Positions 1 to 64,000 of a stretch of 64,000 nt of DNA are shown here, piece by piece (position 1 is the stretch's first letter; each line of letters starts with the position of its first letter). A program made the translations under genes and the position numbers. The notes below the pieces were generated by a model. That model saw only the letters and a program-made list of their open reading frames with translations, was not told the DNA's origin and made no database searches. Source of the stretch: an uncultured Prevotellaceae bacterium (lineage in GTDB: Bacteria > Bacteroidota > Bacteroidia > Bacteroidales > Muribaculaceae). Where the stretch lies: the NCBI GenBank assembly GCA_900319525.1, contig ONOU01000021.1, positions 6,149-70,148 of the forward strand, in the 5' to 3' direction.

Positions 1-824
1 CCGCCATGGGCACCGCGGCCACCGTAGGTGTCCACGATAATCTTGCGGCCCGTGAGGCCCGTGTCGCCGTGAGGTCCACCGATGACGAATTTTCCCGTCG
101 GGTTCACGTAGAGCTTGGTCTCGCTGTCAAACAAGGCCTTGATGTCGCTGCTGTAACGCTCAAGTGTCTTGGGAATGAGAATCTCGCGCACATCCTTGAG
201 GATGCGCTTCTGGTCCACGTCATCATCGTGTTGTGTGCTCACGACAATGGTGTCGATGTGCACAGGGTGGTGTGTGTTGCTGTCATACTCGACAGTCACC
301 TGTGCCTTGCTGTCGGGGCGCAGGTAGGGCATCAGATCCAAGTGTTTGTGGCGGATGTCAGCTAGTTCACGCATCAATGCGTGAGCCAGGTCAAGCGTCA
401 GCGGCATGTAGTCGGGCGTCTCGTTGCAGGCGTAGCCAAACATCATGCCCTGGTCGCCGGCACCCTGGTCCTGGTCATTGTCTTCGGCACGGTTAACACC
501 CTGGGCGATGTCGCCGCTCTGCTCGTGCACGCTGTTGAGGATGCCGCACGAGTTGGCGTCAAACTGGTATTCACTCTTTGTGTAGCCGATCTTCTCGATC
601 ATCTCGCGCGCTGTGCGCTGCAGGTCGATATAGACGTTGGTGGTCACCTCACCGGCAATGATGACCTGTCCCGTGGTCACGAGCGTCTCACATGCCACGT
701 GGGCCTGCGGGTCAAAGGCGAGGAACTTGTCAAGGATCGCGTCGCTGATCTGGTCAGCGACCTTGTCGGGGTGCCCCTCGGACACACTCTCGGATGTAAA
801 TAAATAATTGTTCTTACTTTTCAT
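1..824 (-). CDS. metK: S-adenosylmethionine synthetase (N-terminal ~274 codons; 3' end lies beyond window start)
   Basis: Not in the ORF track because it is open at the window edge. The reverse complement of 780-824 reads [32 protein letters not shown]. The reverse complement of 1-119 reads [40 protein letters not shown], in frame with the ATG at 822-824. Both are classic MetK motifs. Confidence 0.9.
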
Positions 825-965
825 TATAAAAAAACATTCATTTTTGTGGAAAATGAATGCTAAAGGAAGATCAACAGACTCGCTGTTGATGATCGCGTTT
901 TAGCATTTTTTCAAGTGGTTGCAAGCAGCCCAAATTCCACTGTTAGTATATGTTGTTATTAAATC
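825..965 (-). promoter_or_regulatory. structured metK 5' leader with intrinsic terminator and competing antiterminator (riboswitch/attenuator candidate)
   Basis: On the minus strand there is a perfect 10-bp stem CATTCATTTT/AAAATGAATG (plus coords 835-844 and 850-859) with a 5-nt loop and a T7 run (828-834), ending 4 nt before the ATG. AATGCTAAA (899-907) is complementary to TTTAGCATT (856-864), which overlaps the terminator 5' arm. An inner hairpin ATCAACAG/CTGTTGAT lies at 870-890. Confidence 0.5.
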
Positions 966-971
966 GGGCTG

Positions 972-979
972 CAAAGGTA
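972..979 (-). promoter_or_regulatory. Bacteroidetes -7 promoter box (TACCTTTG) for metK
   Basis: Matches TAnnTTTG on the minus strand, about 148 nt upstream of the metK ATG. Confidence 0.45.
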
Positions 980-1020
980 CTAATTTTTTCTTACACGCAA
1001 TGCAAGCCCGTGTTTTTTTA

Positions 1021-2022
1021 TCAATAATGGAGAAACTTAGCGCTGCGGCGGGCAATGTTGTCGCGCAGGTGGTCACGGTAGAGCCATATCTCTCGAGAGT
1101 GGTAGTTGCCCTCCTTGCCGATGAGGGGCACGATGTAGTCGGTGCCCGTGTAACCGTCAACGAGCAGCATTCCCGAAGCCGGGTCCAGGGTGACGGTGAG
1201 GGTGTCCTTGTTCTGCTTGTCGAGAGGAATCGCGGGCGACGGCTCGGTAATCAAGGTTGCGGGTGTGGCATCGGTGCGCCAGTTCACGGGGTTGATGGCC
1301 ACAGCGCTATAGCTCCAGCCAGGCATTGCACAGGTGATGTCGCGAACCGAGTTGTAGCAGATGGTAACGCCAGTGTCATCGGCCCCCCGCGCAGCGACAA
1401 TGTGGGAGTTGCGCCGGAGTTCCTCTTGTGAGATGGTGATGCCGATGGCATAGGCGGCAATCATGCGGCTGTATGTCGCATCATTCATTTCACGTAACAG
1501 GTCGAGCATGATCATCGCGCCCTGGCTGTAGCCTGCCAGCACAAAGGGCCTGCCGCCGTTCAGGTGGTCAAGGTAGTACTTGAAGGCGCGCTTCACGTCG
1601 TCACGGGCGACGGGCAGACGGGACTGCATGGTGCTGTCGCTGGTAAACGTCTGCATCGAGCACTGGCGGTAGTATGGCGAGTAGTAGTTGAGCGAGCCGC
1701 CGATGAGCTGGTCAACGCCTTGCATCTCGCCCAGGATGGGCTGGCGCGTGCTGTCGTTGTAGGTGTCGGCATAGTGGCAGGTTGTGCCGTTAGGCAGTGT
1801 ATAGTCCCCCGTCTCGGTCGAGGTGATGTAAAAAATGTCGGCAACGCCATGACGGTCGGTGACATACCACTGTGATGGCTCGGCATACTGTGGTGCCGTG
1901 GGCAGCACATCGGTCGTGATGCGGGGCTCATCTGATTTCCCGCACTGCGCAAATGTGGTGCACAGCATGAGCACCATCGTTATTCTTATCACTAAGCTTA
2001 ATCTCATTGAGTATTTCGTCAT
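1021..2022 (-). CDS. alpha/beta-hydrolase lipoprotein (DUF3089-like esterase/lipase)
   Basis: ORF 1021..2190 trimmed to the internal start MTKYSMRLSLVIRITMVLMLCTTFAQCGKS (lipoprotein signal with Cys). The nucleophile elbow GYSQGA is present. Confidence 0.6.
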   Translation of the reverse strand: MTKYSMRLSLVIRITMVLMLCTTFAQCGKSDEPRITTDVLPTAPQYAEPSQWYVTDRHGVADIFYITSTETGDYTLPNGTTCHYADTYNDSTRQPILGEMQGVDQLIGGSLNYYSPYYRQCSMQTFTSDSTMQSRLPVARDDVKRAFKYYLDHLNGGRPFVLAGYSQGAMIMLDLLREMNDATYSRMIAAYAIGITISQEELRRNSHIVAARGADDTGVTICYNSVRDITCAMPGWSYSAVAINPVNWRTDATPATLITEPSPAIPLDKQNKDTLTVTLDPASGMLLVDGYTGTDYIVPLIGKEGNYHSREIWLYRDHLRDNIARRSAKFLHY

Positions 2023-2077
2023 GACTTTAAGATCGTTGTTCAGAAATCGCTTTTTAATCAGTCGCTTGAAACGCAGG

Positions 2078-4339
<2,262 letters not shown>

Positions 4340-4344
4340 GCCCA

Positions 4345-4352
4345 CAAAGATA
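4345..4352 (-). promoter_or_regulatory. -7 promoter box (TATCTTTG), 5 nt upstream of the UvrA-like ATG
   Basis: Matches TAnnTTTG on the minus strand. The spacing implies a leaderless or near-leaderless transcript. Confidence 0.4.
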
Positions 4353-4360
4353 CTGCTTTT

Positions 4361-4405
4361 TTCTAGATTATCTAGAATCACTAGATGTTCTAGATTATCT
4401 AGAAT
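4361..4405. promoter_or_regulatory. two identical 18-bp palindromic operator-like boxes (TTCTAGATTATCTAGAAT)
   Basis: Exact copies at 4361-4378 and 4388-4405 (27-bp spacing). Each is a 7-3-7 inverted repeat TTCTAGA-TTA-TCTAGAA. They sit between the upstream terminator and the -7 box. Confidence 0.5.
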
Positions 4406-4414
4406 GGCTAGAGG

Positions 4415-4448
4415 AAAAACAAGGCGGGCCGTGCGGGCCCGCCTTGTT
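4415..4448 (-). terminator. rho-independent terminator of the prolyl oligopeptidase gene
   Basis: A 13-bp perfect GC-rich stem AACAAGGCGGGCC/GGCCCGCCTTGTT (4418-4430 / 4436-4448) with a 5-nt loop, followed by a T-run on the minus strand. Confidence 0.75.
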
Positions 4449-4464
4449 GATTGGATAGAGGGGT

Positions 4465-6585
4465 TTACTTTTTGTACTTGTACTTGACGCCCAGGTTGTA
4501 CATGATGAAGGACTGGATGTCGGTGTACTCGTCGATGATCTTGCTGATGGGCTTGCTGTGGCCGTGGCCTGCCTTGCTGTCGATGCGGATGAGCTTGGGC
4601 TGGTCGCCAGTGTTGCAGTGCTGCAGCTCGGCGGCATACTTGAAGCTGTGGGCAGGAACCACACGGTCGTCGTGGTCACCGGTGGTCACCAGGATGGCGG
4701 GGTAGGGGGTGCCATCGTTCTTGATTGTGTGCAGCGGGGAGTAGTCGCGCAGGTAGCGGAACATCTCGGGGCTGTCATCGCTGCGGCCATAGTCGGGTGC
4801 CCAGTTCCAGCCGATGGTGAACTGGTGGTAACGCAGCATGTCCATCACGCCCACCTGGGGCACGGCAGCGGCAAACAGGTCAGGACGCTGGTTGACCACG
4901 GCGCCGACGAGCAGGCCGCCGTTGCTGGCACCGTTGCAGGCGAGCTTCTTGGGATTGGTGTACTTGTTGTCGATGAGCCACTCGGCAGCGGCGATGAAGT
5001 CGTCAAACACGTTCTGCTTGTTCATCTTGGTGCCGGCCTGGTGCCACTCCTCGCCATACTCGCCACCACCGCGCAGGTTCACATAGGCGCAGATGCCGCC
5101 GCAGTCGAGCATGGCAAACAGGGTGCGGGTGTAGGTGAAGGCGGGGTTGAGGCTCACGTTGAAGCCACCGTAGCCATACAGGAAGGTGGGACGCTGGCCG
5201 TCGCGCTTGAGGCCCTTCTTGTAAACGAGGAACATGGGGATGCGGGCTCCGTCCTTGCTGTTGAAGAACACCTGCTCGGTCACATAGTCGTTGCTCTTGA
5301 GGTTCACCTTGGGCTGGAAGAAGAGGTCGCTCTTGCCCGTCTCGAGGTCATACTTGTAGATGGCACCGGGGAAGGTGTAGCTGGTGAAGCTGTAGAACAC
5401 TTCCTTGGCGGTATTCTTGCAGGAGAAACCTACCGAGCCGTAGGTGGGCAACTCAATCTCGCGGATGAGCTTGCCGTTCTTGTCATAGAGGTAGGGGTGG
5501 CTCGACGCATCCTTGTCGTAGGTGAGGATGAACTTGTGGTCGGCCATGACAGCACTGGTGAGCACCGATTCCTGCTCGGGAATGAACTCAGCACAGCTTG
5601 TGGGAGACAGGGTCTCGGCATCGTAGGTGACGATTTTGCCCTTGGGGGCATTCTCGTTGGTCATTACATAGAATTTGCCGTTGTCAATGCCGACGATGCC
5701 GCGCTCATACTTCATGCCGCCGATGAGCTGCACGTAGTGCGGGTTGCGGTCCTTCAGGTCCTTGACATAGATGTCGTTGCCCTCGGCGTCGCTCTTCCAC
5801 AGGATGACGTAGCGCTCGTCGTCGCTCACGCTCACCTGGTGGAAATGCAGGGGCTCACCCTTGTCCTGATACTCGATATAGTCCTCGCTTTGGGGAGTGC
5901 CCAGCTTGTGGTAAAACACCTTCTGGAACTCGTTCTTGGACGATTTGGCATCCTCGGGGGCGTCATAGCCGCTGTAGAAGAAGCCGTCACCCAGCCACTG
6001 GGCGTCGGTGAACTTGGCCCACACGATGTGATCGTCGAGCACGCGGTTCTCCTTGAGGTCCTTGACAAAGATTTCGTTCCAGTCACTGCCGCTGCGGGTG
6101 ATGATGTAGGCCAGATAGCGGCCGTCGTTGGAGAAGTTCAACTGCTGCAGGGCCACGGTGCCGTCATCGCTCAGCGTGTTGGGGTCGAGTACCATCTTGT
6201 GGTTGCCGTCGGCGCTGTACTCATAGAGCACGCTCTGGTTCTGCAAGCCGTTGTTCTTGAAGAAGTAGAATTTGTCCTTTACCTTGAACGGCGCACCCAT
6301 TTTCTCGTAGTTGGCGAGCTCGGTAATGCGCTTTTTCACGTCCTTGCGGAAGGGAATTTTGGACAAATAGTTCTGTGTCACCTTGTTCTGGGCATTGACC
6401 CAGGCCTCGGTCTCGGCGCTGCGGTCGTCCTCGAGCCAGCGATAGGGATCAGGCACTTGGGTGCCGAAGTAGGTGTCCACTGTGTCCACACGACGGGTGT
6501 CGGGATAGTTGATGCGAGCCTGCGTCGTCACAGCCGACGCTGCAATCAATGCACTGCTCATGAGTAAAATCCTTTCTTTCTTCAT
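4465..6585 (-). CDS. prolyl oligopeptidase (S9A family serine peptidase)
   Basis: 706 aa with a signal peptide. The N-terminus carries DPYRWLEDD. The nucleophile is in GASNGGLLVG, and the C-terminal DHDDRV and GHG motifs are present. Confidence 0.85.
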   Translation of the reverse strand: MKKERILLMSSALIAASAVTTQARINYPDTRRVDTVDTYFGTQVPDPYRWLEDDRSAETEAWVNAQNKVTQNYLSKIPFRKDVKKRITELANYEKMGAPFKVKDKFYFFKNNGLQNQSVLYEYSADGNHKMVLDPNTLSDDGTVALQQLNFSNDGRYLAYIITRSGSDWNEIFVKDLKENRVLDDHIVWAKFTDAQWLGDGFFYSGYDAPEDAKSSKNEFQKVFYHKLGTPQSEDYIEYQDKGEPLHFHQVSVSDDERYVILWKSDAEGNDIYVKDLKDRNPHYVQLIGGMKYERGIVGIDNGKFYVMTNENAPKGKIVTYDAETLSPTSCAEFIPEQESVLTSAVMADHKFILTYDKDASSHPYLYDKNGKLIREIELPTYGSVGFSCKNTAKEVFYSFTSYTFPGAIYKYDLETGKSDLFFQPKVNLKSNDYVTEQVFFNSKDGARIPMFLVYKKGLKRDGQRPTFLYGYGGFNVSLNPAFTYTRTLFAMLDCGGICAYVNLRGGGEYGEEWHQAGTKMNKQNVFDDFIAAAEWLIDNKYTNPKKLACNGASNGGLLVGAVVNQRPDLFAAAVPQVGVMDMLRYHQFTIGWNWAPDYGRSDDSPEMFRYLRDYSPLHTIKNDGTPYPAILVTTGDHDDRVVPAHSFKYAAELQHCNTGDQPKLIRIDSKAGHGHSKPISKIIDEYTDIQSFIMYNLGVKYKYKK

Positions 6586-6626
6586 TGTTTGGATAGATTG
6601 TGTATTAAAAGTTGTTTAGTCTGTTG

Positions 6627-6634
6627 CAAAGGTA
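6627..6634 (-). promoter_or_regulatory. -7 promoter box (TACCTTTG) for the prolyl oligopeptidase gene
   Basis: Matches TAnnTTTG on the minus strand, ~42 nt upstream of the ATG. Confidence 0.4.
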
Positions 6635-6740
6635 ATGGTTTTGGATGACAATGTGTGCCTGTTGACAATAAAAAAGGTGTGAAAACAGCTGGTGGTGAAT
6701 AAAAAGGATTGAGATAGTTGGCTATTATGAAATGGATTAC

Positions 6741-6748
6741 TACCTTTG
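6741..6748 (+). promoter_or_regulatory. -7 promoter box (TACCTTTG) for the S8 peptidase gene
   Basis: Matches TAnnTTTG, ~70 nt upstream of the ATG at 6819. Confidence 0.4.
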
Positions 6749-6818
6749 CCGTATTATTTAGCATCTTGATTATTGCTATTCAATACAGACCATTATTGAC
6801 TTATTTAATCCAAAACCG

Positions 6819-9101
6819 ATGACTAGGAAAATCCATTATGTACTGGCGCTGTTGCTGCAAGTGACGGTGAGTGTTGTTGTGGCGAATGCCCAGCTTGTCG
6901 CCGATGTGCCCAATCAGTCGGCCTACACCGAGAAACTGTCGATAACGACCCAAATGTTTCTCGACGAAATGGCTGGGAACATCAACTATGACCAAGAACC
7001 CGGGTGGAGCGTGAAATTGTCAGGCCAGCCGCGCTTGCTCAGGGAGGTCGAGCGCCGCTATGCCGCCCCCGAGGTGATTGACGGCGAGGCCTATATCTCG
7101 GCCTTTGTGTGGGTGGACAGTGAAGGTGATGCCTTATCGCTTGTTGATCATGGCGTCATCATCGAGGAACAATTTGACGACGGCTTGATGACCGCACTCA
7201 TCCCCGTTGAAAAGATAAACGAGATTGCTGCGGCCGCCGGAGTGAAAAGAATCGAGGTGGCATCGGTGATGCAACCGGCAACCGACGAGGCGCGCCGTGT
7301 GACCAATGCCGGTGATGTGCTGGCCTGTAGTGAGGCCGCTGTCCAGGCCGGATTGACGGCAGGGTATGATGGCAGCGGGGTCATCGTGGGCGTGATTGAC
7401 CGCGGCATCGACTATGGCCACATCGCCTTCCAGGACAAGGATGGCAACAGCCGCATCAAGCGCGCATATGTCTTTAATGGTTCCAAGGCCGTCTATTATT
7501 ACGGGATCGGGCCGCTGCCCCAGGATAATGTGACCAATACCGACCACGGATCGCACACCAGCGCCATTGCCGGCGGCTCCAGCGTGATTGTCGGTGATAC
7601 CTCTATCACCGTGACCGATGACCACGCCAGTGCCACCTACGGCGGCATGGCTCCCGGCTCTGAGTTGTACCTGTGTGGCATCAACGGCATGACTGCCACC
7701 CGCATCGCCAATGCCTTCAAGCGCATCTGCAATTATGCCGACAGCGTGGGCAAGCCGGTCGTGGTGAGCAACAGTTATACCGACTATGTCTATAACCGTG
7801 ACGGTGGCGGAGCACAGGGAGAGATTGTGTCGCAGATCTTCGGTGAGGACCATCCTGACCGCATCTGTGTGTTTGCCACCGGCAACAATGCGGGCCACAG
7901 TGGAGGTGCCCCAGGTGGTGTATATGTGTCGGGCCATGCAAGTGCCGAGGCTCCACTGGGGACCATCGTCTGCTCATCCCAGGAGGCCTATGATGCCGGC
8001 TGGCTCTACTACCGCAACGAGTATATTGCTGACGCTTTTACCCGTGCCCGCGACGCACAGGGCATCGGTGTGACCATCTATGTGCTGAACAACGAGACAG
8101 GCGAGGTGGTTGACTCGTTCAACTACGAGAGCTCGGGTGGTAACAAGACCTTGGAACTGCCCGACTACTTCACTGCCTATAACGGCAAAACGCCCAACGT
8201 GAGGATCTATTTTGATTATATGACCGCCAACGGGTGTAAGCAGGTGCTGTTGATGACTCAATATGGTCTGATGAGCCCCATCCACACGCTGGCCGTTGAA
8301 GTATATCCCATCGGCGGCAGTTCGGATATTATCGACATGTGGTCGTGCGGCACATTCACCTATTTTGACAATCATCTGACTACCGAGGGCCACACCTGGA
8401 CCGTGGGTAGCGATGACATGAGCGTGGCCCCCAATGCCTGCTATCCCGAGGTGATCTCGGTAGGCTCCTACGTGTCGCGTGCGACACCCGAGAGCAATAG
8501 CGTGGGCGACATCTCTGCTTTCTCGTGCTATGCCGTCGAGGGAATGGGACCCCTGGGTGCAATACACCCGTGGATCAGTGCTCCCGGTGAGGAAATCATC
8601 TCGGCATTTAATCACTATGTGAACCGCAGCAGCACCGACGATGTGGTGGTCAATCAGGGTGATTACCTCTACGGCAAGATGTCAGGAACGTCGATGTGCA
8701 CCCCCATGGTTGCCGGTATTGTAGCCCTGTGGATGCAGGCAGCTACCGAGTGTGGAAAACAGCTCAGCCTGAGTGAGGTGAAACAGATCATGAAAGAGAC
8801 TGCCATCAGGGATGAGTGGGTGACCAGCGGACCGAATGCGACCCACTTTGGCAACGGCAAGATTGATGCTCTTGCCGGTATCAAGTACATCCTGGAGCAA
8901 TATGGCGGGCACACCTATGACGTGGGCGACGTGAACCATGACGGTAAGGTCAACATCGCCGATGTCACCAGGTTGATAGACTATCTGCTGGACAGTGAAA
9001 CTACTGAGGTTTGCCCCATCTGTGCCGATGTGGCCGAGAATGGTATCATCAACATTGCCGACGTGACAGCCCTGATCGACCGGCTGCTGTCAGACAACTG
9101 A
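6819..9101 (+). CDS. secreted S8 (subtilisin-like) serine peptidase with C-terminal dockerin-like repeats
   Basis: Signal peptide present. The catalytic triad contexts are GVIDRGIDYGH (Asp), DHGSHTS (His) and GTSMCTPMVAG (Ser). The C-terminus has two EF-hand-like repeats, DVNHDGKVNIADVTRLIDYLL and DVAENGIINIADVTALIDRLL. Confidence 0.8.
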   Translation: MTRKIHYVLALLLQVTVSVVVANAQLVADVPNQSAYTEKLSITTQMFLDEMAGNINYDQEPGWSVKLSGQPRLLREVERRYAAPEVIDGEAYISAFVWVDSEGDALSLVDHGVIIEEQFDDGLMTALIPVEKINEIAAAAGVKRIEVASVMQPATDEARRVTNAGDVLACSEAAVQAGLTAGYDGSGVIVGVIDRGIDYGHIAFQDKDGNSRIKRAYVFNGSKAVYYYGIGPLPQDNVTNTDHGSHTSAIAGGSSVIVGDTSITVTDDHASATYGGMAPGSELYLCGINGMTATRIANAFKRICNYADSVGKPVVVSNSYTDYVYNRDGGGAQGEIVSQIFGEDHPDRICVFATGNNAGHSGGAPGGVYVSGHASAEAPLGTIVCSSQEAYDAGWLYYRNEYIADAFTRARDAQGIGVTIYVLNNETGEVVDSFNYESSGGNKTLELPDYFTAYNGKTPNVRIYFDYMTANGCKQVLLMTQYGLMSPIHTLAVEVYPIGGSSDIIDMWSCGTFTYFDNHLTTEGHTWTVGSDDMSVAPNACYPEVISVGSYVSRATPESNSVGDISAFSCYAVEGMGPLGAIHPWISAPGEEIISAFNHYVNRSSTDDVVVNQGDYLYGKMSGTSMCTPMVAGIVALWMQAATECGKQLSLSEVKQIMKETAIRDEWVTSGPNATHFGNGKIDALAGIKYILEQYGGHTYDVGDVNHDGKVNIADVTRLIDYLLDSETTEVCPICADVAENGIINIADVTALIDRLLSDN

Positions 9102-9109
9102 TTTTAGAC

Positions 9110-9172
9110 TTACTGCTCGAGGGTGGCGATGACGTAGAGCAGGGTCTGGCCGACTTCGCCCAGTGTGGCGGG
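9110..9172 (-). pseudogene. relic copy of the last 20 codons plus stop of the M28 peptidase gene
   Basis: The minus strand reads PATLGEVGQTLLYVIATLEQ*, against PATLGEVGQTLLNVIAALEQ* at 10511-10573. There are 7 mismatches by hand alignment of the 63-nt segments. Confidence 0.6.
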
Positions 9173-10435
9173 TTAATAGCTTTGCATGGCAAATTTTATG
9201 CTGTCAAAGCGTCTTGCCTGCAGATCTTCACGCTTGATGTAGAAGTAGATGCAGCCGTCGTCGCCGAATAGCAGATCGTGGGGCGTCTCGTCATCCTCCC
9301 GCCAATACTCGCCATTGGAGTCGAGTTGCAGCAGGAGTACCTCACTTGACAGGTCATCGACGATAGGATCTTGAATGAGAAAGGCGAAACCGAGCATGCT
9401 GCCGATGCTTCTTGTCAAGGATTGGTTCCACAATCTGTCAAATGCCTCATAGCGCTCATCCTCATCTTCCTCGTTGAATGGTTCATCCGTCAATTGACTC
9501 AGTTCATCGATCGTCGGGATGCTTGTGCCATGGGTGAATTGCAAGGGCCATTCCTTCAACTGGTATTCATCGGCAAGATCCTCCGGGAAATCAAGGAGTT
9601 GCAGTTGTGATGAAGGCAGGCCGTTATAGAGAACTCGGACATCGTTATCCGTGCCGTCCCAATCCATCTGGCTGAGTTCGTAGAAGAAATACAGGTGTCC
9701 GCTTGCGGGCAATATGCCCTCGTGGTCGAGGGGTGCGAGGTCAGCGCAATCGATTTGCAGCAGCAATGACAGGGGGCGGCCACTGTTGTCGTGTGGCCAC
9801 TGGAAATCATCGGCCACATCAGGCCGTCCGCCATATTTGGAGCAACCGGCTGGCAATGGGGCGTTACAGTTGTTAGCAAACGAGATATGGATGGTGTCAC
9901 GAGCAAAGGACTTGAGCAATTCCATGTAGTGGCTCACCTTATCTTCGTCAAATTCGACCTCATCGGCAGTTTGCTCGGCCGAGAGTTGCGCTAATTCCTT
10001 GATAGCCTTGTGGTATCTGATTAACTGGTACAGCAAGTAGCCCTTAATTGCGATCAGTAGAACCAACAGCCCCCAGAACATGAGGGGCGTGGCAAACAAG
10101 TAGGTAAGAACAAGGATGAAGATGCTCAGCGAGGTGCGGAATCTCATTTTCATCGGGTTGAAGAAGGCACCGATTACCGCCTTTACTGACTGGGCCTGCT
10201 CCACATCTTCCTCCACTTCCTCCACTTCATCGACCGATCTTCCCGGCCTGATGTGAACGAGGGCACGGTACCATCCGTGAGCCATCAGCAGCACGACTGC
10301 GATGAGCATGATGATGCGGGTTCTGCTCTCGGTATCCCAGTCGGTGACCAGGATGCGAAGGGCTACGCCGCCGATAATCGTGAAGCATATCAGCGCAATC
10401 GCGGGTATCAGTATTCCAGATTTCTTCTTGTCCAA
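9173..10435 (-). CDS. membrane-anchored DUF1963 (YwqG-like) domain protein
   Basis: 420 aa with N-terminal TM helices. The C-terminal half carries GGRPDVADDFQWP, LLLQIDC and LFGDDGCIYFYI, typical of DUF1963. Confidence 0.6.
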   Translation of the reverse strand: MDKKKSGILIPAIALICFTIIGGVALRILVTDWDTESRTRIIMLIAVVLLMAHGWYRALVHIRPGRSVDEVEEVEEDVEQAQSVKAVIGAFFNPMKMRFRTSLSIFILVLTYLFATPLMFWGLLVLLIAIKGYLLYQLIRYHKAIKELAQLSAEQTADEVEFDEDKVSHYMELLKSFARDTIHISFANNCNAPLPAGCSKYGGRPDVADDFQWPHDNSGRPLSLLLQIDCADLAPLDHEGILPASGHLYFFYELSQMDWDGTDNDVRVLYNGLPSSQLQLLDFPEDLADEYQLKEWPLQFTHGTSIPTIDELSQLTDEPFNEEDEDERYEAFDRLWNQSLTRSIGSMLGFAFLIQDPIVDDLSSEVLLLQLDSNGEYWREDDETPHDLLFGDDGCIYFYIKREDLQARRFDSIKFAMQSY

Positions 10436-10510
10436 ATCAGTTGATATGAGTTATAAAAAATGTGAACCGGGAATATCAAATGATTGAATCTCTCGGTCCA
10501 CGATTATGGA

Positions 10511-11479
10511 CTACTGTTCGAGGGCGGCGATGACGTTGAGCAGGGTCTGGCCCACCTCGCCCAGGGTGGCGGGGTCGATGGCATCCATGGTGTCATGCAC
10601 GGTGTGCCACTCGGGGCAGAAGCCCGTGGGGCTGTCGCTGCGCATGTCAATGATGTCAACACAAGGAATGCCGGCGCGATTGACAAAGATGTGGTCGTCG
10701 GTCACGGCTCCGCCCTGTGCGTTAATGAAGTGGCTGCCGGCGGTATTATTCCACACCAGGTCAACGAAGCCTCTCGCATATTGTGTCGAGTAGTACTCGC
10801 GGGTGAAGGTGGCGTCGCTGGCGCCCACCATGTCGAGCAGGATGCCAAACACGGGCTTGTAACCCTGGACGTGGGGATGGCTAGCCCAATATTGGGTTCC
10901 CAATGCCCACGACTCCTCGTTGTCGTCCACGCCCATGTCCTCGGCATCGACCAGCACGATATCGATGCCCAGGGTGGTCTTGTCGGCTTTGAGCTGACTG
11001 GCCAGCTGCAGCAACACGCCCACACCGCTGGCACCATCGTTGGCACCCATGACGGGCTTGCGGTGGTTGGCGGCATCGGGATCGTTATCGGCCCAGGGAC
11101 GGCAGTCCCAGTGGGCAAGCAGCAACAATCGCTGGCTGGCCTCGGGATTGATGATGCCGATGATGTTCTTAATACCTAGGCTGCCCTCGGTAGCGGTCTG
11201 TACGGTGCCCGTCTGCATGATGACGGTGTCGCATGAGGCCTGCAGGGTTGACATGAGCCAGTCGGCACACTTGGCGTGGGCCGGGGTACCTGGCACTCGT
11301 GGGCCAAATTCGCATTGCTGTCGCGTCAACTCCATCGCCTTGCTGCTGTCAAAGGGGGAACGGCCAGCCATGGCTGTAACGCTATCGTTGACGGCTGCCT
11401 CGCTTGCCGTGCTTGTCCCGGTGCTGCCGCATGCCGCCATCATGGCGACCAGTGCTATGGATAATAATGTCATCTTCAT
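10511..11479 (-). CDS. M28 family peptidase / glutaminyl cyclase-like lipoprotein
   Basis: Lipoprotein signal MKMTLLSIALVAMMAACGS. The metal-site contexts LLLAHWDCRPWAD, GANDGASGV and WHTVHDT are present. Confidence 0.7.
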   Translation of the reverse strand: MKMTLLSIALVAMMAACGSTGTSTASEAAVNDSVTAMAGRSPFDSSKAMELTRQQCEFGPRVPGTPAHAKCADWLMSTLQASCDTVIMQTGTVQTATEGSLGIKNIIGIINPEASQRLLLLAHWDCRPWADNDPDAANHRKPVMGANDGASGVGVLLQLASQLKADKTTLGIDIVLVDAEDMGVDDNEESWALGTQYWASHPHVQGYKPVFGILLDMVGASDATFTREYYSTQYARGFVDLVWNNTAGSHFINAQGGAVTDDHIFVNRAGIPCVDIIDMRSDSPTGFCPEWHTVHDTMDAIDPATLGEVGQTLLNVIAALEQ

Positions 11480-11491
11480 GTCGATGGTGTG

Positions 11492-11548
11492 AAAAAAAAG
11501 ATGCGGTATGTCATCGTCCGCTGTGGTGCGGATACGACATACCGCATC
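11492..11548 (-). terminator. rho-independent terminator of secG
   Basis: A 13-bp perfect stem GATGCGGTATGTC/GACATACCGCATC (11500-11512 / 11536-11548), followed on the minus strand by T8 (plus-strand A-run 11492-11499). Confidence 0.7.
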
Positions 11549-11586
11549 CTTTAATAAGTTGGGTTGTCTTGAAATGCGATTGTTGT

Positions 11587-11997
11587 TTACTTGGCCTTCT
11601 CTTCCTTGGCGGGAGCGTCACTCTTGGCAGGCACGTTTACCGTGGTGCTGGTGGTTGCCTTCTTGGCATCGGCGGCAGCGGCAGGAGCAGTCTGCTCGGC
11701 CTGGGTACCGAAGTTAGGAGCCTGGGTCTCGCTGGTGGGTAACTTCTTGATTTGGGGAGCGCCCTCAACGATGCTGGGAGCGGTCACAAATGCCGAAGCG
11801 ATGCTCAGCGCGCAGATGAAAATGGACAGACCCCAAGTGGCCTTCTCAACAAAATCGGTGGTCTTGCGAACGCCCATGAACTGGTTATAGTTGTTCACGT
11901 TGGCAGCAAGGCCGCCACCTTTAGATTTTTGAATAAGGATGACACCGACCAACAGAATCGATGCGATCACGATCAGAATTGCAAAAATAGTGTACAT
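11587..11997 (-). CDS. secG: preprotein translocase subunit SecG (with low-complexity C-terminal tail)
   Basis: The N-terminus MYTIFAILIVIASILLVGVILIQKSKGGGLA is the SecG signature. Confidence 0.8.
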   Translation of the reverse strand: MYTIFAILIVIASILLVGVILIQKSKGGGLAANVNNYNQFMGVRKTTDFVEKATWGLSIFICALSIASAFVTAPSIVEGAPQIKKLPTSETQAPNFGTQAEQTAPAAAADAKKATTSTTVNVPAKSDAPAKEEKAK

Positions 11998-12003
11998 TTT
12001 TTC

Positions 12004-12768
12004 TTATTTTTTGTCGTTTAGTGTCTCATTTAAGACCAATTTGGCCAAAAACCGAATTTGGTCTGCAAAGTAAATACTTTTTTCTGGATATTTCAAACTT
12101 AATCGCTCAATAATTTCAAGAGCCTGTGAATATTTGTGTCTGGCGATGTACATTTTAGCCAAACTTTCACTGAGCATAGAACCATCGTTTTCGGTGGGAT
12201 TGTCGATGCTCTCGCTGGCGATTTCGGCTTTCTCTTCCTCGCCGACGGGTGCGGTGATGGGCACCTGCGCGGCTTGCTCTCCCAGCTGCATCTGCTCGGC
12301 GATAAACTTATTGATAATGTCGTCCTGGGCATCGGCGCCATTGAGGTTCATGCCGCCCTCCTCCTTCTCCTGGGCCGCTAGCACGTCAGCATAGTCGGGC
12401 TGTGGATTGAAGATGGCGCGGTCAATGGCCTCGACCTCGCAAGGGCTGGTCTTGCCATAGTTGTCCAGGAAACGGTCGATGGTGGTGACCGTGTCGGGCG
12501 TTTCGGGCAGCGCCTCGGGCGTTTGGAATTCGGCCAGCAGGCCGGCGTCCTCGCCCAGCTGGAGGGCCAGAGCACGGCGGTCGGGATGAGCGATGGCAAG
12601 CCTGGACAGCACGTCCTCATTGCCCTTCACGCCATTGTGGCGCAGGTATAGCAATGCGGGCATGATGCTATAGGGGGCATCGTGCTCGGCCTGTTCCAGC
12701 CACTGCCGCGACACCTCGCGGTCGCTGCCGTCAGCCAGTTGTTTGATATCCTCAATCCAGGTTGTCAT
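12004..12768 (-). CDS. hypothetical protein (helical/TPR-like C-terminus)
   Basis: 254-aa ORF in the conserved lptE-secG neighbourhood. No catalytic motif recognised. Confidence 0.5.
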   Translation of the reverse strand: MTTWIEDIKQLADGSDREVSRQWLEQAEHDAPYSIMPALLYLRHNGVKGNEDVLSRLAIAHPDRRALALQLGEDAGLLAEFQTPEALPETPDTVTTIDRFLDNYGKTSPCEVEAIDRAIFNPQPDYADVLAAQEKEEGGMNLNGADAQDDIINKFIAEQMQLGEQAAQVPITAPVGEEEKAEIASESIDNPTENDGSMLSESLAKMYIARHKYSQALEIIERLSLKYPEKSIYFADQIRFLAKLVLNETLNDKK

Positions 12769-12802
12769 GTTGTTGCCTTAGTTAACAAATAGTGTGCCAA
12801 TG

Positions 12803-13318
12803 TTACCAGTCGCCCAGCGTGGCATTGAAGATGAGGTCACTCAGGTCCTTGCATATCTGGTTGCAGAGCTCATCCTGCACGTCAACCAGCAGCTCGCTGC
12901 TGGAGAAGTCACGGTAGGCGCTGAAGGACAGGTCCTTGGACAGGCTCTGGTTCTTGTTGTTGATGTACTTGACCTTAACGGTGATCGTCAGGCGCGTCTG
13001 GCTGGCGTAGGCATCCTCGCCGACGGCCTGTGGCGATAGCTGGTAGTTGGTGATTTCTCCCTCCATGCGCAGGTCGGCATTGTTGCCGTCAATTACGCGC
13101 AGGCGCGTCTGCTGGGCAATCATGTCGGTCATGCGGTTCTCAAACATCGACTGCAGCGGCGGATAGACCAGCGCGGCGCGGATGGGGAACTCGCCAAAGG
13201 AGATCGTCTTATAGACGTTGTAGTCGATAGACGCCCCGTTGAGCGTGTATCGCGGGATGCACGCCTGCCACCCCAGGGCAGCGAGGACAATTGCCAGTGT
13301 GATGAAAAGCCGTTTCAC
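12803..13318 (-). CDS. LptE-like LPS-assembly lipoprotein
   Basis: Lipoprotein signal MKRLFITLAIVLAALGWQAC. Size and position (between the sigma-54 activator and secG) match the Bacteroidetes LptE family arrangement. Confidence 0.55.
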   Translation of the reverse strand: MKRLFITLAIVLAALGWQACIPRYTLNGASIDYNVYKTISFGEFPIRAALVYPPLQSMFENRMTDMIAQQTRLRVIDGNNADLRMEGEITNYQLSPQAVGEDAYASQTRLTITVKVKYINNKNQSLSKDLSFSAYRDFSSSELLVDVQDELCNQICKDLSDLIFNATLGDW

Positions 13319-14577
13319 TGCCGTTCCAGGTTATATTGCTTGATTTTGCGGTACAGGGTACGCTCCGAGATGTTCAACTCTTGGGCCGTGAGTTTGCGGC
13401 GGCCGTTATTGCGCCTGAGGGCGTTCTCGATGGTCTCGCGCTCGGTCTCGTCGAGGGTTTTCACCGTCTCGCCCTCGATGTCGAGCGGAGCCACCTCATC
13501 GACGCGGCCCAGGTCTTGTGCCTCGTGCTGCATGTTGCGGTAGGGCGACGAGATGTTCATCTCACTGGATGTGTTGCCCAGTTCCAGCAACGGGTTGGGC
13601 TCGCGTTTGAGTTCATGCACCGTCGATGAGACGTGTGAAGTGGTTCCCATGCCGTCGATGCGCTTTTTCAGGGACTCGATCTCGGCCCGCATCGACAGGA
13701 TGAGGGTGAATAGCTGTTCGCGCTCGGCGTTGTAGTCAAAGTTTGGCTGCGACTGCACCGTCAGGGCCGTCTCGCGGTTGGTGGGCATGTACTGGCGCAG
13801 GGTGCCGGCATCGACCGTGTTGCCGCTCTCAAAGAGGGCGACCTGCTCGATGACACTCTTCAACTGGCGCACGTTGCCCGGCCAGTGGAATGCCTTGAGC
13901 ATCTGCTGGGCATCGTCGGTGAGCGTGACCTCGCTGGTGCGGTTCTCGTTGATGAAGTTGCGCAGGAACAGCCTGGACAGCAGCACGATGTCGTCGCCGC
14001 GCTCGCGCAGGGGCGGCACGTTGATCTGCACCGTGGACAGGCGGTAGTACAGGTCCTCGCGGAACTTGCCGTCCTTGACGGCCTGCATCATGTCCTTGTT
14101 GGTGGCGGCCACGACGCGGATGTTGGTCTTGCGCACCGTGCTGTCGCCCACACGCAGGTACTCGCCGTTCTCGAGCACGCGCAGCAGGCGCGCCTGGGTG
14201 CTCATGGGCATCTCGGCCACCTCGTCCAGGAAGATGACACCACCGTCAGCCTCCTCAAAGTAGCCCTTGTGGTCGGCGATAGCACCGGTGAATGAGCCCT
14301 TAACGTGGCCAAACAGTTCGCTGTCGATGGTGCCCTCGGGGATGGCACCGCAGTTGACGGCGATATACTTCTTGTGCTTGCGCGGGCTGCTCTCGTGGAT
14401 GATCTTGGGGAACGACTCCTTGCCCGAGCCGCTCTCGCCGATGATGAGCACGCTCAGGTCGATGGGAGCCACGAGCATGGCACGGCGAATGGCGCCAATC
14501 AGGGCAGGTGACTCGCCCACGATGCCGAAGCGCAGCTTCAATGCGCGGATGTCGTTGTCGGTTATTTTTGTTGCCAT
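13315..14577 (-). CDS. sigma-54-dependent transcriptional activator (AAA+ EBP, no N-terminal sensor domain)
   Basis: Walker A GESGSGKE, the GAFTGA-type loop GSFTGA, Walker B IFLDEV and FREDLYYRL are present, with a C-terminal Fis-type HTH (AQELNISERTLYRKIKQY). Confidence 0.85.
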   Translation of the reverse strand: MATKITDNDIRALKLRFGIVGESPALIGAIRRAMLVAPIDLSVLIIGESGSGKESFPKIIHESSPRKHKKYIAVNCGAIPEGTIDSELFGHVKGSFTGAIADHKGYFEEADGGVIFLDEVAEMPMSTQARLLRVLENGEYLRVGDSTVRKTNIRVVAATNKDMMQAVKDGKFREDLYYRLSTVQINVPPLRERGDDIVLLSRLFLRNFINENRTSEVTLTDDAQQMLKAFHWPGNVRQLKSVIEQVALFESGNTVDAGTLRQYMPTNRETALTVQSQPNFDYNAEREQLFTLILSMRAEIESLKKRIDGMGTTSHVSSTVHELKREPNPLLELGNTSSEMNISSPYRNMQHEAQDLGRVDEVAPLDIEGETVKTLDETERETIENALRRNNGRRKLTAQELNISERTLYRKIKQYNLERQ

Positions 14578-15452
14578 TTCTTCATTTTGTAAGTTTCGTT
14601 CTTCAGGAATACGCCCAATTCCTCGGGCGTCTTGTACTTTGCGTACTGCTCGGGCATGATGGGATCATGCACGCTGACGCGGAAGTCGTAGCTCTTGCGG
14701 CGGAACATCTCGGAAGGCAGCCTCAATGTTCTCAATTTCCAGCTGATTGCGCCCAGTAGCAGGGAAATCCAGCTATTGTGGCCGTGGATGTAGATGGGAA
14801 TGACAGGCACCTTGAGCTTCATGATCAGGCGCATGATCACGGGCTGCCACTCGCGGTCCTCGACGCGCAGCTTCCACGTGAGCTTGCTCACGGCACCGGC
14901 AGGGAAGAATCCCATCGGGTGGCCGGCCTTGACGTGCTTGAGCGTGTCGCTGATGCCCTGCATCGACACGGCTTTCTTGGCGGGGTCGTCGCTGGCCAGG
15001 GCATCGACGGTGATGAAGTTGGGCATCATGCCGCCAATCTTGCTCAGTATCATGTTGACCATGAACTTGTAGTCAGGCCTGTGGGTGCCGATGATGTGAA
15101 TCATCATCACGCCATCAACGGCGCCAAAGGGGTGGTTTGTCACGGTAATGAATGCACCCTCGGGCAGGTTGTCGAGCACCTCGCCGTTGTCATAGGTGAT
15201 GGTGGCGTTCAGGTCCTTGAGTACACCAGTGCAGAAGGGGACGCCCGGCGTGTGGCAGTTGTGGCCGTGAATCCAGTTGGCGTCGTCCATGTCGAACAGG
15301 TGGAACAGCCACTTGACCAGTTTGGGTTTCCCGTCAAAGAAGGGCACCAGTTTCCTCACGTCGTCATAGTCCAGAATATCGGGCTTGATAGTGGGTTGCT
15401 GCTCTATGTTGGGTTGCTCTTGTAGGTTGTTTTGTATCTTGTTTTCTTCCAT
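14562..15452 (-). CDS. lysophospholipid/1-acylglycerol-3-phosphate acyltransferase family protein
   Basis: The HX4D acyltransferase motif is present in NHPFGAVDG. 296 aa. Confidence 0.6.
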   Translation of the reverse strand: MEENKIQNNLQEQPNIEQQPTIKPDILDYDDVRKLVPFFDGKPKLVKWLFHLFDMDDANWIHGHNCHTPGVPFCTGVLKDLNATITYDNGEVLDNLPEGAFITVTNHPFGAVDGVMMIHIIGTHRPDYKFMVNMILSKIGGMMPNFITVDALASDDPAKKAVSMQGISDTLKHVKAGHPMGFFPAGAVSKLTWKLRVEDREWQPVIMRLIMKLKVPVIPIYIHGHNSWISLLLGAISWKLRTLRLPSEMFRRKSYDFRVSVHDPIMPEQYAKYKTPEELGVFLKNETYKMKKWQQK

Positions 15453-15481
15453 TTATTTACAATGTACTATTATTGGGGCCG

Positions 15482-15489
15482 CAAATTTA
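15482..15489 (-). promoter_or_regulatory. -7 promoter box (TAAATTTG) for the acyltransferase operon
   Basis: Matches TAnnTTTG on the minus strand, 30 nt upstream of the ATG at 15452. Confidence 0.4.
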
Positions 15490-15648
15490 CGAAGTTTTTT
15501 TGTGAACTGACATCAAAAAATCGTTAAAAGTGACATTTTGGCAGTGCAAACACCATGCCAAAAATCGCCAAAGGCCGATCAGTTGAAATATCTGATAGAC
15601 CAAAGGCGCTCCCAAGATTATTTGAGGACGAGTAGTGTGGCTTGCTGG

Positions 15649-16845
15649 TTACTTGTAGCGGTCGCTGATGTTGTAGATGGCCTTGTAGATGTCGCGGTCG
15701 ATGTCGGTGAGGGGGATGTTGCGGCGTTTCATCACGCGCTCGGCGATGGTGTAGAATGTCTCAAGGGGCACGTTCTTGAAGCCTGCGGCAGCGCTGCCTT
15801 CCTGGAAGGAGGCGACGAAGTTGCGGGGAAATCCCGCCCCATGGATGTTGACGCCAACGCCCAGCACAGTGGCTGTGTTGATCATGCCGTTGACGCCGAT
15901 CTTGCTGTGGTCGCCCATGAAGAGTCCGCAAAACTGCAGCCCTGTGCGCTCGAAGCGCTTGCTGGCGTAGTTCCACAGCTTGATTTCGCCATAGTCGTTC
16001 TTGAGGTTGCTGGCCGTGGTTCCGCCACCGATGTTGCACCACTCACCGATAACGGCATCACCCAGGAAGCCCTCATGGGCCTTGTTACTGTAGCCGATGA
16101 AGACGGTGTTCTCGACCTCGCCGCCGATTTTGCAGTGAGGTCCCAGCGTGGTCGCGCCATAGACCTTGGCGCCGATGCGCACCTTGGCATCATGGCATGC
16201 CGCAAAGCCTCCACGAATGCAGGCTCCCTCCATGACCTCGACGTTGGGGCCAATGTAGATGGGTCCCTCGTGGGTGTTGAGCATGGCGCCCTCGACATAG
16301 GCCCCTGGCTCGATGAAGATGCGTGAGGTGTCACCGATGACGGTGTTGGAGGCCGGTACGGGCTGTGACTGGCGCCCAGCCGTCAAGCGATTGAAGTCCT
16401 GTTCCAGGACCATACCATTAAACATGAAGATGTCATACAGGTGCTTGACGATGAGAGGAATTTCTTGGGGGAACTGCACGTTGGTATAGTGACGTGTGTC
16501 AAAGTCGTGGGCCGTTCCGTTGAAGGCGATGAGCTCCTCACCTACCATGAGGGCTTCGCCCAGCTGCAACGACAGCACCTGCTGGGCCAGCTCGGGCGTG
16601 GGTATAACGTGGCCAGCCACCATCAGATTGCTGCTGCGGCGCACGTGCAGCGGGAATTTCTTCTTGAGGTAGGGGACGGTGAGGTAGCTGTAATTGGCCT
16701 CGCCGAGCAAGTCTTGCCACTTCTCGCCGATGGTGGTGATGCCCACGCGCAGCATGGCCGTGGGGCGGGTGTAGGTGAACGGCATGAGTTGCCTGCGCAC
16801 CTCATTGTCGTCAAACAGGATGATGTTGCGTGCTGTCTTCTTCAT
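15649..16845 (-). CDS. GlmU-like sugar nucleotidyltransferase with left-handed beta-helix domain
   Basis: 398 aa. The C-terminal half carries hexapeptide repeats (IGPNVEVMEGACIRGG, IGAKVYGATTLGPHCKIGGEVEN). Divergent from rfbC. Confidence 0.6.
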   Translation of the reverse strand: MKKTARNIILFDDNEVRRQLMPFTYTRPTAMLRVGITTIGEKWQDLLGEANYSYLTVPYLKKKFPLHVRRSSNLMVAGHVIPTPELAQQVLSLQLGEALMVGEELIAFNGTAHDFDTRHYTNVQFPQEIPLIVKHLYDIFMFNGMVLEQDFNRLTAGRQSQPVPASNTVIGDTSRIFIEPGAYVEGAMLNTHEGPIYIGPNVEVMEGACIRGGFAACHDAKVRIGAKVYGATTLGPHCKIGGEVENTVFIGYSNKAHEGFLGDAVIGEWCNIGGGTTASNLKNDYGEIKLWNYASKRFERTGLQFCGLFMGDHSKIGVNGMINTATVLGVGVNIHGAGFPRNFVASFQEGSAAAGFKNVPLETFYTIAERVMKRRNIPLTDIDRDIYKAIYNISDRYK

Positions 16846-16879
16846 ATATCAGGCAGTATGTCGATTGGTTTTCGGTCGG

Positions 16880-16887
16880 CAAAAGTA
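16880..16887 (-). promoter_or_regulatory. -7 promoter box (TACTTTTG) for the GlmU-like gene
   Basis: Matches TAnnTTTG on the minus strand, 35 nt upstream of the ATG. Confidence 0.4.
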
Positions 16888-16930
16888 GTTTAATTTCTTG
16901 AATAATGTTGCATCGGTGGTCAAAAATGGT

Positions 16931-16938
16931 TAACTTTG
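16931..16938 (+). promoter_or_regulatory. -7 promoter box (TAACTTTG) for rfbC
   Basis: Matches TAnnTTTG, 29 nt upstream of the ATG at 16967. Confidence 0.4.
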
Positions 16939-16966
16939 CACGTTAATTGACCAACATTGACGGGAC

Positions 16967-17524
16967 ATGGATTTTATCGAACAAGAAATCAAGGGCGTAT
17001 GGATTATCGAGCCCAAGCGGTTTGGTGACCAGCGCGGCTACTTCAGCGAGGTGTTCAAGCAGCATGAGTTTGACGCACATGTGGGACATGTGAACTTTGT
17101 GCAGGACAATGAGTCGTTCTCGACCCACGGCGTGGTGCGTGGTCTGCACTTCCAGCGTGGAGCAGACAGTCAGGCCAAGCTGGTGCGCGTCTCTCAAGGC
17201 CGGATCCTGGATGTGGTGGTTGACCTGCGTCATGGCAGTCCCACGTGGGGACGCCATCTGGCCGTAGAGTTGAGCGCCGAGAATGGGCGGCAGATGTTTA
17301 TCCCGCGTGGCTTTGCCCACGGGTTTGCCGTGCTTGGCGATGCTGCACAGTTCCAGTACAAGGTGGATAACCTGTATGCTCCGCACAGCGAGGCGACTTT
17401 GCGCTTTGACGACCCCGCCCTGGGCATCGACTGGCGCATCGACCGTCAGGACATGATCTTGAGCGAGAAGGATCTAAAGGGCCTCCCCCTTGATGGGATG
17501 ACGCCTGAGTTCCTGGGGTTCTAG
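16967..17524 (+). CDS. rfbC: dTDP-4-dehydrorhamnose 3,5-epimerase
   Basis: GVWIIEPKRFGDQRGYFSEVF, RGLHFQ and FIPRGFAHGF are RmlC cupin motifs. Confidence 0.9.
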   Translation: MDFIEQEIKGVWIIEPKRFGDQRGYFSEVFKQHEFDAHVGHVNFVQDNESFSTHGVVRGLHFQRGADSQAKLVRVSQGRILDVVVDLRHGSPTWGRHLAVELSAENGRQMFIPRGFAHGFAVLGDAAQFQYKVDNLYAPHSEATLRFDDPALGIDWRIDRQDMILSEKDLKGLPLDGMTPEFLGF

Positions 17525-17567
17525 CCTCCCGGCTATTGACAGCAAAGTTATAAGGATAATAATATAA

Positions 17568-17603
17568 ATGTGGGCAGCGGTCTCGGTTGACTGCTGCCCA
17601 CAT
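17568..17603. terminator. hairpin between convergent rfbC and clpB (bidirectional terminator candidate)
   Basis: An 11-bp perfect stem ATGTGGGCAGC/GCTGCCCACAT with a 14-nt loop. T-runs are weak on both strands. Confidence 0.45.
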
Positions 17604-17626
17604 GCTGTTGATGCTTATCGTGCGGA

Positions 17627-20215
<2,589 letters not shown>

Positions 20216-20324
20216 ATAGTTGTTTCTCCTTTCATTGCTTTTTGATGGTCTGTAAAGACTTCATTTCACATGGTATCAACACTTGTGCCAATGGGGTAAA
20301 ACTGCCATTTTGACAGCAAACAAA

Positions 20325-20350
20325 AGCGGCCCGTTGATCAACGGGCCGCT
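20325..20350 (-). terminator. rho-independent terminator of the polysaccharide export gene
   Basis: Perfect palindrome AGCGGCCCGTTGATCAACGGGCCGCT, followed on the minus strand by TTTTGTTTG. Confidence 0.7.
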
Positions 20351-20377
20351 ACCGGTATTGGTGGGTTGTTTTGATGC

Positions 20378-21196
20378 TTATTTTTTAGCCATCACGGTGA
20401 TGAATGTGATGAGCGACATGGCGGTGCCGAGCATGCCGATTGCGGTTGTGTAGATGGGAGGCATGCTCCATGCCGAACGGGCTCTATAAACCGTGGGCTG
20501 AGCGTACAGTATGTCGTTCTGCTGCAGCTCAAATTCAGGCATGGTCATGATGTTGGCGTCCTGAATATTGAAACGCTTAATTGTTCGCTGGCCGTTGGCA
20601 TCGGTGCGAATGAGCAGGATGTTGTCGCGGCGTGCTTGCAGGGTCAGGTCTCCGGCTTGGGCGATTGCCTCAAGAAGGTTGAGGCGTCCGTTCTCGGCTT
20701 CGATGACGCCCTTCCCGCTAAACTCGCCCAGGCAATACACGCGGAAGTTCTGCAGGCGGCATTCAATGTTGGGGAGCTCGTTGAGGTAACGAGGATAGAT
20801 CAGCGAGGCGATGTACTCCTCGATCTTATTGCGTGTCATTCCCGAGACGTGCAGCTTGCCCAGAACAGGGAAATTGATATTGCCATCGTCATCGACCAGA
20901 TAGAACATGGTAGAGCGGTCGCCCATTGTGTTGTACATTCCACTACCCTCGCCCAGTCTGGGAATGTACTGGATCTTGTTAAAAGGCCTGACAGCATCGT
21001 TGTTGGACGCCGACACGTTGATCTGCAACATGTCACCAGGCTTGGTGGTGAAGTCACCTGCATGGGCAGTGAGGGATGCCAGTGCGGGGGCAGGGATATC
21101 ATCGATGTTTGTTAGATAGGGCACGGTCTTCTCGGTTGTGCATGCGGCAAAAAGCAATGCCGTGGCAGCGAGCAAAAGTAGGTTGCGGATTTTCAT
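20378..21196 (-). CDS. polysaccharide biosynthesis/export protein (Wza-like)
   Basis: Lipoprotein signal (LLFAACT). PGDMLQINV and the SLBB-like region match the Wza/Poly_export family. Confidence 0.7.
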   Translation of the reverse strand: MKIRNLLLLAATALLFAACTTEKTVPYLTNIDDIPAPALASLTAHAGDFTTKPGDMLQINVSASNNDAVRPFNKIQYIPRLGEGSGMYNTMGDRSTMFYLVDDDGNINFPVLGKLHVSGMTRNKIEEYIASLIYPRYLNELPNIECRLQNFRVYCLGEFSGKGVIEAENGRLNLLEAIAQAGDLTLQARRDNILLIRTDANGQRTIKRFNIQDANIMTMPEFELQQNDILYAQPTVYRARSAWSMPPIYTTAIGMLGTAMSLITFITVMAKK

Positions 21197-21233
21197 ATCT
21201 CTATTTATTTAGTGTTTATAATTTTCTAACTTG

Positions 21234-21241
21234 CAAAGTTA
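21234..21241 (-). promoter_or_regulatory. -7 promoter box (TAACTTTG) for the Wza-like gene
   Basis: Matches TAnnTTTG on the minus strand, 38 nt upstream of the ATG. Confidence 0.4.
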
Positions 21242-21317
21242 ATAAAAATTGCGATAACACCACTTTTTTTGTGGAAAAACATCATTGCGTAAGCATTTTT
21301 TCAGTTCCTTTGCATGC

Positions 21318-21896
21318 ATGAACACGTTACAACCCGCTATTGAACGTCATCCGTGGCAGCCCTTTGTCCCTAAGGATGCAAAATATCTTTTTCTGGGCAC
21401 ATTCCCGCCCCAGGAACACCGCTGGTCCATGGCCTTCTATTATCCTAATCGGACCAACGACTTCTGGCGCGTCATGGGTCTTATCTTTATGGATGACCGT
21501 GATGCCTTGTGGGACCGCGAGGCGGGGCGTTTTGACCTTGATGCCATCAAGGCCCTGCTCGGGAGAGAAAAAATCGCCCTGTGGGACACGGGCATGGCCG
21601 TGCGCCGCCTGAAAGGCAATGCCAGTGACAAGTTTCTTGAAATCGTGGAACCGATAGACCTTGCCGTGTTACTTGATGCGCACCCGACAATTACCCGGGT
21701 TGTCACTACCGGCGAGAAAGCTACCGGAGTGATTGCTGCTCAGGCAGGTGTGGAGCTGCCGGCGATAGGAATTCCCGTCGAATGTGAGGTTCGGGATCAT
21801 CACTTCACCTTGTGGCGTATGCCTTCAACTTCGCGGGCCTATCCACTGGCTCTGGAGAAGAAGGCCGAGGCATATCGGCGCATTTTTGACCGTTGA
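21318..21896 (+). CDS. uracil-DNA glycosylase superfamily protein
   Basis: ORF trimmed to MNTLQPAIERHPW. The motif LFLGTFPP...NDFWRVMG resembles the UDG/MUG-like superfamily. Confidence 0.55.
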   Translation: MNTLQPAIERHPWQPFVPKDAKYLFLGTFPPQEHRWSMAFYYPNRTNDFWRVMGLIFMDDRDALWDREAGRFDLDAIKALLGREKIALWDTGMAVRRLKGNASDKFLEIVEPIDLAVLLDAHPTITRVVTTGEKATGVIAAQAGVELPAIGIPVECEVRDHHFTLWRMPSTSRAYPLALEKKAEAYRRIFDR

Positions 21897-22001
21897 GCGA
21901 GGCGGCCAGCCGAATGAAGCCTGTAGGGCCTGACTTGCGGGTGTTAATAACTTTTTGCTGAGATAAACCTCTCAGAATTTTGTCGCAGATTGAAAAATGT
22001 G

Positions 22002-22009
22002 TACTTTTG
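22002..22009 (+). promoter_or_regulatory. -7 promoter box (TACTTTTG) abutting the start of the HU/SPOR gene
   Basis: Matches TAnnTTTG. ATGs follow at 22011 and 22014 (1 and 4 nt downstream), suggesting a leaderless transcript. Confidence 0.35.
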
Positions 22010-22010
22010 T

Positions 22011-22952
22011 ATGATGATTTCAATTATTGATCATATAGAATACTTGATTACACGCTATGATTGTGTAATCGTCCCGGGGTGGGGCGCATTCATCGCCAAC
22101 TATGACGCTTCGAGCTATGATGCCGAGGCTGGAGTGATGTCGCGTCCTCGCCGCTCCATAGGTTTTAATGCAAGTGTGAGTCACAGCGATGGCCTGCTGG
22201 CCCACTCGATGATGCGTCGTGAAGGCATGGATTATAACGAGGCAATGAAATACATCGCCGACAGTGTGACCACCTTCCGCCAGCAGTTGGCGATGGATAG
22301 CGAGGTCTCGATGGGACGTCTGGGCTACTTCCGCCGCAACGAGGGACGTTTCATTGAGTTTGTGCCCTTCTATCATGGCAACGGTAGCGATCAGTTCTAT
22401 GGTCTCGACGACATGGCCATCAAGGATGTGGCAACGCTTGAGCGTGATGCCGCCATGGCCGAGGAAATGCCTGCCGCCATTGTTCCTCAAGAGCGCAATC
22501 TGTTTGTGCGCAAGGCTGTGCGTGCCGCCGCCTCGATTGCTGTGCTGATCGGTTTGGGTGTAATCTTGTCAACGCCTATTATCGTCAACCGCAACCATCA
22601 GGACATTGCAAGCATGACGCCCACGATAACGGCTCCCCATGCTCAGCAATTGGGCGTGTCGGTAGAACAGGGCGTGACGACCGGGGAAATTACTCCTGTC
22701 GCTGCTCAGCCCACGATTGCCAGCGTTGGCAACGAGTCAGGACACTACTACATGGTGATTGCGACATTGCGCAACCAGCAGGAGCTGGATGCGTTCAAGA
22801 GCGCCAATCCCTCGCTGGTGCCCTATATGAAGATAATGAAGTATAAGGAATTCATGTGTGTATATGTGGCTCGTAGCGATAACTATGACACGTTAATGAG
22901 CCTGCGGGATGAACTCCCTGAGAGTTTGAGCGACATCTGGATTTACAGCTGA
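22011..22952 (+). CDS. HU-like N-terminal domain plus C-terminal SPOR domain protein
   Basis: The N-terminus (M)MISIIDHIEYLITRYDCVIVPGWGAFIANY is HU-CCDC81-like. The C-terminal YYMVIATLRNQQELDAF...YVARSDNYDTLMSL is a SPOR-type repeat. The start could be 22014. Confidence 0.6.
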   Translation: MMISIIDHIEYLITRYDCVIVPGWGAFIANYDASSYDAEAGVMSRPRRSIGFNASVSHSDGLLAHSMMRREGMDYNEAMKYIADSVTTFRQQLAMDSEVSMGRLGYFRRNEGRFIEFVPFYHGNGSDQFYGLDDMAIKDVATLERDAAMAEEMPAAIVPQERNLFVRKAVRAAASIAVLIGLGVILSTPIIVNRNHQDIASMTPTITAPHAQQLGVSVEQGVTTGEITPVAAQPTIASVGNESGHYYMVIATLRNQQELDAFKSANPSLVPYMKIMKYKEFMCVYVARSDNYDTLMSLRDELPESLSDIWIYS

Positions 22953-23363
22953 TGCGGGAAGCATCAGGCAGGTGTATCGTTTGCCCTTCAGCATCAACAT
23001 TACCACATCATCCTTTTCAATAATATGGAGCACGTCATCCCATGGGATGGCGTGCTTTTTCATGCGCTCGTCGCTAAAGGTGAGCGTGATGCCGTCGTGG
23101 TCGAGAGTTGCCGTTTTCTCCATGATAGACCATCTGGCCTCGGGTGACAGGCCGTAGTAGAAATAGAGCAGTGCCAAAACCATGGGTAGCACGATAAACA
23201 GTACCATCATCGCGACGATAATGAAACGCACGTCTACCCAGATGGCAAATATGCCACACAACGCAATGGGCAGTGCCATCCACAGCCAGTTGTCGGCAAC
23301 GAACATGGAGCACAAGTGCCTCATGTAGGTGCCCGAAGTGACACTGCATTGCCCGATGGTCAT
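22893..23363 (-). CDS. small membrane protein (YcxB-like, 2 TM helices plus PH-like domain)
   Basis: Its ATG overlaps the upstream stop (TAATG at 23361-23365). Two hydrophobic helices are followed by a soluble domain. The 3' end overlaps the convergent gene by 60 nt. Confidence 0.45.
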   Translation of the reverse strand: MTIGQCSVTSGTYMRHLCSMFVADNWLWMALPIALCGIFAIWVDVRFIIVAMMVLFIVLPMVLALLYFYYGLSPEARWSIMEKTATLDHDGITLTFSDERMKKHAIPWDDVLHIIEKDDVVMLMLKGKRYTCLMLPASAVNPDVAQTLREFIPQAH

Positions 23364-24505
23364 TATTTCTTCTTGTTTTTCTTGCTCTTGTTGAGAAGGG
23401 CACGGCGACGAGCCAGCTCCTCATAGCCGCGCTTGTAGGCTTGGATGTTTTTCAGCTTCAAGGTTTGGCAGTAGCCGGTACCCTCGTTGTTGTAGAGTTT
23501 GGACAGGTTAAGGTACTGCTTGCCATTGCCACGCTCAACAGGAAAAACTTCGGCTTTGCGCTTGTTGACGCGGTCGCACTGTACCGAGTGGTTGTCGGCA
23601 GTGGTCCCAGTCAGCTCGGGAGCTACACCGTCTTCACCTGTCCACACGGCATAAACCTCGGCACAGGGTGGATAACCTAAGGCAATCCACATCGTTGTGA
23701 GCAACGGACTCTCTCCGGGAATGACACCCTCGATGACGACGCTGGCCGTGGAAATGCGTCGGGGAATGAAGTCCTGATCCACAATCCACGAGTCGCCACT
23801 GCGAGTGAAGTCCTTGCCCAGCTGCGAGTTGTAGAAGGTGCGTGACAGCTCCTCGGTAAACACGGCGGGAGTGATGTCCTGGGCTGCGACGTGAGGAGCC
23901 AGCAATGCCTTCTCATTCTTCTCGCGCACGTATCCCATCCCCTTGTCTTTCACGCCGCTATAGGAATAGTTGGTGCGCATCAGAATGCCGTCTTGAGCGT
24001 CGGCGAGGTCAAATTTTACATACTTGTAATTGCCCGTCTCAAAGTAGGCCCCGTTGCCGGCGGCATCAATGACGCCGAAGTTGGCCTCGACTCCCAGCGG
24101 CTTGGGCAGCGTCTTCAACAGTCCTTCAAAATCGTCCACCGTCTTGCAGCGTTCCAGCGCATAGCGCATGAGCTCTCCCTCGCGGTCCATGTTCTTCACG
24201 CCATCGTTCCCATTCAGGTTGTAGGAGGCGGTGTTCATGATGGCAAAGCCGGCCTCGTTAAAGCCCATCCATGCCGCAGTATCGTTCAAGTCCCGTGCGT
24301 CAAATAAGGCCACAAACTCCATCAGCCCGTCGTGGCCCTTGATTCGCTCCACGCGGTTGTTCAGGTCGTTGGTGTCGCGGTTCTTCCACAGCAGCGGCCT
24401 GCCGTTGGCCGTGAGCTTGCCGCTCACGATGGCCGATGTGCAGGCGTCACCGGCGATTGCGAGGCACAGGATTGCTACCAGCGCTATCAATATCCCTTTT
24501 TTCAT
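23363..24505 (-). CDS. Ntn-hydrolase family protein (C45/choloylglycine hydrolase-like)
   Basis: The signal peptide ends ...AGDACTSAIVSG, placing a Cys nucleophile directly after the predicted cleavage site. 380 aa. Confidence 0.55.
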   Translation of the reverse strand: MKKGILIALVAILCLAIAGDACTSAIVSGKLTANGRPLLWKNRDTNDLNNRVERIKGHDGLMEFVALFDARDLNDTAAWMGFNEAGFAIMNTASYNLNGNDGVKNMDREGELMRYALERCKTVDDFEGLLKTLPKPLGVEANFGVIDAAGNGAYFETGNYKYVKFDLADAQDGILMRTNYSYSGVKDKGMGYVREKNEKALLAPHVAAQDITPAVFTEELSRTFYNSQLGKDFTRSGDSWIVDQDFIPRRISTASVVIEGVIPGESPLLTTMWIALGYPPCAEVYAVWTGEDGVAPELTGTTADNHSVQCDRVNKRKAEVFPVERGNGKQYLNLSKLYNNEGTGYCQTLKLKNIQAYKRGYEELARRRALLNKSKKNKKK

Positions 24506-24565
24506 TATCGATGAATTTAAATTATAAACGACAAAAACTTTTTTGGCAATGATTCCCTTTTACGT

Positions 24566-24925
24566 TCACTTGCGCACGTAGTGGGGCATCTCCTGCGGGA
24601 TAACCATTGAGATCTCGACCATGCCGCAGACTTTTCCGTCCCGCCGCCATGGCGTCTGGTAGATCATTTTCTTGACGCCCTGCTTGTCGATAGTGTAGCA
24701 GTTGACGGTATCGGTGGCAATCATGTGGCGGATTTTCTCTTGCGACTTCTCGCTGTGGCAAGGCATGAGATTCTGCCCGAGCATGGTGCGTCCATCCTTG
24801 TCAAACGTCGCGCGTGAGCGCTCGTTCATGAAAATCACTTTTCCTTCCAGGTCACACACGGTGATGGCGCAGTGGGTGCCTTCGGCCCATGCCAGCGCTT
24901 CGTTGATGATATCTTTTTCGTTCAT
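24566..24925 (-). CDS. stand-alone PAS domain protein
   Basis: 119 aa. AITVCDLEGKVIFMNERS...GQNLMPCH is a PAS-fold pattern. Confidence 0.55.
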   Translation of the reverse strand: MNEKDIINEALAWAEGTHCAITVCDLEGKVIFMNERSRATFDKDGRTMLGQNLMPCHSEKSQEKIRHMIATDTVNCYTIDKQGVKKMIYQTPWRRDGKVCGMVEISMVIPQEMPHYVRK

Positions 24926-24939
24926 GATGTTCTTTGGTT

Positions 24940-25905
24940 TTATTTGTTGTTGACAACGTTGACGGGAGTGCCGTTGAGGTAGGCGGCGACGTTACTGGTG
25001 ATGACATCCATCAGGCGCGTGCGGGCCTCAAAGCTGGTCCATCCGATGTGGGGCGTGAGGTAGCAGTTGCGCGCGGTGAGCAGGGGATGGTCGGCGGCGG
25101 GCGGCTCTACCGAGGTGCAGTCCACGGCGGCGGCATACAGGTGGCCGCTATTCAGTGCGTCGGCCAGGTCTTGCTCTACAATCAGTGCGCCGCGGGCCAT
25201 GTTGAGCACGATGGAGCCCTGCTTCATCATCGCCAGCCCATCGGCGTTGATCATTCCCGTGGTGTCGGCATTGAGCGGGCAGTGCATGGTCAGGACGTCG
25301 CTGGTGCGCAGCAGGTGCTCCAGGCTGTCGGCCTTGATGATGCCGTCGGGCAACTGTTCCTGGCTCTTGCTGGTATAGGCCATCACGCGCATGTTCATCG
25401 CCAGTGCCATGCGTGCCACAGCGCTGCCGATGTTGCCCAGGCCCACGATACCCATCTGCTTGCCTGCCAACTCGATCAGGGGCGTGTTGAAGTAAGCGTA
25501 GCTGCCGCAGTTGGTCCACTTGAGGTCGCGAGCCTCGTCGGTGTAGTGCTGGGGCTGCCAGCAGATGTTCAGCAAGTGGGCGATAGTGAGCTGTGCGACA
25601 CTGTCGGTGCTGTAGGCAGGCACGTTGGTCACGATGATGCCGCGCCGGCTGGCTTCGGCAACGTCGACGACGTTAAATCCGGTGGCCATGACACCAATGT
25701 ACTTGAGCTCGGGCAGCTGGGCGATGGTGGCTGCATCAATGGGGACCTTGTTGGTCAAGACCATCTCAGCGTCACGGCAACGCTCGACCACAGTGTCGGC
25801 AGTGCCAAAGTCATAGATGTCACAGGGAGCAAGTGCCTTCATGGGTTCCCACGATAGGTCACCGGGATTGCCGGCGTATCCGTCAAGAATAACGATTTTT
25901 CTCAT
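24940..25905 (-). CDS. D-isomer-specific 2-hydroxyacid dehydrogenase (glycerate dehydrogenase-like)
   Basis: The NAD site GIVGLGNIGSAVA is present, and the catalytic contexts MARGALI and TPHIGW. Confidence 0.85.
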   Translation of the reverse strand: MRKIVILDGYAGNPGDLSWEPMKALAPCDIYDFGTADTVVERCRDAEMVLTNKVPIDAATIAQLPELKYIGVMATGFNVVDVAEASRRGIIVTNVPAYSTDSVAQLTIAHLLNICWQPQHYTDEARDLKWTNCGSYAYFNTPLIELAGKQMGIVGLGNIGSAVARMALAMNMRVMAYTSKSQEQLPDGIIKADSLEHLLRTSDVLTMHCPLNADTTGMINADGLAMMKQGSIVLNMARGALIVEQDLADALNSGHLYAAAVDCTSVEPPAADHPLLTARNCYLTPHIGWTSFEARTRLMDVITSNVAAYLNGTPVNVVNNK

Positions 25906-25980
25906 AATGCTATTTTGTGATTATCGATTGTATTTGAGGACAAAATTAAATGAAAAAAGCCAAATGACAAAAATAATCAC

Positions 25981-25988
25981 TAATTTTG
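25981..25988 (+). promoter_or_regulatory. -7 promoter box (TAATTTTG) for the HU gene
   Basis: Matches TAnnTTTG, 29 nt upstream of the ATG at 26017. Confidence 0.4.
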
Positions 25989-26016
25989 CACATCGAAATA
26001 AAAAGAACGCCGAGAT

Positions 26017-26289
26017 ATGGATAACAAGAAGTTGGTTAGTACTGTTGCCACAAAGCTGGGCCGCACAAACGAGGATGTGAGCAAACTGCTTGATGCTCTG
26101 GCCGGTGTAATGCGTACAAGATGTGGCGAGATGGACACAATAGTAGTGCCCAGTTTCGGCACCTTTGAACCCAAGAAACGCAACGAGCGCGTCATGATTA
26201 ATCCCGGAAACGGTCGTCGAATGCTGATTCCTCCCCGTGTGGTGCTCACGTTCAAGATGAGTCATGTGTTAAAGGCAAAACTTAAATAA
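26017..26289 (+). CDS. HU family DNA-binding protein
   Basis: 90 aa. FGTFEPKKRNERVMINPGNGRRMLIPPRVVLTFK is the HU arm region. Confidence 0.85.
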   Translation: MDNKKLVSTVATKLGRTNEDVSKLLDALAGVMRTRCGEMDTIVVPSFGTFEPKKRNERVMINPGNGRRMLIPPRVVLTFKMSHVLKAKLK

Positions 26290-26319
26290 TCTCAAGGTAA
26301 AAAAGGAAGGGAATAACCG

Positions 26320-27564
26320 ATGAATGCAAAGATTACATTAGTGGAACTTACTCAGTTGATGGCCGAGTCCACCTCGACCACCAAACGCGTTTGTGAACTT
26401 TTCCTGCGCGAACTGTTCGCCACTATTTCCCAGGCACTCATCGAGGGCGAGAGCGTGAAGATTAAGGGTATAGGAACCTTTAAGGTGACCGAGGTGAAGC
26501 CTCGCAAGAGCGTGAGTGTCCAAAGCGGCAAAAGCATTGAGGTGAAAGGCTATAGCAGGATTACATTCACTCCCACCAAAGCGTTAGCGGCGGCCGTTAA
26601 TCAGCCGTTTGAACAATTTGAGACGGTTTACCTCCACGATGAGGTGAGCGATGAAAAACTTGCCGAAATCGATGAACGTTATCCTTCAATCCTTCCCGAA
26701 GACACTGTAGAGGTGCCAGCGGCACAGGAGGAGCCCAGTGGCGTTGAACAGCTTGCTGCCGCGCCCAATCAGAATGATGACTCGGCCGATAACCTCGATG
26801 CCCCGTCCACAACCGAAGTTGAACCGCAGCCTGTTCCCGATCAGGTTCGCCCGACAGTGATCGAAGAGCCAGTGGGTCAAAAAGCACTTGCCGCATTTGG
26901 TGTGCCTGTTGAGCACGAGCCGGCACCGGAACCCGAGGCGGCACCCGAACCCGAGGCGGCACCCGAAAAGCCCGCGCGGCTGGGTCCGCTCATGGGAATC
27001 CCTATCGATGGCCCCTCAACACCCGAGCCCGAAGCCGTCGCTGCAAAGCCCGTGCCCGAGCCTGAACCCGAACCCGACGAGGAAGACCATTTCTATCGAC
27101 CTGCTCCCCGCAATATCTTCACACCCACCAAGGAACAGATTTCGCGTCAGCAATCGCTCAATGAAAGGCGTCACCTGTGGCCTTGGCTCATCGCTGCGCT
27201 GGTAGCCGTGGGCGTCCTGGGCTATGTGTTTACCCGATGCGGAGGGCCGAGCGACAGCCAGCAGGCCGCCGTTGTGGCCAATAGTGACTCAATTGAAGCT
27301 GCGGTCGAGGAACCCCAAGTGATTACCGATACCGTGACGGCCCAGGTCGTGCTCGTCACGCTGTCCGAGAAGTATTATGGCAGCCCCTGGTTCTGGGTAT
27401 ATATCTACGAGGAGAACAAGGATATCATTTCCAATCCCAATAATGTGCGCCCCGGGACCGAGGTGGTGATTCCGCCTGCCGAGAAGTATGGCATCGATGC
27501 CAATGACCCCGCCAGCCTGAAGAAGGCGCAGCGCCGCTCATGGGAACTTCTGAAGGGCAAATGA
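26320..27564 (+). CDS. HU-like N-terminal domain, Pro/Glu-rich linker, TM helix and C-terminal LysM-like domain protein
   Basis: The N-terminal KIKGIGTFKVTEVKPRKSV is HU-like. PEPEAAPEPEAAPE repeats and a TM helix (LWPWLIAALVAVGVLGYVF) follow. The C-terminal tail has a LysM-type pattern. Confidence 0.6.
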   Translation: MNAKITLVELTQLMAESTSTTKRVCELFLRELFATISQALIEGESVKIKGIGTFKVTEVKPRKSVSVQSGKSIEVKGYSRITFTPTKALAAAVNQPFEQFETVYLHDEVSDEKLAEIDERYPSILPEDTVEVPAAQEEPSGVEQLAAAPNQNDDSADNLDAPSTTEVEPQPVPDQVRPTVIEEPVGQKALAAFGVPVEHEPAPEPEAAPEPEAAPEKPARLGPLMGIPIDGPSTPEPEAVAAKPVPEPEPEPDEEDHFYRPAPRNIFTPTKEQISRQQSLNERRHLWPWLIAALVAVGVLGYVFTRCGGPSDSQQAAVVANSDSIEAAVEEPQVITDTVTAQVVLVTLSEKYYGSPWFWVYIYEENKDIISNPNNVRPGTEVVIPPAEKYGIDANDPASLKKAQRRSWELLKGK

Positions 27565-27690
27565 TCCTTTCCTGATTTAATAAATGAAGAATGGCGCTGT
27601 GTCATAATTCCGCATCATGATCTAATCGGCCTAACGGCCGAGCGCAGCTCGATCGATGGTTTCAGATGCCAATTATGACACACCTTGTCC

Positions 27691-28749
27691 CTACTTCAGG
27701 AATGATTCTGGAGGCAGATTTGTCGAGTGGTGATAAGCGCTGTCCATCAAGCGCGCGCATTGTTGTGCGATGAGATGCCCGTCATCATAGTAATAATGCA
27801 AGTCGCTGCCCATGTCAGGGTCGTGGCTGTAGTCGTGTACACGTTCCCTCCCGAATATCCGCTCCATCTCATACAGGTCATGGTCGCTGATGGCCTCCCA
27901 TGCATAGTGTGGCGGGATGATGATCTGGTAGTCGGTGCCTTGCTGTTTCAGCATCCTGGCAATTTCGGTCAGCAGCGTCTCTACAGCGGGGGTGATCTTG
28001 TCGGGACAGGGCATCATCCTCATTGGCTGGGAGTAGCGGGCCATGTGGGCAGGGGTGAAGAAGGCGTCGGGATTGGTCGCGATCAGGGAGTCGGCCCATG
28101 CGTAATAACTCTCGTTGAGGGATTCGATGCGGTCTGGTATATCGGTGGTGGCATATCCCTTGTCAAGCACGAGCTGTGTCGTGAACGCATTGGGATATAA
28201 GGTATAGGCCATCAGTTCGGGGTGCCTGAAGGCGTTGAAGTACAGTTGGTGGAATTTCCACCACGACACGTTGGGCGCCGTGGACGGGTGTTGCACGTAC
28301 AGGATGTCTCCATCGAGAGGCTGCCGCTTGAGCATCTCATCCTCCATGACGATGAGGGCATGCTTGATGCTCACGCCGCGATGAGACAGGTAAGTCAGCT
28401 TGTTGAGGATGCCATGCAGGGTCTCGCGCGAGGCGTTGTAGTGGAATGCGCTCACACCTGGGGGCAAATGGGTTATCCAGTCCTGGATGCGGTAATAACC
28501 TGATAATGATGAGCCAAAGATGAAGGAGTCAAAATGACGTGTGGGGTAAAAGTAATTGAAGGCCTCGGTCGAGATGTAGCCTGCATTGACGGTGAGTTGC
28601 ACGGTGTCGGCCGGTGCGGGTGCCTCGCCATCGTAGCTGGACAGGACATTAAAGGGGTCTTTAATGAGGTATAGGCCCACCACCAGCAGGGCGGGTAGCA
28701 GTGCCAATAAACTCAGTAGGACAAACCGAGTGATACCCCTGTTCCTCAT
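27691..28749 (-). CDS. membrane-anchored hypothetical protein (SGNH/DltD-like motifs)
   Basis: N-terminal TM anchor. FGSSLS near the N-terminus and DDGHL near the C-terminus resemble SGNH block I and V. Last gene of the dTDP-sugar operon. Confidence 0.4.
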   Translation of the reverse strand: MRNRGITRFVLLSLLALLPALLVVGLYLIKDPFNVLSSYDGEAPAPADTVQLTVNAGYISTEAFNYFYPTRHFDSFIFGSSLSGYYRIQDWITHLPPGVSAFHYNASRETLHGILNKLTYLSHRGVSIKHALIVMEDEMLKRQPLDGDILYVQHPSTAPNVSWWKFHQLYFNAFRHPELMAYTLYPNAFTTQLVLDKGYATTDIPDRIESLNESYYAWADSLIATNPDAFFTPAHMARYSQPMRMMPCPDKITPAVETLLTEIARMLKQQGTDYQIIIPPHYAWEAISDHDLYEMERIFGRERVHDYSHDPDMGSDLHYYYDDGHLIAQQCARLMDSAYHHSTNLPPESFLK

Positions 28750-28764
28750 CAGAAAAAAGTGGAA

Positions 28765-29886
28765 TCAATAACTGTTGATGACCCCTGCTATAACACGTGC
28801 GTCATCAGGCGAGATGGGGTGGGCGATGGGCAGGGAAACGATCTCGCTGGCCAGACGCTCGGTCACGGGCAGTTCGGCATGGCTGAGGCTGTGGTAGCAA
28901 GGCTGGCGGTGAGGAGGAACGGCATAGTGGATGTCGGTGCCAATGCCGTATTTATCCAGCAGAGCACGGAAGGCGTCGCGTCCCTCGACACGAATTACAT
29001 ACTGGTGCCACGTCTGCTTGATGCCGTCAAAGATGCTCGGTGTGGTCACGCGGGGATTGCTGATGCTGTCGCGATAGGTGCGTGCGACAGCGGCCCGTTC
29101 ATCGTTTTCACGGTCCAGATGCCTCAATTTGACCCGTAACATGGCCGCTTGAATCTCGTCAAGGCGGCAGTTGTAGCCCTGATAGATGTTGTGGTATCGG
29201 CGGTCTGAGCCATAGTTGGCCAGCGCTCTGACTGTTGCGGCCAGTGAGGCGTCGTTGGTGGTAATGGCACCGCCGTCACCCAGCGCTCCCAGGTTCTTGG
29301 TGGGATAGAAACTGATGCCGGCAGCATCGCCCAGGCCGCCAGTGACGAATGTGCCGTTGAGTCCGGCGATGTCGCTGATGGCGCCGATGGCTTGTGCGTT
29401 GTCCTCGATGATGAGCAGGTTGTGGCTGCGTGCCACCCTGGTGAGCTCATTGTCCCAGCATGGCGTGCCGTAGAGGTGAACCGGCATGACGGCGCGCGTG
29501 CGCGGGGTGATGAGTCCTTGCAGCAGAGCCGTATCCATGTTCATCGTCTCCTCGCTGATGTCGCACAGCACGGGCACTAGCCCATTGTCGCTGATGGCCA
29601 GCACACTGGCAATGTAGGTGTTGGCAGGCGCAATGACTTCATCGCCATTGTGCAGGATGCCCATTTCCTTGTATGCCCGCAAGATGAGCCTCAAGGCATC
29701 CAGACCATTGCTCACGCTGACGCAATACTCCGTCTTGCACAATTGGGCAATTTCCTGTTCCAACAGCTCTGTTTGCTGCCCGTGCAGGTATCGTCCGCTC
29801 TCAATCACACCGGTAGCGGCGGCCTTGAGTTCGTCCATATAGGGCGCATTGGTGAGCGCCAAATCAAGAAATGGGTACTTCTTCAT
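28765..29886 (-). CDS. DegT/DnrJ/EryC1/StrS family aminotransferase (dTDP-keto-sugar aminotransferase, FdtB/WecE-like)
   Basis: 373 aa. FYPTKNLGALGDGGAI contains the PLP-lysine context, and the N-terminal MKKYPFLDL is typical of the family. Confidence 0.85.
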   Translation of the reverse strand: MKKYPFLDLALTNAPYMDELKAAATGVIESGRYLHGQQTELLEQEIAQLCKTEYCVSVSNGLDALRLILRAYKEMGILHNGDEVIAPANTYIASVLAISDNGLVPVLCDISEETMNMDTALLQGLITPRTRAVMPVHLYGTPCWDNELTRVARSHNLLIIEDNAQAIGAISDIAGLNGTFVTGGLGDAAGISFYPTKNLGALGDGGAITTNDASLAATVRALANYGSDRRYHNIYQGYNCRLDEIQAAMLRVKLRHLDRENDERAAVARTYRDSISNPRVTTPSIFDGIKQTWHQYVIRVEGRDAFRALLDKYGIGTDIHYAVPPHRQPCYHSLSHAELPVTERLASEIVSLPIAHPISPDDARVIAGVINSY

Positions 29887-29900
29887 GTTCGGTCGGGTTG

Positions 29901-30359
29901 TTATGGTTTGCTCTTCATGCTATGTTTCAAGCCCATGAACTCCTGATAGTCTCTCACATAGTCCTCCTCGTCAAAGTGGTGTGAGGCCAGTGCCAGACAT
30001 ACCGAGCCTGACGAAAAGTTCTGAAGCGTGCGCCAGATGCCGGGCACCACAAGCAGCCCCTGATTGGGACGGTTGAGGGTGTAGGTGTGCTGGTTGGTGC
30101 CATCGTCGATGGTCACGTCAAAGCTGCCGCTGATGGCTATGATGAACTCATGGCACGTGTAGTGGCTGTGTCCCCCTCGCTCGGCCCCGCCTGGCACGTC
30201 ATATATATAAAATGTGCGTTGCAGCTCAAAGGGCAACTCCACGCCATTGTTGATGGCCGTTAAGTTGCCATTGGCATGATGGTGGCGGTTCAGGGTGATT
30301 AATCTACAGTCATTGATATTTGACATGTTGTGAATTTTTAGTTTGTCAATACTACTCAT
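29901..30359 (-). CDS. WxcM/FdtA-like cupin (dTDP-4-keto-6-deoxyglucose 3,4-isomerase family), copy 2
   Basis: NGNLTAIN...FELQRTFYIYDVPGGAERGGHSH...ISGSFDV is a paralogue of the upstream gene. Confidence 0.7.
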   Translation of the reverse strand: MSSIDKLKIHNMSNINDCRLITLNRHHHANGNLTAINNGVELPFELQRTFYIYDVPGGAERGGHSHYTCHEFIIAISGSFDVTIDDGTNQHTYTLNRPNQGLLVVPGIWRTLQNFSSGSVCLALASHHFDEEDYVRDYQEFMGLKHSMKSKP

Positions 30360-30780
30360 TGTGATTGGAATTGATTAAATGCTGGAAATATTCAATATCG
30401 GTGATATAGTCATTTTCGTCATAAAGGGTGCTGGAGAGTACCAGCGCTACCGAGTTGGTAGAGAAGTTGTTGATGTGGCGCCACGTCATGTTGGGGACGT
30501 AGAGGCCTATCTGGGGGCGTGACAAGTGGAACGTCTGCTCCTGCCGCCCGGTGTTCACCACCACGTCAAAGCTGCCGCTCAGGGCAATCAGGAATTCCTC
30601 TTGCCGCTTGAAGGCATGACCGTCACGCCACATGCCGCTAGGCACATCATATATCCAATAGTTGCGCTGCACCGTGAAGGGCACGTGCTTGCCGCTCTCG
30701 ATGAAGGTGAGGTTGCCGCGAGGATCATTGATCTTGGGCAACGTGATGAGGCGCGGTATTTTCAGGCCGTCCTTATCCAT
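30352..30780 (-). CDS. WxcM/FdtA-like cupin (dTDP-4-keto-6-deoxyglucose 3,4-isomerase family), copy 1
   Basis: RGNLTFIE...[23 protein letters not shown]...LSGSFDV. It overlaps its neighbours by 8 nt on each side, consistent with an operon. Confidence 0.7.
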
Positions 30781-31654
30781 GCCGCTGGGCCAATTTAATC
30801 AGGTACTGACCGTAGTGGTTCTTCTTCATGGGCTCGGCCAGGGCCAGCAGCTGGGTGGCGTCGATCCATCCCTTGCGATAGGCGATTTCCTCGAGGGCTG
30901 CCACCTGCACACCCTGCATGTTGACGATGGTGCCGATGAAGTTGGATGCGTCGGCCATCGACTCGCTGGTGCCCGTGTCAAGCCAGGCGAAGCCTCGTCC
31001 CAGCGTCTGGACATAGACGCGGTCCTGAGCGAGGAAATTCTGGTTCACAGTGGTGATCTCGAGTTCGCCGCGGGCGCTGGGCTTGATGCTTTTGGCAATC
31101 TGTACCACATCGTTGGGGTAGAAGTAGAGCCCCGTCACGGCATAGTTGCTCTTGGGGTGCTCTGGCTTCTCTTCCAGGCTGGTTGCGTTGCCGTGCTCGT
31201 CAAAGGCCACCACACCAAAGCGGTTGGGGTCTTTCACGGCATAGGCCCACAACGTGCAGACGTTGTCGCGCTCGGTGCGCTCCACGGCGTTGAGCAGCAT
31301 CTGTGTGAAACTCTGGCCATAGAAGATGTTGTCGCCCAAAACCAGGCATACGCTGTCATTGCCGATGAACTGTTCGCCGATGATGAAGGCCTGGGCGAGC
31401 CCCTCGGGGCGGGGTTGCTCGGCATACTCAAAGTGCACGCCGATGTCACTGCCGTCACCAAGCAGCCTGCGGAATAATGGCAAGTCTTGAGGCGTGGAGA
31501 TAATCAGAATCTCGCGGATGCCAGCCAGCATCAGCACCGAGATGGGATAATACACCATGGGCTTGTCATAGATGGGTATCAGTTGCTTGGAGATGCACTT
31601 GGTCACGGGATAAAGCCGTGTGCCAGAGCCTCCTGCCAGTACGATTCCTTTCAT
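30773..31654 (-). CDS. rfbA: glucose-1-phosphate thymidylyltransferase
   Basis: [18 protein letters not shown] is the RmlA signature. 293 aa. Confidence 0.95.
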
Positions 31655-31978
31655 ACGCTAGTGACTATATTTAATGGTTGTCGTGATCTGTTGTTTACTT
31701 TTAACTTGCGAAGATACTAAGTTTTTGCCAACGCACCAAGCATTAGGCTTGAAAAAATGGTCAATTCACCTGGGTGGAGGGCGCAGTGAGGCTGATTGGA
31801 GCCCGAGGGCGGCGACGGGTGCTGCCGCCGCTGCACGTCGGTTATAGATTATCGGTTGTCGATGCTGATGGGTAAGAAATCATCATTTTTTGGGCCGAAA
31901 GTGTCAAAAATTCTAAATTGGGCTGAATAAATCGAAAATTTGTTATCGTTTTATGGTGACTGCGTGACAAATTTGCAG

Positions 31979-31986
31979 TACTTTTG
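31979..31986 (+). promoter_or_regulatory. -7 promoter box (TACTTTTG) for pfp
   Basis: Matches TAnnTTTG, 60 nt upstream of the ATG at 32047. Confidence 0.4.
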
Positions 31987-32046
31987 TGGCCGTGAAATGA
32001 GTAAAAAAGATTGTCAAATCGTTTATACAAACCAAATACTACAACA

Positions 32047-33705
32047 ATGACTGATAATAAGAGTTATCTTGAGCACATGAGGCTGACTTATCGGCCCAAG
32101 TTGCCTGCTACGCTCCGGTGCCCCGTGCGTGCCGTCGAGGGTGAACCCACACAGTCTGTGGCTGACCAAGAGGCTATCAAATCCCTGTTCCCGTGCACTT
32201 ACGGAATGCCCGAACTGACCTTCGAGCGCGACGACTCGGCGATGCCGCCCGAGAAGCCCTTCAACGTGGGCGTCATCCTCAGTGGCGGTCAGGCCCCCGG
32301 TGGCCACAACGTGATCTGCGGCCTCTATGACGGAATCAAGGCGCTGAACAAGTATGATCGCCTGTATGGTTTCCTGGGTGGCCCCAACGGACTGGTTAAG
32401 CACCATTACATCGAGCTCACGGGTGACCTCATTGAGCAATACCGCAATACGGGCGGCTTTGACCTCATCGGGTCGGGACGCACCAAGCTGGAGACCCCCG
32501 AGCAGTTTGAATCCGGCTTGCAGATCCTGCGCGAGCTCAAAATCAAGGCTCTGGTAATTATCGGTGGTGACGACAGCAACACCAATGCAGCCGTGCTGGC
32601 CGAGTACTATAAGGCCCATGATGCCGGCGTTCAGGTGATCGGTGTTCCCAAGACCATCGACGGCGACCTCAAGAATGAGCACATCGAGATTTCCTTCGGT
32701 TTTGATACCGCGACCAAGGTCTATAGTGAGCTCATCGGCAACGTGGCTCGAGACTGTAACTCTGCCAAGAAATACTGGCACTTCATGAAGCTGATGGGAC
32801 GCTCGGCGTCACACATCGCTCTGGAATGCGCCTTGCAGACCCGTCCCAACTACTGTATCATCAGTGAGGAGGTCGAGGCCCGCAATATGAGCCTGCGTGA
32901 CATCGCCGACGAGATTGCCGATATCGTCGTTAAGCGTCACGACATGGGTATGGACTACGGTACTGTCCTGGTTCCTGAGGGCATTGTCGAGTTTGTTCCC
33001 ACGATGAAGAAGCTCATCGGCGAGCTTAACGAGATGATGACCAAGTACCCTGAGATTTCCAGCCTGCGTGACGAGGCACAAAGCAACTTTGTGCGCGAGC
33101 ACCTGAGCGAGGAGAATCTGGCCGTTTATGATTTCCTTCCCGATGATGTGGCTCGCCAGCTCACGCTCGACCGTGACGAGCACGGCAACGTGATGGTGTC
33201 CCAGATCGAGAGCGAGCGCCTGCTCAGCCGCATGGTGGCTCATGTCCTGGAATTGCGCGCCGAGTCGGGCGAGATTGAGCGTATCAAGTTCAAGACGCAG
33301 CACCACTTCTTCGGTTACGAGGGACGCTGTTCCTTCCCGTCAAACTTTGATGCCGACTACTGCTACTCGCTGGGCTACAACGCATCTCACCTGATCTATG
33401 TGGGAGCTACCGGTTATATGTCGGCCATTACCCACCTGGGCCGCAAGGCACAGGATTGGGTAGCCTGTGGCGTGCCCATCACCATGATGATGAACATGGA
33501 GCGCCGTTCAGGCAAGGATAAACCTGTTATCCGCAAGGCTCTGGTTGATCTCGAGGGTGCGCCGTTCAAGCACTTTGTCGAGAACCGTGAGCAGTGGGCT
33601 CTTGAGACCTGCTATATCTATCCGGGTCCAATTCAGTTCTTCGGGCCTGAGGAGTTGGTGGACAAGACGACCTACACGCTCTTCTTTGAGCAGTTTGGCA
33701 AGTGA
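32047..33705 (+). CDS. pfp: diphosphate--fructose-6-phosphate 1-phosphotransferase (PPi-dependent phosphofructokinase)
   Basis: ORF trimmed to MTDNKSYLEH. GVILSGGQAPGGHNV, IIGGDDSNT, PKTIDGDL and MGRSASHIALE are long-form PFP motifs. Confidence 0.9.
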   Translation: MTDNKSYLEHMRLTYRPKLPATLRCPVRAVEGEPTQSVADQEAIKSLFPCTYGMPELTFERDDSAMPPEKPFNVGVILSGGQAPGGHNVICGLYDGIKALNKYDRLYGFLGGPNGLVKHHYIELTGDLIEQYRNTGGFDLIGSGRTKLETPEQFESGLQILRELKIKALVIIGGDDSNTNAAVLAEYYKAHDAGVQVIGVPKTIDGDLKNEHIEISFGFDTATKVYSELIGNVARDCNSAKKYWHFMKLMGRSASHIALECALQTRPNYCIISEEVEARNMSLRDIADEIADIVVKRHDMGMDYGTVLVPEGIVEFVPTMKKLIGELNEMMTKYPEISSLRDEAQSNFVREHLSEENLAVYDFLPDDVARQLTLDRDEHGNVMVSQIESERLLSRMVAHVLELRAESGEIERIKFKTQHHFFGYEGRCSFPSNFDADYCYSLGYNASHLIYVGATGYMSAITHLGRKAQDWVACGVPITMMMNMERRSGKDKPVIRKALVDLEGAPFKHFVENREQWALETCYIYPGPIQFFGPEELVDKTTYTLFFEQFGK

Positions 33706-33794
33706 TAAGGCTTGCCAGGCGCACTGGATTTTGGCTTATCGTCGGGCGTACCCCGCTAGACTTTAAGTAATAGTTTAACTTCTAAACAGCTTGC

Positions 33795-33832
33795 TCCCCG
33801 TCCCTGGGTTAACAGGAGGCGGGGATTTTTTT
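33795..33832 (+). terminator. rho-independent terminator of pfp
   Basis: An imperfect GC-rich hairpin TCCCCG...CGGGGA, followed by T7. Confidence 0.65.
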
Positions 33833-33875
33833 GTGAAATCGGTTTAAACAGTGATGGTGCTGCTGGTGTGTCCTG

Positions 33876-34112
33876 TTACTCGTTGGACAACTCGTCGGTC
33901 AGCTTGGCAGAGTACAGGGCAAAGAAGTCTTTCTTCAACGCGAAACAGGTTCTCATCAGCAGGTCGGTGCTGATGTTTTCGCGCAAGAAGATGTTGTAGA
34001 TGTTAGTGCGGTTACAGCCCAATTGATTGGAAAGCCACTGCACGCTGTGCCCCTGCTTTTCCAATTCAAGACGGATTTCTTCTCCAATATGTATACATGT
34101 TTTCCCCATCAA
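33876..34112 (-). CDS. small XRE-type helix-turn-helix protein
   Basis: 78 aa. VQWLSNQLGCNRTNIYNIF is an HTH_XRE-like core. Confidence 0.55.
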   Translation of the reverse strand: MMGKTCIHIGEEIRLELEKQGHSVQWLSNQLGCNRTNIYNIFLRENISTDLLMRTCFALKKDFFALYSAKLTDELSNE

Positions 34113-34231
34113 TCTCGTGGTGTTTGTTCAATGATTTCACAAAATTAACAATTAAGTCATATTTGAGCCTCCAGATATTCATAAAAATTTACAGAATTAA
34201 AGTTATTTAACATTTGCCGATAAGTTTAGAT

Positions 34232-34345
34232 GAGGCTGTTGCAAAACTCCGACAGCAAATATGAGATCGCGCTGCGCGCGAGAAATTTATCAAAATTATA
34301 AATAAAATTATAATAAATATCTATTTTGTTTTTTGCAACAGCCTC
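34232..34345. repeat. 15-bp perfect inverted repeat (GAGGCTGTTGCAAAA / TTTTGCAACAGCCTC) enclosing an 84-bp AT-rich core
   Basis: The arms are at 34232-34246 and 34331-34345, with imperfect extension into the flanks. It lies in a 440-bp ORF-free AT-rich intergenic region. Confidence 0.6.
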
Positions 34346-34553
34346 GGCTTAGAACTTAGAGGCGGGCAGGTCATTCGACCTGCTAAACTTTCCCCGGACA
34401 ATAATTATGTATTATGTCTTGGGGGGATCTCTATTTGTCGTCAGCTTTTTTACAGTGTGTTGACGAAGGATGGCGATTTTTCCCGGGGTGCTAATAGCAA
34501 TAAACTGGCGTGATCTGCGTTTTAGAAATGGTTAACCAAGCAATAGTAGAGAA

Positions 34554-35048
34554 ATGAAGAAGATTGGCTTGATCAGTGACACGCACGCCTGGTGGGACGA
34601 CCGCTATGCGCAGCACTTTGCTGACTGCGACGAGGTGTGGCACGCTGGGGACATCGGCAGCGACCAGTTGGCCGACCGCCTCGAGGGCATCGCGCCTGTC
34701 TTTAGGGCAGTGTGTGGCAATGTGGACGGGGCAAGCTTGAGGCGCCGTTTCAAGGAAATGGAAATCTTTGAGGTCGAGGGCGTGAAGGTGGTGATGACCC
34801 ACATCGGTGGCTATCCGGGCAAGTATGCGCCAGGAATACGCCAGCGTCTGGAGTTGTCGCGGCCCAAGCTGTTTGTGTGCGGCCATAGCCACATCCTCAA
34901 GGTGATGCCCGACCGCTCCCTGGGTTGCCTTGTTGTCAATCCGGGCGCTGCGGGTGTGCAAGGCTGGCAAGTGGTGCGCACGCTGGTAACACTCACGCTC
35001 GATCAGGGAAATATCACTCATGCACAGGTAATAGAATTAGGTAAATGA
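34554..35048 (+). CDS. YfcE/MJ0936-type metallophosphoesterase
   Basis: ISDTHAWWD, WHAGD, CGNVD and VCGHSH are calcineurin-like phosphoesterase motifs. 164 aa. Confidence 0.8.
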   Translation: MKKIGLISDTHAWWDDRYAQHFADCDEVWHAGDIGSDQLADRLEGIAPVFRAVCGNVDGASLRRRFKEMEIFEVEGVKVVMTHIGGYPGKYAPGIRQRLELSRPKLFVCGHSHILKVMPDRSLGCLVVNPGAAGVQGWQVVRTLVTLTLDQGNITHAQVIELGK

Positions 35049-35126
35049 GTTGTTAGTTTTAAGTTTTAAGTTTTAGACAGTGGGCAGGTTGTGTGCTTGC
35101 GAAACTTAAGTAAGTAAAATAAATCA

Positions 35127-35618
35127 ATGAAACAGTCATTATTTTTATTGATGGCGCTGATTGCCATCGTGCTGACGTCATGCCACAGCAATGAGCAGAA
35201 TTACAGGGAGGCCTATGAGAAGGCTGTCGAGCGCCGCAAGACCGGCATCGGGGCCGAGACCTATGCCAAGATAGAGGCCGAGCGCCAGCGCTACACCCAT
35301 GTTATCAATGGCGATAGCGTGAGGATGCTCTATGTGAACGCCAATGTGGCCATCGACACGACTGTTGTGGCCAAGCCCTATAACGTTGTTGTTGCCTCAT
35401 TCACCCAGCGCATCAATGCCAAAAGCTACTGCGATCGGTTGCGCGGGGAGTGCGGCTTCCCCAGCTATGTATTGTTTGGCGGCCCTGATAAGTTGTACTA
35501 TGTCGTTTTGCAGGGCTTTGATGACCATCATGAGGCCGCGGCCCTGTTGCGAGACATCGACAAGAAAGTGAAAATGAAGATCTTGGAGCCCCTGCCGTGG
35601 ATCCTGCGCAAGATGTAG
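35127..35618 (+). CDS. SPOR domain lipoprotein
   Basis: Lipoprotein signal (LTSCHS). YNVVVASFTQRINAKSYCDRL...YYVVLQGFDDHHEAAALL is a SPOR pattern. Confidence 0.6.
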   Translation: MKQSLFLLMALIAIVLTSCHSNEQNYREAYEKAVERRKTGIGAETYAKIEAERQRYTHVINGDSVRMLYVNANVAIDTTVVAKPYNVVVASFTQRINAKSYCDRLRGECGFPSYVLFGGPDKLYYVVLQGFDDHHEAAALLRDIDKKVKMKILEPLPWILRKM

Positions 35619-35685
35619 CGTGTGCCCTTTGTGCCGATTTATGATAAAATCCTGTCCTTATTTTTGTGGGGTGGGATTTATTGTG

Positions 35686-35693
35686 TAATTTTG
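35686..35693 (+). promoter_or_regulatory. -7 promoter box (TAATTTTG) for phoH
   Basis: Matches TAnnTTTG, 26 nt upstream of the ATG at 35719. Confidence 0.4.
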
Positions 35694-35718
35694 TGGGTAG
35701 AATATATTAGGATATTGA

Positions 35719-36726
35719 ATGATTGAACGGCACATTATCATTGACAACGTGGATCCCGTGACCTTCTACGGGGTGAACAACAGTAACATACAACTCATCC
35801 GCAACTTGTTCCCAAAACTGCGCATGGCAGCGCGTGGCAGCGTCATCACTGTGATCGGTGACGATGCCGAGACGGCCGACTTTGAACAAAAGATTCACCA
35901 ATTGGCCGACTACTGTGCTACCTACAACACGCTGCCCGAGGACGTCATCATCGACACCATCAAGGGTGCTCCGCCCAAGCAGTTGAAGATGGACGACGTT
36001 ATCGTCTATGGCGTGAACGGCAAGCCCATCAGCGGGCGCACGCCTAATCAGCAGTTGCTGGTCAAGACCTTCATGCACAATGACCTGACATTTGCCCTGG
36101 GCCCCGCTGGAACGGGTAAGACCTATCTGGCTGTGGCGCTTGCCGTCAGGGCGTTGAAGAACCGCGAGATACGCAAGATCATTCTCTCGCGTCCTGCCGT
36201 CGAGGCTGGCGAGAAACTGGGTTTCCTGCCCGGCGACATGAAGGACAAGATCGATCCCTACCTGCAGCCGCTCTATGACGCGCTCGAGGACATGATTCCG
36301 CAGGCCAAACTCAAGGAATACATGGAGAATAACGTCATCCAGATCGCGCCGTTGGCCTTCATGCGCGGCCGCACGCTCAACGATGCCGTCATCGTGCTCG
36401 ACGAGGCCCAGAACACGACAACCCACCAGATCAAGATGTTCCTCACCCGCCTGGGTATGGGCTCAAAGATGATAGTCACGGGCGACACGACCCAGATCGA
36501 CCTGCCGCGTAGTGTCACCAGCGGTCTGATCCACGCCCTGCGCGTGCTCGATGGCGTGAAGGGTATCGGCAAGGTGGAATTTGAGAAAAAGGATATCGTG
36601 CGCCACCAGCTCGTGCAGCGCATCGTCGAGGCCTATGAGCGCTTCCAGGAAGAGAATAAACTCTACAATGCCGAGCGCCGAGAGGGGCGCGACGACTATA
36701 AGCAACCCGAGGGTGATCAGGCATGA
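35719..36726 (+). CDS. phoH: PhoH family ATPase
   Basis: Walker A GPAGTGKTYLA, plus RPAVEAGEKLGFLPGD and VLDEAQN. Confidence 0.9.
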   Translation: MIERHIIIDNVDPVTFYGVNNSNIQLIRNLFPKLRMAARGSVITVIGDDAETADFEQKIHQLADYCATYNTLPEDVIIDTIKGAPPKQLKMDDVIVYGVNGKPISGRTPNQQLLVKTFMHNDLTFALGPAGTGKTYLAVALAVRALKNREIRKIILSRPAVEAGEKLGFLPGDMKDKIDPYLQPLYDALEDMIPQAKLKEYMENNVIQIAPLAFMRGRTLNDAVIVLDEAQNTTTHQIKMFLTRLGMGSKMIVTGDTTQIDLPRSVTSGLIHALRVLDGVKGIGKVEFEKKDIVRHQLVQRIVEAYERFQEENKLYNAERREGRDDYKQPEGDQA

Positions 36727-37478
36727 GCGTTGACAACGGCAACAGGGTCGAGCAAGTGACCCCCTACGCCGACAACACGTCGGCCAAGACCGAGCAGGTG
36801 CGTCAGATGTTTGACTCGATTGCGCCGGCCTATGACTTCATGAACCGCGCGATGACGCTGGGCATCGATATCTGGTGGCGACGGCTGGCCGTCAAGCGGC
36901 TGGAACGCCTCAAGCCCCAACGCATCCTCGATGTGGCTACCGGTACGGGCGACTTTGCCATCCAGCTGAGCGACTCGCTGCATCCCCAGCACATTACCGG
37001 CATCGACTTGTCGCAAGGTATGCTGGATGAGGCCTGTCGTAAAGTCAAATCCCGCGGCCTGGCTGATGCCATTTCCTTCCAGCAGGCAGACTGCATGGCA
37101 TTGCCCATGCAGGACGAGACGTTTGATGCGGTGACGGTAGCGTTTGGGGTGCGCAACTTTGAGCACCTGCAACAAGGCTATCAAGAGATGGCGCGTGTGC
37201 TCAAGCCAGGAGGCATGCTCTGCGTGCTGGAATTGTCCACGCCCACCAATCGCCTGATACGTTGGTTCTACGACCTCTATACCCTGCATATTATCCCGTG
37301 GGTTGGCTCACTCAAGAGCGGCGACAAGAGCGCCTACCGCTACCTGCCGCAAAGCATCGCTGCCGTTCCTCAAGGTGACGACATGCTCCGGCTGATGCGC
37401 AACGCGGGCTTGAGCGACACCAAGTGCCGCCGTCTCACCCTGGGCGTGTGCACGATCTACACCGCCATCAAGAATTAA
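36723..37478 (+). CDS. ubiE: demethylmenaquinone/ubiquinone C-methyltransferase
   Basis: FDSIAPAYDFMNRAMTLGID and the SAM motif ILDVATGTGD. It overlaps phoH by 4 nt. Confidence 0.85.
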   Translation: MSVDNGNRVEQVTPYADNTSAKTEQVRQMFDSIAPAYDFMNRAMTLGIDIWWRRLAVKRLERLKPQRILDVATGTGDFAIQLSDSLHPQHITGIDLSQGMLDEACRKVKSRGLADAISFQQADCMALPMQDETFDAVTVAFGVRNFEHLQQGYQEMARVLKPGGMLCVLELSTPTNRLIRWFYDLYTLHIIPWVGSLKSGDKSAYRYLPQSIAAVPQGDDMLRLMRNAGLSDTKCRRLTLGVCTIYTAIKN

Positions 37479-37485
37479 TGAGGAA

Positions 37486-38727
37486 TTAGGGCTCGTACTG
37501 GTAGCCCAGGTCCTCGATGCAGTCGATGATGAGCTGATCAGGGATGGAACCCTCGACCAGGGCGGTGCCCTTGGCCAGATCTACGGTGACTTTTTCCACT
37601 CCGGGAAGAGCGGCAAGCCCTTTTTCCACATTCGCTTTGCAGTGGGCACACATCATGCCCTTGACTTTGAATTCTTTCATTGCGCTTGTTTTATTACGTT
37701 TGATTTGGTAAGATTTCCAGTATTTCGCTCCCAGTGCCACAACAATCATGCCAAGCAGCAGGATGCCGCATGCGGTAGTGAACCACGAGGTGGCCATGTG
37801 GTGGTGCATGATGTGAGAGGGTGGGGCACTGGTGAACATCTCTCTCATCCCCGGCAGATAATCCACCAGCACGCCGAAGCCTATCGCTCCGCCGATGATG
37901 GACAGCAGATAGATCACCGTGGCCTTGCGGCCGAAGGCGTTGTTCACGACAAACATCGAGGCCAGGTTGGCGGCAGGTCCGGCCATGAGCAGCACCAGCG
38001 CGCAGCCGGGTGTCATGCCCTTGAGCATGAGGGCCGCGGCAATGGGGATGGAACCGGTGGCGCACACATACATCGGCACGGCCACCAGCACGATGATGAA
38101 CATGTTGAGCATGGGCCAGCGCGCATAGGTCGAGAAGAAGTCGTCGGGCAGCAACACGGTGATCAATGTGGCCACCACAAGGCCGATGAGCAGCCAGCGC
38201 CCGATGCTCTGCATCATGTCAAAGAAGCCATACTTGAAAGTCTCCTTGATCTTGTTCCACAGCCCCTCGGGTACCTCGCTGAACTCGTAGTTGGCCTCGT
38301 CGTGCACGCTGTCGAGAGCGCCCTTGCGCTCCCAGTGGCCGACGGCAAGGCCGCCCAGCTGTGAGGTGACCAGCGCCGCAACAGGCCGCAGGATGGCAAA
38401 GGGCAAGCCCATCATCGAGTAGGTGGCGGCGATGCTGTCCACGCCCGTCTGGGGCGTGGCGATGAGAAACGATGTGGAGGCGGCACGTGAGGCTCCGCTG
38501 CGGCGCAGGGCCACAGCCGTGGGCAATACACCGCATGAGCACAGCGGCAACGGTATGCCGAATAGCGCTGCGGTGAATACCGAGCGAAATCCCGTTCCTG
38601 CCAGATAGCGGCTATAAATCGAGGACGGGACAAAGGCGTGCAGCAGTCCCGCGATGACAAAACCCAGCAGCAGATAGGGTGCCATGCCGTTAAGCATCGA
38701 CACAAATGCGTTTACATAGTCCATCAT
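37486..38727 (-). CDS. permease (SO_0444/DUF318-like metal transporter) fused to a C-terminal heavy-metal-associated domain
   Basis: Multi-TM body with CSCG. The C-terminal MKEFKVKGMMCAHCKANVEKGL is an HMA MxCxxC motif. Start set at MMDYVNAF. Confidence 0.65.
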   Translation of the reverse strand: MMDYVNAFVSMLNGMAPYLLLGFVIAGLLHAFVPSSIYSRYLAGTGFRSVFTAALFGIPLPLCSCGVLPTAVALRRSGASRAASTSFLIATPQTGVDSIAATYSMMGLPFAILRPVAALVTSQLGGLAVGHWERKGALDSVHDEANYEFSEVPEGLWNKIKETFKYGFFDMMQSIGRWLLIGLVVATLITVLLPDDFFSTYARWPMLNMFIIVLVAVPMYVCATGSIPIAAALMLKGMTPGCALVLLMAGPAANLASMFVVNNAFGRKATVIYLLSIIGGAIGFGVLVDYLPGMREMFTSAPPSHIMHHHMATSWFTTACGILLLGMIVVALGAKYWKSYQIKRNKTSAMKEFKVKGMMCAHCKANVEKGLAALPGVEKVTVDLAKGTALVEGSIPDQLIIDCIEDLGYQYEP

Positions 38728-38881
38728 AACGTCGGCAAAATTACCAATAAAAATACATTGAGCTAATAACAAAAAGATGAAAAAAGCCTTTTTTCGTCAC
38801 TTTGATGGCCAAATACTTGTCTTAATAAAAATAAAACCCTAATTTTACCCTCCAATAATCAGAGCTACAATATAGGAGGAT

Positions 38882-40447
38882 ATGGACATTAGACTACCCA
38901 AGAGGATTGACGGCATGCAACCCGATGTGTTGCTCGATTCCAAACAGATTACCATTATCGGCACCAACGGCGCCGGTAAGAGCCGCTTTTGCTCGGCCCT
39001 GGTTGATGAACTGGGTGATAAGGCTTATCGCATCTCGGCCCTGAAGGCGCTCTTCCCCACGCCTGCCAGCACCAATCCGCTACCCGGCTCGATCGATGAC
39101 CTGTTCAACCGCATGAACGCTGCTAACCCGCAGGTCAAGAATCTGGCCGAGACCGAGTTTGATAAACTCTTTTACGTCATGCTCAATGACGAGTTCCGTG
39201 ACTTGATGAACTTCAAGGCGCACCAGCTCATGGGTGAGCAGATGGAGTTCCCCAAGACCAAACTCGACATCACCGTCAAGAAGTGGCAGGAAGTGTTCCC
39301 CAAGAACAAGGTGCTGCGCGAGAACGGCAAGCTGATGTTCACGAGCGAGGGCTATGAGGACAAGTATCCGTTACTGCGCCTGAGCGATGGCGAGAAGTCT
39401 GTGCTCTACTACATTGGAGCCGTGCTGTATGCCATGCCTGATGCCGCCATCCTGGTCGATGACCCCGAGACGTTTATCCATAGCAGCATCATGCGCACGC
39501 TGTGGAATGTGCTGGAACAGCTGCGCCCCGACTGCACGTTCATCTACAATACCCACGACGTGGGCTTTGCCAGCTCGCGCATCGACAACCAGTGCGTGTG
39601 GGTGAGGGAGTTTGACCCCGAGGCAATGGCGTGGGACTATGAGGTGATGACATCGAGCCGCAATCTTGACACGGCGCTGTTTGACCTGTTGGGCAGCCGC
39701 AAGCCAGTCCTCTTTATCGAGGGTGATGAAAAGCACAGCATCGACGCGAGGCTGTATCCCCTCATTTTCCCGGAATACACCATCAAGCCGCTGGGCAGCT
39801 GCAACAAGGTGATCGAGACGGTGCGCACATTTGGTGACCTGCAGAGCTTCCATCAGCTCGACAGCCGCGGCATCGTGGACCGTGACCGCCGCAGCGATGA
39901 GGAGGTCGAATACCTGCGCAAGAAGAATATCCTTGTCCCCAATGTGGCCGAAATCGAGAACATCCTCATGCTTGAAGGGGTCATCCGAGCCGTGGCGCGT
40001 CACAAGCGCCGTAACGAGAACATCGTCTTCCCCAAGGTCAAGAAGCGCGTCATCGAAATGTTTACCCGTGAGCTCAAGCAGCAGGCCCTCATGCATGTGC
40101 GCCACCGCGTCAAGCACGATGTGGAACTGCGCATCGACATGAAGTTCACCAGCATCAACGCCCTGGAGAACCACATGGTGGAACTGGTGAGCGAGATCAA
40201 CCCGCGTGGGCTGTACGATCAGTTGTGCCGCGAGTTCCATGTCTATGAGGACGATGGCGACTATGCGAGCATCCTCAGGGTCTATAACCAGAAACAGATG
40301 CTCAACGACAGCAACGTGGCCACGCTGTGCGGCTTCAAAAGCAAGGACGACTATATCCGCGGCGTGCTCAATATCCTCAAGGGTGGCAGCGAGAACGCTG
40401 CTGCCATCCGCACGGCCATCAAGCAGTGCTTTGGCCTGGACGAGTGA
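38882..40447 (+). CDS. fused ABC-type ATPase plus DUF4435 (TOPRIM-like) domain protein, OLD/PARIS-type architecture
   Basis: Walker A GTNGAGKS (res 27-34), signature LSDGEKS, Walker B ILVDDPETFIH and H-loop NTHD are present. After them come VLFIEGDEKHSIDARLYP (E280) and RGIVDRDRR (D333/D335), the DUF4435/TOPRIM pattern. Confidence 0.7.
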   Translation: MDIRLPKRIDGMQPDVLLDSKQITIIGTNGAGKSRFCSALVDELGDKAYRISALKALFPTPASTNPLPGSIDDLFNRMNAANPQVKNLAETEFDKLFYVMLNDEFRDLMNFKAHQLMGEQMEFPKTKLDITVKKWQEVFPKNKVLRENGKLMFTSEGYEDKYPLLRLSDGEKSVLYYIGAVLYAMPDAAILVDDPETFIHSSIMRTLWNVLEQLRPDCTFIYNTHDVGFASSRIDNQCVWVREFDPEAMAWDYEVMTSSRNLDTALFDLLGSRKPVLFIEGDEKHSIDARLYPLIFPEYTIKPLGSCNKVIETVRTFGDLQSFHQLDSRGIVDRDRRSDEEVEYLRKKNILVPNVAEIENILMLEGVIRAVARHKRRNENIVFPKVKKRVIEMFTRELKQQALMHVRHRVKHDVELRIDMKFTSINALENHMVELVSEINPRGLYDQLCREFHVYEDDGDYASILRVYNQKQMLNDSNVATLCGFKSKDDYIRGVLNILKGGSENAAAIRTAIKQCFGLDE

Positions 40448-40512
40448 CGGGAAGTGGGATGCCGCACCCCAGGAGCACCCTGTGAAAATTATGCTGATTG
40501 AGGAAAAATAAG

Positions 40513-40520
40513 TACCTTTG
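40513..40520 (+). promoter_or_regulatory. -7 promoter box (TACCTTTG) for the MATE gene
   Basis: Matches TAnnTTTG, 27 nt upstream of the ATG at 40547. Confidence 0.4.
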
Positions 40521-40546
40521 CGGCAATTTTTTCAGCATACAGTATA

Positions 40547-41902
40547 ATGAAGGATAATAAGGAAGCGACATTGGCGTTAGGAACCCAGCCAGTGGGCCGG
40601 TTGCTATGGCAATATGCGTTGCCGGGTGTAGTCGCCATGACGGCGTCATCACTCTACAACATGGTGGACAGCATCTTCATCGGCCACGGTGTGGGCTCGA
40701 TGGCGCTGGCGGCATTGGGTATATCGTTCCCGCTGATGAACATCGGTGCGGCCTTTGGCGCGGCAGTGGGTGTGGGCGGTGCCACACTGATGTCGCTGCG
40801 ACTGGGGCAGCGCCAGTATGAAAAAGCCAATCATGTGTTAGGCAACATGGTTGCCTTGAACATTATCATGGGTCTGCTGGTGGGCATCGTGTCGATCATC
40901 TTTCTGGACCCCATCCTCACCTTCTTTGGTGCCAGCGAGCAGACCTTGCCCCATGCTCATGACTACATGTTCATCCTGCTGGTGGGTAACGTTATCACTC
41001 ACCTGTATTTGGGCCTGAATGCGGCCCTGCGCTCAGCGAGCAAGCCGCGCGCCGCGATGATCGCGACAATAGTCACTGTGGCGTTGAACACCATCCTTGA
41101 CCCTATCTTCATCTGGCCCCTGAACATGGGCATCAAGGGCGCCGCGATAGCGACTGTCCTGGCGCAGCTCATCGTGCTGTGCTGGCAGTTGTGGCAGTTC
41201 TCGAGGCAAAAGGAGCTGCTGCATCTGGAGTGGCGTTTCCTCAGGCCAGCCCGTGCCATTGTCAAGGACATCGTGAGCATTGGTATCTCCCCGTTCTCGA
41301 TGCAGCTCACGGGCTGCGTTGTGGCCATCTTCATGAACAACGCCCTGATGACCTATGGCGGTGATCTTGCCGTGGGCGCCTACAGCATCGCCAACCGGTT
41401 GGGCTTCATCTTTTTCATGGTCATTATGGGCATCTGTCAAGGCTTCCAGCCCATTGCTGGCTATAACTATGGCGCACGCAACATGGACCGCGTGAAGAGC
41501 GTCCTGCGCCTCACCATTACGGCATCGGTGATTGCCATGACCGTCGGCTGGGTGGTCGGCGAGTTGCTGCCGGGGCCGTGTACACGCCTGTTTACCGATG
41601 ATGAAGGCCTCATCGCCATCTCCATTCGCGGCATTCGCATCAATATGCTCGTCTTCCCCGTCATCGGCTATCAGGCCGTGGTGACCAACTTTTTCCAGAC
41701 CATCGGCAAGGTGCGCATCAGCATCTTCATGTCGCTCTCGCGCCAGCTGCTGTTCCTGCTGCCCATGCTGATGCTGTTCTCCTCGATGTGGGGGCTCGAC
41801 GGCGTGTGGGCCTCGCTGCCGGCAAGCGACTTCCTGGCCTTTGTGGTCGCTGTCATCATCATGCAACGCTTCAAGCGCCAACACAATTCCCAAACAACCT
41901 GA
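40547..41902 (+). CDS. MATE family efflux transporter
   Basis: 451 aa, 12-TM pattern. The N-terminus LLWQYALPGVVAMTASSLYNMVDSIFIGHGVG is typical of MATE. Confidence 0.85.
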   Translation: MKDNKEATLALGTQPVGRLLWQYALPGVVAMTASSLYNMVDSIFIGHGVGSMALAALGISFPLMNIGAAFGAAVGVGGATLMSLRLGQRQYEKANHVLGNMVALNIIMGLLVGIVSIIFLDPILTFFGASEQTLPHAHDYMFILLVGNVITHLYLGLNAALRSASKPRAAMIATIVTVALNTILDPIFIWPLNMGIKGAAIATVLAQLIVLCWQLWQFSRQKELLHLEWRFLRPARAIVKDIVSIGISPFSMQLTGCVVAIFMNNALMTYGGDLAVGAYSIANRLGFIFFMVIMGICQGFQPIAGYNYGARNMDRVKSVLRLTITASVIAMTVGWVVGELLPGPCTRLFTDDEGLIAISIRGIRINMLVFPVIGYQAVVTNFFQTIGKVRISIFMSLSRQLLFLLPMLMLFSSMWGLDGVWASLPASDFLAFVVAVIIMQRFKRQHNSQTT

Positions 41903-41957
41903 TATTAAAGCGATTAAAAACATAGTCGGAATCAGCTGGCTAATTGGTGGGGTATTT

Positions 41958-41965
41958 TAACTTTG
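41958..41965 (+). promoter_or_regulatory. -7 promoter box (TAACTTTG), 4 nt upstream of the HUH-transposase-like ATG
   Basis: Matches TAnnTTTG, directly abutting the ATG at 41970. Confidence 0.4.
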
Positions 41966-41969
41966 TGGC

Positions 41970-42953
41970 ATGAGAAATAAACGTGATGAACAGTGTAGGC
42001 AATGGTGGCAGCAACATCACGACGGGCATGAGGTGAAACGGTCGATGAAGCGCCGCAATGCTTGGCATGATTATTATAGTCGCTGTATCTATATGATTAC
42101 ACTTGCCGTGGATGGCCGCAGGCCTGTCCTGGGTGAGTTGTGCGGCCCTGACGCAACACACCCGGCGCCATGGGTTTGTCCAACTGTGTTGGGGCAGCGT
42201 GTATTGGACTGCTGGAACGCTATCTCTGTCCATTACCCCGACGTGAGGACCATGGATGTCCAGTTGATGCCAGATCACTTGCATGGCGTGCTCTTTGTCA
42301 CCAAGCAGGTGCCTTATCACTTGGGCACGGTAGTGAACGGTTTTAAAGCAGGGTGCAATGCGGCGTCTAGAGAGGTGTTGGGACGCGTCTTGTGGGAGGA
42401 AGGATACCATGACCGCATCCTGATGAAGAAAGGGCAACTGGAAACAATGCTGAACTATGTGCACGATAATCCGCGCCGCCTGTGGACGAAGCGCTGCAAT
42501 CCTGACTACTTCACCGTTCAGCGGGAGTGCGCCATTGGTGACACTCAAGTCGCCGTGGCAGGAAACCGTTTCCTGCTTGAATATCCATTCAAGGTTGTTG
42601 TGCAGTGCTCTCGTTCTATCAATACCGATGAGGCCATCGCAAGAGAGGTGAACCGTTACCTGAATATAGCACGTGATGGAGCCGTGCTGGTGTCGGCCAG
42701 CATCAGCCCCTGCGAGAAGGCAGTGATGAGGGCCGCCTTTGAGGTTGGAGTTAAGGAAATTGTCCTGCTTGAGAATGGTTTTTCCCCCATGTGGAAGCCT
42801 GGTGGGCAACAATTTGACGCCTGCGCCAAAGGGCAACTGCTATTTATCGCGCCATGGCCTTACCATAGCGAACGCAAGACAATCACCAGGGCACAATGCA
42901 TGCAACTCAATGACTTGGCAAAGCAGATTGCCTCTATAGAGCCACAACGGTAG
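41970..42953 (+). CDS. IS200/IS605-Y1 / RayT-like HUH transposase-family protein
   Basis: RNAWHDYYSRCIYMITLAV and the HUH motif in MPDHLHGVLFV are present. 327 aa, single copy, no flanking IS ends recognised. Confidence 0.6.
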   Translation: MRNKRDEQCRQWWQQHHDGHEVKRSMKRRNAWHDYYSRCIYMITLAVDGRRPVLGELCGPDATHPAPWVCPTVLGQRVLDCWNAISVHYPDVRTMDVQLMPDHLHGVLFVTKQVPYHLGTVVNGFKAGCNAASREVLGRVLWEEGYHDRILMKKGQLETMLNYVHDNPRRLWTKRCNPDYFTVQRECAIGDTQVAVAGNRFLLEYPFKVVVQCSRSINTDEAIAREVNRYLNIARDGAVLVSASISPCEKAVMRAAFEVGVKEIVLLENGFSPMWKPGGQQFDACAKGQLLFIAPWPYHSERKTITRAQCMQLNDLAKQIASIEPQR

Positions 42954-42963
42954 CTTGTAGCTT

Positions 42964-43044
42964 GCAAGCCGGTGGCTTGCACTACAGTGACATGCCTCGT
43001 TTTGCTTGCTGCCACGTTGCTGTAGTGCAGGGTAATGCCCTGCA
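42964..43044. repeat. cluster of nested hairpins downstream of the HUH gene (REP-like / terminator region)
   Basis: GCAAGCC-GGT-GGCTTGC (42964-42980). A 9-bp inverted repeat GCACTACAG/CTGTAGTGC (42979-42987 / 43020-43028). TGCAGGG-TAATG-CCCTGCA (43026-43044). Confidence 0.5.
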
Positions 43045-43084
43045 ATAATTGTCGGGAAACTGTTGCTGAATGGGAAATAATGAG

Positions 43085-43092
43085 TAATTTTG
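43085..43092 (+). promoter_or_regulatory. -7 promoter box (TAATTTTG) for the GT2 gene
   Basis: Matches TAnnTTTG, 30 nt upstream of the ATG at 43122. Confidence 0.4.
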
Positions 43093-43121
43093 TGGGATAA
43101 TTCATGTAACCTGGTATTACG

Positions 43122-44117
43122 ATGCCTTATTTTTCAGTGATAGTGCCGGTGTATAACCGGCGTGACGAGGTGGAGGACTTGTTGATGAGCCTCACCCGAC
43201 AGACCGACAAGGATTTTGAGATTATTCTGGTCGAGGACGGTTCGACCGAGCCGTGTGAGGACATTGCCCTGCGCTACAGCAGTGAACTGGACCTGCGTTA
43301 CTTCTACAAGAGCAACGAGGGCCGTTCCATCGCCCGCAACTATGGCCTGGAGCATGCCACGGGCCGGTATTTCGTCTTCTTTGACAGCGACTGCGTCATC
43401 CCGCCTGACTACTTCAAGACGCTGGGCAAGGAACTGGCCAATGACTTTGTGCCGTGTTTTGGCGGTCCCGATGCCGCGAGCGATGATTTCACCGATGTGC
43501 AGAAGGCCATTTCCTTCTCGATGACGTCGTTCCTGACCACTGGCGGCATCCGTGGCGGCAAGGTGCAGATGGAGAAGTTCGTGCCCCGCTCGTTCAACAT
43601 GGGTTATAGCCGCGAGGTGTATGAGAAGGTGGGCGGCTTCCGCGAGATGTTCAGTGAGGACATCGACATGAGCACCCGCGTGCGGCAAGCGGGCTTTGAC
43701 ATCCGCTTGATACGCCCCGCATTTGTCTATCACAAGCGCCGCACGAGTTTGAGCAAATTCGCACGGCAGACCTACGTGTTCGGCATGTCACGCATCACTC
43801 TCAAACTGCTCTACCCCGACAGCCTCAAGGCAGTGCACTGCCTGCCTGCCGTGTTCCTGATCGGCTGTGTGGCCCTATTGCTTCTCTCGTTGTGGAAGTG
43901 GTGGTTCATCCTGCCCATCCTGCTGTATGCGGCGATGCTGTGGGTGGCTGCCCTGATCGAGACCCGCAGCCTGAAAATCGCCTGCCTGGCCGTGGCGTCG
44001 AGTTTCACTCAATTGTGCAGCTACGGCTGGGGCTTCATCAAGGCCTACGTGTGGAAAATCCTGCTCAAGCACGGACGTGATATCGACGAGGAAGTCGCCA
44101 TGCGCAAGGGGAAATAG
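43122..44117 (+). CDS. family 2 glycosyltransferase with C-terminal TM helices
   Basis: FSVIVPVYNRRDEV, ILVEDGST and FFDSDC (DxD) are GT2 motifs. Confidence 0.8.
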   Translation: MPYFSVIVPVYNRRDEVEDLLMSLTRQTDKDFEIILVEDGSTEPCEDIALRYSSELDLRYFYKSNEGRSIARNYGLEHATGRYFVFFDSDCVIPPDYFKTLGKELANDFVPCFGGPDAASDDFTDVQKAISFSMTSFLTTGGIRGGKVQMEKFVPRSFNMGYSREVYEKVGGFREMFSEDIDMSTRVRQAGFDIRLIRPAFVYHKRRTSLSKFARQTYVFGMSRITLKLLYPDSLKAVHCLPAVFLIGCVALLLLSLWKWWFILPILLYAAMLWVAALIETRSLKIACLAVASSFTQLCSYGWGFIKAYVWKILLKHGRDIDEEVAMRKGK

Positions 44118-44166
44118 GCGTTAGGTTTTAGGCTTTAGGTGATTCAGGTAGTTAAGTCAGTCGATT

Positions 44167-44892
44167 ATGGAGGAGAAAGACAATAGCAAGTTGGCGGTGA
44201 GCCGTAACATCAAGGAGACGGTGCCCGAGGAAGACCGCCCGCGCGAGAAGGCCAAGAAGCATGGCTTCGGCAGCCTGTCCACGGCCGAGCTGCTTGCCAT
44301 CCTGCTCAGGGTGGGCACGCCTGGCGAGTCGGTCGTTGACTTGTGCCAGCGCATCCTGCGTGACAATGATGACAAACTCTACCTGATTGCACGCAAGGGC
44401 ATCAACAACCTGGTGAAGAACTATCATGGTATCGGCGAGGTTAAGGCCATCGAGATTCTTGCAGCCCTGGAACTGGCTCGCCGCTACCAGCAGGAGGAAT
44501 TCCAGGAGCGCTATAAAATCACAAGCAGTGATGCCGCCTACAATTACTTGAAATCACGCATGAGCGATCTTGACCACGAGGAAATCATGGTCGTGTTGCT
44601 CAACCATGCCAAGCAGGTCGAGGAGTGCGTGCGCATCAGCAGCGGCGGAACGGCCATGACCGTGGCCGACATCAAGATGATCCTGCGACCTGCCATCGAG
44701 CGCCTGTCGTCGGGCATCATCCTGGCGCATAACCACCCCAGCGACAATCCCAACCCCAGCGTGCAGGACGACCGCCTCACCGAGCGCGTCCACCAGGCCT
44801 GCAAGGTCATGGACATCCAGCTGGTGGACCATATCGTCGTGTGCCGCGGTGGCCGCTACTACAGCTACAACGACCACGGCCGCCTGCTGTGA
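44167..44892 (+). CDS. radC: RadC family JAB-domain protein
   Basis: The JAMM motif HNHPSDNPNPS and an N-terminal HhH-like LSTAELLAILLRVG. Confidence 0.85.
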   Translation: MEEKDNSKLAVSRNIKETVPEEDRPREKAKKHGFGSLSTAELLAILLRVGTPGESVVDLCQRILRDNDDKLYLIARKGINNLVKNYHGIGEVKAIEILAALELARRYQQEEFQERYKITSSDAAYNYLKSRMSDLDHEEIMVVLLNHAKQVEECVRISSGGTAMTVADIKMILRPAIERLSSGIILAHNHPSDNPNPSVQDDRLTERVHQACKVMDIQLVDHIVVCRGGRYYSYNDHGRLL

Positions 44893-44929
44893 TTACCAAA
44901 TTCAATAACAATATCTAAAAACTGTCTTT

Positions 44930-45778
44930 ATGAAAATCTTGAGAATCATTTTATGCATTGCTGTTGCCTTGATGGCCGTTGTGTCGTGCACGCCTAAGAA
45001 AGAGGCGCCTAATAAAGAGACACCTAAGGTGCTGGTATTGTATTACTCACAGACGTCGAACACCCGGACCGTGGCGCAGGAAATCGCCACACGCCTGAAT
45101 GCCGATATCGAGGAAATCGCCCTTGTGGAGCCCTATGACACGGCGTTCCAGGCAACGATTGACCGCTGCAAGGCTGACCGTGAGAAAGGCATCCTGCCCG
45201 AGATCAAGCCCTTGAAATCCAATATTGCCGATTATGACTGGATTTTCATCGGCTATCCCATCTGGTTCGGCACTTATGCTCCCCCTGTTGCCTCCTTGCT
45301 CGAGAAAATTGACCTGAGTGACAAGTGGGTGGTGCCGTTCTGCACCTTCGGCAGTGGTGGACTGGAGTCGAGCGTGAAAGATCTGGAAGCTAAGCAGCCC
45401 AATGCCAAGGTGATGCCCGGCTATGGTGTGCGCGCCGCTCGCATCGATGCCGTTCCCGGAGAGGTAGAATTGTTCCTGAAGTCCATCGGCCTGATTGAGG
45501 GTAGCTTCTTCAAGCCTGCCGATTTTCCTGAGCAGCACCCCGTGAGTGCCGACGAAGACGCCATCTTTGACGCCGCCGTCAACGGCTATCGGATGCTCAA
45601 TGCCAAGGCAACAACCGTCGCATCGCGCACTATCGTTGATGGCACCGAATACCTGTTTACAGCTCAGGACATGCGACAAGATGTCAACCCCAGCGACTCG
45701 CAACTCACCAGCGAGATTCAGGTCTATGTAACCGTCGAGAAAGGCAAGTCCCCAGTGTTCACCAAGGTCGTCAGATAA
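44930..45778 (+). CDS. flavodoxin-like lipoprotein with an extra C-terminal domain
   Basis: Lipobox (AVVSCT). VLVLYYSQTSNTRTVAQ and GYPIWFGTYAPP are flavodoxin_4-like. About 100 extra C-terminal residues. Confidence 0.6.
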   Translation: MKILRIILCIAVALMAVVSCTPKKEAPNKETPKVLVLYYSQTSNTRTVAQEIATRLNADIEEIALVEPYDTAFQATIDRCKADREKGILPEIKPLKSNIADYDWIFIGYPIWFGTYAPPVASLLEKIDLSDKWVVPFCTFGSGGLESSVKDLEAKQPNAKVMPGYGVRAARIDAVPGEVELFLKSIGLIEGSFFKPADFPEQHPVSADEDAIFDAAVNGYRMLNAKATTVASRTIVDGTEYLFTAQDMRQDVNPSDSQLTSEIQVYVTVEKGKSPVFTKVVR

Positions 45779-45844
45779 CAGCTGTCTTCCTTGTTGCAAA
45801 AAATGACTATTCTGGCTCCTATGAGCCTTGATTTTACGAAAAAT

Positions 45845-45884
45845 CGACATGCGACAGGTTAATTGTCCGTATGTCGTTTTTTTT
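45845..45884 (+). terminator. rho-independent terminator after the flavodoxin-like gene
   Basis: An imperfect hairpin CGACATGCGACAGG...TTGTCCGTATGTCG, followed by T8. Confidence 0.6.
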
Positions 45885-45887
45885 ATA

Positions 45888-45895
45888 TACCTTTG
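45888..45895 (+). promoter_or_regulatory. -7 promoter box (TACCTTTG) for cmk
   Basis: Matches TAnnTTTG, 31 nt upstream of the ATG at 45926. Confidence 0.4.
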
Positions 45896-45925
45896 TGGCA
45901 GTTAATCAACATTAAAGAAGAGACA

Positions 45926-46627
45926 ATGACGCTGAAAAAGATTACCATTGCCATTGACGGACACTCGTCGACGGGCAAGAGCACTATGGCCAAGGCGCTG
46001 GCAAGGCGCATTGGCTATGCCTATGTGGACACGGGCGCAATGTACCGTGCCGTGACGCTGTTTGCCCTGCGCAACAAGCTCATCAGGCGCGGCAAGGTGG
46101 ACGAGCACGCCCTCAAGGAGCACTTGAAGCGCGGCGACGTCGCCATCACCTTCCGTCCCGCCAAGGACGGCAAGAGCGTTACCGTGCTCAACGGCAAGAA
46201 CGTGGAGCGCTACATCCGCTCGATGCGCGTGAGCAACGTGGTGAGCATCATCGCCGCCATCGGCTTTGTGCGCAAGGCGATGGTCAAGCAGCAGCAGGCC
46301 ATGGGCAAGGATAAGGGCGTGGTGATGGACGGTCGCGACATCGGCACGGTCGTTTTCCCTGATGCCGAGATGAAGGTGTTTGCCACCGCGAGTGCCCAGG
46401 TGCGTGCCCAGCGTCGCTTTGACGAACTGCGGGCTAAGGGTGACACGACCACGACATTTGACGAGGTGCTGGCTAACGTCACCGAGCGTGACCGCATCGA
46501 CAGCACCCGCAAGGAGAGCCCCCTGCGCCAGGCCGATGACGCTGTCGTGCTCGATAATTCCTACTTGACGCTGGAAGAGCAGAACGAGTGGCTCTATAAC
46601 CTGTATCTTGAACGCGCCAGGCAGTAA
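45926..46627 (+). CDS. cmk: (d)CMP kinase
   Basis: ORF trimmed to [33 protein letters not shown] and [11 protein letters not shown] are present. Confidence 0.9.
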
Positions 46628-46656
46628 TGGCTTGGGCATCATAACAAAGAAGGGTC

Positions 46657-47532
46657 GTGGCAATCATTGAGATAGATAACGGATCGGGGTTCTGCTTCGG
46701 GGTGACGACGGCCATCCGCAAGGCAGAGGAGGAACTCGATGAGACCGGGCATCTCTACTGCCTGGGTGACATCGTGCACAATACCGCCGAGGTGGATCGC
46801 CTGGCCAGTCGAGGCCTGGAAACCATCACCCACGGCCAGCTGGAGCAGCTGCATGACGTGAAGGTGCTGCTGCGGGCGCACGGCGAGCCTCCCGAGACCT
46901 ACGGGACCGCACGCCGCAACCACATCGACATCATCGATGCCACATGCCCGGTAGTGCTCAAGCTGCAGCAGCGCATCCATGCCACGTTCAACAGCGATAC
47001 AGGGGCAGGCAAGTCCAGGCCCCAGATCGTCATTTACGGCAAGCGAGGCCATGCCGAGGTGCTGGGCCTGGTGGGGCAGACCCAGGGGCAGGCCACTGTG
47101 ATCGAGAATATCGGTGAAATCGACAAGATCGACTACTCGCGTGACATCTATCTCTATTCCCAGACGACGAAGAGCGTGCAGGAGTTCCAGCACATCGTTG
47201 AGGAAATCAAGCGGCGTGTGGAGCCCGGCGTTACCTTCCGCAGTTTCGATACCATCTGCCGCTCGGTGGCCAACCGCATTCCCCAGATACGCGAATTTGC
47301 GCGCCAGCATGAACTCATCTTGTTTGTCAGCGGCGCCAAGAGCAGCAACGGGCGCATCCTGTTTGCCGAGTGCCTGGATGCCAACCCTGATTCTCACCTC
47401 ATCAGCTGTGAGGGCGACATTGATCCCGCGTGGCTGCTGGGCAAGGAGCGGATAGGCATTTGCGGAGCAACATCAACGCCGCGCTGGCTCATGCAGCGCG
47501 TGAGCGACAAAGTACATCAGTTAACTACCTAA
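46657..47532 (+). CDS. ispH: 4-hydroxy-3-methylbut-2-enyl diphosphate reductase
   Basis: GFCFGV, IVHN, DATCP and SSN motifs. The start codon at 46657 is GTG. Confidence 0.9.
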   Translation: MAIIEIDNGSGFCFGVTTAIRKAEEELDETGHLYCLGDIVHNTAEVDRLASRGLETITHGQLEQLHDVKVLLRAHGEPPETYGTARRNHIDIIDATCPVVLKLQQRIHATFNSDTGAGKSRPQIVIYGKRGHAEVLGLVGQTQGQATVIENIGEIDKIDYSRDIYLYSQTTKSVQEFQHIVEEIKRRVEPGVTFRSFDTICRSVANRIPQIREFARQHELILFVSGAKSSNGRILFAECLDANPDSHLISCEGDIDPAWLLGKERIGICGATSTPRWLMQRVSDKVHQLTT

Positions 47533-47582
47533 AGCGGTGTCATGCAGCCCATGCTGCGTGAACACAAACCCAAAATAGATAT

Positions 47583-48734
47583 ATGACTAAAAAGAACCTC
47601 ATCATTGTCATCATGCTGCTCACCATCATCGACCTGATGGCGGCTGGATGGTACATGTCACGACGCATCGAGGCAAGCGGCAGGAGCCAGAACCTGTTTG
47701 ACCAGCGCGACTCAACCGAGGTGATCGCCATGGCCGATACCGTGACATCGGCTTCACAGGCCGACGTGTTTGACAAGTTGCAGCACAACACCTATTACTA
47801 TATCTCCAACACGCCGGCAATCCAGGGTGATGAGAGCTCCTACTACACCAGCACCAAGCACGTGAAGGTGCGCTGGCCCAAGAAGGTGAACGGTAACGAT
47901 GACTTGACTGATCTCAACAAGGAACTCATCAGGAAAGCCTTTGGCAATGTACAGTCGTCGATGAAGGATGCCCGCTACGTCTTCCTGAACACGCCCTCGT
48001 TTAACAAACCCGTCGGCGACGATTACCGCAAGCTGGTCAAGGCGCCGCGTGTCTATCCCGTCTATGGCAACGTCACCCAGGTGATGGTCTATCCTTACAT
48101 GACGTCACAGCGCCTGCTGGTGATGGAGATCGACAAGGTCGAATATAACGGCTCATCAACGATAGAGAGCAATAGCTATATCCACTATGACCGCATGCAG
48201 CAGCGTGTGCTGTCGCGCATCGACATTCTCGTTGCCGATGTGGACAAGGAGGCAAAGTTGCTCAAGGTACTCAACAAGAAAATCGACGCGTTGAATAAGG
48301 GGCGGGGCGACAGCAACCAGTTGCAGCACGCGCTCAATGTGCCTGCCGAGGTGCGCTGCAGCAGGAAGGGCATCGTTTTTGGCTTCAAGCACGGCTCTAT
48401 CTCCAGCGATCCCATCGATGTCCTGATTGAGTATGACCAGTTGGAGCCCTTCTTGACCAAGGAATTCAAGCAGTTGCAGGAGAATAACGGCGGCTACAAG
48501 AGTTTTGCTGACGAAGCGCCTAAAGCTGAGCCCCTGCAACAGGCTTCGGCAGCACATTCAACGGCCAGCAAAGCGCCCGCAGTGAAGACGTCCAAGAAGT
48601 ATTACAACAGGAAATATAGGGGCTATAACGTCAAGCCAAGACGTACCACTCGGAGGCACTATAGCGCGGCAACGCACAGATCTGGACATCGCGCTCGCGC
48701 TGGTCGGCGGCATTGGAGGCATCGCCGACGCTAA
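47583..48734 (+). CDS. hypothetical membrane-anchored protein (3' end uncertain)
   Basis: N-terminal TM helix and no recognised motif. The last ~35 codons are Arg-rich and lie antisense to the convergent MBL gene. Confidence 0.45.
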   Translation: MTKKNLIIVIMLLTIIDLMAAGWYMSRRIEASGRSQNLFDQRDSTEVIAMADTVTSASQADVFDKLQHNTYYYISNTPAIQGDESSYYTSTKHVKVRWPKKVNGNDDLTDLNKELIRKAFGNVQSSMKDARYVFLNTPSFNKPVGDDYRKLVKAPRVYPVYGNVTQVMVYPYMTSQRLLVMEIDKVEYNGSSTIESNSYIHYDRMQQRVLSRIDILVADVDKEAKLLKVLNKKIDALNKGRGDSNQLQHALNVPAEVRCSRKGIVFGFKHGSISSDPIDVLIEYDQLEPFLTKEFKQLQENNGGYKSFADEAPKAEPLQQASAAHSTASKAPAVKTSKKYYNRKYRGYNVKPRRTTRRHYSAATHRSGHRARAGRRHWRHRRR

Positions 48735-49659
48735 GGCCTCTCCCTTCCAGGGCTTGGCGCATGGCCGTCAAGGCAATCTCTTCGGTATTATTGTCCTTGC
48801 TCAGGTGGCACAGGAACACATGCTGCAGGTCCTCATGGTAATGTTGTGAAACAAATTGTGCGGCAACCTCATTGTCCAGATGCCCCCTCTCGCCCTTGAC
48901 GCGGTCCTTGAGCATCTGGGGGTACCTTCCTTTCTCGAGCATGGTCAGGTCGTAGTTGCACTCGATCATCAGGTGATGGGCACGACTCATGTAGTGGGCC
49001 GCGCGGTCAGTGATGATGCCCATGTCGGTCGCTACGACAAAGCGCTCTCCCTCATACTCGATGCTGAATCCCACGCTCTTGACATCATGGCTGGTTTCAA
49101 AGGCGGTGATTTCCATGTCCAGCACGCGGAACGGTATTTCCTTGAAGATGGGCACGTGATGGTCGGTAATGCGCCCCGAGATGCGGCATCGCTGCAGCAT
49201 CTGGCTCATCACTCCCATGGTGCAGTACACGCTGCAATTGCAGCGGCTCACGGCTGGATACAGGCACCGCATGTGGTCCTGGTGGGCATGGGTGAGCAAT
49301 ACGCCCTTGATCATTGAGGGGCTCACGCCGTTACGCTCCAGCACGGCAAACGCCTGGTCGAGCGTGAGCACGTCTTGGTGCTCGGGATTTTTCTTCTTGC
49401 GGTGGTACTTGACGGGTTCACGGATGCCCGCATCGATGAGGATGCCGCCACGCGGTGTCCCCAGGTAGGCGCAGTTCCCGCTGCTGCCGCTCCCGAAGCT
49501 GATGAAGCACAACCCCTTGCCTGTGCTCATGTGCCGTGGAACGATAGGTCGCTCCTCGGCGGTGGGTACCTCATGGGGCGTGTCGTCGCCGTTGACGTCA
49601 AATGCGATCTTCAACGGGCGTCCCGAGTTGGTGAATCCTTTATATTTGTGACCAGGCAT
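48631..49659 (-). CDS. MBL-fold metallo-hydrolase
   Basis: LLTHAHQDH is the HxHxDH motif. 342 aa. Confidence 0.75.
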   Translation of the reverse strand: MPGHKYKGFTNSGRPLKIAFDVNGDDTPHEVPTAEERPIVPRHMSTGKGLCFISFGSGSSGNCAYLGTPRGGILIDAGIREPVKYHRKKKNPEHQDVLTLDQAFAVLERNGVSPSMIKGVLLTHAHQDHMRCLYPAVSRCNCSVYCTMGVMSQMLQRCRISGRITDHHVPIFKEIPFRVLDMEITAFETSHDVKSVGFSIEYEGERFVVATDMGIITDRAAHYMSRAHHLMIECNYDLTMLEKGRYPQMLKDRVKGERGHLDNEVAAQFVSQHYHEDLQHVFLCHLSKDNNTEEIALTAMRQALEGRGLSVGDASNAADQRERDVQICALPRYSASEWYVLA

Positions 49660-49665
49660 GAGTGA

Positions 49666-50385
49666 TTATTGGAACAATAGAAAAATGGTGGGAATCTTGT
49701 GGTAATTGTATTGGGCCTGCCGCCATTGCCCGATGGTGCGCGTGATGATGGACTGGCTCTCGCCGGTAATGTCGCTCGCTACACACAGGCGCATGGCTGC
49801 CGGCAAATGGCTCGCCAGGTCGGCAATGAGCTGGTTGTTGCGGTAGGGGGCTTCGATAAAAATCTGAGTCTGGCGTTCACGCTCGATGCGGCGTGTCATC
49901 TCCTTGAGCTTGGATTGACGGGCCTGACCGTCAACGGGCAGGTATCCCAGGAAAGCGAAACTCTGGCCATTGAACCCTGACGCCATCAGGCTCATGAGGA
50001 TGCTGGATGGCCCCACCAGCGGAAACACCTTGTATCCCTTGCGTTGGGCGATGGCGACGAGGTCGGCGCCTGGATCGGCGACGGCGGGGCATCCTGCGTC
50101 ACTGATGACGCCCACAGGCTCGCCACGGCTGATGGGGGTCAGCATGGCCTCGATGGCTGCGGTGTCGCTCAGGTCGGTGTGCTCGTTGAGCTCGTTGAAC
50201 GTGAGGGCATCAATGTCGATATCCCGGTCGCATTTCTTGAGGAAACGTCGTGCCGACCGCACGCTCTCGACGACAAAGTGCCGTATCTGGCGTACAACGG
50301 CAATGTTGTGCGCCGGCAGCACCCGGTCTAGTGTCACGTCACTCAACTGAGTGGGAATCAAGTATAAACCCGCCTCTAATGACAT
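49666..50385 (-). CDS. SAM-dependent methyltransferase (tetrapyrrole-methylase fold, RsmI-like)
   Basis: SDAGCPAVADPG and GPSSILMSLMASG are RsmI-family motifs. Confidence 0.7.
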   Translation of the reverse strand: MSLEAGLYLIPTQLSDVTLDRVLPAHNIAVVRQIRHFVVESVRSARRFLKKCDRDIDIDALTFNELNEHTDLSDTAAIEAMLTPISRGEPVGVISDAGCPAVADPGADLVAIAQRKGYKVFPLVGPSSILMSLMASGFNGQSFAFLGYLPVDGQARQSKLKEMTRRIERERQTQIFIEAPYRNNQLIADLASHLPAAMRLCVASDITGESQSIITRTIGQWRQAQYNYHKIPTIFLLFQ

Positions 50386-50416
50386 CGTTTTCTGGTTGTC
50401 TAATTCAACTCATCTG

Positions 50417-50424
50417 CAAAGTTA
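50417..50424 (-). promoter_or_regulatory. -7 promoter box (TAACTTTG) for the methyltransferase/MBL operon
   Basis: Matches TAnnTTTG on the minus strand, 32 nt upstream of the ATG at 50385. Confidence 0.4.
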
Positions 50425-50574
50425 ATGAAAAAACTCCACTTGCCTTACATTTTTGTAACACTTCGTTCGGTTTTTTACAAAAAGAGAACTACCGCATTTT
50501 ATAAGCCAAGGGACGCCAGCACGGTGATGAGAGGCGTCCCTTGTTAGGGTTAGGTTGCTGTTATGTGTGGGGGA

Positions 50575-51138
50575 TTACCTCACGCGGCCCTGATAGCTGC
50601 CGTCGCGGGTGTCCACCTCGATGATCTCGTCGGTGTCGATGAACAGCGGCACGCGAACGGTGGCACCGGTCTCGACGGTGGCGGGCTTGAGGGTGTTGGT
50701 GGCGGTGTCGCCTTTCACTCCGGGCTCGGTGTAGGTGATCTTCAGCTGGGTCTTGATGGGCATCTCGGCAAACAGGACGGTCTCGGTCGATGCGTCGCTG
50801 ACAACCTCAACGATGTCGCCTTCCTTCATGTAGTCGGCGCCAGTGATCAGGTCCTTGCTGATGGGAATCTGCTCAAAAGTCTCGTTGTTCATGAACATAG
50901 CGTCCTGACCATCCATGTACAGGTACTGATAGGGGCGTCGCTCCACACGCACGTCCTCAAGCTTCTCACCGATGTTGAAGCGACGTTCCAGCACGCGGCC
51001 GTCAACGACGTTTTTCAACTTGGTGCGCATGAAGGTGTTACCCTTACCGGGCTTTACATGAAGGAATTCGATGCAGAAATACAGATCGCCGTCCAAGCGG
51101 ATGCACGTTCCGTTCTTGATGTCTTGAGCGTTAATCAT
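50575..51138 (-). CDS. efp: elongation factor P
   Basis: [20 protein letters not shown] is the EF-P signature. 187 aa. Confidence 0.95.
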
Positions 51139-51200
51139 AATTGTAGTTGTTGTACTATTATTTTATGTGAATATTGTTTGTAATCAGTCTAATGTGGGTG

Positions 51201-51208
51201 CAAAAGTA
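51201..51208 (-). promoter_or_regulatory. -7 promoter box (TACTTTTG) for efp
   Basis: Matches TAnnTTTG on the minus strand, 63 nt upstream of the ATG. Confidence 0.4.
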
Positions 51209-51281
51209 GTGATTTTGAGAAAAAAAACAAAAACTTTTCTGCAAAAATGCATTTGGATTTGTGTAATTTGAAAAAAAGGAC

Positions 51282-51289
51282 TAATTTTG
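51282..51289 (+). promoter_or_regulatory. -7 promoter box (TAATTTTG) for rpmH
   Basis: Matches TAnnTTTG, 51 nt upstream of the ATG at 51340. Confidence 0.4.
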
Positions 51290-51339
51290 CACCGCATTTT
51301 GCGAAAAAAATTCGGAACAACTAAAAAAAGAGATAAGAA

Positions 51340-51492
51340 ATGAAAAGAACATTCCAACCCTCGAACCGTAAGAAAGCCAACAAGCATGGCTTCCGCAGTC
51401 GCATGCGCACTGCCGACGGCCGCAAGGTTCTTGCCCGTCGTCGCGCTAAGGGTCGTTACAGCCTCACTGTCAGCGACACCGTTTACAAGTAA
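51340..51492 (+). CDS. rpmH: 50S ribosomal protein L34
   Basis: Below the ORF-track size cutoff. Manual translation gives [50 protein letters not shown]. Confidence 0.9.
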
Positions 51493-51641
51493 ATCCCCGC
51501 TGTAAGGGACGACGCGGGCACGCCCCGCGACTCTACAACGCATCAAGCCGTTATGGTCACCCAAGACCGTAACGGCATTTGTTGCGTCAAGTGGGGCCAC
51601 ATCAAGCCGCCCGTTATCTTACTGCTGCGTCCAGCAAAGAC

Positions 51642-52196
51642 TTACAGGTGCTTAATCACGCGGCAAGGGTTACCCACGGCCACGCAGTTTGACGGAATGT
51701 CGCGCGTCACCACCGAGCCGGCGCCGATGGTCACATTATCGCCTATTGTCACTCCTGCCAGGATGGTTACTGAGCCCCCGATCCACACATTGTCGCCGAT
51801 GGTTACAGGAAGCGCCCACTCGCGGCGCGTGTTGCGCTCCACCGGATCGGTGCTGTGGCAGGCCGTGTAGATGCCCACGTTGGGACCGATAAAGCAGTCG
51901 TCGCCGATGGTCACACGCGCCTCGTCAAGCACCGTGAAGTTGAAGTTGGCAAAAAATCGTTTGCCCACGCTGATGTGTTTCCCATAGTCACAGTAGAACG
52001 GCTGGTTGATCAGCAGTTTCTCATCCCCCACATGTCCCAGCAGCTCCAAGAGCAACGCCGTGCGCTCAGCCATCATCGACGGCAGCAGCTCATTATAGCG
52101 GCGGATGACATCCTTACACGCATTCAACTCCCGCAACAGCTGCTCATCCACAGCAGAGTAGGGCAGTCCGGCCAACATTTTCTCTTTCTCGGTCAT
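51642..52196 (-). CDS. sugar O-acetyltransferase (maltose/galactoside acetyltransferase family, hexapeptide repeat)
   Basis: ORF trimmed to MTEKEKMLAGLPY. IGDDCFIGPNVGIYTACHS, VTIGDNVWIGGSVTILAGVTIGDNVTIGAGSVV. Confidence 0.8.
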   Translation of the reverse strand: MTEKEKMLAGLPYSAVDEQLLRELNACKDVIRRYNELLPSMMAERTALLLELLGHVGDEKLLINQPFYCDYGKHISVGKRFFANFNFTVLDEARVTIGDDCFIGPNVGIYTACHSTDPVERNTRREWALPVTIGDNVWIGGSVTILAGVTIGDNVTIGAGSVVTRDIPSNCVAVGNPCRVIKHL

Positions 52197-52222
52197 AGCA
52201 TCAATCATCGTGATAATTTCCG

Positions 52223-52230
52223 CAAAATTA
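52223..52230 (-). promoter_or_regulatory. -7 promoter box (TAATTTTG) for the acetyltransferase gene
   Basis: Matches TAnnTTTG on the minus strand, 27 nt upstream of the ATG at 52196. Confidence 0.4.
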
Positions 52231-52557
52231 CACAGAAAAACCAACTCCCGCAACCCACAACACCGCATAGCGGCAATACAAAAAAAATCAGCACGACTCT
52301 CCCGAGCGATGCTGACAATCATGTTTAACCCTAAAAAACCTCCAAAAATTATGAGTTCACATCTATATCTGCAATAACCGTGCCAACTTTTTGGTGTTAT
52401 AAATAACTGATATTTAGTGTGTTATTGTGGATGGTTTTCGAGCTTGCTTCCATGGATTTGCCATTAAAATGGCTCAAATGGGACAAAAATAGGGTACAAA
52501 AACGCCTCAAAAACTTACTATAAACAGTAGTGTGTCCCCTCTTTTTGTACCAAAATT

Positions 52558-55500
52558 ATGAGCAAAAAACGTCAAATATTCTATCGAGAGAGCACGTTGA
52601 GATTCCATTTACGTGCCCCAAAATCGTCCCGTCCCACCCTAATATTTCTTGCTACATGTATCGATGGGAAACGATATAAGATTAGTACCAAGGTAAGGGT
52701 TTATTCTAGCCAGTGGGATCAGGAGAGACAGCTTGCTGTGGTATCGAATGTCCAGAGTAAACAGGATAATCGCAACAACACAATTGCTAACAATCAATTA
52801 AACAAGTTGAGAGGCTATTTTTCTGAATTTATTGAGTATATTTGCAACAATAATGTCGATGACATAGCAGAAACACTTAAAAAATTCATCAATAGGGATA
52901 TGGCTAAAAAGAAAATCAACCTCGTTTATATTGCAGCTGATGCTCTGGAATATTACCATAGCTACGTTAAGCCATCTATCAAGGACAGCACAAAACGTCA
53001 AAGCGAATCGCTTCTGAGTGAGTTTGGCCGTTTTGTAGACACCTTGCGAGAGAAGGATAAAACCATGCAGATATTTAGCCAGAGAGGTTTAAATATGTAT
53101 AAGGAGTATCTCATAGACAAGATGAACAAGAGTAAATACGATGATAACATGAGAAACTTCGGAGTAGGTCAACTGAACCGTTGTGGTTCCATCATCGCCT
53201 TGCTGATCAATAAAGTGCTCGTCCCCCAAGAAAAAGCACCCAGCCCAGTCGTTTGGATTAAAGTTGATGATCCTCGTAGAGAAGACCAAATGGGGCATAT
53301 TCCTCTGCTAGATAATGAAGTTGCAGCAATAGAGAATTGTTCTGGTCTAACCCCAGTTGAAGAGGAGTACCGTGATGTATTCTTGCTTCATCTTGAGTGT
53401 GGTCAGCGTGTTTCAGACTTGGCCAAACTGCTCACCGGGAACTACAAGGTCAAGCAAGGAAAGAAATATAAGTATATCGTTGTTTCTACAACGAAGGAGA
53501 ACATCAATGCGATTATTCCCATAACTCCCAAGGTTACAATGTTGATGGACAAAATCAAGAACCATAAGCTTGTTGACCCGAAGGAGTTTGAAGAAAAGAC
53601 GAAAGGTAAAGGCAATAATACATATAATGAAGCAATTCGTCGGATAGCTAAGAAAGCTGGATTAGATAGAGAGATCGTCAAGATTGATTCCACTCAAAAA
53701 GAAGTAAGGAAACCGTTATATAAGACTTTATCCAGCCACGATGCTAGATGCACGTTTATAACTAACATGATCAGGAAGGGCGTTAGTCCAGAACGGTTGT
53801 GCAGGATGACAGGTCATGCCAACGATGAGATGATTAAACGAGTCTATGCTCAGCTCACTGTAGAAGATGAAATCAACCGAATCGAATCCGACCTGTATAG
53901 CGACGTCGACGACGACGATACTGCTGATCAACTTGTAAATTCATCGTCGAATAAACCAAACGAACTGACAACTGCCATTACAAATGAACGTCCGGTTGAG
54001 GAATTTGTGGCAACATCCTCAAAAGTCGTTGTTTCGGATTCAATACCCACACCGCATTTTGATAGAAATAGTTACATTAAAGGCCTTGAAGAAGCTGTAA
54101 ATACGTCTTTAGCACAAATCGAGACTTGGCATGATGAGATAAGTTTTGATGACTCGATGATAGAAGAGTTTAAATCGAAACTTGATAAGGCATATCTAGA
54201 TTATAAAGAACAAATAGAAGGCGAGACTCTCGATTCTGAAGACGATATTATCGAATGGTGGCATCAATATGAAGAGTATTTTGATGAGGAAGATAGCAAA
54301 CAACCGGAATCATGTCAAAGTTTCATGGACATATATAAAATTGCTTTTCTAAATGCCTTAACCGACTATTGTAAAGAAAAGCAATTGGGGAATCATGTGC
54401 TTAAAAAAATAGAGAGTTTTAAGAATGAGATATATGATGGGAATCCAATCCTTAATCTTATCAATATGGCACTATCTTCTATTAATATAATGATTCCATT
54501 TGTCTCAATTTCGTCTGTTTTAGCCACAGCTATTCAATACGCTGTTTACAACCGTCCTGTTATTGGACATATATTCAATGATGAGACCCTTGGCAAGTTA
54601 ATTCGTATTCCTAACTGGAATCTTGTGTATCAAGAATTGCATAAATTCCCAGCCTTGAGGTTGGAGGCGATGATACAGAAAACAGACTGCCCTAACGATA
54701 TTAAAATCACCCTGTATAAGTCAATAACTTCTGGTGATGTGACTTTATTTGCCAATACAATAAACTCATATTATAGAGAAACATCTGAATTGATTGAATT
54801 GGCATATGTAATGGATTTTATCAACAAGGCAATGGAGTTGGGCAACCAAAGGTTGAATCCTGATAGAGAATTATTTAGTCCGCTTGATGAAATTGCAGAT
54901 TTGCAAGATTTCTTTGCATCTCAGAACCCATTTGAGGAATTTGATTTTGGCATATTTACCTTGGAGGAATCTAATACGGAAGAGCAAGCCTTATTTGTAT
55001 TAGATCACTGGGTTGGAATGCTCGAGGAACTCAAAAGAATAGCCTATCCTAAAGAGCGGAAAATATATAATAAAATCTTAGGGCTTGTTAGCCAATATCC
55101 TGAACTGGAGAAGGCTTATGATAAGTATAAAACTATTCAAGACACCATATCTAACGATGAATCAAAAATTGATGACATCAAGAACATAATTACCAAGAAA
55201 AAGCCAAAAGTAGCTTTCGAGGATCTTGTGATTTTTATGTCAGAAATCGATTATGCCAATTATAAACCACACGAGTTGCTGCCTTCGTTAAATTCAGGTA
55301 TTACAAAACAAGGAGATAGTGTGTTTAAGGAGTTCATTCAATTTCTGGTCTTTTCGAGTTGCATAGATAATAATGATAATATTAAACAACTATTGACTTA
55401 CAGGCTTACAGGAGCATGTCGGCCGGAAGGCGACTTGGAAAAAATTCCATGGAATCCAGATAAGTTAAATGAACTAGCTTATGTTATTATGTATTCAACT

Positions 55501-55668
55501 GTAAGAGCTAAAGGCAAATATGAAAGAGTTCGTGAATTCTTTGAAGGCCCGAAGTTTCCTGATGATATATCAATGATTAGAACCTATGCAGACAGCGCAC
55601 CTCAAGATTTCAGGCTAGGGCTCAACAAACTTTATCCTGATGTTTTTACAATAAAAGGTGCTAGATAA
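52558..55668 (+). CDS. tyrosine site-specific integrase (res ~1-445) fused to a ~590-aa C-terminal region of unknown function
   Basis: A Bacteroidetes-type Arm-binding N-terminus is followed by the catalytic residues: R284 (ECGQRVSDL), H394-x-x-R397 (SSHDARCTF), H420 (MTGHAND) and Y430 (KRVYAQL). An acidic linker DVDDDDTAD follows, and the ORF stays uninterrupted to residue 1036. Confidence 0.8.
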   Translation: MSKKRQIFYRESTLRFHLRAPKSSRPTLIFLATCIDGKRYKISTKVRVYSSQWDQERQLAVVSNVQSKQDNRNNTIANNQLNKLRGYFSEFIEYICNNNVDDIAETLKKFINRDMAKKKINLVYIAADALEYYHSYVKPSIKDSTKRQSESLLSEFGRFVDTLREKDKTMQIFSQRGLNMYKEYLIDKMNKSKYDDNMRNFGVGQLNRCGSIIALLINKVLVPQEKAPSPVVWIKVDDPRREDQMGHIPLLDNEVAAIENCSGLTPVEEEYRDVFLLHLECGQRVSDLAKLLTGNYKVKQGKKYKYIVVSTTKENINAIIPITPKVTMLMDKIKNHKLVDPKEFEEKTKGKGNNTYNEAIRRIAKKAGLDREIVKIDSTQKEVRKPLYKTLSSHDARCTFITNMIRKGVSPERLCRMTGHANDEMIKRVYAQLTVEDEINRIESDLYSDVDDDDTADQLVNSSSNKPNELTTAITNERPVEEFVATSSKVVVSDSIPTPHFDRNSYIKGLEEAVNTSLAQIETWHDEISFDDSMIEEFKSKLDKAYLDYKEQIEGETLDSEDDIIEWWHQYEEYFDEEDSKQPESCQSFMDIYKIAFLNALTDYCKEKQLGNHVLKKIESFKNEIYDGNPILNLINMALSSINIMIPFVSISSVLATAIQYAVYNRPVIGHIFNDETLGKLIRIPNWNLVYQELHKFPALRLEAMIQKTDCPNDIKITLYKSITSGDVTLFANTINSYYRETSELIELAYVMDFINKAMELGNQRLNPDRELFSPLDEIADLQDFFASQNPFEEFDFGIFTLEESNTEEQALFVLDHWVGMLEELKRIAYPKERKIYNKILGLVSQYPELEKAYDKYKTIQDTISNDESKIDDIKNIITKKKPKVAFEDLVIFMSEIDYANYKPHELLPSLNSGITKQGDSVFKEFIQFLVFSSCIDNNDNIKQLLTYRLTGACRPEGDLEKIPWNPDKLNELAYVIMYSTVRAKGKYERVREFFEGPKFPDDISMIRTYADSAPQDFRLGLNKLYPDVFTIKGAR

Positions 55669-55717
55669 GATGATAACAACAATCCCCAGAAGCTTGATAT
55701 CGCTCCTGGAGATTTCG

Positions 55718-56326
55718 TTAGGCTCGTACAAATGTGACTCCGGACCTGCAAGTTCGGTTGAGTCTATAAGCCATAGAGACAGCTGATATGCTTAGATTAT
55801 TTGCACTCGCCGCAGCTCCTATCGAAGGGTATTCTTGTTCGGAACCATCACTCATGATAGCTCTGATCCTTTTTTTCTTGGCGTTACTCATCTTTTGTTT
55901 GGTTTCTTCTCCGCGTTTTATTCCAGTCATTGTTTGAGAAATCTTTTCTTTTACTTCGTTAGGCATGGCCATCCCAAGCCTACCGCCACCGCCATAATTG
56001 CTGTTCAACCCTTTTTCTACGCTGTCAGTTTTTAAAATCCAAAAGCCTTCACGTGCTTCTAGCCTTTTTATCATGTCTTTTTTAGTAATGTTGAACTCTG
56101 TTATTACCTCAACTAACTCAAACAAGAAACAACTAGATCCGTGTTTTTGCCTAAGCTCCTCAAATTTTGCACCACAATAAGGGTGCGTCATACAATTAAA
56201 TTTATTCTTTCTTTTACGTAAGTTAAGGGTACATCCATAGTAATACTCTCCATCATGTTTATCACCAGGGCAATTAAACTGAATTCTGTAAATATAACCT
56301 TCAAGGCTATCATAAATTTTTTCCAT
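55718..56326 (-). CDS. GIY-YIG nuclease with NUMOD-type DNA-binding motifs (free-standing homing-endonuclease-like)
   Basis: The N-terminus has GYIYRI...YYYG (GIY-YIG) and REGFWI. The C-terminus has EVKEKISQTMTGIKRGEETKQKMSNAKKK (NUMOD3-like) and YPSIGAAASANNLSISAVSMAYR (NUMOD1-like HTH). Confidence 0.7.
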   Translation of the reverse strand: MEKIYDSLEGYIYRIQFNCPGDKHDGEYYYGCTLNLRKRKNKFNCMTHPYCGAKFEELRQKHGSSCFLFELVEVITEFNITKKDMIKRLEAREGFWILKTDSVEKGLNSNYGGGGRLGMAMPNEVKEKISQTMTGIKRGEETKQKMSNAKKKRIRAIMSDGSEQEYPSIGAAASANNLSISAVSMAYRLNRTCRSGVTFVRA

Positions 56327-56421
56327 GTTATTATTGTTTATTACGTTTCATTACCTCGAAAATCGCTATTCGCGAGGTAAATGTTATAGGGATGATGTTG
56401 TGATTCATCATCCCCATGATC

Positions 56422-56706
56422 TCATTTGATTCTCTTTTTCCGGCTTGTGATTGTAAGCTCTATTCCTCTTGATTCTAGGAATTTAACAAATCTATTATAG
56501 GATTCTGTTTTGGGATACTTTCGAGGACAAAGCTCAAATAACTCAGGCAGTTTCATTGTGAGCTTACAGTAGCCATTATTATCCCATGCATACTTGAACT
56601 CTTCGCTCTCTTGCCTCAATGCATCAATGTCTAGGGCAAATAATCTCTCTTCGATATCTTGTTTATGAGAATAATTCCGTTTTAAGCCGCCAGTAGTATT
56701 GTTCAT
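56422..56706 (-). CDS. small basic protein, paralogue B (shared CPR...SRK C-terminal domain)
   Basis: 94 aa. The C-terminus LTMKLPELFELCPRKYPKTESYNRFVKFLESRGIELTITSRKKRIK aligns with the upstream neighbour. Confidence 0.5.
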   Translation of the reverse strand: MNNTTGGLKRNYSHKQDIEERLFALDIDALRQESEEFKYAWDNNGYCKLTMKLPELFELCPRKYPKTESYNRFVKFLESRGIELTITSRKKRIK

Positions 56707-57026
56707 TTTTTCCTTCCTTTCCTGCTTGAAATTATTAGCCTTGTACCGAATCTTTTATCTAGTTCCGATATCAGTTTTCTATAAGCATCTGTCCTTTTTC
56801 GAGTCCTTGGACAGATAATTAAAATCTCCTGCAAAGTCAAATTGATTTCACGTCCACGTTCTAGTGGTCCGTATTTTTCTTCAAGACTTCTAATGTCATC
56901 TTCAAATGAACCTGTTTGAGAGGGTAAGGCAGATATCTCCTTCCTTGAGTTTTTAGGTTCTAATGTCTCCGCATTTTCCGAATCAACGCTGAATAAGGGT
57001 AAAAGCAATTCATAAAACATAATCAA
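56703..57026 (-). CDS. small basic protein, paralogue A (shared CPR...SRK C-terminal domain)
   Basis: 107 aa. The C-terminus LTLQEILIICPRTRKRTDAYRKLISELDKRFGTRLIISSRKGRKK. It overlaps the downstream paralogue by 4 nt. Confidence 0.5.
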   Translation of the reverse strand: MIMFYELLLPLFSVDSENAETLEPKNSRKEISALPSQTGSFEDDIRSLEEKYGPLERGREINLTLQEILIICPRTRKRTDAYRKLISELDKRFGTRLIISSRKGRKK

Positions 57027-57273
57027 TTTCGTTTTTCGATTTTTTCTGATTTAAGAAAAAAGGTCAAATAGTGACCGATTATTCTTTACTCTACACTTAT
57101 AAGATTTGAGCAGGCTATAAAGCGCAAAAATCCTATTTCAAGAATAAGGCAGGAAAGGGATTCTAAGTGCAAAATTTTGTTCTGGAAATATTAAGGCCGA
57201 TGACCCTAAAGATCCCACCGGCCCTATGAGTTGTATGTTTTTTAATAATAGCTAGGTTACTTATAGCTAATGC

Positions 57274-58182
57274 TTAACCTTGCTCTGCTAAATTCCTTGT
57301 GTTGTATGCTGATTGTACTGTTCTTTTTATCTCTTCTGCGGTAAATCCATTAGCTCTGTCTTGATAGTATATTACCAGATAATCTTCAGCAAATTGTTCA
57401 GGAATGCCGCTATCCTTGAAGAACGAGGCCAAGATGAAAAGGTTGCAGTTCCGGTTCCCTTTCTGCATTGAATAATACTTTTCAAACAATTCATGTTCTT
57501 CAAGAATCCGTTTCCGAATCTCTGCGCTATCGGTAAGCACTGTGGCGCATCCCGAATAGTCCTTTTTATTGCCCTGTTTCGCTACAGGCTTACTTATTGA
57601 TTGTGGAAGTGCATCTATGTCCACATGATAAGCGATAGCGCTATCATTGATATAAATATCCTTGTCCACGCTCATGAAACATGCTCTGGATACATGTCCG
57701 CAACTGGTATCAAAAATCAGATCCGTCCGTCTTGTGAGACCCAATCGCTCACCCAGATAGGAGTACATATCATGGAATCGCATAGGGTCGATGAGGTCAT
57801 GAAGCACTAATACCTTTAGTCCATTTTGAGATGGTGATCTGAAGATGGACAACACACAAGGAAATGCTTTTAGTCTGTTTTTCTCACCTTGTAGATCCTT
57901 CACATCATCAAGATCGAAACAAACGACCCCGGACATGTCGATTAAAGCTTGATCCTCTCTCTTTTGAAAAGTTCCATTCGGGCAGAACACCGGTAAGAGT
58001 TTTTCTTTCAATTTGTTCCGTGTGGACTTGTCTTGTTCTTTAGCAATAACATCAACTATTCTTTTAATTGATTTATCACATCCCCCGATTTTTCTCAAGA
58101 GCTCCATCAACGGCACATGATTTGGGTACTTCACTGCTTTAATGTTAGAAAAAAAGCTAACTACTATATTGTTCTTAACCAT
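57274..58182 (-). CDS. BT4734/VirE N-terminal-domain primase-like protein (with PriCT-like C-terminus)
   Basis: The pattern KLKEKLLPVFCPNGTFQKREDQALIDMSGVVCFDLDDV matches the BT4734-like/VirE_N family seen in Bacteroidetes element primases. The C-terminal NRNCNLFILASFF...GFTAEEIKRTVQSAY is PriCT-like. Confidence 0.55.
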   Translation of the reverse strand: MVKNNIVVSFFSNIKAVKYPNHVPLMELLRKIGGCDKSIKRIVDVIAKEQDKSTRNKLKEKLLPVFCPNGTFQKREDQALIDMSGVVCFDLDDVKDLQGEKNRLKAFPCVLSIFRSPSQNGLKVLVLHDLIDPMRFHDMYSYLGERLGLTRRTDLIFDTSCGHVSRACFMSVDKDIYINDSAIAYHVDIDALPQSISKPVAKQGNKKDYSGCATVLTDSAEIRKRILEEHELFEKYYSMQKGNRNCNLFILASFFKDSGIPEQFAEDYLVIYYQDRANGFTAEEIKRTVQSAYNTRNLAEQG

Positions 58183-58307
58183 AATTTATTGAATATTTAA
58201 AGTACAACTAATGACCATATTTTTTTACTTTTTTATATCCCTATATAGATAGGTAAATATTTTTGGTTCAGTTAGTTAACTATCAAAATAACTAAAAATC
58301 AAATAAT

Positions 58308-59951
58308 CTATGAGATAGTTAAACTTATTTGATAAAGAGAAAGAAATCTTATCAAGTTATCGTAGCGCGATTTTGCTTTTCTGTCCCTTGGTATGATATT
58401 ATATAATTCATCAAGCGAGATAGTGATGTTATAGGGTAAGTTACTTTCTATAGCATCTCTAATCTTGCTGTCGTATGAATAAAGAGCGACCAAATCCATG
58501 ATGTATTTCTTTTCTGGCTTTTTCTTAGCGACGATTGGTTTCGGCACTCCACTGATAGTACATGTTGACAGTGAGTTTGATCTGAAATATTCTTGAACTT
58601 TATAAATTCTGTCCTTTCTCAAATCATCAGTATAGTACACTCTGATAGGTAATCCTTTGTGCTGCCTGATCCTTAACCGGCATATAGTCTGAATAAGCAG
58701 TGATTCCATATACTGCTCATAGTCGCAATTGAGCCCGAACATGTGATTGATGTCATTGACAATATTCTCAGGGATATTCCATTCCCCGAAAAAAATGACC
58801 GTAGAATAATCTCTGAATTCATTTGATCCCCTGTCATGGCCACTCCCACGATAGATAACGCTGAATTTATCTTGATTTATTCCAGCATCAGAAGCAAGAT
58901 AATCGCTCAACAACTTACAAAAATCGCTTTCCGGCTTCTTGTCTGCTTCCAGTTCATCAATGCTTGTCCGCTGGAGATACAAGCTCATCCAGGTAATAAT
59001 GAGAACGCGACCTTGTTCAGATTCTTTTTTTACTATTTCCACCAGGCCATTGAGATACTTAGATACCTCGTTTTTGTTCCATCCTGTTAGGCTCTTTCTA
59101 GTGAATGGAAGCGGAAATTCAGTGAAGGTGATATCACTACTGTATTTTGAACCAGTAACAGGAAGAATTCTTGAATCGGTGCTACTGGCCAAACAATCGA
59201 TTGTTCCGTCAAAAAGAACAACACGCGAATCGTCCTTGAGTGAATCCAAGTTTACTTTAGCCCATTTAAAGCTGTTGTTCTGTCGAATTTGAGAAAACAG
59301 ATAATTCAGCTTGTATTTCTCAAGTTTATTACCCAGTTTCATCAGATTCAACCCACTACATTTGTAAGCTGCTTCCATCAAGACCATATCCTGATAAATG
59401 TGTTGGTATAACTTGTTGTCTGGATCGATTAGTTTCCCATTTATCCCAGGCTGCTCATCAATGTAGGTTAATACGTTCTTCAGCTCTATCGGGTCCACAG
59501 GCTGTTCTGGATAGAAATTTATCAATTCATCCACGAGTATCAATCCTCTACAACCGTTACGGTAAGCGGTAAATAAAGGTATAGGATCTAACTGAAACCG
59601 TGCTGATGTGATAACCAAGACTTCAAAATTACGTAATGATTCTGGGTCGTTACGGTAGTTGAGAAGTCTGTCACTAGATAACTCGCCGCTATGAAGAATA
59701 TAGGTGCCTATCGGTTGGAGTTGGGACCTCAAGTCTTCAGCCGCATCTATAGTGGGGACAACAATCAGAACACCGTCACTTCTATATCTCTGGGCGATTT
59801 CTGCTATGATTGTCGTTTTGCCTGACCCACAACCTGAAGAGACAAAATATAGCCCATTGCTCTGGGGAAAGTCAATGCTGCAATTAAGAAAATGCATCAT
59901 CGGTTTTCCTCCGGTTTCGATAAGCTTTATCGGTTGTTGATGAGAATGCAT
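58308..59951 (-). CDS. P-loop NTPase, putative helicase/translocase of the island
   Basis: Walker A SSGCGSGKTT, Walker B LILVDELINF and a late TICRLRIRQ (Arg-finger/motif VI-like) are present. The motif order is not a clean SF2 match, so the family is unresolved. Confidence 0.45.
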   Translation of the reverse strand: MHSHQQPIKLIETGGKPMMHFLNCSIDFPQSNGLYFVSSGCGSGKTTIIAEIAQRYRSDGVLIVVPTIDAAEDLRSQLQPIGTYILHSGELSSDRLLNYRNDPESLRNFEVLVITSARFQLDPIPLFTAYRNGCRGLILVDELINFYPEQPVDPIELKNVLTYIDEQPGINGKLIDPDNKLYQHIYQDMVLMEAAYKCSGLNLMKLGNKLEKYKLNYLFSQIRQNNSFKWAKVNLDSLKDDSRVVLFDGTIDCLASSTDSRILPVTGSKYSSDITFTEFPLPFTRKSLTGWNKNEVSKYLNGLVEIVKKESEQGRVLIITWMSLYLQRTSIDELEADKKPESDFCKLLSDYLASDAGINQDKFSVIYRGSGHDRGSNEFRDYSTVIFFGEWNIPENIVNDINHMFGLNCDYEQYMESLLIQTICRLRIRQHKGLPIRVYYTDDLRKDRIYKVQEYFRSNSLSTCTISGVPKPIVAKKKPEKKYIMDLVALYSYDSKIRDAIESNLPYNITISLDELYNIIPRDRKAKSRYDNLIRFLSLYQISLTIS

Positions 59952-60001
59952 TGTGAAATAATATGTTTAAATTAACGATATAACACAAGATTGAGCAGAA
60001 G

Positions 60002-60037
60002 AAAAATCCCGCTCCGCAGATACGCCGCAGAGCGGGA
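60002..60037 (-). terminator. rho-independent terminator of the ParB-like gene
   Basis: The stem TCCCGCTC/GAGCGGGA (60007-60014 / 60030-60037) is followed on the minus strand by T5 (plus-strand A-run 60002-60006). Confidence 0.6.
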
Positions 60038-60047
60038 TAATTAGAGA

Positions 60048-61292
60048 TTACTCTTTGCTTTGGTATTCCTCAAAGAGTTGGTGGATTTTTGAACGAGCCA
60101 CGTCATAGCGAGAGAACTTATGAGGAACGCCGTCCACATCCTCAGTCTTACCAGCTGACTGATTAATAGCTGTAACCTCGCCTTGTGTGAGGGAGCCGAT
60201 AAACTTTGTGATGACATTAGCGGCATCCTCCAAGGTCGTTGTACCATCAGCTAAAAGGCTATGCATCTTTTCAATAAGATACTTAGATACCTCCTTTGAG
60301 CCGATCATCCTGGAATCGACTCCTGCAGTCTTGAGTGTCTCGTAGATTTCGCGACCATACTTGTTGCTTCCCTCGGTGAGTCTATTTCTAGTCTCAACAT
60401 CACTCTGTGCCTTATAGAGGCGGTTAGCCGTGGGTTGACGTTTGTATGTTCCGGTGGCATAGCCCCAAGCTGCGATTTCAGAGCAACCCTCTGTGGTGTA
60501 TTTTTTTACGAGCTCAAGAGTCTCGGTTACTTCCTTGTTGACCCCAGGAAGGTTGCTGCTATTCAGGAGGGATACCAGGTAATCAGTACCCTTCCAAGGG
60601 CGAGTCGAGATGTTGGACTCCCCTAACATGGTGAGGACTTTGGGGCGCTCGATCTGAGGAAAGATAACAGGAAGGTCGTAAGGACGCTCATCGGGCTTGC
60701 GTTCCAGATTGAGGCGCGTAACTGCGTCATCTCGGTGTTGACCATCGATGATGACGAGATAACTGTCTATATCGGGATCGTCGAGTGAAAGTTGATTGCC
60801 GTTCTCGTCCACGACCTCAAGACCTTGCTCTAAACAGGCTCTTGCGGATACGACCAAGATCGGACTAATGATACCATTGCTACGCTTGATGGACATCATT
60901 TTTTTCTTAACAACCTTGTCGTTGACTTCGCGGTTATTTCTCAGGCCGGCTTTCTTGAATCCATGAGAAGAGAGCTCGTCCCATGTGTAGATTCTGCGTG
61001 GGTCAAGACCGATGGGAATAACACTGGCCTGGTTAGCGATTTTATCCACAGGACTGCCCGCTGTGGTGGCCTGCTCATTTGCATCCAGAGCAGTAGGGAT
61101 GTCATTCGGAGTCGATACCTGTACAGCATTCTTCTCTTTCATAACTTCGTTGTTTGAGTTTGTTGTTTCCTGAGCGTTAATGTTCTGCTCAGTCTCGTTT
61201 ACACTGTGGCTCTCAGGAGCCGGATAAATAGAATTCTTCATTTCTTCAATTTTTTGTTGTTGATTAATAATGTATATTGTGAAATGCTTCAA
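60048..61292 (-). CDS. ParB/Srx-fold (DGQHR-motif) protein with disordered N-terminal region
   Basis: ISPILVV...YLVIIDGQHRDDAV is the ParB N-terminal/DGQHR nuclease-like core. An alternative start MKNSIYP lies at 61241. Confidence 0.6.
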   Translation of the reverse strand: MKHFTIYIINQQQKIEEMKNSIYPAPESHSVNETEQNINAQETTNSNNEVMKEKNAVQVSTPNDIPTALDANEQATTAGSPVDKIANQASVIPIGLDPRRIYTWDELSSHGFKKAGLRNNREVNDKVVKKKMMSIKRSNGIISPILVVSARACLEQGLEVVDENGNQLSLDDPDIDSYLVIIDGQHRDDAVTRLNLERKPDERPYDLPVIFPQIERPKVLTMLGESNISTRPWKGTDYLVSLLNSSNLPGVNKEVTETLELVKKYTTEGCSEIAAWGYATGTYKRQPTANRLYKAQSDVETRNRLTEGSNKYGREIYETLKTAGVDSRMIGSKEVSKYLIEKMHSLLADGTTTLEDAANVITKFIGSLTQGEVTAINQSAGKTEDVDGVPHKFSRYDVARSKIHQLFEEYQSKE

Positions 61293-61361
61293 CTCGGCTG
61301 TAACACTTCTGCTATGGTTTCACGTGCATTGTTTAAGATGCTCGTTCGCCCTTAGCACTGG

Positions 61362-61369
61362 CAAAATTA
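61362..61369 (-). promoter_or_regulatory. -7 promoter box (TAATTTTG) for the ParB-like gene
   Basis: Matches TAnnTTTG on the minus strand, 70 nt upstream of 61292. Confidence 0.35.
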
Positions 61370-61396
61370 CAGCCGCAAATTCGGGTGACCATAGCT

Positions 61397-61436
61397 TGTA
61401 GTGAACTGTAGTGAACTGTAGTGGATTGTAGTACAG
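61397..61436. repeat. four tandem 10-bp iterons (TGTAGTGAAC x2, TGTAGTGGAT, TGTAGTACAG)
   Basis: Head-to-tail copies with helical-turn periodicity, just upstream of the ParB-like promoter box. Confidence 0.7.
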
Positions 61437-61768
61437 TGCATTGATTTATAGACACTTGTACGATGTCCATTTCAGTGATTTTTGGGGAAGATGTTATTTG
61501 ACTTAAAGGGTACTAAAAGATGCCGTCCAAGAGTGGCATAAATCCCTTATATACAAGAATATAAAAAATGGCCCATTCATGGACCGCCCATATTACATAA
61601 AAGGAGGCGGCTTTATTTGGGCCATGACTATATATCATACCGTGATCATAGCCCTCAGCGAAGAGTTGATGCGCTTTTGATCACATCTTGACGTTAGAAT
61701 CTAGCAGTTTTCAAATTGCCACTCGTGCGACCTGATTTCTGTATAGAGAGTCAAGGAGGATTACAGGT

Positions 61769-61812
61769 TATATACCCACCGAAGAGGTGGATATAAGCCT
61801 GTTTTCTTTTTC
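61769..61812 (+). terminator. plus-strand intrinsic terminator with no annotated upstream plus-strand gene
   Basis: Stem TATATACCCACC/GGTGGATATAAG (10 pairs, one internal mismatch) with loop GAAGA, followed by CCTGTTTTCTTTTTCCC. The minus-strand reading has no T-run. Confidence 0.45.
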
Positions 61813-62070
61813 CCTCTTTAATACCTGATATGATGATTATATGCTAGGAATTCAAGCCAAAACACCGTCGAGATTCATAAGCAAAATATCTTTTATTTTT
61901 CTGGAACAACCTAATTTACCACGTTCTCAGAAAAATAAAAGCGCATTTTTTGATTTGAAAACTCAGCGAAATTCAATAAAAAAGCTCTGTTTTCGCTGAT
62001 TTTTAAAGAGGTTTTTGGGCCGAATTTCAGTTTCATTTTTGAAATTGTCATTCGGGTGAATAAAGGGTAA

Positions 62071-62104
62071 ATAAAAAATAAGCACGTTGAAACATGCTTA
62101 TTTT
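62071..62104 (-). terminator. rho-independent terminator of the ATPase/TOPRIM-like operon
   Basis: A 10-bp stem AAAATAAGCA/TGCTTATTTT with a 10-nt loop, followed by a T-rich tail on the minus strand, 24 nt after the stop at 62128. Confidence 0.6.
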
Positions 62105-62127
62105 ACTAGTAGAAAACGCTATATGTA

Positions 62128-62670
62128 TCACTTGTTTTCAAATATCTTTTGTAGTTCCGCTGTATCAGATCTATATTGATTCTCGTTCAGATAATTTAAT
62201 GCGGAGTAAAGCTTATTCATCTCTTCCGCTTTGATCAATGCTCCAAAAAGGGATTTAAAACGAGGATCTTTCTTGGCTTTGACATCTTTTGTGACTTTTA
62301 TAAACTCTTCCAATCTAGTAGGAAGACCATACTCTTCAAGATGAACGCCTAATTCAGCTGAGCAATCCAATATGAAACGGTCCATAGCTGGGCTTACCAT
62401 GACCAAGTAGTGAGGACGATCCCTGTGTTTAAGTAGTGAGATATGCTTTGTATTAGCAATTTCTATAAACTCATTCACATACGAGGGCTTGCGCTTGTCG
62501 TTATCAATGATGCCGATAGAGAACTGATCCTTTAGATTTGTCTCCTTCATGCTTCTAGCTACTTCATTACAGCCTTTTTTATGGTTTACACCAGATGAAT
62601 TTAGCAGAAATTCAGTAAGGCTTGTGTCAATGTAGCATTCTGGGACTACATGCCAGTCTTTCATTTTCAT
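62128..62670 (-). CDS. 180-aa TOPRIM-like protein (DUF4435/RloB/DUF4276-class candidate effector)
   Basis: The N-terminus has WHVVPECYIDTSL (Glu11), followed by SIGIIDNDKRK (Asp56-x-Asp58), the E...DxD TOPRIM spacing. Its start codon lies 1 nt after the ATPase stop. Confidence 0.5.
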   Translation of the reverse strand: MKMKDWHVVPECYIDTSLTEFLLNSSGVNHKKGCNEVARSMKETNLKDQFSIGIIDNDKRKPSYVNEFIEIANTKHISLLKHRDRPHYLVMVSPAMDRFILDCSAELGVHLEEYGLPTRLEEFIKVTKDVKAKKDPRFKSLFGALIKAEEMNKLYSALNYLNENQYRSDTAELQKIFENK

Positions 62671-62671
62671 A

Positions 62672-63730
62672 TCAGCCTAAGGTCTCTATGTTAAAGAATG
62701 CATCTACACCAAAGTCATATATAGCCTGAATATCTTCTTCTATGGCGCTCTTTACTGTCATAAAACCATCATCAGTAGTTTTGGTGTACAACAGAGTCAT
62801 ATCAATCTCTTGCTTCTCAATAAAGGCATTTAAAATATATGGACTATGAGTAGCAATAAAAAGACTATTGGGATGTTTGCCCTCAGTCTTAGTCAACAGC
62901 CATTCCACAAGGTTTGCCTGGGTCGGAGGAAAAAGATTAGCTTCAGGCTCTTCCAAAAAGATATCACAATGATGAGTATGGACATAGTTCGTAAAGACAT
63001 CTTTCTTATCCTCCTCATCCAATTTCGCTAACAAAACTCCTTGTTCTTGTAAATTTGCAAAACTCTCTATCCTTGAGTGCCTAATGTTAGTGATATGACT
63101 AAGGTGTATAAACAACGGAATGACTGACTGTAAACCACTTGATGTATTGGTAAAGTCAAGTGTAACGCCTTCGGATACCTGAACTTTATCAGACTTTGTA
63201 GCAGCATCATATCTGTATGACACTCCAAGATTTAAAACCTCTAAATCTTCTTTCGTCGCTTGACGGGCAGATTCCCAATCTGCCATAAAGTCACGAATAT
63301 TGTCATCAGCAAATTTGACTTGGAACCAGTTTGGAATAGCTGCAACAAGATTGCGCTCGGCGGGGATATATGTCACTTTGGAGCGATGGTAGTCCCATCT
63401 GCCTTCTTTCCACTTAAAATTGAATTTGTTTAAAGCATTATCAAATGAAAAAGACATGAATTCAGACTCATAGCTGATAAAGGTATCAGGTTTGATATAT
63501 CCTTTCAACTTGTGAAAACGCTCAAATTCCTTTGTGAAGTTACCGTCTTTCGCAAAGAAATCTGCTGACTGAGTCAGTTCAATACGCTTCTCTACCCAGG
63601 TACAATAACAAGCGGTTTTCAGGACACAACTTTTACCTGAACTCTGCGGACCAATGATTACATTGATTCGCTTCAATTCAATATCAGCCTCTTTGATTGG
63701 GCCCAAATTTCGTATCTTGATATGTTTCAT
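62672..63730 (-). CDS. ABC/SMC-type ATPase (AAA_15/AAA_21-like) partner of the TOPRIM-like protein
   Basis: From MKHIKIRNLGPIK: Walker A GPQSSGKS (K33), Q-loop YIPAERN, signature SSGLQS, Walker B/D-loop IFLEEPEANLFP and H-loop ATHSPYILN. Start supported by a -7 box 5 nt upstream. Confidence 0.75.
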   Translation of the reverse strand: MKHIKIRNLGPIKEADIELKRINVIIGPQSSGKSCVLKTACYCTWVEKRIELTQSADFFAKDGNFTKEFERFHKLKGYIKPDTFISYESEFMSFSFDNALNKFNFKWKEGRWDYHRSKVTYIPAERNLVAAIPNWFQVKFADDNIRDFMADWESARQATKEDLEVLNLGVSYRYDAATKSDKVQVSEGVTLDFTNTSSGLQSVIPLFIHLSHITNIRHSRIESFANLQEQGVLLAKLDEEDKKDVFTNYVHTHHCDIFLEEPEANLFPPTQANLVEWLLTKTEGKHPNSLFIATHSPYILNAFIEKQEIDMTLLYTKTTDDGFMTVKSAIEEDIQAIYDFGVDAFFNIETLG

Positions 63731-63735
63731 AATTG

Positions 63736-63743
63736 CAAAGTTA
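63736..63743 (-). promoter_or_regulatory. -7 promoter box (TAACTTTG), 5 nt upstream of the ATPase ATG
   Basis: Matches TAnnTTTG on the minus strand. The geometry matches that at 4345 and 41958. Confidence 0.4.
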
Positions 63744-64000
63744 ATGCATTTCTTTGATATAGTGAGCAAAATCATAAAAAGAAATCTGACTCGGTTTTCT
63801 TCTTTCCATATTCCCGGCTCTGGTTTTTATAAATGTGTCTTGAATACAGATATTGAAGCAGCCACAAACCGTCTCGAGTCAGGTTTACTTCCAACGGGAT
63901 ATGATGGGAAAATTAATCAGATTATTAACCTAAGATCATCTGATAAAAACGAATGAAAACAGTCCAACGAATACAAAAATACGTGCAGGTTGGACATATT

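What the first reader, a model, noticed from the sequence alone, without database searches (positions are those of the whole stretch)
52558..55668. 1036-aa tyrosine integrase carrying a ~590-aa C-terminal extension of unknown function
- Residues 1 to about 445 form a complete Bacteroidetes-type integrase: an Arm-binding N-terminus and catalytic R284, H394, R397, H420 and Y430.
- After an acidic DVDDDDTAD linker the same reading frame continues for about 590 more residues (about 53893-55665) with no stop codon.
- I recognise no motif in that region. It is helical and acidic at first (EEYFDEEDSKQPE) and ends in a segment with conserved aromatics (IPWNPDKLNELAYVIMYSTVRAKGKYERVREFFEGPKF).
- Typical integrases of this class are about 400-450 aa, so this is either a domain fusion or a recent loss of an intergenic stop.
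- Possible roles for a fused domain include a recombination directionality, targeting or sensor module.
Basis: partly seen in the sequence, partly recalled or inferred. Interest (0 to 1): 0.65.

Follow-up and report, generated by a model that had tools for sequence, protein, structure and literature searches.

The report
Integrase fused to island-boundary protein
A mobile island in a rumen Muribaculaceae genome encodes one 1036-residue protein that joins a complete tyrosine integrase to a complete copy of an undescribed protein family, which elsewhere stands alone at island borders or directly after serine integrases and travels with a distinctive repeat-bearing promoter, so it is probably the island's regulator or excision helper built into its integrase.

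Summary
ORF 52558-55668 (+) encodes 1036 aa: an arm-binding domain, a core-binding plus catalytic domain (R284, K313, H394, R397, H420, Y430), an acidic disordered linker, then about 590 aa with no hit in any family library. It is not an assembly artefact: independent assemblies carry the same open frame, and about 30 homologues down to 40% identity keep the fusion. The extension (called X here) is a full-length member of an unannotated family: a variable acidic helical domain plus a conserved 130-aa C-terminal module. That module models confidently (pLDDT 92.5) and resembles no PDB structure. Stand-alone X genes occur in three places: 2-5 nt after large serine recombinase genes, in primase-bearing elements, and at the border between host genes and low-GC variable cargo. 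X-bearing loci share a promoter with tandem YACTAYA repeats one helical turn apart, ending 27 nt before a Bacteroidetes -7 box. In the window this promoter heads the ParB-like/helicase/primase operon (61397-61433). Synonymous divergence jumps at the linker, so the gene is a recombinational mosaic under purifying selection. The best reading, at moderate confidence, is a Cox/Apl-like island regulator or recombination accessory fused to the integrase. The function is inferred, not shown.

The parts
52390..52396 (.). Left border of the island (attL region)
   Evidence: GC falls from about 55% to about 40% here. Contigs from four runs follow the host flank up to 52390-52396 and then continue into unrelated sequence (loose ends).
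52558..55668 (+). Int-X gene, 1036 codons plus stop
52558..52899 (+). Residues 1-114, arm-type DNA-binding domain
   Evidence: PF17293 E=8e-6 at residues 28-99. pI 9.95. It has its own history: 79% identical with dS 0.94 against L010, while the core is 98% identical.
52900..53901 (+). Residues 115-448, core-binding plus catalytic tyrosine recombinase domains
   Evidence: PF00589 E=4.5e-15. The catalytic residues are invariant. 94-99% identical among the 1018-1036-aa homologues.
53902..54057 (+). Residues 449-500, acidic disordered linker and recombination breakpoint
   Evidence: pLDDT below 35. pI 4.05. A normal integrase ends here in L005. Variant contigs diverge at 53915. dS jumps from 0.13-0.23 to saturation across it.
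54058..55152 (+). Residues 501-865, variable acidic all-helical domain of X
   Evidence: AF2 pLDDT about 80-89, all helices. pI 4.5. No Foldseek match. Homologous to the N-terminal part of stand-alone X proteins. dN/dS 0.22 against L010.
55240..55665 (+). Residues 895-1036, conserved C-terminal module of X (tail type 1)
   Evidence: AF2 pLDDT 92.5, pTM 0.87. Best PDB Foldseek E=3.8. Shared with more than 100 stand-alone proteins of 400-600 aa. dN/dS 0.09-0.19.
61397..61433 (-). Four tandem YACTAYA repeats with a 10-bp period (TACTACAATC CACTACAGTT CACTACAGTT CACTACA)
   Evidence: 3 overlapping matches in the window against 0.09 expected. The same array is found in L002, L005 and L012. This family of arrays is found only in X-bearing loci: 110 matches in 1.25 Mb against about 0.3 expected.
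61362..61369 (-). TAATTTTG, a Bacteroidetes -7 promoter box 27 nt after the repeat array
   Evidence: In 68 of 76 distinct arrays a -7-like box lies 26-28 nt downstream. The consensus TANNTTTGY is taken from PMC12632263.
57274..61292 (-). Operon headed by the repeat promoter: ParB-like 414 aa (60048-61292), helicase-like 547 aa (58308-59951), primase 302 aa (57274-58182)
   Evidence: BT4734-like_N plus PriCT_1, and ResIII. VirE/PrimPol hits in PADLOC. Terminator-like hairpins upstream at 62104-62075 and 61585-61570 isolate the transcription unit.

Best explanation
SHOWN. The gene is a genuine, conserved in-frame fusion of two autonomous units. Unit 1 (residues 1-448) is a complete heterobivalent tyrosine integrase. 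It sits at the left end of a low-GC island that lies next to a maltose-acetyltransferase-like gene in a rumen Muribaculaceae genome. Unit 2 (residues about 500-1036, called X) is a full-length member of an unannotated protein family. X has a fast-diverging acidic helical domain and a conserved 130-aa C-terminal module whose fold is not recognised. A 50-aa disordered acidic linker joins the two units. X family genes always lie at the boundary of foreign DNA. They are fused to this integrase family, start 2-5 nt after the stop of large serine recombinase genes, or stand alone between host genes and variable low-GC cargo. X-bearing loci carry a characteristic promoter with 2-5 direct YACTAYA repeats one helical turn apart, ending 27 nt before a -7 box. 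In the window this promoter drives the ParB-like/helicase/primase operon. INFERRED. X is the island's sequence-specific regulator. Its conserved C-terminal module would bind the phased repeats that abut the -33 element, and so would control transcription of the adjacent cargo or replication operon. The variable helical domain would provide oligomerisation or signal sensing. This is the functional pattern of Cox/Apl-type proteins, which act both as promoter regulators and as recombination directionality factors, and which bind direct repeats one helical turn apart. Making X as one polypeptide with the integrase, or by translational coupling with a serine integrase, would tie integrase production to switching of the replication or cargo operon. 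It might also tie it to the direction of recombination, so that an excised element replicates.
For: The fusion is real and conserved and under purifying selection. The integrase half equals a whole integrase: the 458-aa L005 integrase ends at the linker. The extension equals a whole X protein. Stand-alone P0010 starts just before the first helix, and stand-alone proteins match both the middle domain and the tail. There is linkage to two unrelated recombinase classes. The 576-578-aa Resolvase+Recombinase genes are followed after 2-5 nt by X in L018/19, L022/23, L024/25 and L026. X is also fused to tyrosine integrases, including the distant P0073. Stand-alone X sits at the host/cargo border. Upstream are housekeeping genes, downstream are variable NTPase-rich genes, and GC drops right after X. 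The repeat promoter gives 110 exact matches in 1.25 Mb of X loci against about 0.3 expected. All matches are oriented with the operon they precede and none lies in upstream host DNA. In 68 of 76 arrays a -7-like box follows at 26-28 nt. The promoter is also present in the serine-recombinase-coupled loci L022/L023. The three loci with the alternative tail (type 2) lack the YACTAYA arrays and carry a different repeat right after X. RDFs that double as regulators bind direct repeats one helical turn apart (PMC7498355 abstract, PMC3936717).
Against: No DNA-binding motif or known fold was detected in X. X is acidic overall: the middle domain has pI 4.5 and the tail pI 5.9. The link between X and the repeats is by co-occurrence only. 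The two could be inherited together as a block, or the repeats could be bound by a host factor or by another cargo protein. In the window's element type the repeats lie 5.7 kb from X, on the other strand. Tail type and cargo type are physically linked, so their correlation with the repeat type does not isolate the tail. About a third of the loci with at least 400 nt downstream show no exact match. In the largest stand-alone subfamily almost no recombinase lies within 10 kb, so a role in recombination cannot be the general function. Some elements carry X in pieces (L013-15).
Confidence: 0.4

Rival explanations
1. X is a pure recombination directionality or activity modulator. It would act through protein-protein contact with the recombinase, as RDFs of serine integrases do, with no DNA-binding or promoter role. 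The fusion would be a natural counterpart of engineered integrase-RDF fusions.
For: In-frame fusion to tyrosine integrases. Translational coupling to large serine recombinases in at least 4 diverged elements. Engineered integrase-RDF fusions work as single proteins (PMC5737554). RDFs of serine integrases are structurally diverse and hard to recognise (PMC12286644).
Against: Partner and recombinase do not co-diverge. The integrase core is 94-99% identical while X is 22-50% identical. The serine recombinases are 78-84% identical while their X partners are 34-41% identical. One integrase core works with both tail types (win vs L010). Most stand-alone X genes have no recombinase within 10 kb. A permanently fused RDF would bias the enzyme against integration.
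Confidence: 0.2
2. X is a cargo gene of its own, for example a defence, exclusion or anti-defence protein with a variable sensor domain and a conserved effector module. It would occupy the integrase-proximal hotspot, and its fusion to the integrase would be incidental.
For: Ancient, highly diverged alleles shuffled by recombination. Placement next to integrases and inside defence-island-like neighbourhoods with AAA_14/DUF4143, ATPase_2, dynamin-like GTPases, nuclease, Schlafen and WYL genes. Integrase-proximal hotspots of antiviral genes are known in P2/P4-type elements (PMC9122126).
Against: No PADLOC hit. The position is fixed at the very border of the island, oriented inward, across many host contexts. 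The in-frame fusion is kept across 40% divergence, and the 2-5 nt coupling to serine recombinases recurs. Neither is expected for an incidental neighbour. Stand-alone X has host-like GC, unlike the cargo.
Confidence: 0.12
3. X is a replication initiator. The tandem repeats would be iterons of the element's origin next to the 830-bp non-coding region, and X would load the helicase and primase.
For: X occurs in elements with primase or helicase modules: the window, L016 (DUF3987), L018/22/26 (AAA_25), L020 and L024 (BT4734-like primase). The repeats in the window flank a long non-coding stretch. At least one RDF (Bxb1 gp47) is also needed for phage DNA replication; this rests on my own knowledge and was not checked here.
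Against: In 38 stand-alone-X loci with at least 4 kb of downstream sequence, no primase or helicase homologue was found. The repeats sit at a fixed 27-nt distance from a -7 box and about 40-60 nt before start codons, which is promoter geometry rather than origin geometry. The units are only 7 bp long and usually occur in two copies.
Confidence: 0.08
4. The long ORF is an artefact or a dying gene. Two genes were merged by a sequencing or assembly error, or by a recent stop-codon loss, and the extension is not functional as part of the integrase.
For: Normal-length relatives stop exactly at the linker. Stand-alone X exists. Some elements carry X in fragments. The public gene call is shorter, 839 aa.
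Against: Independent assemblies give an identical frame or one with substitutions only. RNA-labelled libraries contain contigs that span the junction: X25 53788-53969, X26 53874-54369, X27 53886-54087. About 30 fused homologues exist down to 40% identity. dN/dS is 0.09-0.23 in the extension.
Confidence: 0.02

Closest known systems
Bacteroidetes-type heterobivalent tyrosine integrases (Arm-DNA-bind_5 + PF00589; the IntDOT/IntN1-like class)
   Same: Residues 1-448 have the full architecture and all catalytic residues. The gene sits at the island border. Normal 458-aa relatives 78% identical exist.
   Different: It carries about 590 extra residues in frame. In L005-7 and L011 a second copy lacks the arm domain but keeps the extension, and lies directly behind a normal integrase.
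P2 Cox / 186 Apl / wHTH RDFs (dual regulator-excisionases)
   Same: Genetic linkage to the integrase. Association with direct repeats spaced one helical turn apart at a promoter (PMC7498355, PMC3936717).
   Different: Those proteins are small (about 70-90 aa), basic, HTH or wHTH proteins. X is 540-590 aa, acidic, has no recognisable HTH and has a C-terminal fold with no PDB match. DNA binding by X is not shown.
Engineered serine integrase-RDF fusion proteins (Olorunniji et al. 2017, PMC5737554)
   Same: One polypeptide joins an integrase to an accessory protein through a flexible linker. X is also found unfused directly behind large serine recombinases.
   Different: Those are synthetic, use serine integrases and carry a proven RDF. 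Here the fusion is natural, the integrase is a tyrosine recombinase, and the partner's function is unproven.
BrxR/CapW-type regulators placed in front of variable defence cargo
   Same: A conserved gene at the head of variable, defence-like gene sets, with a conserved operator at the cargo promoter.
   Different: There is no wHTH-WYL architecture and no sequence or fold relationship. The comparison rests on my own knowledge and on gene position only.
ICEclc IntB13-type long integrases with C-terminal extensions (recalled from memory, not tested)
   Same: A tyrosine integrase markedly longer than usual because of a C-terminal addition of unknown role.
   Different: The length and host phylum differ. 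No homology was looked for or found here.

Membership tests
Tyrosine recombinase / phage integrase (PF00589) | Catalytic R-K-H-R-H/W-Y set in a C-terminal catalytic domain | tested here: met
   PF00589 E=4.5e-15 at residues 260-434. R284, K313, H394, R397, H420 and Y430 are present and invariant.
Tyrosine recombinase / phage integrase (PF00589) | N-terminal arm-type DNA-binding domain (heterobivalent class) | tested here: met
   PF17293 Arm-DNA-bind_5 E=8.2e-6, above the curated cut-off (26.7 bits against 22.6).
Tyrosine recombinase / phage integrase (PF00589) | Encoded at the border of an integrated element flanked by att repeats | tested here: inconclusive
   The left border is mapped at 52390-52396 by the GC break and by contig divergence. 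The same insertion site occurs in L002-L007 and L012. The right end lies beyond the window, and no att direct repeat was found.
Tyrosine recombinase / phage integrase (PF00589) | Catalyses site-specific recombination | not testable with these tools
   Needs an integration and excision assay.
Xis/Cox/Apl-type recombination directionality factors | Small basic (w)HTH DNA-binding protein | tested here: not met
   X is about 540-590 aa. The middle domain has pI 4.5 and the tail pI 5.9. No HTH family hit and no fold match.
Xis/Cox/Apl-type recombination directionality factors | Binding sites are direct repeats one helical turn apart, at att and/or at promoters | tested here: inconclusive
   Such repeats exist and are specific to X loci. 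They were found at promoters only, and binding by X is untested.
Xis/Cox/Apl-type recombination directionality factors | Stimulates excision and inhibits integration | not testable with these tools
   Needs recombination assays with and without residues 449-1036.
RDFs of large serine integrases | Encoded in the same element and binds the integrase to reverse directionality | tested here: inconclusive
   Stand-alone X is encoded 2-5 nt after serine recombinase genes in 4 element lineages. Binding was not tested. X does not co-diverge with the recombinase.
Known anti-phage defence proteins (PADLOC-DB) | Profile match to a defence system component | tested here: not met
   0 families for the whole protein and for the extension.
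Iteron-binding replication initiators | Always accompanied by an origin and replication genes; iterons near an AT-rich region | tested here: not met
   No primase or helicase homologue within 8 kb in 38 stand-alone loci. The repeats have fixed promoter geometry.
X family as defined here (unannotated) | Helical N-terminal domain starting with a Y-x-x-G/E-L helix, plus a C-terminal module with the motif F..LINYLA..GYI.N....K.LL.YRLTGR.RP...L..I.W....EL.Y.I....KY.KM..FF.GP | tested here: met
   A profile search found 135 relatives at E<1e-3, of which 82 of 90 scanned have no Pfam domain. The middle domain matches stand-alone members.

The most novel reading that the evidence does not exclude
X would define a new, widespread class of Bacteroidales island-boundary factors. 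It would be a sequence-specific transcription factor with a previously unseen DNA-binding fold that recognises helically phased YACTAYA repeats abutting the -33 element and switches cargo or replication operons. When built into a tyrosine integrase, or translationally coupled to a serine integrase, it would also set the direction or timing of recombination. That would make this the first natural integrase-regulator/RDF fusion, and the conserved promoter would be a portable control element of rumen and gut mobile islands.
Probability: 0.3. Interest if true: 0.8.

Novelty: new variant of a known kind. Interest (0 to 1): 0.62.

Why it matters
Integrases are normally regulated in trans by small accessory proteins. 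A natural enzyme that carries its partner in the same chain would give a direct handle on how islands in gut and rumen Bacteroidales couple integration or excision to replication and cargo expression. That the same partner is also coupled to an unrelated integrase class strengthens the case. The partner family is large, with more than 130 clusters at 50% identity. It is wholly unannotated. It ends in a confidently modelled domain with no structural relative, and it marks the exact border between host DNA and variable, defence-like cargo. Together with its conserved repeat promoter, it could serve as a marker for finding such islands and as a candidate regulatory part for engineering Bacteroidales. 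Single-chain integrase-accessory proteins are also of practical interest for genome engineering.

Tried and rejected
1. Family libraries (Pfam, NCBIfam, PHROGs, PADLOC) gave nothing, both on the extension and on 90 relatives. The only hits were to the integrase part.
2. A PDB sequence profile search gave nothing below E=0.3.
3. Foldseek was run on the 587-aa model against PDB and BFVD, and on the high-confidence tail model against PDB. There were no matches; the best E-values were 0.24, 0.08 and 3.8.
4. tblastn against annotated phages and plasmids, and pattern scans of IMG/VR, found no relatives. The family is therefore not a recognised phage or plasmid protein.
5. The assembly-error or frameshift explanation is rejected.
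6. Fast evolution or positive selection does not explain the divergent extension. dS is saturated too, so the contrast reflects recombination between old alleles.
7. A search for att direct repeats around the island found none within the window or L005. The right end lies outside the window.
8. There are no tRNA genes in the window and no Rfam families in the island part scanned, 52000-64000.
9. The idea that X is always next to a recombinase is rejected for the largest stand-alone subfamily.
10. The idea that stand-alone X loci are primase-bearing elements is also rejected.
11. Profile searches of the word-indexed protein collection with the tail profile, and then with the profile of stand-alone X proteins, returned only 18 and 13 proteins, none named by a source.
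12. Literature searches found no description of this family, fusion or promoter.
Full report
1. THE OBSERVATION

The window contains one ORF at 52558-55668 (+) of 1036 codons. GC content falls from about 55% to about 40% at about 52.3 kb, so the gene is the first gene of a foreign island. Upstream lie efp and a maltose-acetyltransferase-like gene (51642-52322).

Pfam places Arm-DNA-bind_5 at residues 28-99 and Phage_integrase at 260-434. Nothing in Pfam, NCBIfam, PHROGs or PADLOC matches residues 446-1036. R284, K313, H394, R397, H420 and Y430 are present.

2. THE FUSION IS REAL

Contigs of independent public runs were laid on 52400-55800:
- X1: one contig at depth 116 with no difference.
- X2: identical contigs.
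- X7: an 11.8-kb contig with 86 substitutions and no gap.
- X3: one in-frame 3-nt deletion at 53908.

A search with the extension alone found 32 proteins, 39-97% identical. Nearly all are 900-1035 aa and carry PF00589. One is named a Muribaculaceae integrase. Genome hits are Muribaculaceae MAGs from goat and cattle, including Sodaliphilus sp..

RNA-labelled libraries hold contigs that cross the junction (X25 53788-53969, X26 53874-54369, X27 53886-54087). DNA carry-over cannot be excluded for these.

3. TWO AUTONOMOUS UNITS WERE JOINED

The integrase half equals a whole integrase. In L005-L007 and L011 a normal 458-aa integrase, 78% identical to residues 4-454, ends at ...ESDLYSDVEDDE-stop, exactly at the window's linker. 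Behind it lies a 912-aa copy that lacks the arm domain but keeps the catalytic residues and the extension.

The extension equals a whole protein. P0010 (575 aa, L001) is a stand-alone gene with its own AT-rich upstream region. It starts just before the conserved HFDRNSYIKGL helix.

The AF2 model of residues 450-1036 has four parts:
- a disordered first 50 residues;
- an all-helical domain with pLDDT about 80-89 (protein residues about 500-865);
- a low-complexity stretch;
- a tail that this first, shallow alignment modelled poorly.

4. THE GENE IS A RECOMBINATIONAL MOSAIC

Among the 1018-1036-aa homologues the integrase core is 94-99% identical. Residues 506-660 are only 22-38% identical. Cores and extensions do not co-diverge.

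Synonymous divergence also jumps at the linker. dS is 0.05-0.23 in the integrase and saturated in the extension. Where it is measurable, the extension is under purifying selection: dN/dS 0.22 for the middle domain against L010, and 0.09-0.19 for the tail. The contrast therefore reflects exchange between old alleles, not rapid evolution.

Against L010 the modules behave differently: arm domain 79% identical, core 98%, linker 98%, middle domain 85%, tail 33%. So at least four modules have separate histories.

Variant contigs in the same metagenomes diverge at 53915. Some continue into another extension allele and others into a stop codon.

5. THE EXTENSION BELONGS TO AN UNANNOTATED FAMILY (X)

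An exhaustive profile search found 135 cluster representatives at E<1e-3. Of 90 scanned, 82 have no Pfam domain, and none has an NCBIfam or PHROG assignment apart from the integrase parts.

Most are stand-alone proteins of 400-600 aa that share the last 130 residues or so. Several also match the middle domain.

There are two tail types. Type 1 is in the window and the large stand-alone family. Type 2 is in P0004, P0010 and P0033-44. The two align only around a W-N motif.

With a 21-sequence alignment the type 1 tail models at pLDDT 92.5 and pTM 0.87, as a small mainly helical domain. It has no PDB neighbour; the best Foldseek E-value is 3.8. No relatives were found in annotated phages, plasmids or IMG/VR.

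6. WHERE X GENES LIE

(a) Fused to this integrase family. This includes a distant branch, P0073.

(b) Starting 2-5 nt after the stop of a 576-578-aa large serine recombinase. This sits at the edge of elements inserted in a Mg-chelatase/comM-like gene, in L018/19, L022/23, L024/25 and L026. These recombinases are 78-84% identical to each other, but their X partners are only 34-41% identical.

(c) In elements with primase or DUF3987 modules (L016, L020).

(d) In the most populous subfamily (79 metagenome loci), X stands alone:
- Its upstream neighbours are housekeeping genes such as M49 peptidase, IMPDH, uridine kinase, SecA and TRCF.
- Its downstream neighbours are variable and defence-island-like: AAA_14/DUF4143, ATPase_2, dynamin-like GTPases, radical SAM, nuclease, SNF2, Schlafen and WYL.
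- X has host-like GC, and GC drops immediately after it.
- Recombinases and primases are almost absent.

In every context X marks the inner side of the border of foreign DNA.

7. A CIS ELEMENT TRAVELS WITH X

On the minus strand at 61397-61433 the window has TACTACAATC CACTACAGTT CACTACAGTT CACTACA. After 27 nt comes TAATTTTG, a Bacteroidetes -7 box (consensus TANNTTTGY, PMC12632263). This lies ahead of the ParB-like/helicase/primase operon.

The pattern YACTAYA-N3/4-YACTAYA occurs 110 times in the 1.25 Mb of window plus fetched loci. About 0.3 matches are expected from the pattern's information content. In the window there are 3 matches against 0.09 in shuffles.
- 81 matches are on the strand of X and downstream of its start. 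In 22 loci the first lies within 400 nt of its stop codon.
- The 29 on the other strand all belong to Int-X elements. They sit at one fixed place, the head of the convergent replication operon.
- None lies in host DNA upstream.

Of 76 distinct arrays, 68 have a -7-like box 26-28 nt downstream, and 37 match the strict consensus. The background is 3.4% for a strict TAnnTTTG box anywhere in a wider span, 10-60 nt downstream of a random position.

The array also follows X in the serine-recombinase loci L022 and L023, and in some loci it precedes X itself. The three type 2 tail loci have no such array. Instead they carry three copies of about GTGAACGGGNATGCTCCG just after X.

8. INTERPRETATION

Shown:
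- a natural, conserved Int-X fusion;
- X as an autonomous, widespread, unannotated island-border protein;
- linkage of X to two unrelated integrase classes;
- a conserved repeat promoter specific to X loci.

Inferred: X is the factor that acts at these promoters, through its conserved tail. It would behave like Cox/Apl-type proteins, which are both promoter regulators and directionality factors and which bind direct repeats one helical turn apart (PMC7498355, PMC3936717). Fusion, or translational coupling, would tie integrase synthesis to the switching of the replication or cargo operon.

Weaknesses:
- X is acidic and has no recognisable DNA-binding fold.
- The association is by co-occurrence, and X and the repeats may simply be inherited as a block.
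- Tail type and cargo type are linked.
- The general function cannot be recombination, because most stand-alone X genes have no recombinase nearby.

I put 0.4 on this reading, 0.2 on a purely protein-protein directionality role, 0.12 on an independent defence or exclusion function, 0.08 on a replication initiator, and 0.02 on an artefact. The rest is unknown.

9. NOVELTY

The integrase half is ordinary. The in-frame partner, its family, its fold and its promoter are not described in any library or paper I could search. I file it as a new variant of a known kind: a tyrosine integrase with a built-in accessory or regulatory protein. There is a 0.3 chance that it represents a new class of island regulator or RDF.

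Noticed in passing
window 55718-56326 (-): A 202-aa GIY-YIG/homing-endonuclease-like gene (Pfam GIY-YIG E=6e-4, PADLOC HEase E=1.6e-5) is wedged between Int-X and the small ORFs. It is absent at that place in the L002 and L005 copies of the element.
   Followed up: partly
window 56422-56706 and 56703-57026 (-): Two overlapping small ORFs (94 and 107 aa) have similar basic C-termini (ITSRKKRIK / IISSRKGRKK) and no Pfam hit. They could be small DNA-binding or excisionase-like proteins.
   Followed up: no
window 62128-63775 (-): An AAA_15/AAA_21 ATPase (367 aa) plus a 180-aa partner matches the PADLOC candidate system PDC-M29A (E=3.7e-57). This is likely anti-phage cargo of the island.
   Followed up: partly
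window 60048-61292 (-): A 414-aa protein contains a DGQHR motif (ParB/DndB-like by eye) but has no Pfam hit. It is the first gene behind the repeat promoter.
   Followed up: no
window 59048-59073 and 60272-60297; L005 15030-15046 and 16254-16270: A 17-26-nt repeat (AGATACTTAGATACCTC) lies inside the helicase and ParB-like coding regions. The same 1224-nt spacing is conserved in another element copy.
   Followed up: no
L005 8477-12739 (also L006, L007, L011): Tandem integrases: a normal 458-aa integrase is followed after 148 nt by an arm-less integrase-X fusion of 912 aa. Traces of arm-domain coding sequence seem to persist upstream of its start (tblastn alignment from query residue 73).
   Followed up: partly
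L005 20007-20054 and 21589-21636: 48-nt direct repeats flank the ATPase_2 gene, suggesting a cassette-like unit.
   Followed up: no
L059, L060, L061, L063, L067, L079, L084, L085 (just after the X stop): A minus-strand AAA_14/DUF4143 or ATPase_2 gene of 476-482 aa sits between the X stop codon and the YACTAYA promoter. The gap between X and its promoter looks like an insertion hotspot.
   Followed up: no
L013-L015 (136-1635): In 13 contigs of the same element type the X region is called as separate pieces (325 aa and 89 aa) with a 250-nt gap. These may be decayed copies. The contigs end there, so the state of the integrase is unknown.
   Followed up: no
L008 3080-3215; L010 11850-11975: Elements with the alternative X tail carry three copies of about GTGAACGGGNATGCTCCG, spaced about 50 nt apart, directly after the X stop codon, in place of the YACTAYA arrays.
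   Followed up: partly
window 52515-52534: The promoter region of Int-X itself contains TACTATA followed by an inverted CAGTAGTG about 25-45 nt before the ATG. A single heptamer is not statistically meaningful, but this could indicate autoregulation.
   Followed up: no
L073 17169-17509: Long arrays of 7-nt units (AAAGACG-like, then CCCCAGT-like) lie inside a stand-alone-X island.
   Followed up: no
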